Assembly: GCA_037444665.1 (NCBI GenBank)
Contig: JBBILZ010000059.1
Coordinates: 1 to 13,511, forward strand
DNA from: a candidate division WOR-3 bacterium
GTDB lineage: Bacteria; Hydrothermota; Tepidihabitantia; SM23-42; JAOAFX01
Reading direction: 5' to 3'
Length of the DNA: 13,511 bases
Shown here: positions 1-13,511 of the stretch, in pieces
Layout: every line of letters begins with the position of its first letter
Numbering within the stretch: position 1 is the first letter of the stretch
Made by a program: the position numbers and the translations under genes
Notes under the pieces: generated by a model
What the model saw: the letters and a program-made list of their open reading frames with translations, nothing else
What the model was told of the DNA's origin: nothing
Databases searched by the model: none

Positions 1-1
1 T

Positions 2-433
2 ATCAGGGATTTGAAATACGGGAAATGCCCAGAGCCCTTTTTTATTTCTTATAGCAATCTTTTCTATTTGTTCAAACTCTCTTCGGTATAGTGTATCCGG
101 GGGATAAAATCTCGTTTCGGCAAGGCCAGCGCGAACCATCTCCATATTTACCATTTTATTATCAAGATAAACATAATACAGGTACCGATCATAATCGTCT
201 TTTATTGTGATATCTTTTTTCAGATGCACATTTTTATTTAAGATCATATTGGTGAGGAACTCTTTTGCCAGATCACCACCCGGGTCAACCATCTCGGGTG
301 TATTTATCCCCAATAACCGGACTGTCTTTTTTTTGTCGGTCTTAAATGTATCACCATCAATGACTTCGGTCACCTTCTCTGTATTTGTGCAGAAAAAGAA
401 TAAAAAACAAAAGACGATCTGCCACTTTTTCAT
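2..433 (-). CDS. Thermonuclease (SNase-like) family protein, 3' end runs off the window
   Basis: Manual translation (not in ORF track): MKKWQIVFCFLFFFCTNTEKVTEVIDGDTF...VRLLGINTPE...DDYDRYLYYVY...NMEMVRAGLA...A.RNKKGLW. It has the SNase motifs VIDGDT, RLxGIxTPE, DxYxR and GLW, and a hydrophobic N-terminus with Cys (possible signal/lipoprotein). Confidence 0.9.
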   Translation of the reverse strand, partial: MKKWQIVFCFLFFFCTNTEKVTEVIDGDTFKTDKKKTVRLLGINTPEMVDPGGDLAKEFLTNMILNKNVHLKKDITIKDDYDRYLYYVYLDNKMVNMEMVRAGLAETRFYPPDTLYRREFEQIEKIAIRNKKGLWAFPVFQIPD

Positions 434-439
434 ATCTGA

Positions 440-467
440 ATTATAGTGATTGGTTATAATATGTCAA
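440..467 (-). promoter_or_regulatory. Sigma70-type promoter for the nuclease gene (probably leaderless)
   Basis: Minus strand TTGACA-N16-TATAAT, then 6 nt to ATG at 433; no SD. Confidence 0.75.
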
Positions 468-470
468 GGC

Positions 471-498
471 TTGACTTATTAACTGATTTCAGTATAGT
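471..498 (+). promoter_or_regulatory. Sigma70-type promoter for the yidD-like operon (probably leaderless)
   Basis: TTGACT-N16-TATAGT, then 6 nt to ATG at 505; back-to-back with the nuclease promoter. Confidence 0.7.
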
Positions 499-504
499 AA
501 GATA

Positions 505-870
505 ATGATGTTTTTTATTATATTATTATTTTTTAATCAGAATCAAAAAGAGACAAATCCGGTAAAAATTGTCTTTGGTACTACGATAAAATTTTATCAG
601 AAGTTTATCTCACCTTCCCAGGGCGATGTCTGTAATTTCTATCCTTCCTGCTCACACTATGCTGCTCAATCAATTAATAAATATGGCATATTCTGGGGTG
701 GATTAATGGCATCAGACAGATTGATGCGTTGCAATCCCAATGCAGTAAGTTATTATGGTACATACTATACTGAGATAAAACACGGTAAACTCTATGACCC
801 TCCAGAAAATAATTTTATATTTTCACCGATTAAAAAACCATTTGATACCATCATTGAAAAAATAGAATGA
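505..870 (+). CDS. yidD: Membrane protein insertion efficiency factor YidD-like protein
   Basis: YQKFISP...CNFYPSCSHYA...KYG...G...DRLMRCNP matches the YidD three-Cys pattern; extra hydrophobic N-terminus. Confidence 0.8.
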   Translation: MMFFIILLFFNQNQKETNPVKIVFGTTIKFYQKFISPSQGDVCNFYPSCSHYAAQSINKYGIFWGGLMASDRLMRCNPNAVSYYGTYYTEIKHGKLYDPPENNFIFSPIKKPFDTIIEKIE

Positions 871-1574
871 TAATTTTTTTTATATTTTTACAATCAGAAA
901 TATTTGATCCAGAAAAGATCCGAAAATTTGCCGATTATCTATATTTGCAGGAAGATTACAATTCTGCAATTAATGAATATCGGCGTTGTCTTTTCTTGAA
1001 TGATAGTAATAGAACTGAAATATACGAAAAGATTATAGATTGTCTTGTGCGTTTGGGAAGATATGAAGAGGCAATAAAGGAAACAAACTATTTAGATGAT
1101 ACCATTGCTGCACTATATACAAAATCAAAAATTTATTTGCTCAAAGGAGATTATCAGATTGTTAGAAAATTACTTGAAAATATGGTCTATGATACAGATT
1201 TTAAAAAATTGGTCGGGTTGAGCTATGCAGGAGAATTTAATTTTATGAAGGCAAAAGAATTTATTGATTTACCACAACCCTTTCCAAAACATAAAAGTCC
1301 TTTTCTTGGTGGATTGTTCTCTTTATTCCCTGGTGCTGGCCATTTTTATAGTAATCGTGTTGGTGATGGTATCTATTCAATGCTGGTCGTTACAACTGCA
1401 GGTCTTATTTCTTATTATTATTACCATAACAATGAAAAGACAAAATTTTATACTGCCCTTGGTTTTACTATTTTATTTTATGCAGGCAATATTTATGGTG
1501 GAATAAATGCAGTGCATAATTATAATTATTACGAAAATGCAAAATACCGTGCAATAATTTTTAATCAGAATTGA
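867..1574 (+). CDS. TPR-repeat protein with C-terminal membrane (TM2-like) region
   Basis: ATGA overlap with yidD stop; TPR-like helices (ADYLY...DYNSAINEY, LGRYEEAI); KSPFLGGLFSLFPGAGHFY motif followed by hydrophobic segments. Confidence 0.7.
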   Translation: MIIFFIFLQSEIFDPEKIRKFADYLYLQEDYNSAINEYRRCLFLNDSNRTEIYEKIIDCLVRLGRYEEAIKETNYLDDTIAALYTKSKIYLLKGDYQIVRKLLENMVYDTDFKKLVGLSYAGEFNFMKAKEFIDLPQPFPKHKSPFLGGLFSLFPGAGHFYSNRVGDGIYSMLVVTTAGLISYYYYHNNEKTKFYTALGFTILFYAGNIYGGINAVHNYNYYENAKYRAIIFNQN

Positions 1575-2308
1575 TGATGATATTAATATTATTTTCCCAG
1601 TTTGTGCTTGCTGAATCGTTATTTGCAAAAAGATATTATGACCTGGCATCCATTGAATATCAAAGGATGTTCTTTTTTGATACTTCTGCTTATAATAATT
1701 TTCAATTACGGCTCAATTACACAATCGCTGTTCTAAATCAAGATTTTTTCAAAGGTTATGAAGAGGTTGAGAAATTATTCCGCGACTTTCCGGAGATTGA
1801 TACCGAATCAAAGGTCATTTTGGGCAGGGAATCCTATAATTTAGGGAATTATGATATTGCGGTCAATATTTTAAAGTCAACACCAGAAAAGAGATTATTG
1901 GGTCTCTCTTATTTGTTCAGCGGGCAATATTCAAATGCCCTTAAAGAATTCCAGATTTTAGATGGGGTGCTTGCTCAGGAAATTGAGGATTTTATTAACC
2001 GGCCTAAAAAATCGGTCACCAGGGCAATGCTCTTTTCATCAATCCTGCCTGGCACTGGTGAAATTTATGCAGGTAATGTAAAACAGGGCATCCAGGATTT
2101 TTTGCTCACCTCTTTAAGTGGTTTTATATTATATAACTCAATTAAAAATAAAAAATATGTGGATGCGGGAATAATATTCAGTTTTCTCTTTAATCGCTTC
2201 TATTTTGGCTCCATCTCAAATGCCGGGCGTATTGCCCAGATGGCCAATGAAAAAACAGAAATGCAATGGTTAGATTATATAAAAAATAAATATCCAATAA
2301 AAAACTAA
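1574..2308 (+). CDS. TPR-repeat protein with C-terminal membrane region, paralogue of the upstream gene
   Basis: TGATG overlap with previous stop; AESLF...YYDLASIEY, LGNYDIAV; KKS...LFSSILPGTGEIYAG motif parallels the upstream protein. Confidence 0.7.
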   Translation: MMILILFSQFVLAESLFAKRYYDLASIEYQRMFFFDTSAYNNFQLRLNYTIAVLNQDFFKGYEEVEKLFRDFPEIDTESKVILGRESYNLGNYDIAVNILKSTPEKRLLGLSYLFSGQYSNALKEFQILDGVLAQEIEDFINRPKKSVTRAMLFSSILPGTGEIYAGNVKQGIQDFLLTSLSGFILYNSIKNKKYVDAGIIFSFLFNRFYFGSISNAGRIAQMANEKTEMQWLDYIKNKYPIKN

Positions 2309-2334
2309 GGATGTGATTTTGTTTTAAACATCCT
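2308..2334 (+). terminator. Possible terminator hairpin after the TPR operon
   Basis: AGGATGT (2308-2314) / ACATCCT (2328-2334) 7-bp inverted repeat directly after the stop; no clear U-tract. Confidence 0.3.
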
Positions 2335-2338
2335 GGGC

Positions 2339-2366
2339 TTGACTTTCAAAGATTTTTTCGTATAAT
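2339..2366 (+). promoter_or_regulatory. Sigma70-type promoter, likely native promoter of the etf operon (now separated from etfB by IS110)
   Basis: TTGACT-N16-TATAAT; the next host gene on + is etfB once the IS is removed. Confidence 0.7.
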
Positions 2367-2513
2367 AAATGCATAAAGAGAATATCGGCGATAACCAATT
2401 TTGATTTTAATCAGAGCCTTGGGAAATTTTTTTATTTTTCCCAGGAATGGCATTCTCTTAACAAGCATTTTCCCAATAGCTTTATGGAAGTGCCTGAAAT
2501 ATACCTGAAGGAG

Positions 2514-3740
2514 TCAACTATGAAGAATTGGCGCCGGAATCAGAGGTGATTCAGGATGACGAATATCAGAGAAGGTAATTTTTCTGTTGAGCAGGGTATA
2601 GAGGACGCGCAGGAGTTTGTTTGCGGTGGCGATAACGGCTTTTTTATGTTTCATTCCCTGTTTCCTTTTCCGTTCGTAGTAGATACGAAACATTTGGGTG
2701 TAAAGGATAACATCCTGGGTTATCTGATAGATTGTCCGGCGCAGATGGCGGTTACCTCGTTTGGAGATTTTATATTGACCTTTGAATTTTCCGGATTCTT
2801 GAATGATTGGATCAATGCCTGTGCCGGCGATGATTTTTTTATGGGATGGGATATTCTCAATAGTTGGCATTTCAGCGATGAAGTTAGCGGCGGAAAGTTC
2901 ACCAATACCCGGCACCGAAGTGAGGATATTCATCTGTTCTTGATGGCTGGTATTTACTTTTTCAATGAATTTTGGCTTGAGCCGAGCCAATTCTTCTTCC
3001 AATTTAAAAAGTCTTTTGATGCAACTTTTCAGGATTTCCTCTCGGTTATCATCGTCAATACTGATGGTATTGTGAGTTATTTCTATAACTTCGGTGGCGG
3101 TGAGTCTTATTTTTCGGCCTTTGCCACGGGAAATTTTTATAATGATTTCGGTGATTCTTTCCTGATTCATTTCTCGGGCGACTCTTGCGGAAGGGATTTC
3201 CAGCAGGAATTCAAGCATGGTTTTGGTGAGGATGTTATATTTTGTTCCCAGTTCGTTGAAGATATTGAAGGTGATTTGTTTGATTCGGTTTTTAAGTTTG
3301 GCGATTTCCTGGGCGATTATTTCATATTCTCGGCCGAGGAGTTTAGTGGAATTGGTGGTGGTATAGTTTTTGATTTTGTCGGGGTTTTTGAGCAAGAAGC
3401 TGGCGATGGTTTTTGCCGAGATTTTGTCGGTAGTGGTTTTTCGCAAGGTGTTTGCTTTTTTGAAGTTTTTGACCAGCAGGGGATTGAGGAGTGTGATATT
3501 ATAGCCTCTATTGGTAAGGAAATTGAGGATATTGATATGGTAGCTGCCGGTGGATTCAATACCGATTGCGAGGTCTTGTGGGTTGCCGATGGTTTGCAGG
3601 TATTCAAGGATTTCGTTAAATCCTTCTTTGGTTTGAGAGAATCTTTTTTGGTTGATAATTTTTTCTTCTGTGTCAAGGACACAGAGGTCCAGGGTATTAA
3701 GGGATGCATCTATGCCGATAAAATATTTATAATCAGGCAT
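2514..3740 (-). CDS. IS110 family transposase/recombinase (DEDD RuvC-like plus Tnp20 domain)
   Basis: FIGID (D11), IESTGSYH (E62), LLNP, KTTTDKISA (D105, S108), SVPGIG, GIDP..QESG (S316), ISKRGNRHLRR, AVIATANKLLRVLY; SD AAGGAGG upstream of the ATG. Confidence 0.95.
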   Translation of the reverse strand: MPDYKYFIGIDASLNTLDLCVLDTEEKIINQKRFSQTKEGFNEILEYLQTIGNPQDLAIGIESTGSYHINILNFLTNRGYNITLLNPLLVKNFKKANTLRKTTTDKISAKTIASFLLKNPDKIKNYTTTNSTKLLGREYEIIAQEIAKLKNRIKQITFNIFNELGTKYNILTKTMLEFLLEIPSARVAREMNQERITEIIIKISRGKGRKIRLTATEVIEITHNTISIDDDNREEILKSCIKRLFKLEEELARLKPKFIEKVNTSHQEQMNILTSVPGIGELSAANFIAEMPTIENIPSHKKIIAGTGIDPIIQESGKFKGQYKISKRGNRHLRRTIYQITQDVILYTQMFRIYYERKRKQGMKHKKAVIATANKLLRVLYTLLNRKITFSDIRHPESPLIPAPILHS

Positions 3741-3766
3741 GGTGGGGCCTCCTTTTTTGCCTTAAA

Positions 3767-3924
3767 TGGATTAAATAATGGAAACAGGATGCTTTCTCTT
3801 CCATCCTCCAAAGTGATCCGGGATCTATGTCCCAACCAACTTATTGGGAATGGAGAAAGCAGGGGACAGACTCCTTCACGGGCTCTTGGCCCAGGTCGTA
3901 TGTCGTCCCCCTGTTTCCAATCCA
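3767..3924 (-). ncRNA. Putative bridge RNA of the IS110 element
   Basis: Non-coding end 5' of the recombinase with nested stems (given on +): GGAAACAGG 3780-3788/CCTGTTTCC 3910-3918; TGCTTTCTC 3790-3798/GAGAAAGCA 3853-3861; GGGGAC 3862-3867/GTCCCC 3905-3910; GGGC 3880-3883/GCCC 3889-3892. Loop sequences match the target and donor. Exact ends unknown. Confidence 0.8.
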
Positions 3925-3962
3925 TCAATTTTTGTGGCGGATTAAGTTCCATTAGTTCCATA

Positions 3963-3998
3963 ATTATATCAATATTATATCCAAATTCAACATAGGAG
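3963..3998 (-). promoter_or_regulatory. IS110 left-end promoter elements
   Basis: Two TATAAT boxes on minus (3974-3979 and 3963-3968); internal TTGAAT(3985-3990)-N16-TATAAT; the circle junction would give TTGACT-N17-TATAAT. Confidence 0.7.
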
Positions 3999-4003
3999 GT
4001 CAT

Positions 4004-4774
4004 TTGAATATCATTGTCTGCATAAAAAGGGTGCCTCAGACTGCTGAGGCAGATGTAAAAGTTGATGTTTCAGGTAAGGATATAGTTAAAGACCGTCTCG
4101 CCTTTGATATGAATGAGTCAGATACATACGCATTAGAACAGGCAATTTTACTAAAAGAAAAACACGGTGGGACAGTTACAGCCATCAGTCTTGGTTATCC
4201 TGATACTGAGGATACTTTGAGAATTGCCCTGGCAAAGGGGGCAGATACGGCAATCAGAATAAAGGCTGAGGAATTTGGCGAGATTGATGGTTATAAGACG
4301 GCAAAGGTTCTCAGTTCAGTAATAAAAACTTTTCCTTTTGACTTAATACTGACAGGCTGTATGTCAACTGATTATGCCTATTCACTTGTTGGCCAGACAC
4401 TCGCTGAACTTGTTGGAGTTCCTCATGCTACACTCGTTACAAAACTTGAGATTAATGACAATCGTGCACAGGTATATCGGGAACTTGAGGGTGGACTATT
4501 AGAACATCTGGATATTACCTTGCCGTTTCTGGCAACAATTCAAACAGGAATTAATACTCCACGCTTTGCTTCACTCATTGCAATCCGCAGGGCTGCGAGC
4601 AAAGAGATAAAGGTGCTTGGCAGTGCTGATATTGGACAGGACATTCTTGCCAATACAATACTTGAAGAATTGTTCGTTCCTCCAGTTGGCAAACGGGCAG
4701 AGATTCTCACTGGATCAGTGGATGAAGTGGCAACAAAATTATCTACGGTTATAAAAGATAAAGGCTTAATATAA
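4004..4774 (+). CDS. etfB: Electron transfer flavoprotein subunit beta
   Basis: MNIIVCIKRVP, NESDTYALEQA, ALAKGAD, DLILTG, RELEGG, INTPRFAS; TTG start after AGGAGG. Confidence 0.95.
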   Translation: MNIIVCIKRVPQTAEADVKVDVSGKDIVKDRLAFDMNESDTYALEQAILLKEKHGGTVTAISLGYPDTEDTLRIALAKGADTAIRIKAEEFGEIDGYKTAKVLSSVIKTFPFDLILTGCMSTDYAYSLVGQTLAELVGVPHATLVTKLEINDNRAQVYRELEGGLLEHLDITLPFLATIQTGINTPRFASLIAIRRAASKEIKVLGSADIGQDILANTILEELFVPPVGKRAEILTGSVDEVATKLSTVIKDKGLI

Positions 4775-4783
4775 GGAGGCTCA

Positions 4784-5764
4784 ATGAATAAAATTCTTAC
4801 TCTAATAGAACACCGTCAGGGCACAATTCGTGATATTACATTTGAATTGTTAACCTTTGCTAACAAAATCGCTACTGAGTTGAATACAAAATCCACTGCA
4901 GTGATTTTAGGACATAATACCGATGGCCTGGTTGCACAATTAAAAAGTTATTCCCATAGCATAATTGTAATGGACAATGCAGTATTCAAAGATTTTAATG
5001 CAGAAGTTTATCAAATGGCTCTGGCAGAGATTATCAGTAAAGAAAGTCCATTTTTGGTATTGGTTGGCCATACCGCATTTGGAATGGATTTGGGTCCTGC
5101 CCTTGCCACTCAATTAAATATACCTTTTGCTACAGATTGTCTTGATATAAAAGTCACAGACAGTAAAATAACAGTTATAAGGTCAATGTATGATGGCAAA
5201 TTGAATGCAAGAATTTTATTAAAGGATAGTCCATCATATTTGGTGACTTATCGTAGTGGAAACACACCGGTGGAAGCGGGCAATCTTGATGCCGAAATCA
5301 TAAAAATTGAAGCACCAATCAATGTTCAGCCAGAATACAGAAGATTTGTTGAATACATTGAGGCTGCGGTTGGTGCGATTGATATTACCAAAGCAGACAT
5401 TATTGTTTCTGTAGGCAGAGGTATTAAAGATAAAGCGAACCTACCACTGATAGAAGATTTTGCAAAGGCAATTGGTGGTGTCATTGGTTGCACCAGGCCG
5501 GTCGTTGATGCAGGCTGGTTGCCCAAAGAACACCAGGTGGGTTCATCAGGCAAGACTGTTAAACCGAAACTGTATATTGCCCTCGGTATCTCTGGCGCAT
5601 TTCAGCACATAAGCGGAATGAAGAATTCAGATACTATTATTGCAATTAACAAAGACCCTAATGCTCCAATCTTCAATGAAGCAGACTACGGAATTGTAGA
5701 AGACCTGTTTAAAGTGGTACCGGTTTTGAAGAATAAGATACTTGAGATAAAACAGGCGAAATGA
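4784..5764 (+). CDS. etfA: Electron transfer flavoprotein subunit alpha
   Basis: ADIIVSVGRG, GCTRPVVDAGWLP...QVGSSGKTVKPKLYIALGISGAFQH...IAINKDPNAPIF; SD AAGGAGG. Confidence 0.96.
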   Translation: MNKILTLIEHRQGTIRDITFELLTFANKIATELNTKSTAVILGHNTDGLVAQLKSYSHSIIVMDNAVFKDFNAEVYQMALAEIISKESPFLVLVGHTAFGMDLGPALATQLNIPFATDCLDIKVTDSKITVIRSMYDGKLNARILLKDSPSYLVTYRSGNTPVEAGNLDAEIIKIEAPINVQPEYRRFVEYIEAAVGAIDITKADIIVSVGRGIKDKANLPLIEDFAKAIGGVIGCTRPVVDAGWLPKEHQVGSSGKTVKPKLYIALGISGAFQHISGMKNSDTIIAINKDPNAPIFNEADYGIVEDLFKVVPVLKNKILEIKQAK

Positions 5765-5826
5765 TTGGTGTAAGTTATAAGGCATAGATGCTGGTTTGGT
5801 AAAAGGTTTTTCGGGGATAAATTACT

Positions 5827-6999
5827 ATGAATAATTTACTTAAACTCAATCCTGAAATTCGTGCACTCCTTATAGAACAGGGTGCAGATGATGCAATAAA
5901 GTGTTATGAATGCGGTAGGTGTATGGGTGCCTGCCCCTGGAATCTATTAGAGGATGTCAATTATACTACATATCAATTCCCGGAATTGATAAGGCTTGGT
6001 CAGTTATTAGCAAGCGAAGATAAGACCTGTATTGCCCGTGAATGTTCTGAGGTATTCCGCTGTGTTGGTTGTGATAGTTGTCTTTATGAGTGTCCAAGAA
6101 AAGTGAATATCTCAAATATTCTCAGGGCAGCGCGGAGAATAATGATTGATTTTGGCTCATATCCTCAAGAATTGAAGAGCTTTATTCTGAGATTGGGCAG
6201 TAATAATAATCCACTCGGTGAACCACAGGAAAAAAGGGGTGATTGGGCAAAGGAATTGCATCTCAAAAAGTATGACCTAACTACCGAATATCTTTTATTT
6301 ACCTGCTGTATCACTGCCTATGATAATCGGGCAAAGAATATTGCAAAATCGGTTGCTTATTTGCTGCAAAAATCTGGTGTTGATTTTGGCATAGTGAGCG
6401 AAAATGAATCCTGTTGTGGTGAGGCAGTGAGGCGTGCAGGTGCAGAAAAAGTCTTTCAGCAGTTATTCAATGCAAATCTCAATCTTCTAAAAAGTTCCAG
6501 CCCAAAGAATGTTCTTACGATTTCACCACACTGTTATACAATCTTCAATAATGAATACCGTAAAGAATATGAATTTCAGACCCTTCACTATACCCAGATT
6601 CTCAGTCAACTACTCAAAGATGGCAGATTGAAGCCGGTCAAAGATTTCAATAAAAAGGTTGTTTATCACGACCCCTGCACCCTGGGCAGACAGAGTGGCA
6701 TATATGAAGAGCCAAGGGAAATACTTAAAAGCATTCCAGGATTAGAACTTGTAGAAGTTCCATTCTTTAATAGAAAGAATAGTGTGTGTTGTGGTGCTGG
6801 CTCAATGGGTCTGTGGCGTGATTGGAATGAAGGTCGTCTCTCTAATTATCGTTTGCATCAATTATTAAAGACCGGTGCTGAGGTGATTGCAGTTGCCTGT
6901 CCATATTGTTTACAGATGTTTGAAGAGACATTAAAATCTATGAATATAAGCATTCCGGTAATGGATGTGGCAGAGATACTGTGTGAGTCTATTTCATAG
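5827..6999 (+). CDS. (Fe-S)-binding oxidoreductase, HdrD/GlpC-like (two 4Fe-4S motifs plus two CCG domains)
   Basis: CYECGRCMGACP, CVGCDSCLYECP, ESCCGE, SPHC, YHDPCTLGR, CCGAG, ACPYC. Confidence 0.9.
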   Translation: MNNLLKLNPEIRALLIEQGADDAIKCYECGRCMGACPWNLLEDVNYTTYQFPELIRLGQLLASEDKTCIARECSEVFRCVGCDSCLYECPRKVNISNILRAARRIMIDFGSYPQELKSFILRLGSNNNPLGEPQEKRGDWAKELHLKKYDLTTEYLLFTCCITAYDNRAKNIAKSVAYLLQKSGVDFGIVSENESCCGEAVRRAGAEKVFQQLFNANLNLLKSSSPKNVLTISPHCYTIFNNEYRKEYEFQTLHYTQILSQLLKDGRLKPVKDFNKKVVYHDPCTLGRQSGIYEEPREILKSIPGLELVEVPFFNRKNSVCCGAGSMGLWRDWNEGRLSNYRLHQLLKTGAEVIAVACPYCLQMFEETLKSMNISIPVMDVAEILCESIS

Positions 7000-7018
7000 A
7001 ATGCGGCGCAATTTTCTT

Positions 7019-7045
7019 TGTCATTCTGAACTTGTTTCAGAATCT
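7019..7045 (+). repeat. TGTCA-type palindromic repeat, copy 1
   Basis: TGTC-ATTCTGAA-CTTGT-TTCAGAAT-CT; related copies at 9602-9696. Confidence 0.8.
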
Positions 7046-7067
7046 TAAAACTGCAGCCATTATTCCT

Positions 7068-7091
7068 GTAGCGTCCGACTTCAGTCGGACG
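7068..7091 (+). repeat. GTAG-type REP-like palindrome
   Basis: GTAG immediately followed by CGTCCGACT-TC-AGTCGGACG (perfect 9-bp arms). Confidence 0.7.
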
Positions 7092-7164
7092 AAAAAGGCT
7101 GGGGCGGAACGATTTATCGCACAAAAGTCTTATTTAACCATTTAACTAATGGTAATTTAACCAT

Positions 7165-8844
7165 ATGAATAATATCTCTAAACCCAAAGATTTTATAAAA
7201 GAAATCATTGATGAGCATAACCGAACTGGTCGGTTTGGTGGTCGGGTCCATACCCGCTTTCCACCAGAACCCAATGGTTATCTCCATATTGGCCATGCCA
7301 AGGCAATCTGCATAGACTTTGGCATTGCTGAAGAATATGGCGGGTTATGTAATCTCAGGTTTGATGATACAAATCCGACAAAAGAAGAGGTTGAATATGT
7401 AGAATCAATAAAAGAAGATATTCGCTGGCTCGGATTTGACTGGCAGGACAGAGAATACTATGCATCTGACTACTTTGAGAAACTATACGAGTTTGCCATT
7501 AAGTTGATCAAAAAGGGCAAGGCGTATGTCTGCGACTGCACCCCTGATGAGGTGCGGGCATTGCGTGGGACACTCACTGAGCCTGGCAAAGAATGCCCCC
7601 ATAGAAATCGCTCCATAGAAGAGAATCTTGAATTATTTGAGCGAATGCGAAAGGGTGAATTTCCTGATGGTTCCAAGACCCTGCGTGCAAAGATTGATAT
7701 GGCACATGGCAATCTGAATATGCGTGACCCGATAATGTACCGTATTCTTCATGCTACACACCATAGAACTGGTGATAAATGGTGTATTTATACGACCTAT
7801 GATTGGGCACACGGACAATCTGATTCCATTGAAGGGATTACCCATTCAATCTGCACACTGGAGTTTGAAGACCACCGGCCTTTATATGACTGGTTTTTAA
7901 ATGAACTGGAGATTCACCATCCACAACAGATTGAGTTTGCCCGGCTGGAGATGACCTATACAATCTTGAGCAAACGAAAATTACTACAACTTGTTGAAAA
8001 AGGCTATGTGAATGGATGGGATGACCCAAGGATGCCCACGATTTCTGGTTTACGGCGACGGGGTTATACACCTGAGTCAATCAGAAATTTCTGTGATATA
8101 ATCGGTGTATCAAAAAATAATACAGTAGTTGATGTTGCCCTTTTAGAACATGCCCTGCGCGATGACCTGAACAAGCGTGCACCAAGGGTTATGGCAGTAT
8201 TGAATCCATTGAAGGTTATCATTGACAATTATCCCGATAGTCAGGTTGAAGAACTTGAGGCAATAAACAATCCTGAGGATTTGAGCATGGGCACACGCAA
8301 AATTCCATTTTCAAAGGTGCTCTATATTGAAAAGGATGATTTTCGTGAAGACCCACCAAAGGAGTTTTACCGCCTTGCACCAGGCAGGGAAGTGCGTTTA
8401 AGGTATGCGTATTTTATCAAGTGCGTGGATGTAGTAAAAGATAAAGAAGGTAATGTTGTAGAACTCCATTGCACTTATGACCCGGCAACCCGTGGTGGTG
8501 ATTCACCAGATGGTAGAAAGGTAAAGGCAACACTCCACTGGGTCTCCGCACAACATTGCATTGAGGCAGAGGTAAGATTGTATGACAGGTTATTCAACAA
8601 GCCAGACCCGAATGAGGGGGGTGATTTTATTAAAAACCTCAATCCCAATTCCTTAGTCATTCTCAAGAATTGTAAACTTGAGCCTTCATTAAAAGATGCA
8701 AAACCATTCCAGCATTTCCAGTTTGAGCGTTTGGGATATTTCTGTGTTGACCCTGATTCCAGACCAGGTAGTCTGGTATTCAACCGCACAGTTCAGTTAA
8801 AAGACACCTGGGCAAAGATTGAGGCAAAACTAAAGCAAAAATAA
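7165..8844 (+). CDS. glnS: Glutamine--tRNA ligase
   Basis: [66 protein letters not shown]. Confidence 0.97.
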
Positions 8845-8967
8845 CACAATCAGAGATTTCTGCCAACCACAAAGTTTTTCCTACAAAATTTAGGCATCCT
8901 GATATACATCAGGACAGGTTTTGGACTTTTAGGCATTTCCCCCTGTTTTGTCCCTGTTCGAAAAATC

Positions 8968-8995
8968 TTGACTTTCAATAATTATCAGGTAGAAT
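8968..8995 (+). promoter_or_regulatory. Sigma70-type promoter for the DUF4258/DUF2283 pair (probably leaderless)
   Basis: TTGACT-N16-TAGAAT, then 5 nt to GTG at 9001; no SD. Confidence 0.7.
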
Positions 8996-9000
8996 AAATT

Positions 9001-9222
9001 GTGGAGATAATTTTTACCCGTCATGCAAGACAGAGAATGAAATGGCGCAGAATAGAAGAAACAGAGGTTATTGAAACGATAAAATCACCTGAAAGGACAG
9101 AGCCGTCAGTTTTTGGTCGTATGAACGCTTATAAAAGTATTGGTGCAAAATTGCTCAAAGTGACCTATATTGAGGAAGGAGACAATATTGTGGTTATAAG
9201 TGCGGTTGATAAGAACCGTTAG
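9001..9222 (+). CDS. DUF4258-like (RelE-fold) putative toxin
   Basis: IIFTRHARQRMKWRRI...V...IKSP...LKVTY...VVISA pattern; 73 aa. Confidence 0.75.
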   Translation: MEIIFTRHARQRMKWRRIEETEVIETIKSPERTEPSVFGRMNAYKSIGAKLLKVTYIEEGDNIVVISAVDKNR

Positions 9223-9232
9223 GAGGAATATT

Positions 9233-9454
9233 ATGAAGATAGAATTTGACAAGCAGGCAGATGCATTATATATATATATTCAGGAAAAACCTGTAAATAA
9301 AACAAAAGAAATTGAAGAAGGTATTCTGGTTGATTTTGACGAAGAGAATCGTCTCATTGGATTAGAGATATTGGATGTTACGAAGCGTTTCAGCCTTGCT
9401 GACATCGTTAACCTTCAGATTGAAAATCTGCCTGTTGAACATACCACCGGTTAA
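9233..9454 (+). CDS. DUF2283-like putative antitoxin
   Basis: MKIEFDKQADALYI...ILVDFDEENRLIGLEIL; SD AGGAGG before ATG at 9233; acidic protein. Confidence 0.85.
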   Translation: MKIEFDKQADALYIYIQEKPVNKTKEIEEGILVDFDEENRLIGLEILDVTKRFSLADIVNLQIENLPVEHTTG

Positions 9455-9601
9455 ATCAAAATATTTTTCTGGAATCTGACAAGGCAGGGTTTCACTTTTC
9501 ATTATTTGCCGTATAATTATGCGAAAAATCCGAAATTCTTCAATTCATCAATTTGACAATTGTCGAATCGTCAAATGGAGATTGCTGAAGAAGTCTTCTT
9601 T

Positions 9602-9696
9602 TGTCACCCTGAACTTGTTTCAGGGTCTAAAAATGTATTTATTTTAGACGTCATTCCGAACTTACTTTGGGATGCTGAAACAAGTTCAGCATGACA
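9602..9696. repeat. Cluster of three TGTCA-type palindromic repeats (two direct, one inverted)
   Basis: TGTCACCCTGAACTTGTTTCAGGGTCT 9602-9628; GTCATTCCGAACTTACTTTGGGAT 9650-9673; inverted GATGCTGAAACAAGTTCAGCATGACA 9671-9696. Confidence 0.8.
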
Positions 9697-9748
9697 TTCC
9701 TTAGAGTGACACTTTTAGGGTGGATGCCATACCTTCGCAAAAAAGTGC

Positions 9749-9776
9749 TTGACAGTAAAGAATATTTGTATATTAT
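9749..9776 (+). promoter_or_regulatory. Sigma70-type promoter, likely native promoter of the beta-propeller gene
   Basis: TTGACA-N16-TATTAT; predicted +1 falls at about the IS91 ori boundary. Confidence 0.6.
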
Positions 9777-9782
9777 TTTATC

Positions 9783-9810
9783 GTATAGGAATTTGAAAAA
9801 ATTCCTATAC
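9783..9810. other. Putative oriIS of the IS91 element (perfect 12-bp hairpin)
   Basis: GTATAGGAATTT-GAAA-AAATTCCTATAC; resembles the IS91/IS1294/ISCR ori end (…TTTxAAATTCCTATAC, recalled consensus). Confidence 0.75.
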
Positions 9811-10017
9811 AATAAAAATTAGCCCAAAAAGAAAAATTTGTAATAAAAAACTATTAAGTTTTGGTCAACGCCTGCGATTTCTGGAAGAAAAAACAGCCCT
9901 GGCCAATAAAACTTCTGTAGCCCAGGATTAAAAATTGACAAAAGAGAACAGACCTATCCTATTGCAGGTAGTAAAAAACGACGACTCAGTTGTAATGAAA
10001 TGCTGGTGCTTGGTTAA

Positions 10018-11217
10018 TTATGGTGGCTGGTAATGTCTAAGGCTATTCAATTCTTTTGAGAAATAAACAATCTCAACCAATTTCATTGGTTTATGGCATA
10101 CTGGACAGGCCAATGGGTCAATGTCGGTGAGTGTGATATGTCTTGAGCGCCAATTTTCCTGGTTGATTAACTGTTGTTCCCGGTTAAGAGCGGCAAAGAC
10201 CAAGGGCAACAATTCTTTTTTTGCCCGATTAGCCAGGGCACCATAATAGCGGATCTGACGGAAATGGGGTGGCAGAATATGTTGAATCAAAAGGCTGATG
10301 AAATCTTCAACCCGAACGATTTCTCTGATTTCTGGTTCATCATGGGGTTTGACGGAGAAACTTACACACCATTGATTAGGTCCAAACTCTTCACGCTGTC
10401 GGTAATCAAGGATTCTACTTTCTGCGATTGGTGGTCTTTTTGCGTAGCGGGCAGTATAGCTGAGGGAAAATTTTTCTGTGGGTAGTTCTTTTGAGTCATG
10501 GACATACCAATTGATTTCCAAAAGGGGATTAAAGAAGCTATCAAGGCCTTGTGGATCTCTGAAGACCTCGAGTTCTCCACAACTGGAGTGGTGTTGGAGG
10601 TATTGGGTGATTTTTTCTTTAAGGAATGTGATAGTTAAGGCGCGGTATCTTTTATGGAGCATGACAAAGGGTATGTAGCTACATCTTTTCCAGCGGTTAG
10701 TTGGTTGGTTATTTTCTATGATTAGGCCGCCAGCGGTTATTAAGAGATGGATATGACAATTAAAGTTGACTCTTCGGCCAAAGGTATGGACTGCTGCGAT
10801 AATCAAGGGTAGGAGGTGTTTTTCTTTATAAAAGGAGAGGACGGTTTGGCTTGCAGCTTTGAATAGGGAATTGATTAAGAAGGGATATTGTTGGAATAAT
10901 CCGCGTAAGGTATCTGGGATGGTGAAGCAGATGTGATGGAAGGGTGTTTTGGGGAAGATGGCTTGGACCTTGGCGATGAGTTTATCAGTCAGTTTTTTGC
11001 CGCAGGAGTTACAGAAATTGGATTTACAGGTATTAGGGATGAAACGGCATTGCCAGGGGTGGTCTGGGCACTGATAGACATGGTAGCCCAATTTTTCTGG
11101 GTCTCGGCAGGAAAGCATTTTGTTGACGGTGTCGATGACATATTGGGGGAGGTTTTGGTGTTTAGCGAGGTAATCGGGCCAATGGCGTTTAAAGATTTGT
11201 TTAATTGAATAAGGCAT
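10018..11217 (-). CDS. IS91 family transposase
   Basis: Zn-binding CRDP..LGY..YQC...CKSNFCNSCG, HHICFTIP, HUH region VHTFGRRVNFNCHIHLL, Y2 motif YTARYAKRPP, QHILPPHFRQIRYYG, C-terminal CPVC. Start placed at MPYSIKQIF. Confidence 0.93.
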   Translation of the reverse strand: MPYSIKQIFKRHWPDYLAKHQNLPQYVIDTVNKMLSCRDPEKLGYHVYQCPDHPWQCRFIPNTCKSNFCNSCGKKLTDKLIAKVQAIFPKTPFHHICFTIPDTLRGLFQQYPFLINSLFKAASQTVLSFYKEKHLLPLIIAAVHTFGRRVNFNCHIHLLITAGGLIIENNQPTNRWKRCSYIPFVMLHKRYRALTITFLKEKITQYLQHHSSCGELEVFRDPQGLDSFFNPLLEINWYVHDSKELPTEKFSLSYTARYAKRPPIAESRILDYRQREEFGPNQWCVSFSVKPHDEPEIREIVRVEDFISLLIQHILPPHFRQIRYYGALANRAKKELLPLVFAALNREQQLINQENWRSRHITLTDIDPLACPVCHKPMKLVEIVYFSKELNSLRHYQPP

Positions 11218-11227
11218 AAGGTATATT

Positions 11228-11455
11228 ATGGCGATAATTAACTTTAAATGCAATAGGTGTGATGAGGTATTTGATTGTGATGTGGGTGAGATAAATTTTG
11301 AGTTGGTTAATTGGCGACCACAGTTTGAGCGAGAAATTGTGTGTCCGAACTGTGGTAAGTTAACTTTGGACGATGTTGAATTGACTGAGTTTGGTCAGTC
11401 ACAACTAACTGAATTATGGTGGATAGATGCTGAAAGAAAACAGCGTAAAAAATAA
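11228..11455 (+). CDS. Small Zn-ribbon protein (IS91 passenger)
   Basis: 75 aa; CNRC...CPNCG; basic C-terminus; divergent from tnp with only 10 nt between start codons. Confidence 0.65.
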   Translation: MAIINFKCNRCDEVFDCDVGEINFELVNWRPQFEREIVCPNCGKLTLDDVELTEFGQSQLTELWWIDAERKQRKK

Positions 11456-11456
11456 T

Positions 11457-11481
11457 GGGGTTTCAGGGGTGAAACCCCTGA
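11457..11481. other. GC-rich hairpin, putative terIS (second copy at 11672-11696)
   Basis: TCAGGGGT-GAA-ACCCCTGA, or alternatively GGGGTTTCA-GGGG-TGAAACCCC. Confidence 0.6.
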
Positions 11482-11490
11482 CTATGTTTT

Positions 11491-11670
11491 TGTGATGTGG
11501 GTGAGATAAATTTTGAGTTGGTTAATTGGCGACCACAGTTTGAGCGAGAAATTGTGTGTCCGAACTGTGGTAAGTTAACTTTGGACGATGTTGAATTGAC
11601 TGAGTTTGGTCAGTCACAACTAACTGAATTATGGTGGATAGATGCTGAAAGAAAACAGCGTAAAAAATAA
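11491..11670 (+). pseudogene. 5'-truncated duplicate of the Zn-ribbon gene
   Basis: Second repeat copy lacks the start and the first CxxC pair. Confidence 0.7.
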
Positions 11671-11725
11671 TGGGGTTTCAGGGGTGAAACCCCTGACTAT
11701 GTTCTATAAATAAGGGAGGTCTAAT

Positions 11726-13228
11726 ATGAATCGTCGGTTACATTTTTGTTTCTTAATCCTGTTTATGCTATTTTCGTTTGGTCTCTCTGCACCATTATGG
11801 TCAAATTGGAAATATGACCGACAATTAACGGGCAGATGTCCTTTCCTCGGTCCTGAACAGCCTGAAATTGATTGGGTCTTTGACACCGGTGATACATTTA
11901 AAATCAGAGTTGCCTCGGTGGTAATCGGTGGTGACACAACGATATATTTTACAAGTCCTGACAGTTTTCTCTTTGCTATCAGGCCTGACGGTTCTCTGAA
12001 ATGGCAATATAAAACTAAGGGGATTCCTTACTTTCCGGGGATAGATGAATATGATAGAATCTATTGTAGTGTGATGGGTGATAGTATCTGGTTATTGGCA
12101 CTTGATGATTCCCTAACCTATGCCAAATTAGTCTGGTCCTGGAGTCAAGTGACTCCTGAGAGTTACTGGCTCTCCCCGGTGAATATAGGGGTAGATAGGA
12201 CAATCTATATGTCAACTGATTCTATGCGGGCGATTGATAGCACAGGAAATCTGAAATGGACCTACCACAGGGGGCTTTATTGCGCATATCCGCCAGCGAT
12301 CTCTCACGATGGTTCAACACTATACTATGAGTGGTGTATTGACCAATGGACGAATGCTATTGCAAGTCGGGATACAAGTGGTAATTTAAACTGGTATCGT
12401 GTTGTAGGTCCTGCACCGATGTCTTTGGCATGGGGAAGTCCTGCAATTGGTAGAGACAGTGCGATCTATTTTTCAACAGGTGATGGAAGACTATATGGCT
12501 TGTATCCCAATAATTATGAAAAATGGCCGCCGCAAAATGACCTGGGTGATTTAATCTTTATGAATGTCTCTCTCGGTTTAGGTGATACAATCTGGCTTAT
12601 AAATCGTATGAAAAGACCAATATATCGGAAATTCTCGCCAGACGATGGTTCAATAGTCTTCATTGACTCCATTACCGCCACACCGAGTCAGTCTTCAAGT
12701 TACAATGCATTCATCTTTGATAGTCTGGGGCAAGCGTATATTGTTCTGCGTGATTCTGGAACAACCTATAGCACCTTGTATGCATTCAATCCTGATGGCA
12801 CAATTAAATGGTCATTTACTCTGCCTGGACCAATGACAACAAAGAATTCAATTGCAATAGGACCGAATAATAAGATATATCTCTGTGCAGGGACTAAATT
12901 GTTTGCCATCAAAGATGTCGCCGGTGCCGAAGAATTCAGCGTAAATAATAATCCATTTGTTCTTGAGATCTCACCCAATCCTTTTAGGGATTATCTTGAA
13001 ATCGGTCTTCGTAATGCAAAAAACAATTTTCAATTCTCTTCTTTTGACCCGCTACCATCAATCAAAATCTATGATGTCTGCGGAAGGATTGTCAAACAAT
13101 TTTTTGCCTCTTCGGTTAGATGGTGGGGTGATGATAATTTAGGGCAAAGACTTCCTGCAGGTGTCTATTTCGTGCGATTGGACGTAGGGGACTATACCAA
13201 GACCGAAAAGGTAATACTTTTAAGGTAA
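11726..13228 (+). CDS. Secreted PQQ-like beta-propeller protein with C-terminal T9SS-sorting/FlgD-Ig-like domain
   Basis: Signal peptide; repeated L.A..PDG.LKW blades; C-terminal ISPNPF...IKIYDVCGRIVK...WWGDDNLGQRLPAGVYFVRL...KVILLR; SD GGGAGGT. Confidence 0.85.
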   Translation: MNRRLHFCFLILFMLFSFGLSAPLWSNWKYDRQLTGRCPFLGPEQPEIDWVFDTGDTFKIRVASVVIGGDTTIYFTSPDSFLFAIRPDGSLKWQYKTKGIPYFPGIDEYDRIYCSVMGDSIWLLALDDSLTYAKLVWSWSQVTPESYWLSPVNIGVDRTIYMSTDSMRAIDSTGNLKWTYHRGLYCAYPPAISHDGSTLYYEWCIDQWTNAIASRDTSGNLNWYRVVGPAPMSLAWGSPAIGRDSAIYFSTGDGRLYGLYPNNYEKWPPQNDLGDLIFMNVSLGLGDTIWLINRMKRPIYRKFSPDDGSIVFIDSITATPSQSSSYNAFIFDSLGQAYIVLRDSGTTYSTLYAFNPDGTIKWSFTLPGPMTTKNSIAIGPNNKIYLCAGTKLFAIKDVAGAEEFSVNNNPFVLEISPNPFRDYLEIGLRNAKNNFQFSSFDPLPSIKIYDVCGRIVKQFFASSVRWWGDDNLGQRLPAGVYFVRLDVGDYTKTEKVILLR

Positions 13229-13339
13229 GAATAATAAGAGTTTGAGGGCATTCTATGCCCTTTAACTGTTATTAGTCTGTAACATCAGAACTTCTTTTTT
13301 ACTTTATCTGTGAATTTGTTAATCCCAAAATTCAACGAC

Positions 13340-13367
13340 TTGATTTTTTCATAATTTTTGATATAAT
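13340..13367 (+). promoter_or_regulatory. Possible sigma70-type promoter
   Basis: TTGATT-N16-TATAAT; the downstream gene is not visible. Confidence 0.45.
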
Positions 13368-13425
13368 TATAATAATGGGCTCAGGTTGAAATGTTGAATA
13401 GATAAAAGGTTAGTTTCTCTAAAAG

Positions 13426-13507
13426 CCCCTCCCCATTTGATGGGGGAGGGTATGGGTGGGGGTGAAAAAATAAAACTTTCACCCTCCCCTTTATCCCCTC
13501 CCATCAA
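13426..13507. repeat. G/C-tract REP-like inverted repeat pair
   Basis: CCCCTCCCC...GGGGAGGG hairpin; TTGATGGG...GGGTGAAA (13437-13467) is an imperfect inverted copy of TTTCACCC...CCCATCAA (13477-13507). Confidence 0.65.
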
Positions 13508-13511
13508 GATT

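Follow-up and report, generated by a model that had tools for sequence, protein, structure and literature searches.

A stop-free antisense frame spans Shine-Dalgarno-targeting IS110 elements and may keep the host gene behind them expressed

Introduction

Why should the strand opposite an IS110 recombinase gene carry one open frame across almost the whole element and close it in front of a host start codon? The question arises in the window, the 13,511-nucleotide stretch of a candidate division WOR-3 bacterium contig analysed here, in which such an element stands directly upstream of etfB. The initial annotation proposed that ribosomes on the host mRNA cover the insertion and are handed to etfB, limiting polarity. 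Here we weigh that proposal using empty insertion sites, 137 homologues, codon statistics and the predicted properties of the antisense product.

Results

An open frame runs antisense to the recombinase gene

The element proper occupies 2514..3996 on the minus strand (1,483 bp under a CT-core model, AG on the plus strand, by comparison with empty sites C84 and C26), its boundaries being ambiguous within the 5-nt AGGAG common to both junctions. In the window and most homologues the left flank terminates in the CT core, and most homologues likewise have the same left junction (..AG followed by TCAACTA). The recombinase gene (2514..3740, minus strand, 408 aa) has the N-terminal DEDD RuvC-like domain (PF01548, 7e-26, residues 8-156) and C-terminal Tnp domain (PF02371, 2.2e-21, residues 271-356) that define IS110, and the element's initial three bases are those of the gene's stop codon. 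The right end is about 0 nt long. The non-coding left end (3741..3996, minus strand, 256 nt) contains -10 boxes, a bridge-RNA-like structure and the recombinase's own GGAGG.

On the plus strand, an orphaned host Shine-Dalgarno (SD) sequence, AAGGAG (2508..2513, made of the target-left AAGG and the core AG at 2512-2513), lies 6 nt before the ATG of a nine-codon mini-ORF (2520..2549, MKNWRRNQR), whose TGA (2547-2549) falls within an SD-like GAGGTGA (2543-2549). The 479-codon antisense pass-through ORF (2556..3995, plus strand) is codon-aligned to the recombinase gene; from ATG 2556 it crosses that gene and then the non-coding bridge-RNA end to a TAG (3993-3995) inside TAGGAGGT, 1 nt short of the element end. 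The TTG start of etfB (electron transfer flavoprotein beta, PF01012; 4004..4774, plus strand) comes 8 nt after this stop, with etfA (4784-5764) downstream of etfB. Between stop and start, an SD, AGGAGG (3994..3999, plus strand), is restored from the element-end (T)AGG, the core AG at 3997-3998 and the target G, as the initial annotation had recognized in calling the ribosome-binding site (RBS) rebuilt.

Its positions for the orphaned SD, both ATGs, both stops and the etfB TTG (4004) are all correct. Its codon tally (roughly 39 Leu and 18 Ser codons, with TTA, CTA and TCA all absent) was approximate: the recombinase has 41 Leu codons, indeed with 0 TTA and 0 CTA, and 20 Ser codons that include a single TCA, read on the opposite strand as the TGA at 2547. 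The IS91-type transposase gene of the window (10018-11253, minus strand) does lack a full-length antisense frame and contains only 103- and 91-codon plus-strand ORFs.

The two flanks probably belong to different insertion sites

Elsewhere in the assembly, on a separate contig, the sequence of window positions 2297-2513 runs on into the gene for a 69-aa 4Fe-4S ferredoxin (C84), at whose empty site the left flank continues as the AAGGAGG-ATTA-ATG of that gene. At the second empty site, on another contig (C26), an acyl-CoA dehydrogenase gene is followed by etfB's own AAGGAAGGAGG, ahead of etfB. Both sites fit AAGG-AG-G. The AAGGAG at 2508, initially called the leftover SD, is not that of etfB but belongs to the ferredoxin locus, and etfB keeps its own upstream region at C26. 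Because the flanks derive from different loci and the element is present in about three copies by depth (60 versus 17-20 in the flanks), the window contig probably passes, via the repeat, between two separate insertion sites. In Logan contigs of the likely source run, the sequence breaks off at 2513 and at 3994, where alternative flanks appear.

A host promoter-like site, TTGACT-16-TATAAT (2339..2366, plus strand), recognized by consensus match alone (11/12 positions), precedes the orphaned SD by ~145 nt and could supply transcripts that read into the element. With the two flanks drawn from different loci, read-through that starts here may not reach etfB in any cell.

Openness follows the target across homologues

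Among 137 distinct homologues, 22 have the open frame and 115 are closed. The open elements form three separate clades (35-84% identity, 35-54% GC) in which the stop-free share of the recombinase length has a median of 99.7%, compared with a median of 26% and a maximum of 75% in the 115 relatives, which carry 3-25 antisense stops each and sit nearly all at other targets. All 19 readable left flanks of the open set are SD-like and end in GAG or GAT, 17 of them in GGAG. When flank is set against frame, GGAG occurs with 17 open elements and 1 closed, and non-GAG flanks with 0 open and 109 closed. Three closed loci have a GGAG flank running into TCAAC, as judged at the left junction only: L109 and L134/L070, the latter pair being one element. 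On the tree, the open state needs three changes, and the starred branches force at least two. Judged from flanks and frames, these data show that openness tracks SD targeting across clades and that sister lineages with other targets have lost the open frame. The comparison of diverged SD-targeting homologues with others, which the initial annotation suggested as a check, comes out in favour of its proposal.

Insertions of the open set have a single orientation, with the recombinase antisense to the host gene. In all 17 readable right flanks, GGAGG is followed at a distance of 4-10 nt by a host start codon, which opens a plausible host ORF in 14 of them. The pass-through frame is unbroken to the element end in 14 of the 18 elements with a readable right junction; the other four (L008, L097, L094 and L088) have a premature stop or frameshift.

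The recombinase gene avoids three codons

In the in-phase frame, a sense TTA, CTA or TCA reads as TAA, TAG or TGA, respectively, on the antisense strand. Under host codon usage, drawn from 1034 long ORFs, 19.7 antisense stops are expected in the recombinase gene and 1 is seen (P(<=1) = 1.3e-9). When the null is instead the codon usage of related IS110 genes lacking the feature, 8.5 are expected (P(<=1) = 1.1e-3). The significance calculation that the initial annotation called for thus rejects chance under both nulls. Over the 22 open elements, TTA/CTA make up 17/940 Leu codons and TCA 5/840 Ser codons, compared with 12.3% of Leu and 17.3% of Ser in the 115 relatives and 33% and 31% in the host. 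Other A-ending codons are used normally (Lys AAA 40/41, Glu GAA 28/30).

The same holds where the amino acid is fixed. At 26 conserved Leu columns, 24 of which show at least three codons in the open set, TTA/CTA nevertheless account for only 2/495 codons, versus 260/2416 at these columns in the relatives; at conserved Ser columns, TCA accounts for 0/348 versus 277/1401. Four-fold sites are near saturation (identity 0.37-0.43 at 30-60% amino-acid identity). The avoidance is confined to TTA, CTA and TCA and has been held despite saturated synonymous divergence, and these counts show selection for openness in the recombinase-coding part.

The frame extends through the non-coding end

Past the recombinase start, 42 of 5000 shuffles left the 84 non-coding codons free of stops. 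Over 74 codons, 13/19 open elements keep the aligned frame open, versus 5/103 relatives, and the two other frames over the same codons are open in 0/19. Left-end lengths equal 1 mod 3 in 15 of 15 elements measured, alignment gaps in this end measure 3, 6 or 18 nt except for a single gap of 1 nt, and 16/18 elements have the terminal TAG in frame. At the level of sequence, selection for the frame is thereby shown to act in the non-coding end too. An N-terminal extension of the recombinase was considered as the source of the frame-preserving indels and rejected, as the window has an in-frame stop 7 codons ahead of the recombinase ATG, and L084 and L007 have one 7-8 codons before it.

This end also appears to encode the bridge RNA. 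The consensus fold that RNAalifold predicts for 13 elements has two stem-loop domains, and compensatory changes occur at 11 of its 33 pairs; it corresponds to about 3912-3791 on the minus strand. An Rfam scan of 2300-4200 matched no family at E <= 1, so the bridge-RNA assignment rests on the alignment fold. By eye, loop segments show guide-like identity to the junction. Two TATAAT -10 boxes (3979-3974 and 3968-3963, minus strand) lie in the left end, which has its own promoter-like site, TTGAAT-16-TATAAT. From the sequence, circularized ends would give TTGACT-17-TATAAT (right-end TTGA, CT core and left-end TATAAT); such a circular junction was absent from the Logan contigs of the likely source run.

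The antisense product bears no sign of constraint

The product of the pass-through ORF has no Pfam match. AlphaFold2 on an 18-sequence alignment gave a mean pLDDT of 25.5 and a pTM of 0.14, and the language-model (Atlas) recognition value is low (870; 91% of known-family proteins reach 2300). In the recombinase-free part, codon periodicity is absent (entropy 0.40, 0.45 and 0.44 at the three positions). The sense strand dictates the composition, in which F, G and D are abundant. We conclude that the antisense product is under no protein-level constraint, in agreement with the initial impression of a non-functional product. Since the frame is held through the non-coding end without periodicity or a predicted fold, the evidence points to selection on translation as such and not on the product.

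The putative entry differs between clades

The window's ATG 2556 has GAGG 9 nt upstream as well as the SD-driven mini-ORF before it. This layout of a mini-ORF followed by a restart, with SD and ATG, is found in 5/19 elements with a readable left junction (L084, L085, L006 and L132 besides the window), and in these five the mini-ORF ends 3-6 nt before the ATG of the long ORF or overlaps it. In the largest clade, all 13 elements with a left junction have ATA at the ATG position; their conserved first in-frame ATG is 28-43 nt from the element start and has no clear SD. Entry conservation is therefore partial, and in this clade the first leg of the proposed passage would be missing or different. 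A hairpin between the orphaned AAGGAG and an element CTCCTT was tried for the largest clade and set aside: it is in the minimum-free-energy structure of 3 of the 4 sequences folded, but its stability does not exceed that in shuffles (z from -0.3 to +0.4).

Read-through RNA would be G-rich and C-poor (G 25% versus C 16%), with only two 78-nt windows in which C exceeds G by at least 0.1. The genome encodes Rho; such an RNA is predicted to be a poor substrate for it, and classical Rho loading on it is not obviously expected. Terminator-like hairpins on the host strand number 4 against 2.2 +/- 1.7 in shuffles, which is not significant, and three weak ones lie inside the element.

Discussion

The reading that best explains these results, to which we give an even chance, is that SD-targeting IS110 elements are translationally transparent, leaving the host gene still expressed. 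A bridge-RNA guide set on the SD consensus AAGG-AG-G would make the element land always between host RBS and start codon, with the recombinase gene facing against the host gene. The element end TAGG and the AG core would then restore a full AGGAGG at native spacing before the host start codon, and one stop-free host-strand frame would pass through recombinase gene and bridge-RNA end to close at a TAG 8-15 nt before that start. Ribosomes would enter near the orphaned SD, in the window's clade through a mini-ORF with its ATG 6 nt past the SD and then a restart, and translate across the entire insertion, which would maintain transcription-translation coupling and keep hairpins melted. Because they would terminate on the rebuilt SD, the downstream gene would be expressed and the insertion would cost the host little, the peptide being a by-product. 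Translation of the frame and suppression of polarity by that translation are steps that we infer; the open frame and rebuilt SD together probably serve to keep the host gene behind the element expressed. For the initial proposal of an anti-polarity handover, frame conservation, the codon nulls and the rebuilt RBS speak in favour, and the entry, the G-rich RNA and the left flank from another locus speak against.

The strongest competitor, which we consider unlikely, holds that the frame is open for the element's own regulation, with a translated read-through RNA complementary to both recombinase mRNA and bridge RNA. Translation might stabilize the antisense RNA and so durably silence the integrated copy, or ribosome cover might block pairing and keep the element active. 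This account shares the signals of openness and frame selection with translational transparency, and it draws on the antisense orientation fixed in all open elements and on the left-end promoter and the TTGACT-17-TATAAT of a circular form, through which element transcripts would coexist with converging host transcripts. It gives no reason, however, for a stop within the last 4 nt beside an SD rebuilt at native spacing, or for the element rebuilding an SD at all. Own regulation and expression of the downstream gene could both hold, and the present evidence does not separate them.

That the ORF encodes a functional, Hed-like protein, expressed from host signals after insertion and acting in transposition or on the host, seems improbable. 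Full-length conservation is what such a gene would show, database calls of the antisense frame as 'hypothetical protein' fill at least 17 further clusters (48-85% identity, 377-479 aa), and the hed ORF of IS900 offers a precedent, as described in PMC8141618. Against it stand the missing Pfam family, the poor structure prediction and recognition value, the absence of codon-position periodicity where recombinase coding is absent, a composition set by the sense strand, and recombinase synonymous sites so near saturation that antisense residues drift freely. Least credible of all is a chance by-product of recombinase codon choice: long 'shadow' ORFs are most often in-phase antisense frames, and TTA/CTA and TCA are already scarcer in related IS110 genes than in the host (12% versus 33% and 17% versus 31%), but a chance origin is contradicted by P values that, for a single element, are about 1e-9 under host usage and 1e-3 under related-IS usage, the recurrence in 22 elements of three clades at 35-54% GC, the conserved-column counts, the frame-preserving indels and in-frame TAG (16/18) of the non-coding end, and the closed frame of all 115 relatives, nearly all at other targets.

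If translational transparency is correct, the pass-through ORF would be a rare long ORF selected for being translated and not for its protein, and the transposon's ability to afford targeting the most conserved signal before bacterial genes would be explained. It would also bear on the use of bridge recombinases, in that 1.5 kb might be inserted upstream of a gene without silencing it. We tentatively extend the idea, at somewhat less than even weight, to SD-targeting IS110 elements in general, including IS900 with its hed, as natural 'non-polar cassettes' whose ORF is selected only to be translated; insertions before highly expressed or essential genes would then be nearly neutral, and RNA-guided transposons would have a general strategy of cost avoidance. 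The comparison also yields a testable rule, namely that the landing site of a transposon sets what its opposite strand must look like, and it exposes an annotation trap, as gene callers record the antisense frame as a 'hypothetical protein'.

Among known systems, IS900 of Mycobacterium avium subsp. paratuberculosis is the closest. It inserts in one orientation, between RBS and start codon. By its title, a report from Doran et al. (1997, Microbiology 143:547) has IS900 target translation initiation signals. The elements studied here likewise enter host translation initiation signals in one orientation. According to PMC8141618, the 'host expression dependent' ORF (hed) of IS900 occupies the strand opposite the transposase, spans the entire element and has neither an RBS nor a start codon; it was taken to be a gene with a product that matters. 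Compared by description, both cases are IS110-family elements with a whole-element ORF opposite the transposase (2556-3995 of 2514-3996 here). The window's clade differs in having its own SD and ATG entry, and hed has been read as a product-bearing gene, whereas our evidence points to translation as such. The function of hed has gone unexplained since 1997, and the ORF could be dismissed as a shadow ORF in a GC-rich genome, where in-phase antisense frames open easily; at the 35-54% GC of the present elements chance is statistically excluded, and these low-GC relatives keep the whole-element frame under clear selection while target-switched lineages do not. Among papers outside subscription journals, a search for an earlier anti-polarity or pass-through role of IS110 antisense ORFs turned up only this description of hed.

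As in the bridge-RNA recombination of IS621 and IS110 (Durrant et al. 2024, PMC11208160; Siddiquee et al. 2024, PMC11187229), the elements here combine DEDD/RuvC-like and Tnp domains with a long non-coding left end predicted to fold into two stem-loop domains, have the CT core at each junction and insert in a site- and orientation-specific way; the promoter split between the ends that is described there would have a putative counterpart in the sequence here. Targets described there are REP-like or other extragenic sequences, in contrast to the SD here, and the passages searched contain neither the words 'antisense' or 'RBS' nor a whole-element antisense frame or rebuilt host signal.

In-phase ('frame -1') shadow ORFs arising from codon bias have the same frame relation as the pass-through ORF. 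The avoidance described here differs from codon bias in being specific to three codons, in persisting at saturated synonymous divergence, in continuing into non-coding DNA and in having been lost where sister lineages use other targets.

Engineered non-polar cassettes carry stop codons at their entry and an SD and start codon at their exit to restart downstream translation. The likeness lies in the exit, where incoming translation would end and an SD at the right distance would re-initiate the downstream gene. Such cassettes are short, whereas the natural element keeps its whole insert translatable and, unlike them, restores the SD from its own end and the recombination core.

A nearly stop-free antisense frame crosses the IS110 element

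The window makes up the entire 13.5-kb contig C59 of a 2.54-Mb assembly (37.7% GC) and carries an IS110-family element at 2514-3996. Its recombinase gene (2514-3740, - strand; 408 aa, DEDD_Tnp_IS110 and Transposase_20 domains) has its stop codon in the first triplet of the element, and a non-coding left end of 256 nt (3741-3996) lies upstream of the gene. On the + strand, the initial annotation had listed an orphaned SD, AAGGAG (2508-2513), a 9-codon ORF (ATG 2520 to TGA 2547-2549), an SD-like GAGGTGA, a 479-codon ORF (ATG 2556 to TAG 3993-3995, the TAG lying within TAGGAGGT) and, 8 nt past that TAG, the TTG start of the ETF-beta gene etfB (4004, + strand); every one of these was confirmed. 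The frame of the 479-codon, or pass-through, ORF is antisense to the recombinase and codon-aligned with it, and antisense stops therefore correspond to the sense codons TTA, CTA and TCA. The proposed avoidance of these codons holds for TTA and CTA, both absent among 41 Leu codons, and is incomplete for TCA, which occurs once among 20 Ser codons (the TGA at 2547). An IS91-family transposase gene in the window (10018-11253, - strand; Y2_Tnp and Zn_Tnp_IS91 domains) offers an internal contrast: as previously remarked, it has no full-length antisense frame, its longest antisense ORFs reaching only 103 and 91 codons.

Host codon usage, derived from 1034 long ORFs (TTA+CTA, 33% of Leu; TCA, 31% of Ser), predicts 19.7 antisense stops in the recombinase (P(<=1) = 1.3e-9), and the usage of related IS110 genes without the feature (12.3% and 17.3%, respectively) predicts 8.5 (P = 1.1e-3). 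The initial annotation had suggested weighing the frame against codon bias, and chance is rejected under both usages. For other amino acids of the recombinase, A-ending codons are freely used (Lys AAA 40/41, Glu GAA 28/30), showing no general avoidance of third-position A. Beyond the recombinase start, where the opposite strand is non-coding, the 84 codons of the frame were stop-free in 42 of 5000 shuffles; the other two + frames contain 5 and 2 stops.

The left end is predicted to form two conserved stem-loop domains, with compensatory changes at 11 of 33 predicted pairs in a fold across 13 elements; no Rfam model matched it. From the sequence, joined recombinase-strand ends would read TTGACT-17-TATAAT. 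A promoter-like TTGAAT-16-TATAAT with TG also lies wholly within the left end (3963-3990, - strand), and the etfB flank and left end create a hybrid ATGACC-18-TATAAT (- strand); transcription of the bridge RNA and recombinase from an integrated copy may thus run against incoming host transcription.

Insertion regenerates a host ribosome binding site

Uninterrupted sites are present on other contigs of the same assembly. On contig C84, window 2297-2513 is matched with 2 mismatches and leads directly into G-ATTA-ATG of a 69-aa 4Fe-4S ferredoxin gene; on contig C26, an acyl-CoA dehydrogenase gene is followed by an intergenic region ending AAGGAAGGAGG and then the etfB start, matching window 3994-4109 exactly. 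By the C84 continuation, the orphaned SD at 2508, earlier taken for an etfB leftover, belongs instead to the ferredoxin locus. A target model of AAGG-AG-G with core AG (CT on the recombinase strand) fits both sites and the homologue L084, which occupies the orthologous ferredoxin site. Under this model the element starts TCAACTA.. and ends ..TAGG, with left junction AAGG-AG-TCAACTA and right junction ..TAGG-AG-G.. The right junction restores AGGAGG with the native spacing to the host start; the rebuilt site postulated for etfB is therefore real, and the terminal bases of the element contribute part of it.

In the likely source run, depth is 20.1 and 17.4 in the flanks and ~60 in the element, indicating ~3 copies. 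Source-run contigs break at 2513 and 3994, branching to the empty ferredoxin site, the empty etfB site, two further left flanks and two further right flanks, both of the latter with an ATG closely following GGAGG. The window contig is therefore most likely either an assembly path through a ~3-copy repeat or a rearranged haplotype or population polymorphic for both insertions, and read-through from a promoter-like site (2339-2366) into etfB may exist in no cell. The junction logic is unaffected, because every insertion site is an SD.

A second partial copy, 95% identical, ends contig C6 of the same assembly (G000 C6:63736-64067, equal to L002 1500-1832). Just before it come a promoter-like TTGACT..TATAAT and AAAAAGGAGG. 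The copy carries an SD-driven mini-ORF of 19 codons that overlaps the ATG of the long ORF, and it lacks the TCAAC end, its terminal ~40 nt being far more diverged than its interior. Separately, a GATACTGC-like motif recurs several times, in direct and inverted orientation, in the C26 intergenic region that separates the acyl-CoA dehydrogenase gene from etfB (L004 1330-1490, upstream of etfB); the repeats may form an operator array.

Openness and SD targeting across homologues

With an alignment of 27 recombinases as query, species-representative genomes and metagenomes each gave 79 loci. Among the 159 loci including the window, 150 had a recombinase ORF of >= 340 codons and were kept (137 distinct proteins); 9 truncated loci were dropped. 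The open set comprises 22 elements with 0-2 antisense stops (35-84% identical to the window protein; 35-54% GC), against 115 closed relatives with 3-25. In the open set, the median share of the gene within the stop-free run is 99.7% (minimum 78%, in L008 with its one internal stop), compared with a median of 26% and a maximum of 75% for the longest run in closed relatives. Other open-set stops fall within the last 11 recombinase codons, except in L005, a contig-truncated gene with a single stop 23 codons from its readable end.

On the host strand, open-set elements read ..(A)AGGAG followed by TCAACTA.. at the left junction and ..TAG(TAG)GAGG followed by a start codon at the right. As classed by pattern over the 150 loci, the left flank was GGAG in 17 open and 1 closed, GAG-like in 2 and 3, other (mostly CAG or TAG) in 0 and 109, and unreadable in 3 and 15. 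The pattern had put L134 and L070, one closed element with a GGGGAG flank, under 'other', so the true number of closed loci with GGAG by left flank is 3. In a maximum-likelihood tree, the open elements fall into three groups (5 elements with the window, the pair L097 and L132, and a set of 15) sitting among closed lineages; the tree needs 3 state changes, and well-supported branches force at least 2. This pattern argues that openness tracks the target across independent transitions, and it agrees with the expectation of the initial annotation that the frame would be conserved in diverged SD-targeting homologues and not in others.

Some closed relatives, for example L077-L083 (seven copies in one genome) and L091-L096, share the TCAACTA end of the open set. 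Their flanks are conserved as ..TTGACT[TA]CAG or ..TGTAG, pointing to an extragenic repeat as the target and not to an SD.

The open frame is maintained

Among the 26 Leu columns that the open set conserves, at least three different codons occur in 24; TTA or CTA accounts for 2/495 codons there and for 260/2416 in closed relatives. At 19 Ser columns, TCA accounts for 0/348 and 277/1401, respectively. Four-fold sites are near saturation between clades (identity 0.37-0.43 at 30-60% amino-acid identity). Given this codon turnover without stops at such divergence, openness is maintained and not merely inherited.

Within the 74 codons lying upstream of the recombinase start, 13/19 open-set elements have no stop in the aligned frame, and 0/19 have either of the other two frames open (mean stops 4.4 and 5.2). 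Closed relatives (n=103) carry 2.9-3.0 stops on average in each of the three frames, and 5 of them have the aligned frame free of stops. All left-end lengths (259, 241, 238, 235, 232, 229 ... nt) leave a remainder of 1 when divided by 3, alignment gaps there are 3, 6 or 18 nt with the single exception of a 1-nt deletion in L088, and indels in a related variant from another run add up to 18 nt relative to the window left end. In 16/18 elements with a right junction the aligned frame includes the terminal TAG, and in 14/18 the ORF is unbroken through to it (broken in L008, L097, L094 and L088). An N-terminal recombinase extension was ruled out as the cause of left-end frame conservation by a recombinase-frame stop 7 codons upstream of the ATG. 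Contigs of a related strain (run X2) carry two 1-nt indels separated by 60 nt, a deletion and an insertion (window 3827 and 3887; net zero), a compensated frameshift if both are on one molecule.

Entry and exit of the frame

At the exit, the frame stops 8-15 nt ahead of the host start. In 17/17 right flanks that could be read, a start codon follows GGAGG by 4-10 nt; 14 of these start codons begin a plausible host ORF, with 1 indeterminate (contig end) and 2 doubtful (L013, L097). At the entry, an ATG lies 6-9 nt past the orphaned SD in 5/19 elements with a left junction (the window, L084, L085, L006 and L132), and the resulting mini-ORF of 6-21 codons ends 3-6 nt ahead of, or overlaps, the long ORF's ATG, by its sequence a coupling layout. 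All 13 members of the largest clade have ATA instead of the entry ATG, their first in-frame ATG lying 28-43 nt inside the element without a clear SD; only elements of the window's type therefore document the first leg of the ribosome relay proposed in the initial annotation.

In L007, L086, L012, L013 and other members of the 15-element clade, CTCCTT occurs ~18 nt past the orphaned AAGGAG, within the element's first 30 nt on the host strand. The two are complementary and so can pair; the hairpin is in the predicted MFE, with stability no greater than in shuffles, and it might mask the orphaned SD in this clade without the mini-ORF.

Discussion

The best reading is that the insertion is translationally transparent: ribosomes would translate host read-through RNA across it and terminate on the rebuilt SD, so that the downstream gene would keep its expression. 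Rho is encoded in the genome and the element's host strand has weak hairpin-plus-T sites, both of which count for this reading; against it, such sites are not commoner than in shuffles, and the read-through RNA is G-rich and C-poor. The frame could also have an element-centred role, the handling of antisense read-through RNA relative to recombinase mRNA and bridge RNA, which may coexist with transparency.

A functional Hed-like protein is unlikely. Gene callers have recorded 17 homologous 'hypothetical proteins' (clusters P0122-P0138; 377-479 aa, no Pfam) that are the antisense frame of IS110 recombinase genes, a frame they may prefer because it is longer than the real gene. The pass-through ORF itself matched no Pfam family; AlphaFold2 with 18 homologues gave a mean pLDDT of 25.5 and pTM of 0.14, and the language-model recognition value was 870, where 91% of known-family proteins reach 2300. 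In the left-end-encoded part, codon-position periodicity was sought over 74 columns and none was found (mean entropy 0.40, 0.45 and 0.44; variable columns 33, 36 and 37 of 74). These results bear out the earlier impression that the product looks non-functional. We conclude that selection acts on frame openness and not on the peptide, hence, most simply, on being translated. An open frame by chance is excluded.

Searches of the non-subscription literature turned up neither a proposal that such frames have an anti-polarity role nor a test of one, and no description of them in low-GC IS110 elements. Doran et al. in 1997 reportedly found that IS900 targets the signals of translation initiation. 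In the searched passages of the bridge- and seek-RNA papers (PMC11208160 and PMC11187229) the word 'antisense' is absent, and a ribosome binding site appears only in the seek-RNA paper (PMC11187229), for an engineered cargo gene. The closest known case to the pass-through frame is the hed ORF of IS900, described as lying on the strand complementary to the transposase, spanning the whole element and having an unknown function (PMC8141618); beside it, the present comparison provides the first strong comparative evidence that such a frame is selected, that this selection goes with the SD target, and that what the frame encodes does not matter.

Follow-up and report, generated by a model that had tools for sequence, protein, structure and literature searches.

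The stretch of DNA analysed (13,511 nt; hereafter the window) is contig C59 of a 2.54-Mb draft genome with 37.7% G+C. It carries an IS110-family insertion sequence on the minus strand, whose left-end junction adjoins the host gene etfB. The element, its gene and its two junctions are as follows.

2514..3998, minus strand: IS110-family insertion sequence, 1485 bp with the shared AGGAG/CTCCT counted once
2514..3740, minus strand: recombinase/transposase gene, 408 aa (Pfam DEDD_Tnp_IS110 7e-26, Transposase_20 2.2e-21)
2509..2513, plus strand: host Shine-Dalgarno AGGAG at the right-end junction; the flank is a 4Fe-4S gene locus, not etfB
3994..3998, plus strand: AGGAG from the left terminus of the element, rebuilding AGGAGG 4 nt before the etfB TTG
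4004..4774, plus strand: etfB (electron transfer flavoprotein beta; Pfam ETF 3e-35), the host gene next to the left end, starting with TTG

The limits 2514 and 3998 are the common start and end of the full-length alignment with five related elements. AGGAG is present at both junctions (2509-2513 and 3994-3998), and CTCCT, CT included, is found at both junctions in every copy having both ends, as a short shared core. Two other placements of the crossover were rejected: TCAAC (2514-2518 and 3987-3991), as the homologues align through to the CTCCT boundary and the empty sites lack TCAAC, and the second CT of CTCCT, as the left guide (see below) ends in CCU right before the hairpin.

The recombinase combines a DEDD RuvC-like domain at its N-terminus (PF01548) with a Tnp domain at its C-terminus (PF02371), each passing its curated cut-offs, and is homologous over two stretches to the IS621 transposase (PDB 8wt6, E 1.8e-23). 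Its residues D11, E62, D105 and S316 (ESG motif) align with D11, E60, D102 and S241 of IS621. The residue aligned with D105 of IS621, the fourth DEDD position, is Ser108 (TDKISA); mutation of D105 was reported to abolish IS621 recombination (PMC11208158). Serine is found at this position also in L034, P0001, P0002 and P0013, while a simple motif search placed Asp there in 86 of 120 homologues, 31 of the 120 not fitting the pattern.

Related copies of the element were collected from the same genome, from genomes of increasing taxonomic distance and from metagenomes.

L002: own genome, end of contig C6; 95% copy, right end only
L034: same family; complete, recombinase 75% aa
L035 and L040: same genus; right end and left end, respectively, at contig ends
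L036: same order; internal deletion
L064: genome contig beginning 8 nt outside the left end
L065: metagenome; frameshifted copy
L066: metagenome; recombinase 84%
L067: metagenome; recombinase 49%
L101: same phylum; recombinase 70%

The element is rare: at E <= 1e-50, a search of 272 genomes from the phylum detected it in four, one of them the genome of the window. This search added one copy (L101), a protein search of 132 class-level genomes yielded zero further copies, and the single protein used as query against the genome contigs retrieved no relative. A 50-nt IUPAC pattern of the target-loop module matched no stretch in the metagenome contigs and one in the genome contigs (L064). When the own genome was searched with the left end alone, no second left end was found, which leaves the 95% copy on C6 without an assignable guide.

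The left-end fold and its loops

The left end comprises 258 nt (3998-3741, minus strand) and is non-coding on the minus strand. The initial annotation had proposed that it encodes a bridge RNA with an internal loop directed against a Shine-Dalgarno sequence. The elements predicted in this region are listed here.

3779..3919, minus strand: candidate bridge RNA core, an outer stem (3919-3911 with 3787-3779) around two stem/internal-loop/hairpin modules (MFE fold and RNAalifold, 8 copies)
3861..3912, minus strand: predicted target-binding loop module (stem, internal loop and hairpin in the MFE fold)
3893..3901, minus strand: putative left target guide AUACGACCU (AU, four variable letters, C and core CU), in the sense of the left flank + CT
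3871..3878, minus strand: putative right target guide UGAAGGAG, complementary to CT + right flank
3869..3870, minus strand: UC, candidate handshake guide directly 3' of the right guide; UC in 7 of 8 aligned copies
3790..3861, minus strand: second module, candidate donor-binding loop (MFE fold, RNAalifold)
3963..3990, minus strand: promoter-like TTGAAT-16-TG-TATAAT in the left end; 10/12 matches, conserved in the aligned copies
3974..3979, minus strand: second TATAAT, circle-junction promoter candidate, 17 nt after TTGACT

The MFE fold of the whole left end has -83.3 kcal/mol (z = -3.47), and only one of 200 shuffles was as good. It reproduces exactly the internal loop that had been described. 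The predicted fold is kept in eight aligned left ends, where the 41 named pairs are formed in 96.6% of 328 cells; with the partner slid, pairing falls to 39-56% for the same pairs and copies. Compensatory changes were observed at six pairs, a result matched by none of 500 shuffles. All six belong to one sequence (L067) and are confined to the outer stem and second module, while the stems closing the target loop are invariant and hence give no covariation signal either way. The stem/internal-loop/hairpin architecture is retained in nine related copies. Rfam 15 gave no hit for 2300-4200 with E up to 1, though it may lack a bridge RNA family.

In the first module, the closing stem of the loop is formed by GGGGACGAC (3910-3902) and GUCUGUCCCC (3871-3862) on the minus strand, and the two guides are separated by the hairpin GGGC-CAAGA-GCCC (3892-3880) and a G at 3879. 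The loop letters given in the initial annotation are present at the positions claimed for them, and the MFE fold agrees with the structure drawn from them. The layout is also of the IS621 type, as had been asserted: a CT core, a left guide in the sense of the target, a right guide complementary to it and the target loop on the 5' side.

The second loop fits the joined ends of the element only partially. Its 5' side, AAGUUGGUU (3842-3834), forms six Watson-Crick and two G-U pairs out of nine with the right terminus TAGTTGA+CT, and its 3' side, CACUUUGGAG (3815-3806), matches CT+CCTATGTT at 7 of 10 positions. As the donor ends are invariant, they offer no covariation test for a donor loop. The UC at 3869-3870 is complementary to positions 6-7 (GA) of the right terminus AGTTGA and is a candidate for a handshake guide, a concept described for IS621 (Hiraizumi et al. 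2024, PMC11208158).

Promoter-like sites were found twice, against 0.6 expected in shuffles. The TTGACT preceding the second TATAAT arises only when the right end (..TTGA) is joined to the core CT in a circle. Circle junctions of IS110 elements were reported to rebuild a promoter (PMC11208160), and a similar junction-formed promoter may exist here.

Guide letters and insertion sites

The right guide UGAAGGAG is, as the initial annotation had noted, the exact reverse complement of the eight bases adjoining the right end (2506-2513), and the left guide AUACGACCU agrees with seven of the nine positions of left flank plus core. The 8-mer match carries no significance by itself: the window contains TGAAGGAG at two places where 0.49 are expected, a count that 15 of 200 shuffles also attain. 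Significance comes only from the homologues.

Between copies the loop varies at four positions on its 5' side and two on its 3' side, while the ends of the element and the target-loop stems are constant. The left guides of eight copies match their own flanks at 7, 8, 8, 6, 8, 7, 6 and 7 of 9 positions (57/72 in total), the poorest fits of 6/9 belonging to L066 and to the degraded L036; the right guides of seven copies match at 8, 8, 6, 6, 7, 7 and 7 of 8 positions (49/56). To be read as indicative figures rather than exact probabilities, the copies being few and related and their independence overstated, permutations of the flanks among copies gave a mean of 47.9 for the left guide, with 10 of 40,320 as good as observed, and a mean of 45.0 for the right guide, with 72 of 5,040 as good. 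Each loop fits its own flanks better than those of other copies, a covariation between guide and flank. A matched two-sided change (G>A / C>T) illustrates this: the window has UGAAGGAG / CTCCTTCA, whereas L034 has UAAAGGAG / CTCCTTTA and retains 8/8. The matching letters occupy the same aligned columns of the conserved internal loop in nine copies.

The letters AU....CCU and ..AAGGAG of the guides are constant and, being so, give no covariation signal. The AGGAG of the right guide is, moreover, complementary to the left terminus CTCCT of the element itself; target and donor hence share 5 nt, not 2, which blurs the assignment of the loops. The first loop exists as described, and it very probably serves as the target-binding loop of a bridge RNA of the IS621 type, specifying a Shine-Dalgarno sequence and a start codon, as read from its letters. 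The anatomy, the conservation of the fold, the agreement of guides with flanks and the positions of the junctions are established.

At all eight left-end junctions in the collected loci, read on the strand of the element, CAT or CAA (the latter from the etfB TTG start) is followed by 5 nt (seven loci) or 6 nt (L101) and then CTCC. Seven of the eight flanks are open from the start codon, for 256, >418, 95, >325, >318, 69 and >411 aa, the eighth (L064) being only 8 nt long; Pfam domains were found in five of the seven frames, namely ETF (EtfB), Plug, FG-GAP, Fer4 and Peptidase_M16. On the host strand, the right-end junctions read AAGGAG in eight of nine cases and AGGGAG in the remaining one, the degraded L036. 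The copies thus lie between a Shine-Dalgarno sequence and a start codon in a single orientation (8/8 left-end and 8/9 right-end junctions), and both the placement of homologous copies in Shine-Dalgarno motifs and the insertion antisense to the host gene, seen at 8/8 left-end junctions in the loci and in every case examined, bear out the initial annotation. L066 is inserted at the orthologue of the 4Fe-4S gene site. In contigs of public runs, four further left-end junctions have an ATG triplet at 6, 6, 9 and 12 nt, and additional right-end junctions show A-rich tracts with GAAGGAG or AAAGGAG at their end.

The tail of the host 16S rRNA reads GGATCACCTCCTTTCA, and the genome contains 354 CCTCCTT sites. 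Among the spacings, N4 (CAT-N4-CCTCCTT) prevails with 84 sites; N2, N3, N5, N6 and N7 account for 7, 8, 42, 34 and 15. The full 15-nt guide reading behaves differently from this constant part: no site lies within one mismatch, five lie at two, 45 at three and 518 at four. The etfB site, at three mismatches, is one of 50 within three among 5.07 million positions, and the 4Fe-4S site lies at four, as counted from the guide scores. The claim of a near-universal target therefore stands for the constant part, with its 84 CAT-N4-CCTCCTT sites, and falls for the 15-nt reading. 'Near-universal target' and 'precisely programmed' are both too strong: the constant letters of the guides determine which kind of site is used, and the variable letters do no more than bias the choice among such sites.

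The flanks of the element in the window do not belong together. Removal of the element had been taken to restore the etfB ribosome binding site as CCTGAAGGAGGTCATTT; this sequence is a splice of two different Shine-Dalgarno sites, both of which are empty in the same assembly. The left flank of the window recurs on contig C84 (99% over 217 nt), where it runs uninterrupted as CCTGAAGGAG|GATTAATG into a small 4Fe-4S gene. The end of contig C26 carries an acyl-CoA dehydrogenase gene, TAAGGAAGGAG|GTCATTTG and then the first 111 nt of etfB at 100% identity, which makes AAGGAAGGAG|GTCATTTG the true etfB site. Contigs of runs X1, X2, X3 and X6 have these two empty forms as well, in the shape of loose ends at 2513 and 3994, and in five same-genus genomes having both flank parts these lie on separate contigs. 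Against the true etfB site the left guide scores 7/9 and the right guide 7/8; against the true 4Fe-4S gene site the scores are 5/9 and 8/8. Both halves are still Shine-Dalgarno sites, which helps the targeting interpretation rather than hurting it.

In run X1, the depth of the element is about 60 against 20 and 17 for its flanks, and at least three right-end and at least three left-end junctions are present. Among the junctions listed for this run, none joins the left end to the 4Fe-4S gene or the right end to the sequence upstream of etfB. The mixed flanks may be an assembly join across a three-copy repeat; they may also represent a real rearrangement, such as a one-ended transfer analogous to that of CazIS110-1 (see below).

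The open frame opposite the recombinase

The plus strand of the element is open from 2550 to 3995, and two frames are recognized on it.

2520..2549, plus strand: 9-codon leader frame, its ATG 6 nt after the captured host AAGGAG
2556..3995, plus strand: 479-codon open frame opposite the recombinase and codon-aligned to it, with ATG at 2556 and its end 3 nt before the end of the element

An open frame here requires the recombinase to avoid TTA, CTA and TCA codons, the antisense stops. It has one, against 19 predicted from host usage; among 917 genome frames of at least 350 codons, one or fewer is otherwise found only on contig C120, whose translations look G+C-rich. With a host of 38% G+C, the open complementary frame cannot be an effect of composition. 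Distant IS110 relatives have 3-39 antisense stops at a locus G+C of 0.29-0.50 (n = 18) and 1-5 at 0.51-0.67 (n = 8). The frame is open in L034 (475 codons), L066 (475), L101 (478), L067 (451) and the truncated L064 (410), the range of the long frame in the element being 475-481 codons, and both the recombinase and the complementary-strand frames are intact in the window, L034, L066 and L101. In L065, the complementary frame is broken only where the recombinase frame also breaks. Matches to the frame were found in seventeen further database proteins, 377-479 aa long.

The arrangement preceding the frame is shared by five intact copies (the window, L034, L066, L067 and L101), the partial L035 and the frameshifted L065: the host AAGGAG, 6 nt, an ATG, the leader, a stop within GGAGGT(A/G)A, one or two codons and then the ATG of the long frame. 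In the window the leader stop lies inside an internal GAGGTGA, 6 nt before the long-frame ATG. The leader has nine codons, and a shorter one of six in L067. In the four close intact copies the stop of the long frame is a TAG within the rebuilt TAGGAGG; in L067 it comes earlier and is a TAA inside the left end.

The frame protein diverges more than the recombinase (identities of 55 vs 75%, 65 vs 84% and 29 vs 50%), its differences being concentrated at the third positions of recombinase codons. AlphaFold2, run on an alignment of 16 sequences, yielded no confident fold (mean pLDDT 26.4, pTM 0.16). We infer that the frame is kept open and that its product is not a conserved folded protein. Translation itself could conceivably be the role, with ribosomes carried across the element to the rebuilt Shine-Dalgarno sequence. 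The frame, with its own GGAGG and ATG just past a leader that starts 6 nt from the captured Shine-Dalgarno sequence, would retain ribosomes on a read-through transcript for the whole 1.5 kb and deliver them to the start codon of the host gene. Acting in this way as a translational relay that avoids polarity, it would render the element nearly harmless to its gene, and selection would act on the openness of the frame, not on the protein; we put this forward tentatively and regard it as possible but rather doubtful. If true, it would also account for the enigmatic 'hed' frame of IS900. Given the 38% G+C of the host, the element provides the cleanest evidence so far for selection on the complementary-strand frame of such elements.

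Mechanism, alternatives and known systems

Judging from the homologous recombinase, the fold and the guide letters, 2514-3998 is quite likely an IS110-family element working like IS621, with a target loop that specifies a Shine-Dalgarno sequence and a start codon. A bridge RNA would be transcribed from the minus strand of the left end by a promoter inside it, and a stronger promoter would probably be formed at the circle junction; bound by the recombinase, the RNA would direct recombination. The first internal loop (3912-3861) would bind the target. Its left guide AU-NNNN-C-CU, in the sense of the left half of the target, would pair with the bottom strand, and its right guide NN-AAGG-AG with the top strand of CT-CCTT-NN. 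Together the guides would specify CAT-N4-C|CT|CCTT on the strand of the element, which reads on the host strand as AAGG-AG-G-N4-ATG, that is, a consensus Shine-Dalgarno sequence at the commonest spacing and the first two bases of the start codon; the four plus two variable letters would bias the choice among many such sites. Through crossover at the CT core, the element would always enter antisense to the host gene, separating its Shine-Dalgarno sequence from its start codon, and the CTCCT terminus of the element would rebuild AGGAGG for this gene.

The preference for Shine-Dalgarno sites might instead stem from contacts between recombinase and DNA, or from homology between the CTCCT terminus and the target, the complementarity of the loop being a by-product of its richness in purines. 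Donor and target do have CTCCT in common at all junctions, the 8-mer match by itself does not exceed chance and several copies match at only 6 of 9 positions. The variable letters, however, track the flanks of their own copies in the permutations (10/40,320 and 72/5,040) and fall in the same columns of a conserved loop in nine copies, in a layout which is that shown experimentally for IS621 (PMC11208160), and we judge a loop-independent preference very unlikely. Nor does the first loop readily pass for a regulatory structure, a Shine-Dalgarno mimic that titrates ribosomes or pairs with the CUCCU terminus to control translation of the recombinase, or for the donor loop. It does contain GAAGGAG, which perfectly resembles a Shine-Dalgarno sequence, the CUCCU at the terminus is paired by RNAalifold with the AGGAG of the recombinase itself in seven of eight copies, and the AGGAG of the loop complements the left terminus. 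Against this, no start codon follows the GAAGGAG, the loop varies with the flanks while the element ends are invariant, and the second loop fits the donor ends better (6 + 2 of 9 on its 5' side). Both forms of this explanation appear to us most improbable.

A different doubt concerns the activity of the copy in the window, which could be a fossil with a DEDS active site whose loop once guided insertion. The serine at the D105-aligned position, present in the window, L034, P0001, P0002 and P0013, is compatible with this, as are the broken copies L065 and L036. Yet copies of the serine-bearing clade occupy many distinct sites across different genomes, two sites occur in one sample both with and without the element, whose depth is ~60 against ~20 for the flanks, and neither frame is broken in the window, L034, L066 or L101. 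An inactive element is thus unlikely. We return to the reading of an IS621-like element with a Shine-Dalgarno-specifying loop for comparison with published systems.

In IS621, the left guide pairs with the bottom strand and the right guide with the top strand, the core lying within each pairing; a 5' stem-loop and the target loop are contained in the first 104 nt of the bridge RNA, and perfect matches at all nine non-core positions are reportedly preferred (Durrant et al. 2024, PMC11208160), a standard that the guides here, with 7/9 on the left in the window, fall short of. The present element resembles the published description of IS621 in its recombinase with RuvC-like DEDD and Tnp domains, in a left-end non-coding RNA (here predicted) with two internal loops and the target loop 5', in the CT core, in a dinucleotide after the right guide that is complementary to donor positions 6-7, and in a -35 box completed only at the circle junction (here read from the sequence). 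As far as that description extends, it differs in its target, a Shine-Dalgarno sequence and start codon where IS621 uses a REP element, in the 5 nt (CTCCT) shared by donor and target rather than CT, and in the size of its protein, 408 aa against 326-328. Further differences from IS621 are the serine as fourth DEDD residue and the full-length open frame on the opposite strand.

The IS110 element CazIS110-1 performs a 'direct transfer' in which the left junction LT-RD and the right junction LD-RT are separately transferable to a new target (bioRxiv 10.1101/2025.10.25.684509). One-ended transfer would flank an element with halves of two targets, as in the contig; unlike in that system, the mixed flanks here may be an assembly join across a multi-copy repeat.

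Shine-Dalgarno targeting as such is no new kind of targeting and has long been known for IS900, a member of the IS110 family. IS900 reportedly targets translation initiation signals, going by the title of the work of Doran et al. in 1997. No paper joining 'IS900' and 'bridge RNA' was found in the literature searched. The texts of Durrant 2024 and Siddiquee 2024 contain neither 'IS900' nor 'Shine-Dalgarno', though their supplements may list such targets; in the excerpts retrieved for IS110 with 'Shine-Dalgarno' and 'target site', the Shine-Dalgarno passage found deals with a fluoride riboswitch, not with IS110 target choice.

The target motif published for IS900 of Mycobacterium avium subsp. 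paratuberculosis is CATGNNNNNNTCTCCTT, CATG-N6-TCTCCTT, and its 'hed' ORF is described as spanning the whole element on the strand complementary to the transposase without its own RBS or start codon (PMC8141618). The present element shares with IS900 the complement of a start codon, a spacer and CTCCTT in the target, and a complementary ORF over the whole element, a likeness at the level of the published motif and ORF description. The spacer is shorter here (CAT-N5-CTCCTT), and the long frame has its own GGAGG and ATG, both of which hed lacks according to that description. The guide letters, directly readable as AAGGAGG-N4-AT, suggest a possible means for the IS900-like targeting habit known since the 1990s, and the element joins two known facts, the bridge-RNA targeting of IS110 elements (2024) and the IS900-type insertion at translation initiation signals (1997). 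It provides a candidate natural bridge RNA whose target recurs hundreds of times in a bacterial genome, at a set position with respect to genes, which is of practical interest for promoter-proximal, orientation-fixed insertion. Beside IS621 and IS900, it is another case of known biology rather than a new principle.

Flanks and ends of the element

The flanks of the insertion sequence (2297-2513 and 3999-4109) were found to derive from two different Shine-Dalgarno sites, each of which gives one half. Both sites also occur unoccupied in this assembly, on contigs G000:C84 (L061, a 4Fe-4S gene) and G000:C26 (L050, etfB), as well as in public-run contigs. The mixed flanks represent one of two things: an assembly join over a repeat of about three copies (sequencing depth ~60 for the element versus ~20 for the flanks), or a genuine element-mediated rearrangement, which would fuse the upstream region of the 4Fe-4S gene to the etfB operon. 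A further contig of this assembly, G000:C120 (9.8 kb), carries long frames devoid of TTA, CTA and TCA codons, and its translations look G+C-rich against a genome of otherwise 38% G+C; it is probably a contaminant in the bin.

The right terminus of L002, the 95% copy at the end of G000:C6 (1490-1505), differs and reads GTATT before ATGAAG instead of TCAACT; its left end is absent from the assembly. In the window copy, additional bases lie in the 5′ region of the left end, ahead of the outer stem:
3924-3941, minus strand: 18 additional bases, absent from the seven close homologues
The 49% relative L067 (1451-1583) adjoins the 3′ end of a tRNA gene (..CGCGCCACCA), lying directly downstream at GTTGGGAAGGAG.

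Recombinase active site and ribosome-binding site

3417-3419, minus strand: residue 108 of the recombinase, Ser (TDKISA), the fourth DEDD position
This residue is Ser in the clade of the window's recombinase versus Asp in most homologues. Mutation of the equivalent D105 of IS621 is described as abolishing recombination (PMC11208158).

RNAalifold paired the terminal CUCCU of the element (3994-3998) with AGGAG at 3749-3753 (minus strand) in seven of eight copies. As this AGGAG is the ribosome-binding site of the recombinase itself, the predicted pairing would mask it on transcripts coming from outside.

Leader and long frame opposite the recombinase

2520-2549, plus strand: leader frame of 9 codons (MKNWRRNQR), starting 6 nt past the captured host AAGGAG
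2556-3995, plus strand: open frame of 479 codons opposite the recombinase gene
The leader stop falls within the internal Shine-Dalgarno-like motif that precedes the long frame. An identical layout was observed in L034, L035, L065, L066 and L101, and L067 shares it but has a leader of 6 codons; in L002, a 1-nt indel places leader and long frame in different reading frames.

Antisense stops have been purged from the recombinase gene (1 versus 19 expected), and the 479-codon frame has stayed open in the intact relatives, even where recombinase identity is as low as 49%. Its amino-acid sequence is weakly conserved among relatives, and AlphaFold2 modeling with 16 aligned sequences gave no confident fold for the product. 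Similar to hed of IS900, the frame lies on the strand complementary to the recombinase; unlike hed, it has its own GGAGG and ATG.

Follow-up and report, generated by a model that had tools for sequence, protein, structure and literature searches.

We conclude that the RNA segment encoded at 3861-3790, on the minus strand of the window (the whole 13,511-nt stretch of DNA that was analysed), is very probably the donor-binding loop of an IS110 bridge RNA. The loop appears to form part of a conserved, structured RNA encoded at 3918-3780, in the left end of an insertion sequence and upstream of the recombinase start codon at 3740. It is complementary in sequence to the two ends of the element, the RNA covaries with the ends and with the flanking DNA in relatives, and its helices are preserved. 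As judged from the DNA alone, the testable defining sequence features of the IS110-group bridge system are present, the junction promoter as a candidate only. A preliminary description of this DNA had proposed a donor-binding loop here, with left and right guides; that interpretation is partly supported, and in the main it stands. The features are collected in Table 1.

Table 1. Features of the element, its predicted RNA and its gene, in window coordinates.
Feature	Position	Strand	Remarks
IS110-group insertion sequence	2514..3996	minus	Left end 3996, right end 2514; 1483 bp without flanking CT; homology to relatives and own-genome contigs stops there
CT core, left copy	3997..3998	minus	In seven close relatives, flank variable up to the preceding C
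CT core, right copy	2512..2513	minus	Sequence, own-genome contigs, close relatives
Right-end terminus ATAGTTGA, left donor half	2514..2521	minus	TTGA plus core gives TTGACT, putative -35 box of the junction promoter
Left-end terminus CCTATGT, right donor half	3990..3996	minus	Sequence and close relatives
TATAAT, putative -10 box of the junction promoter	3974..3979	minus	17 nt after core
Internal left-end promoter-like site (TTGAAT, 16 nt, TATAAT, TG before -10)	3963..3990	minus	Consensus match only
P1, 5' arm GGAAACAG	3911..3918	minus	Pairs with 3787-3780; poorly aligned across clades, 48% paired
Target-binding loop	3862..3910	minus	Stem 3910-3905 with 3867-3862; hairpin 3892-3880; handshake UC 3870-3869
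Left target guide AUACGACCU	3893..3901	minus	Columns against left-flank -1 to -4: 74-92% paired
Right target guide UGAAGGAG	3871..3878	minus	Columns against right-flank +2 to +6: mutual information 0.49-1.41, 77-96% paired
Donor-loop outer stem, 5' arm UGCUUUCUC	3853..3861	minus	84.9% of cells paired over 9 pairs, 8 of them with two-sided changes
Donor-loop outer stem, 3' arm GAGAAAGCA	3790..3798	minus	Partner of 3861-3853
Second stem segment, 5' arm UUCC	3847..3850	minus	RNAalifold columns 88-91 with 150-153
Second stem segment, 3' arm GGAA	3799..3802	minus	Partner of UUCC 3850-3847
Left donor guide AGUUGGUU	3834..3841	minus	3841-3835 supported; last U, 3834, doubtful
Inner hairpin GGGA-CAUAGA-UCCC	3820..3833	minus	99.3% paired, all four pairs with two-sided changes (alignment A2)
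Distal right donor guide AUCA	3814..3817	minus	A3817, U3816, A3814 pair with left-end T, A, T (6th, 5th, 4th after first core base); C3815 bulged
Proximal right donor guide GGAG	3806..3809	minus	Pairs with top strand CT+CC; 129/134 per G column
Donor-loop handshake guide GA	3804..3805	minus	G3805 faces last base of left target half
Ribosome-binding site GGAGG	3752-3748	minus	Upstream of recombinase start
Recombinase gene, 408 aa plus stop	2514..3740	minus	Stop TGA 2516-2514 within right end

The preliminary description had assumed that the circularized element reads TAGTTGA-CT-CCTATGT across its junction, and this assumption is now backed by contigs of the same genome, by relatives and by contig breaks. 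In the 120-contig genome, contig C84 matches the window from 2513 downwards, with other DNA before that point, and thus marks the right edge of the element; contig C26 matches 4109-3994 and then runs into unrelated sequence, marking the left edge. Seven close relatives (73-86% protein identity) have a right end ...CATAGTTGA followed by CT and CCTT..., and on their left side a flank that varies up to a final C is followed by CT and CCTATGTTGAAT...; their flanks are unrelated. Further, contigs of run X1 (97% of sampled words) break at 2513 and at 3994-4001. Because three further bases, CCT, are common to the left end and the right flank, the border is ambiguous from sequence alone. It is settled by the target guides, of which the left ends in CCU just before the hairpin and the right ends in AG. 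Of the 124 relatives with both ends called, 109 are flanked by CT at either end and 7 by CA. Contigs of four runs, which drop rare forms, held neither a circle junction nor an excision joint; the sole joint in them is a 77-nt skip inside the gene, on one contig.

Departures from the CT core were also noted. In one clade (L075, L085, L086, L111, L113, L126 and L128), CA replaces CT on both sides; the right guides track this change (GGUG, with the target guide ending in UG), and the last U of the left guides is unchanged. Between near-identical copies (L032, L046 and L030 versus L031, L064 and L048), the dinucleotide at the right junction is AT or AG, not CT. At another locus (L076), the left junction is AT and the left target guide ends in AU.

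Both IS110 domains are found in the predicted recombinase, which places it among the IS110-group enzymes: PF01548 at residues 8-156 (E 7e-26; 91.3 bits, cut-off 29) and PF02371 at residues 271-356 (E 2.2e-21; 76.5 bits, cut-off 21.3). Against solved structures, phmmer returned the IS621 transposase (8wt6_A, E 1.8e-23), a distant relative aligned over two stretches only, and the ISCro4 transposase (9t56_A, PDB 9t56, E 3e-23), a second solved IS110-family match, compared at the level of the protein. The DEDD residues D11, E62 and D105 align with D11, E60 and D102 of IS621. At the fourth position, the window's clade has a serine (S108, codon 3417-3419, minus strand), whereas IS621 has D105 opposite it in the phmmer alignment; the account of Hiraizumi et al. 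(2024, PMC11208158) names D105 as a catalytic residue. The window's recombinase and seven close relatives (P0001, P0002, L013, L014, L015, L093 and L006) share the string TDKISA, and D occupies the position of S108 in 17 of 20 aligned family members. This serine clade still looks mobile, in that the flanks differ among its members and the target guides match those flanks.

The comparative evidence for the RNA derives from relatives of this recombinase. A protein search gave 444 proteins at E <= 1e-40. With a single protein as query, no relative was found in genome contigs; an alignment of 20 proteins used as query yielded 80 metagenome loci and 80 genome loci. A DNA profile located the RNA region in 152 of 166 oriented related loci, and the 136 distinct RNA-region sequences made up the alignment used for pair counts (A2). 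Searching Rfam gave no match at the gathering score in the window, and positions 2300-4100 gave only chance-level matches (E >= 2).

The stem formed by 3790-3798 and 3853-3861, on which the preliminary description built its loop, is a perfect 9-bp helix in the window and covaries in relatives. RNAalifold on A2 added a second stem segment, whose four pairs have changed on both sides in 50, 14, 4 and 23 sequences. The closing pair of the inner hairpin is C-G in 63 sequences, U-A in 59 and A-U in 8, and the target-loop hairpin has 97.1% of the cells of its four pairs paired, with all four changed on both sides (A2). None of 500 shuffles attained the observed pairing measures, and sliding the partners by one to three columns lowered pairing from 79.0% to 43.5-60.9%. 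In the consensus, AGUUG and GGAG stay single-stranded. The consensus does pair columns 102-103, the sixth and seventh left-guide bases, with two distal right-guide bases, and such a contact could form in the free RNA.

Folded singly, the window sequence has a minimum-energy structure (-75.7 kcal/mol, z -3.4) in which most of the loop is paired, both guides included; apart from the second stem segment, the pairs of this structure are not kept in relatives. A related concern, raised at the outset, was that the guides might be buried in a stable hairpin, UCCCAA/UUGGGA. That hairpin is paired in 68.9% of cases; one of its pairs fails to form in 126 of 135 sequences and a second in 89 of 136, and we rejected it as not conserved across relatives. 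The inner hairpin, which frees the guides, is the one that is almost always paired.

The strings on which the guides were proposed lie exactly where the preliminary description put them: AGUUGGUU at 3841-3834, GGAG at 3809-3806 and ACAUAG at 3830-3825. It had also suggested looking for covariation with the element ends, and both guides do covary with the ends in relatives. Consensus patterns allowing at most one mismatch were used to locate these ends, so that strongly deviant ends are excluded from the counts that follow.

For the left donor guide, a family 9-mer (at most one mismatch) located the right end in 134 of 152 loci, which gave 126 distinct records of RNA plus right end. Donor positions are numbered from the first core base as 0, bases are written DNA/RNA, and one record is gapped at each position from -5 to +1. 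At -6, DNA A faces RNA A in 64 records, G in 59 and U in 3. Position -5 is G/G in 125; -4 is T/U in 121, A/A in 3 and G/G in 1; -3 is T/U in 124 and A/U in 1; and -2 is G/G in 124 and A/A in 1. At -1, DNA A is found with RNA A in 96 and with G in 28, alongside a single C/G. The first core base is C/U in 122 and A/U in 3, and +1 is T/U in 110, A/U in 8 and otherwise mismatched in 7. Every departure at -4 and -2 is thus mirrored in the RNA.

The compensated right ends are those of L077, L121 and L147 (AGATGA with AGAUGA or GGAUGA), L089 (AGGTGA with AGGUGA) and the pair L084/L099 (AGTTAA with GGUUAA). The first four of these loci group together at 70-82% nucleotide identity, and L084 has 74% nucleotide identity to L100, which has the usual right end; judged from such identities, there were at least three double changes. 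A protein tree (quick method, 94 rows) is silent on the number of right-end changes, because the start-codon finder missed L077, L084, L089, L099, L121, L141 and L147 and these seven rows are absent from it. Uncompensated right ends are found in L141 (AGTAGA with AGUUGA) and in a decayed copy, L008. The donor is nearly frozen (AGTTGACT in 124 of 143 loci), and the covariation of the left guide therefore rests on few events. Since the donor barely varies, a mutual-information scan against it was dominated by clade-level signal, and contingency tables were used instead.

These tables also define the extent of the guide. The base before it, facing donor -7 (T), is A, C, U or G and is unpaired. 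At its other end, U3834 does not track the core in the CA-core clade (eight A/U records) and varies in six further records. Of the left guide as originally proposed, 3841-3835 is thus upheld by the covariation in the 126 records, and the last U is doubtful. The two mismatches in the window prove to be features of the family: a purine (A or G) opposite T, and a U that never varies and faces the G paired to the first core base. When the 54-nt loop was shuffled 20000 times, eight bases able to pair, wobble allowed, with the bottom strand of AGTTGACT arose in 160 shuffles. This match exceeds chance, and it is the only one of the three matches that stands on its own. An alternative register, in which RNA AUA lies against right-end ATA with one purine bulged, was rejected, as the column that it requires varies (A 101, C 12, U 9, G 4); it is also disfavoured by the purine column, which fits T.

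For the right donor guide, a 7-mer pattern (at most one mismatch) located left ends in 138 of 152 loci, yielding 134 distinct records; a few ends mislocated by the pattern were corrected by eye. GGAG had been put forward as this guide, and its core-proximal role is borne out. Its columns face C, T, C and C, the A column facing T in 122 of the 134 records, and it changes together with the DNA in three lineages (GGUG, GAAG and AGAG). In seven records of the CA-core clade, core T has become A and RNA A has become U (GGUG with CACC). Compensated left ends are also seen in L043 and L051 (CTTC with GAAG) and in L167 (CTCT with AGAG); L053 has CTCT with GGAG, a wobble, and L038 has an uncompensated change, CTAC facing GGAG.

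The preliminary description missed the distal part of the right guide (A3817, U3816 and A3814) and the handshake base, G3805. A3814 forms a Watson-Crick pair with T in 132 of 134 records, and U3816 with A in 130 of 134. The A3817 column has 129 Watson-Crick pairs (RNA A with DNA T in 11 records, RNA G with DNA C in 118) plus four G.T; the alternation takes in L019, which has C with G inside the window's wider clade, and L148 has T with G. Two stretches of the guide are unpaired, namely C3815, which is skipped, and CUUU (3813-3810), which separates the distal and proximal parts. In all, the guide spans seven donor bases from the first core base.

The target-binding loop is supported independently by the flanks, its match to them being visible by eye even in the seven close relatives. 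The handshake base of the donor loop tracks the target: the G3805 column and target -1 show C/G in 108, A/U in 5, T/A in 3 and T/G in 5 of 134 records (mutual information 0.40, z 27), that is, 116 Watson-Crick pairs and 5 wobbles. The right end terminates in an invariant A, and the U that follows the right target guide lies opposite it; this is consistent with a handshake at a position that shows no variation.

When the right and left ends are joined, TTGACT, 17 nt and TATAAT can be read across the junction. In 78 of 106 distinct left ends, a TATAA begins 17-19 nt past the core; TG stands one base before it in 53. Under a strict -10 rule, 18 of 106 left ends scored, versus 25 and 19 at control spacings, so that this rule revealed no enrichment for the junction promoter. 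The recombinase stop codon falls within the last seven right-end bases in 96 of 143 loci (TAG in 77, TGA in 19); in 40, no long frame was found. We infer from these sequences that the donor may be frozen because the right end doubles as a -35 box and as the recombinase stop codon. According to the account of Durrant et al. (2024, PMC11208160), the IS621 circle rebuilds a promoter across its core.

By analogy with IS621, the RNA would be made, the recombinase would be bound by it, and recombination would follow. The element would leave the chromosome as a circle, in which the right end, ...ATAGTTGA, meets the left end, CCTATGT..., across one CT. This junction of right and left ends would be the donor site, and the promoter formed there (TTGACT, 17 nt, TATAAT) would drive both the RNA and the recombinase gene. 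In the RNA, a stem of two parts (3861-3853/3798-3790 and 3850-3847/3802-3799) would present the internal loop, with the hairpin at 3833-3820 dividing the two guide sides. On the 5' side of the loop, AGUUGGU(U) (3841-3834), having the same sense as the right end, would pair with the bottom strand, with two rG.dT wobbles and one rU.dG wobble. On the right side, GGAG (3809-3806) would pair with CT+CC, and A3814, U3816 and A3817 with the T, A and T that follow, leaving out C3815 and CUUU (3813-3810). The target loop (3910-3862) would likewise hold the target, ATGAC-CT-CCTTCA, and after the swap of top strands G3805 would pair with the last base of the left target half in the handshake.

These data must be weighed against explanations in which the loop guides nothing. 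One is that it has a structural or protein-binding role in the RNA, and that AGUUGRUU and GGAG resemble the element ends by coincidence or through shared descent. The RNA motifs and the ends are both almost invariant, and conservation alone cannot separate this explanation from a guide role; moreover, U3835 and the AU at 3844-3843 are invariant or nearly so and require no pairing to DNA. Such a role does not, however, account for the rare end changes that are mirrored in the RNA (in four of four records at -4, of two kinds, and in the one record at -2), for the seven records in which the core T to A change is matched, or for the CTTC/GAAG and CTCT/AGAG combinations. The variation at two guide positions that face T is confined to purines, which fits wobble pairing. 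We therefore consider a purely structural role to be quite unlikely. We see even less to recommend the notion that the region acts as a leader at the 5' end of the recombinase mRNA, controlling translation or transcription with no guide role, which strikes us as highly improbable. The region does lie between the promoter-like site and GGAGG at 3752-3748, and the single-sequence fold is stable (z -3.4). Yet a leader does not predict a target loop that tracks the flanking DNA, which is different in each copy, and the donor loop repeats the layout of the target loop.

A further proposal concerns the guides within a donor-binding loop. The preliminary description pointed out that ACAUAG (3830-3825) is complementary to CTATGT of the left end, and the hexamer could thus be an additional right donor guide. 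The complement is perfect over 6 nt, and the exact hexamer arose in only 290 of 20000 loop shuffles; complements of at least 6 nt to either strand of the 30-nt junction, however, arose in 1238 of 3000. GGAG, which arose in 4976 of 20000, is likewise not significant alone. With both matches within chance, comparative evidence was needed for each, and for ACAUAG it is adverse. The hexamer lies in the apical loop of the covariation-backed inner hairpin, and this loop has no conserved sequence across the family. Among six close relatives it reads ACAUAG in two and ACA-AG, ACUUAG, ACAUCG and ACGUAG in one each; it is thus altered in four of the six, whereas the left end, CCTATG, is constant. Further, the same left-end bases are already covered by the distal guide (3817-3814). 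This claim was rejected, and we regard a guide role for ACAUAG as scarcely credible.

A donor-binding loop built on the left guide and the split right guide agrees closely with IS621, as far as the accounts of Durrant et al. (PMC11208160) and Hiraizumi et al. (PMC11208158) and PDB entry 8wt6 describe that system. Both have a CT core, and in both the left end encodes an RNA ahead of the gene for a two-domain IS110 recombinase. The RNA has two internal loops, target first and donor second, and its 3' guide engages the top strand, starting at the core and extending to the right. Seven donor bases are covered by a right donor guide in two parts, each right guide is succeeded by a handshake base, and a short ATA...TAT inverted repeat surrounds the donor. 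The promoter that IS621 rebuilds across its circle junction has a candidate counterpart here, read from the sequence of the ends. In the structural account (PMC11208158), the IS621 donor loop consists of a stem, a left guide of 8 nt, a stem-loop and a right guide. The last is divided in two, with two U flipped out and one pair non-canonical, and each right guide is followed by two handshake bases. In the account of Durrant et al. (PMC11208160), nine RNA bases of the right donor guide pair discontiguously with seven donor bases.

The differences from IS621, as it is described in these sources, are matters of degree. The window's left donor guide makes seven pairs, perhaps eight, where that of IS621 has 8 nt. 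Facing the first core base is always U in the window's family, as against C130, paired to G, in IS621. The right guide leaves out five RNA bases (C3815 and CUUU), compared with the two flipped-out bases and one non-canonical pair of IS621. Serine at the fourth catalytic position in the window's clade is a further such difference. The IS1111 group has the same recombinase family and RNA-guided logic (as outlined by Durrant 2024, PMC11208160); its RNA lies in a long right end, and it has long subterminal inverted repeats. Unlike that group, the window's element has a long left end (256 nt from 3996 to the start codon) and a right end that stops at the stop codon.

The element is therefore best regarded as an ordinary new example of a known bridge RNA system, to be annotated as an insertion sequence with a guide RNA. 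The case illustrates that both halves of a bridge RNA donor loop could be found by a reader from sequence alone, and it supplies exact guide coordinates for a lineage far from IS621. For the engineering of bridge recombinases, it offers a natural split right donor guide whose unpaired insert is longer, a naturally conserved wobble at the core, and a clade that has serine at a catalytic aspartate position and is still seemingly mobile.

These features raise a broader possibility, which we put forward tentatively and which is unlikely to hold in all its parts. The element may represent a widespread IS110 lineage (Thermotogota, Nitrospirota, Cloacimonadota, Spirochaetota and others, by record titles) with a variant donor loop. 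Its left guide would have U, never C, opposite the first core base, making an rU.dG wobble obligatory, and would tolerate G.T at two further positions. The donor would be frozen as -35 box and stop codon, and serine would replace the fourth catalytic aspartate in the window's clade. If so, a weak, wobble-rich grip on the donor could be tuned, for example by easing release or strand exchange; it might also prevent the DNA that encodes the RNA from serving as a donor.

Judged from the titles of the records, this lineage has crossed phyla. Loci L093-L172 share the RNA and the element ends, and their titles name Thermotoga, Nitrospirota, Thermodesulfovibrionales, Cloacimonadota, Spirochaetota, Deferribacter, Caldisericales and others. 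Among the titles are those of thermophile groups, for instance Thermotoga and Fervidobacterium, and the runs with related DNA are labelled as subsurface and hot springs metagenomes.

Around the element, the window brings together a left flank from one site and a right flank from another (2297-2513 and 3994-4109, corresponding to C84:7636-7852 and C26:32520-32635). In C26, the window's left flank is joined to different DNA. In C84, the window's right flank is preceded by DNA homologous to the left flank of a relative (L013), and C84 is thus an empty site. In run X1, depth is 55-60 over the element and 17-20 over its flanks, and further flanks are present on both ends. The mismatch of the flanks reflects either a rearrangement mediated by the element or an assembler walk through a repeat of about three copies.

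A second copy is found on another contig of the genome (C6:63736-64067, minus strand), with 95% identity over the last 331 nt of the gene. It ends ...CTTCATAATAC before CT CCTT, without AGTTGA, its frame continues into the flank, and its RNA-bearing 5' half is absent from the assembly. Elsewhere in the window, an unrelated transposase reading frame of the IS91 family (411 aa, 10018-11253, minus strand) matches PF04986 (E 6.3e-30) and PF14319 (E 1.3e-17). Adjoining the element, 4004-6999 carries genes for the beta and alpha subunits of electron-transfer flavoprotein and for a CCG-domain iron-sulfur protein; the left end of the element is 5 nt from the TTG start of the first of these neighbours, as called by the ORF finder.

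Follow-up and report, generated by a model that had tools for sequence, protein, structure and literature searches.

Predicted IS621-type handshake bases in the bridge RNA of an IS110-family element from a candidate division WOR-3 bacterium

The window analysed here, by which we mean the whole 13,511-nucleotide stretch of candidate division WOR-3 contig JBBILZ010000059.1, carries on its minus strand a segment that its sequence identifies as an intact IS110-family insertion sequence, with boundaries placed where homology to 7–9 close relatives begins and ends (Table 1). In the recombinase that it encodes, PF01548 (DEDD_Tnp_IS110) matched residues 8–156 (E 7e-26, 91.3 bits against a cut-off of 29) and PF02371 (Transposase_20) matched residues 271–356 (E 2.2e-21, 76.5 bits against a cut-off of 21.3). 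The protein has the N-terminal DEDD RuvC-like domain and the C-terminal Tnp domain with a catalytic serine that are expected of the IS110 group, and residues D11, E62, D105 and S316 were invariant in an alignment of 28 sequences (alignment A2). Read in the orientation of the element, the left junction is AAATGAC-CT-CCTATGTTG, with the core at 3998–3997, and the right junction is TAGTTGA-CT-CCTTCAGG, with the core at 2513–2512; both element boundaries thus carry the identical dinucleotide core, CT, that an IS110-group member should have. A 479-codon antisense open frame (2556–3995, plus strand) spans nearly the whole element and is probably not a gene. Elsewhere in the window, a minus-strand gene at 10018–11253 encodes an IS91-family transposase with Y2_Tnp and Zn_Tnp_IS91 domains. 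Around 240 bp past the 3′ end of that gene lies a long inverted repeat (9596–9779), which gave weak, sub-threshold Rfam microRNA matches on both strands and may be one end of an IS91-family element.

Table 1. Features of the IS110-family element and its flanks, in window coordinates (guide, handshake, target and promoter-like features are predictions)
Feature	Positions	Strand	Details
IS110-family element	2512..3998	-	element proper 3996..2514; CT core copies 3998-3997 and 2513-2512
Recombinase gene, 408 aa	2514..3740	-	PF01548 and PF02371
Bridge RNA core	3780..3918	-	closing helix P1 (3918-3911 with 3787-3780) enclosing target-binding and donor-binding arms
Left target guide AUACGAC + core CU	3893..3901	-	same sense as left flank AAATGAC-CT (4005-3997): 5/7, core 2/2
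Right target guide UGAAGG + core AG	3871..3878	-	complements CT-CCTTCA (2513-2506), 6/6 and core
Target-loop handshake dinucleotide UC	3869..3870	-	would pair donor GA (2515-2514), not flank AC (4000-3999)
Left donor guide AAGUUGG + UU	3834..3842	-	same sense as right end TAGTTGA-CT (2520-2512)
Right donor guide region	3806..3819	-	ends GG + core AG (3809-3806), pairing CT-CC (3998-3995)
Donor-loop handshake dinucleotide GA	3804..3805	-	G3805 would pair flank C3999; A3804 against A4000, unpaired
Left target half AAATGAC	3999..4005	-	complement of spacer and TTG start of etfB
Right target half CCTTCAGG	2504..2511	-	also element-free on contig C84: ribosome-binding site of ferredoxin-like gene
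Promoter-like site within left end	3963..3990	-	TTGAAT, 16 nt, TATAAT; 10/12 matches
Putative circle-junction -35 box TTGACT	2512..2517	-	donor TTGA + core CT

Relatives of the recombinase proved to be scarce within the phylum, where 5 of 272 genomes, the present one included, held a match at E ≤ 1e-40; the protein database returned 382 matches at E ≤ 1e-60, only two of them above 60% identity. A single-protein search of genome contigs gave 126 pattern matches, none of which was confirmed, and it was replaced by a search with alignment A2, through which we obtained 79 loci from metagenomes and 80 from genomes. The close-relative set comprises eight elements (the window element, L010, L011, L006, L007, L089, L012 and L009) that align without gaps over 139 nt (3918..3780). 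To avoid circularity, junctions in the relatives were located by conserved end motifs, leaving the guides unused. Among 146 usable RNA rows both junctions could be uniquely located in 97, and after exclusion of a degenerate copy (L009) there remained 91 distinct RNAs for the handshake counts. Two guide-based ways of finding junctions were tried and set aside. Location of left junctions via the right donor guide failed at most loci, with 2–3 mismatches, because that guide pairs poorly, and motif-based location was used instead; location of right junctions via the right target guide alone gave probable chance matches, at odd distances, in 14 of 65 loci.

The 256 nt from the left junction to the gene form a long non-coding left end, as in other IS110-group elements, and are predicted to contain a structured RNA with two internal loops (minimum free energy −78.6 kcal/mol, z −2.88). 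In the predicted fold, an 8-bp closing helix encloses two arms, one for the target and one for the donor. Each has an outer stem and an inner hairpin separated by an internal loop, whose 5′ and 3′ sides are 12 and 12 nt long in the target arm and 16 and 15 nt in the donor arm. When the eight close relatives were aligned (alignment A3), 98.1% of cells were paired across the three outer or closing helices and the two inner hairpins, with four compensatory pairs. A covariance model built on this fold (R1) recovered the RNA in 150 of 163 sources (74/84 and 76/79). Across 72 distinct wider relatives from the first source set (alignment A4), 91.7% of cells were paired and 24 of 33 pairs showed compensatory changes; in the closing helix (3911–3918 with 3780–3787), all eight pairs covaried. 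An Rfam scan of the window found no bridge-RNA family, and its four weak, sub-threshold matches were to unrelated microRNA and sRNA models. Upstream of the fold, some 18 extra bases (window ~3923–3941) separate the promoter-like boxes of the left end from the closing helix; these bases are absent from all seven close relatives and from the related contigs of runs X3 and X4. A search among RNA runs found none that contains the locus.

We assigned guides within the two loops following the definitions in Durrant et al. (PMC11208160), and predicted guide pairing of the kind expected of the IS110 group was found in both the target loop and the donor loop. The variable positions of the left target guide track the flank in relatives (8/9 in L006, for example). 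The right target guide likewise follows the right flank, with UG against CA in the window and UA against TA in L006; its positions RT+1 to RT+5 were paired in 88, 72, 75, 70 and 57 of the 91 relatives, and at RT+6 pairing dropped to 21/91. For the left donor guide we counted five Watson–Crick pairs and one wobble among seven positions, with one Watson–Crick pair and one wobble at the core. Right donor guide positions RD+1 and RD+2 were paired in 90/91 relatives; beyond GG-AG, pairing was weak and discontiguous in the window (four Watson–Crick pairs and one wobble of seven, with a 1-nt bulge) and clear in L006.

The original prediction held that the guides extend into complements of the junctions formed by recombination. 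A script run on the window sequence bore out that 3869–3878 (GACTCCTTCA) is the exact reverse complement of 2506–2515, and 3805–3809 (CCTCC) is the reverse complement of 3995–3999 (GGAGG). The first match is not due to chance: the exact 10-mer has no occurrence in the 13,511-base window beyond these two, one per strand, and with up to one mismatch it has four matches against 0.76 expected from 200 shuffles, of which two reached four. The 5-nt match is weak by itself, GGAGG recurring near 3752 as the recombinase gene's own ribosome-binding site, and it becomes meaningful only through its position in the RNA fold and its conservation in relatives. We also considered the 10-mer as a Shine–Dalgarno mimic with a translational role and rejected this; it lies in an internal loop of the conserved fold and varies with the right flank.

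Placed on the fold, the UC and G singled out by the original prediction lie directly 3′ of the core-pairing AG in the right target and right donor guides, where IS621 has its handshake dinucleotides. As had been predicted, the UC that follows the right target guide complements the donor GA, which lies inside the element and constitutes positions 6–7 of the donor left half, and not the AC of the flank; in the donor loop, the extra base G3805 complements flank C3999 and not donor A2514. Its neighbour A3804 closes the outer stem in the close relatives, as a U-A pair in 8/8. In the window element, then, none of four predicted handshake pairs is available before strand exchange and three of four are available after it. 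The probability of this pattern arising by chance in the single window element is about 1/64, so the weight of the handshake pattern comes from the relatives.

Across the 91 distinct bridge RNAs, a predicted pairing partner for the target-loop bases was present at donor positions 7 and 6 in 89 and 52 (plus 4 by wobble), as against 7 and 4 (plus 19 by wobble) at the target's own positions. For the donor-loop bases the counts were 80 and 58 at target positions 7 and 6, as against 1 and 3 (plus 31 by wobble) at the donor's own. A third base was paired in 3/91 target loops and 6/91 donor loops, so that the predicted complementarity ends exactly two bases past the core in both. This corresponds to the IS110-group arrangement in which handshake dinucleotides 3′ of both right guides match positions 6–7 of the non-cognate DNA. 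With the two loops taken together, 4, 3, 2 and 1 pairs would be available after exchange in 31, 36, 23 and 1 of the elements, and 0, 1 and 2 pairs before exchange in 77, 13 and 1. The original prediction had proposed that homologous elements be compared with their donor and target flanks, and in that comparison non-cognate pairing after exchange prevailed, pairs after exchange outnumbering those before in 90/91 distinct bridge RNAs.

The donor-loop bases also follow their targets. Against the real left flanks, the donor-loop handshake bases formed 138 of 182 pairs, compared with 118.9 ± 4.3 when flanks were shuffled among loci; none of 2000 shuffles reached 138, in a test that shared ancestry inflates. 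Two further left junctions of the window RNA, found in the sample contigs, carry TC and AC as flank bases 6–7, and both fit. One subgroup, in which the donor-loop handshake begins with A, had mostly A or C and not T at target position 7 (6 A, 3 C, 3 T). On the donor side, the end TAGTTGA is invariant in the relatives, an invariance that motif-based junction location partly forces; with right ends located via the target guide alone, TAGTTGA was present at 51 of 65 loci, and the other 14, at odd distances, look like chance matches. Since the donor GA is invariant across the clade, its predicted pairing with UC is a matter of conservation and not of covariation. The original suggestion of a conserved directionality device is thus supported by the asymmetry, which is kept in all but one of the 91 bridge RNAs, with 'conserved' to be read, for UC:GA, as invariant rather than covarying.

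The second target-loop handshake base varied: 51 of the 91 have C there and 32 have G, the remaining eight having U (four of them), A or other. G at this position would give a G-G mismatch, in 32/91 relatives and also in the close relative L011, and it often accompanies U as the second donor-loop base (20 cases). In 19/91 the second target-loop base would be able to wobble-pair with the target's own base before exchange. The C/G split could mark sub-lineages with different insertion/excision balance.

A different cause can be proposed for the constancy of the donor GA. In an excised circle, the box TTGACT, a 17-nt spacer (3996–3980) and TATAAT (3979–3974), read here from the separate ends, would align as a predicted near-consensus promoter that exists only in the circle. 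The handshake-paired GA may never vary because it is part of this predicted TTGACT box. On a rival reading, RNA folding or contact with the recombinase would keep the guide-extension bases conserved, the donor GA would be a −35 box or recombinase site, and the complementarity of the two would have no strand-exchange role in the clade. That both UC and GA are invariant or nearly so, with no compensatory change, and that the second handshake base is mismatched in the 32 relatives with G, is what such a reading would allow, as is the position of GA within TTGACT. We nevertheless regard it as improbable, given that complementarity halts after two bases in both loops, that it is aimed at the non-cognate partner in 90/91, that the donor-loop bases track variable left flanks better than any of the shuffles, and that for IS621 direct mutational and structural proof has been presented (PMC11208158, PMC13626964).

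Another reading concerns the position of the core. The sequence CTCCT is common to both junctions of the window element and its close relatives, so the flanks alone leave core placement ambiguous, and a crossover at the second CT (3995–3994 and 2510–2509) would make of the 10-nt match a 3-nt right guide followed by a long donor-side extension. Distant relatives with the same RNA architecture, however, have TAGTTGA-CT-GAAATC at the right junction and CTTC-CT-CCTACC at the left, with only the first CT in common. In addition, the left target guide ends in ..GAC-CU directly before the inner hairpin, and the distance between the core-pairing AG and the outer stem is constant in 91/91. A crossover at the second CT is therefore highly improbable, and the predicted CT core, which the original prediction had assigned correctly, is confirmed by the distant relatives independently of the handshake argument. 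The right-end core was CT in 87/91 relatives; in a subgroup with CA at the right end (L106, L107, L124 and L126), UG replaces AG in both right guides, which reads as a natural co-change of core and guides. We give least credence to the view that, purine-rich words resembling ribosome-binding sites (AAGGAG, GGAGG) being common, complements of the junctions arise meaninglessly in the left end, for while the 5-nt match is trivial, the exact 10-mer is confined in the window to its two places, a conserved fold holds the positions constant, and relatives whose targets are quite different show the pattern again.

The sites occupied by these elements are of one kind. In all eight close relatives the element lies antisense to its target gene, within the ribosome-binding site; their left flanks (window 3991–4005; L006, L007, L009, L010, L011, L012 and L089) are the complement of AGGAGG, a 4–5 nt spacer and a start codon, which is ATG in 7/8 and TTG for the window's etfB. 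The left target guide has an unchanging CAU, which would recognize the start codon, and the left end of the element restores GGAGG for the target gene.

Element-free versions of both flanks (window 2506–2513 and 3994–4030) were present on other contigs of the same assembly, with flank genes there named from their translations. The left flank occurs on contig C26 (32520–32635), continuing as ..TTTTTTAAGGA-AGGAGG.., right after three genes for acyl-CoA dehydrogenase, the usual partner of etfBA. The right flank occurs on contig C84 (7636–7758), as the ribosome-binding site and start of a ferredoxin-like gene that is followed by 2-oxoacid:ferredoxin oxidoreductase subunits. Both empty sites diverge from the window exactly at the core. 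Contigs of the likely source sample contained both empty sites and two occupied junctions, with element depth at ~3x flank depth, and in a related population from another study both sites were empty. The flank genes were on different contigs in 6/6 same-genus genomes holding both. The two flanks consequently derive from different loci, and the 'target' that the original prediction had rebuilt from them does not correspond to a contiguous site; as judged from the empty sites, two ribosome-binding-site targets are brought together by the element, one contributing its left half and the other its right half. We saw neither of the reciprocal junctions, in the same assembly or in the sample contigs.

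Possible origins of this two-locus junction are homologous recombination between two copies, a recombinase-mediated event (deletion or rearrangement) and a mis-threaded assembly. It could in particular represent a natural bridge-RNA-guided rearrangement, in which the right junction recombined with a second matching site to give a deletion or translocation. We think this unlikely, with plain homologous recombination between two copies as the alternative; if it were true, exchange would be favoured by the handshake bases to the same degree at either site. The left half of the other site ends in TC, which would have no pairing with UC and full pairing with the handshake GA. The handshake reading is independent of which left flank is taken. 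A full second copy was sought in the same genome as a natural covariation test, and all that emerged was a 3′ fragment of 332 bp on contig C6 (63736–64067; L002/L004), located at the contig end and sharing 95% identity with the final 330 bp of the gene. Its right end, ..CATAATAC-CT-CCTTTTT with AC as bases 6–7, is compatible neither with the left donor guide nor with UC as a handshake, and its left end is unassembled. The sample contigs contained a single left-end unitig, variant-free among the variants listed and at ~3x flank depth. The C6 copy probably shares the left end and bridge RNA of the window element, and so gives no covariation test.

Handshake guides were named and tested in IS621, where pairing with non-cognate DNA promotes exchange and cognate pairing blocks it, and covariation at position 7 was reported across IS110 orthologues (Hiraizumi et al. 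2024, PMC11208158). The 2026 structures of IS621 excision describe handshake bases as setting the balance between insertion and excision, with one pair before exchange and three after, and call the pattern highly conserved among IS110 elements (PMC13626964). Right donor guide pairing in IS621 is described as discontiguous and weak, and a circle-junction promoter is described as well (Durrant et al. 2024, PMC11208160). The window element has much in common with IS621: a recombinase with DEDD and Tnp domains; a left-end bridge RNA with target and donor loops; a CT core; 5′ loop sides that read the bottom strand and 3′ sides that read the top strand, core included; a dinucleotide 3′ of each right guide that matches positions 6–7 of the other DNA after exchange; poor, discontiguous right donor guide pairing; and possibly a promoter across the joined ends. 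The handshake counts are similar, zero before and three after exchange in the window element. It differs from IS621 in that an 8-bp helix joins the 5′ and 3′ ends of its predicted RNA, where the IS621 description has a 5′ stem-loop; in that its left donor guide would read the core through U-G and U-A, having UU and not CU; and in that it targets a ribosome-binding site together with a start codon, where IS621 targets a repetitive element. By target type alone, the window element resembles the IS900 group of mycobacteria, IS110-family members whose insertion point lies between a gene's ribosome-binding site and its start codon; a literature search on ribosome-binding-site targeting by IS110 members did not find older reports.

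Taken together, these observations are consistent with the following scheme. The bridge RNA encoded in the left end would have one loop that binds the target and one that binds the donor. In the target-binding loop, UGAAGG-AG (3878–3871) would act as the right guide, and the UC that comes next (3870–3869) as the handshake dinucleotide. Unable to pair with the target's own pre-core bases (AC, or TC at the other candidate site), UC would pair with GA, the last two right-end bases of the element, once the top strands have been exchanged. In the donor loop, GG-AG (3809–3806) would pair with the core and the first two left-end bases, and the partner of G3805 would be the C of the incoming target, not the donor A. 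By the rule established for IS621, a rise from zero to three handshake pairs would drive insertion forward and disfavour excision. An IS110 element with IS621-type handshake bases that favour post-exchange pairing is, in our judgement, very probably the best explanation of the data. Our evidence consists of the sequence relations, the RNA fold and the conservation of both in relatives; that the handshake pairs form and bias the reaction would follow by analogy with the IS621 experiments. The comparison of relatives supports the same device as in IS621 operating in this clade. That device is already in the literature for IS621, where it is described as conserved throughout IS110, and no new principle is involved here.

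What the analysis adds is an extension of the published handshake rule to a distant, uncharacterized IS110 clade, represented by about 150 bridge RNAs from environmental genomes and by recombinases 31–84% identical to that of the window. The leads that go beyond what is known are only two, the C/G split at the second handshake base and the occurrence of an element at the junction of two loci. The handshake rule can be read from sequence alone, which aids the annotation of bridge RNAs and the choice of natural scaffolds.
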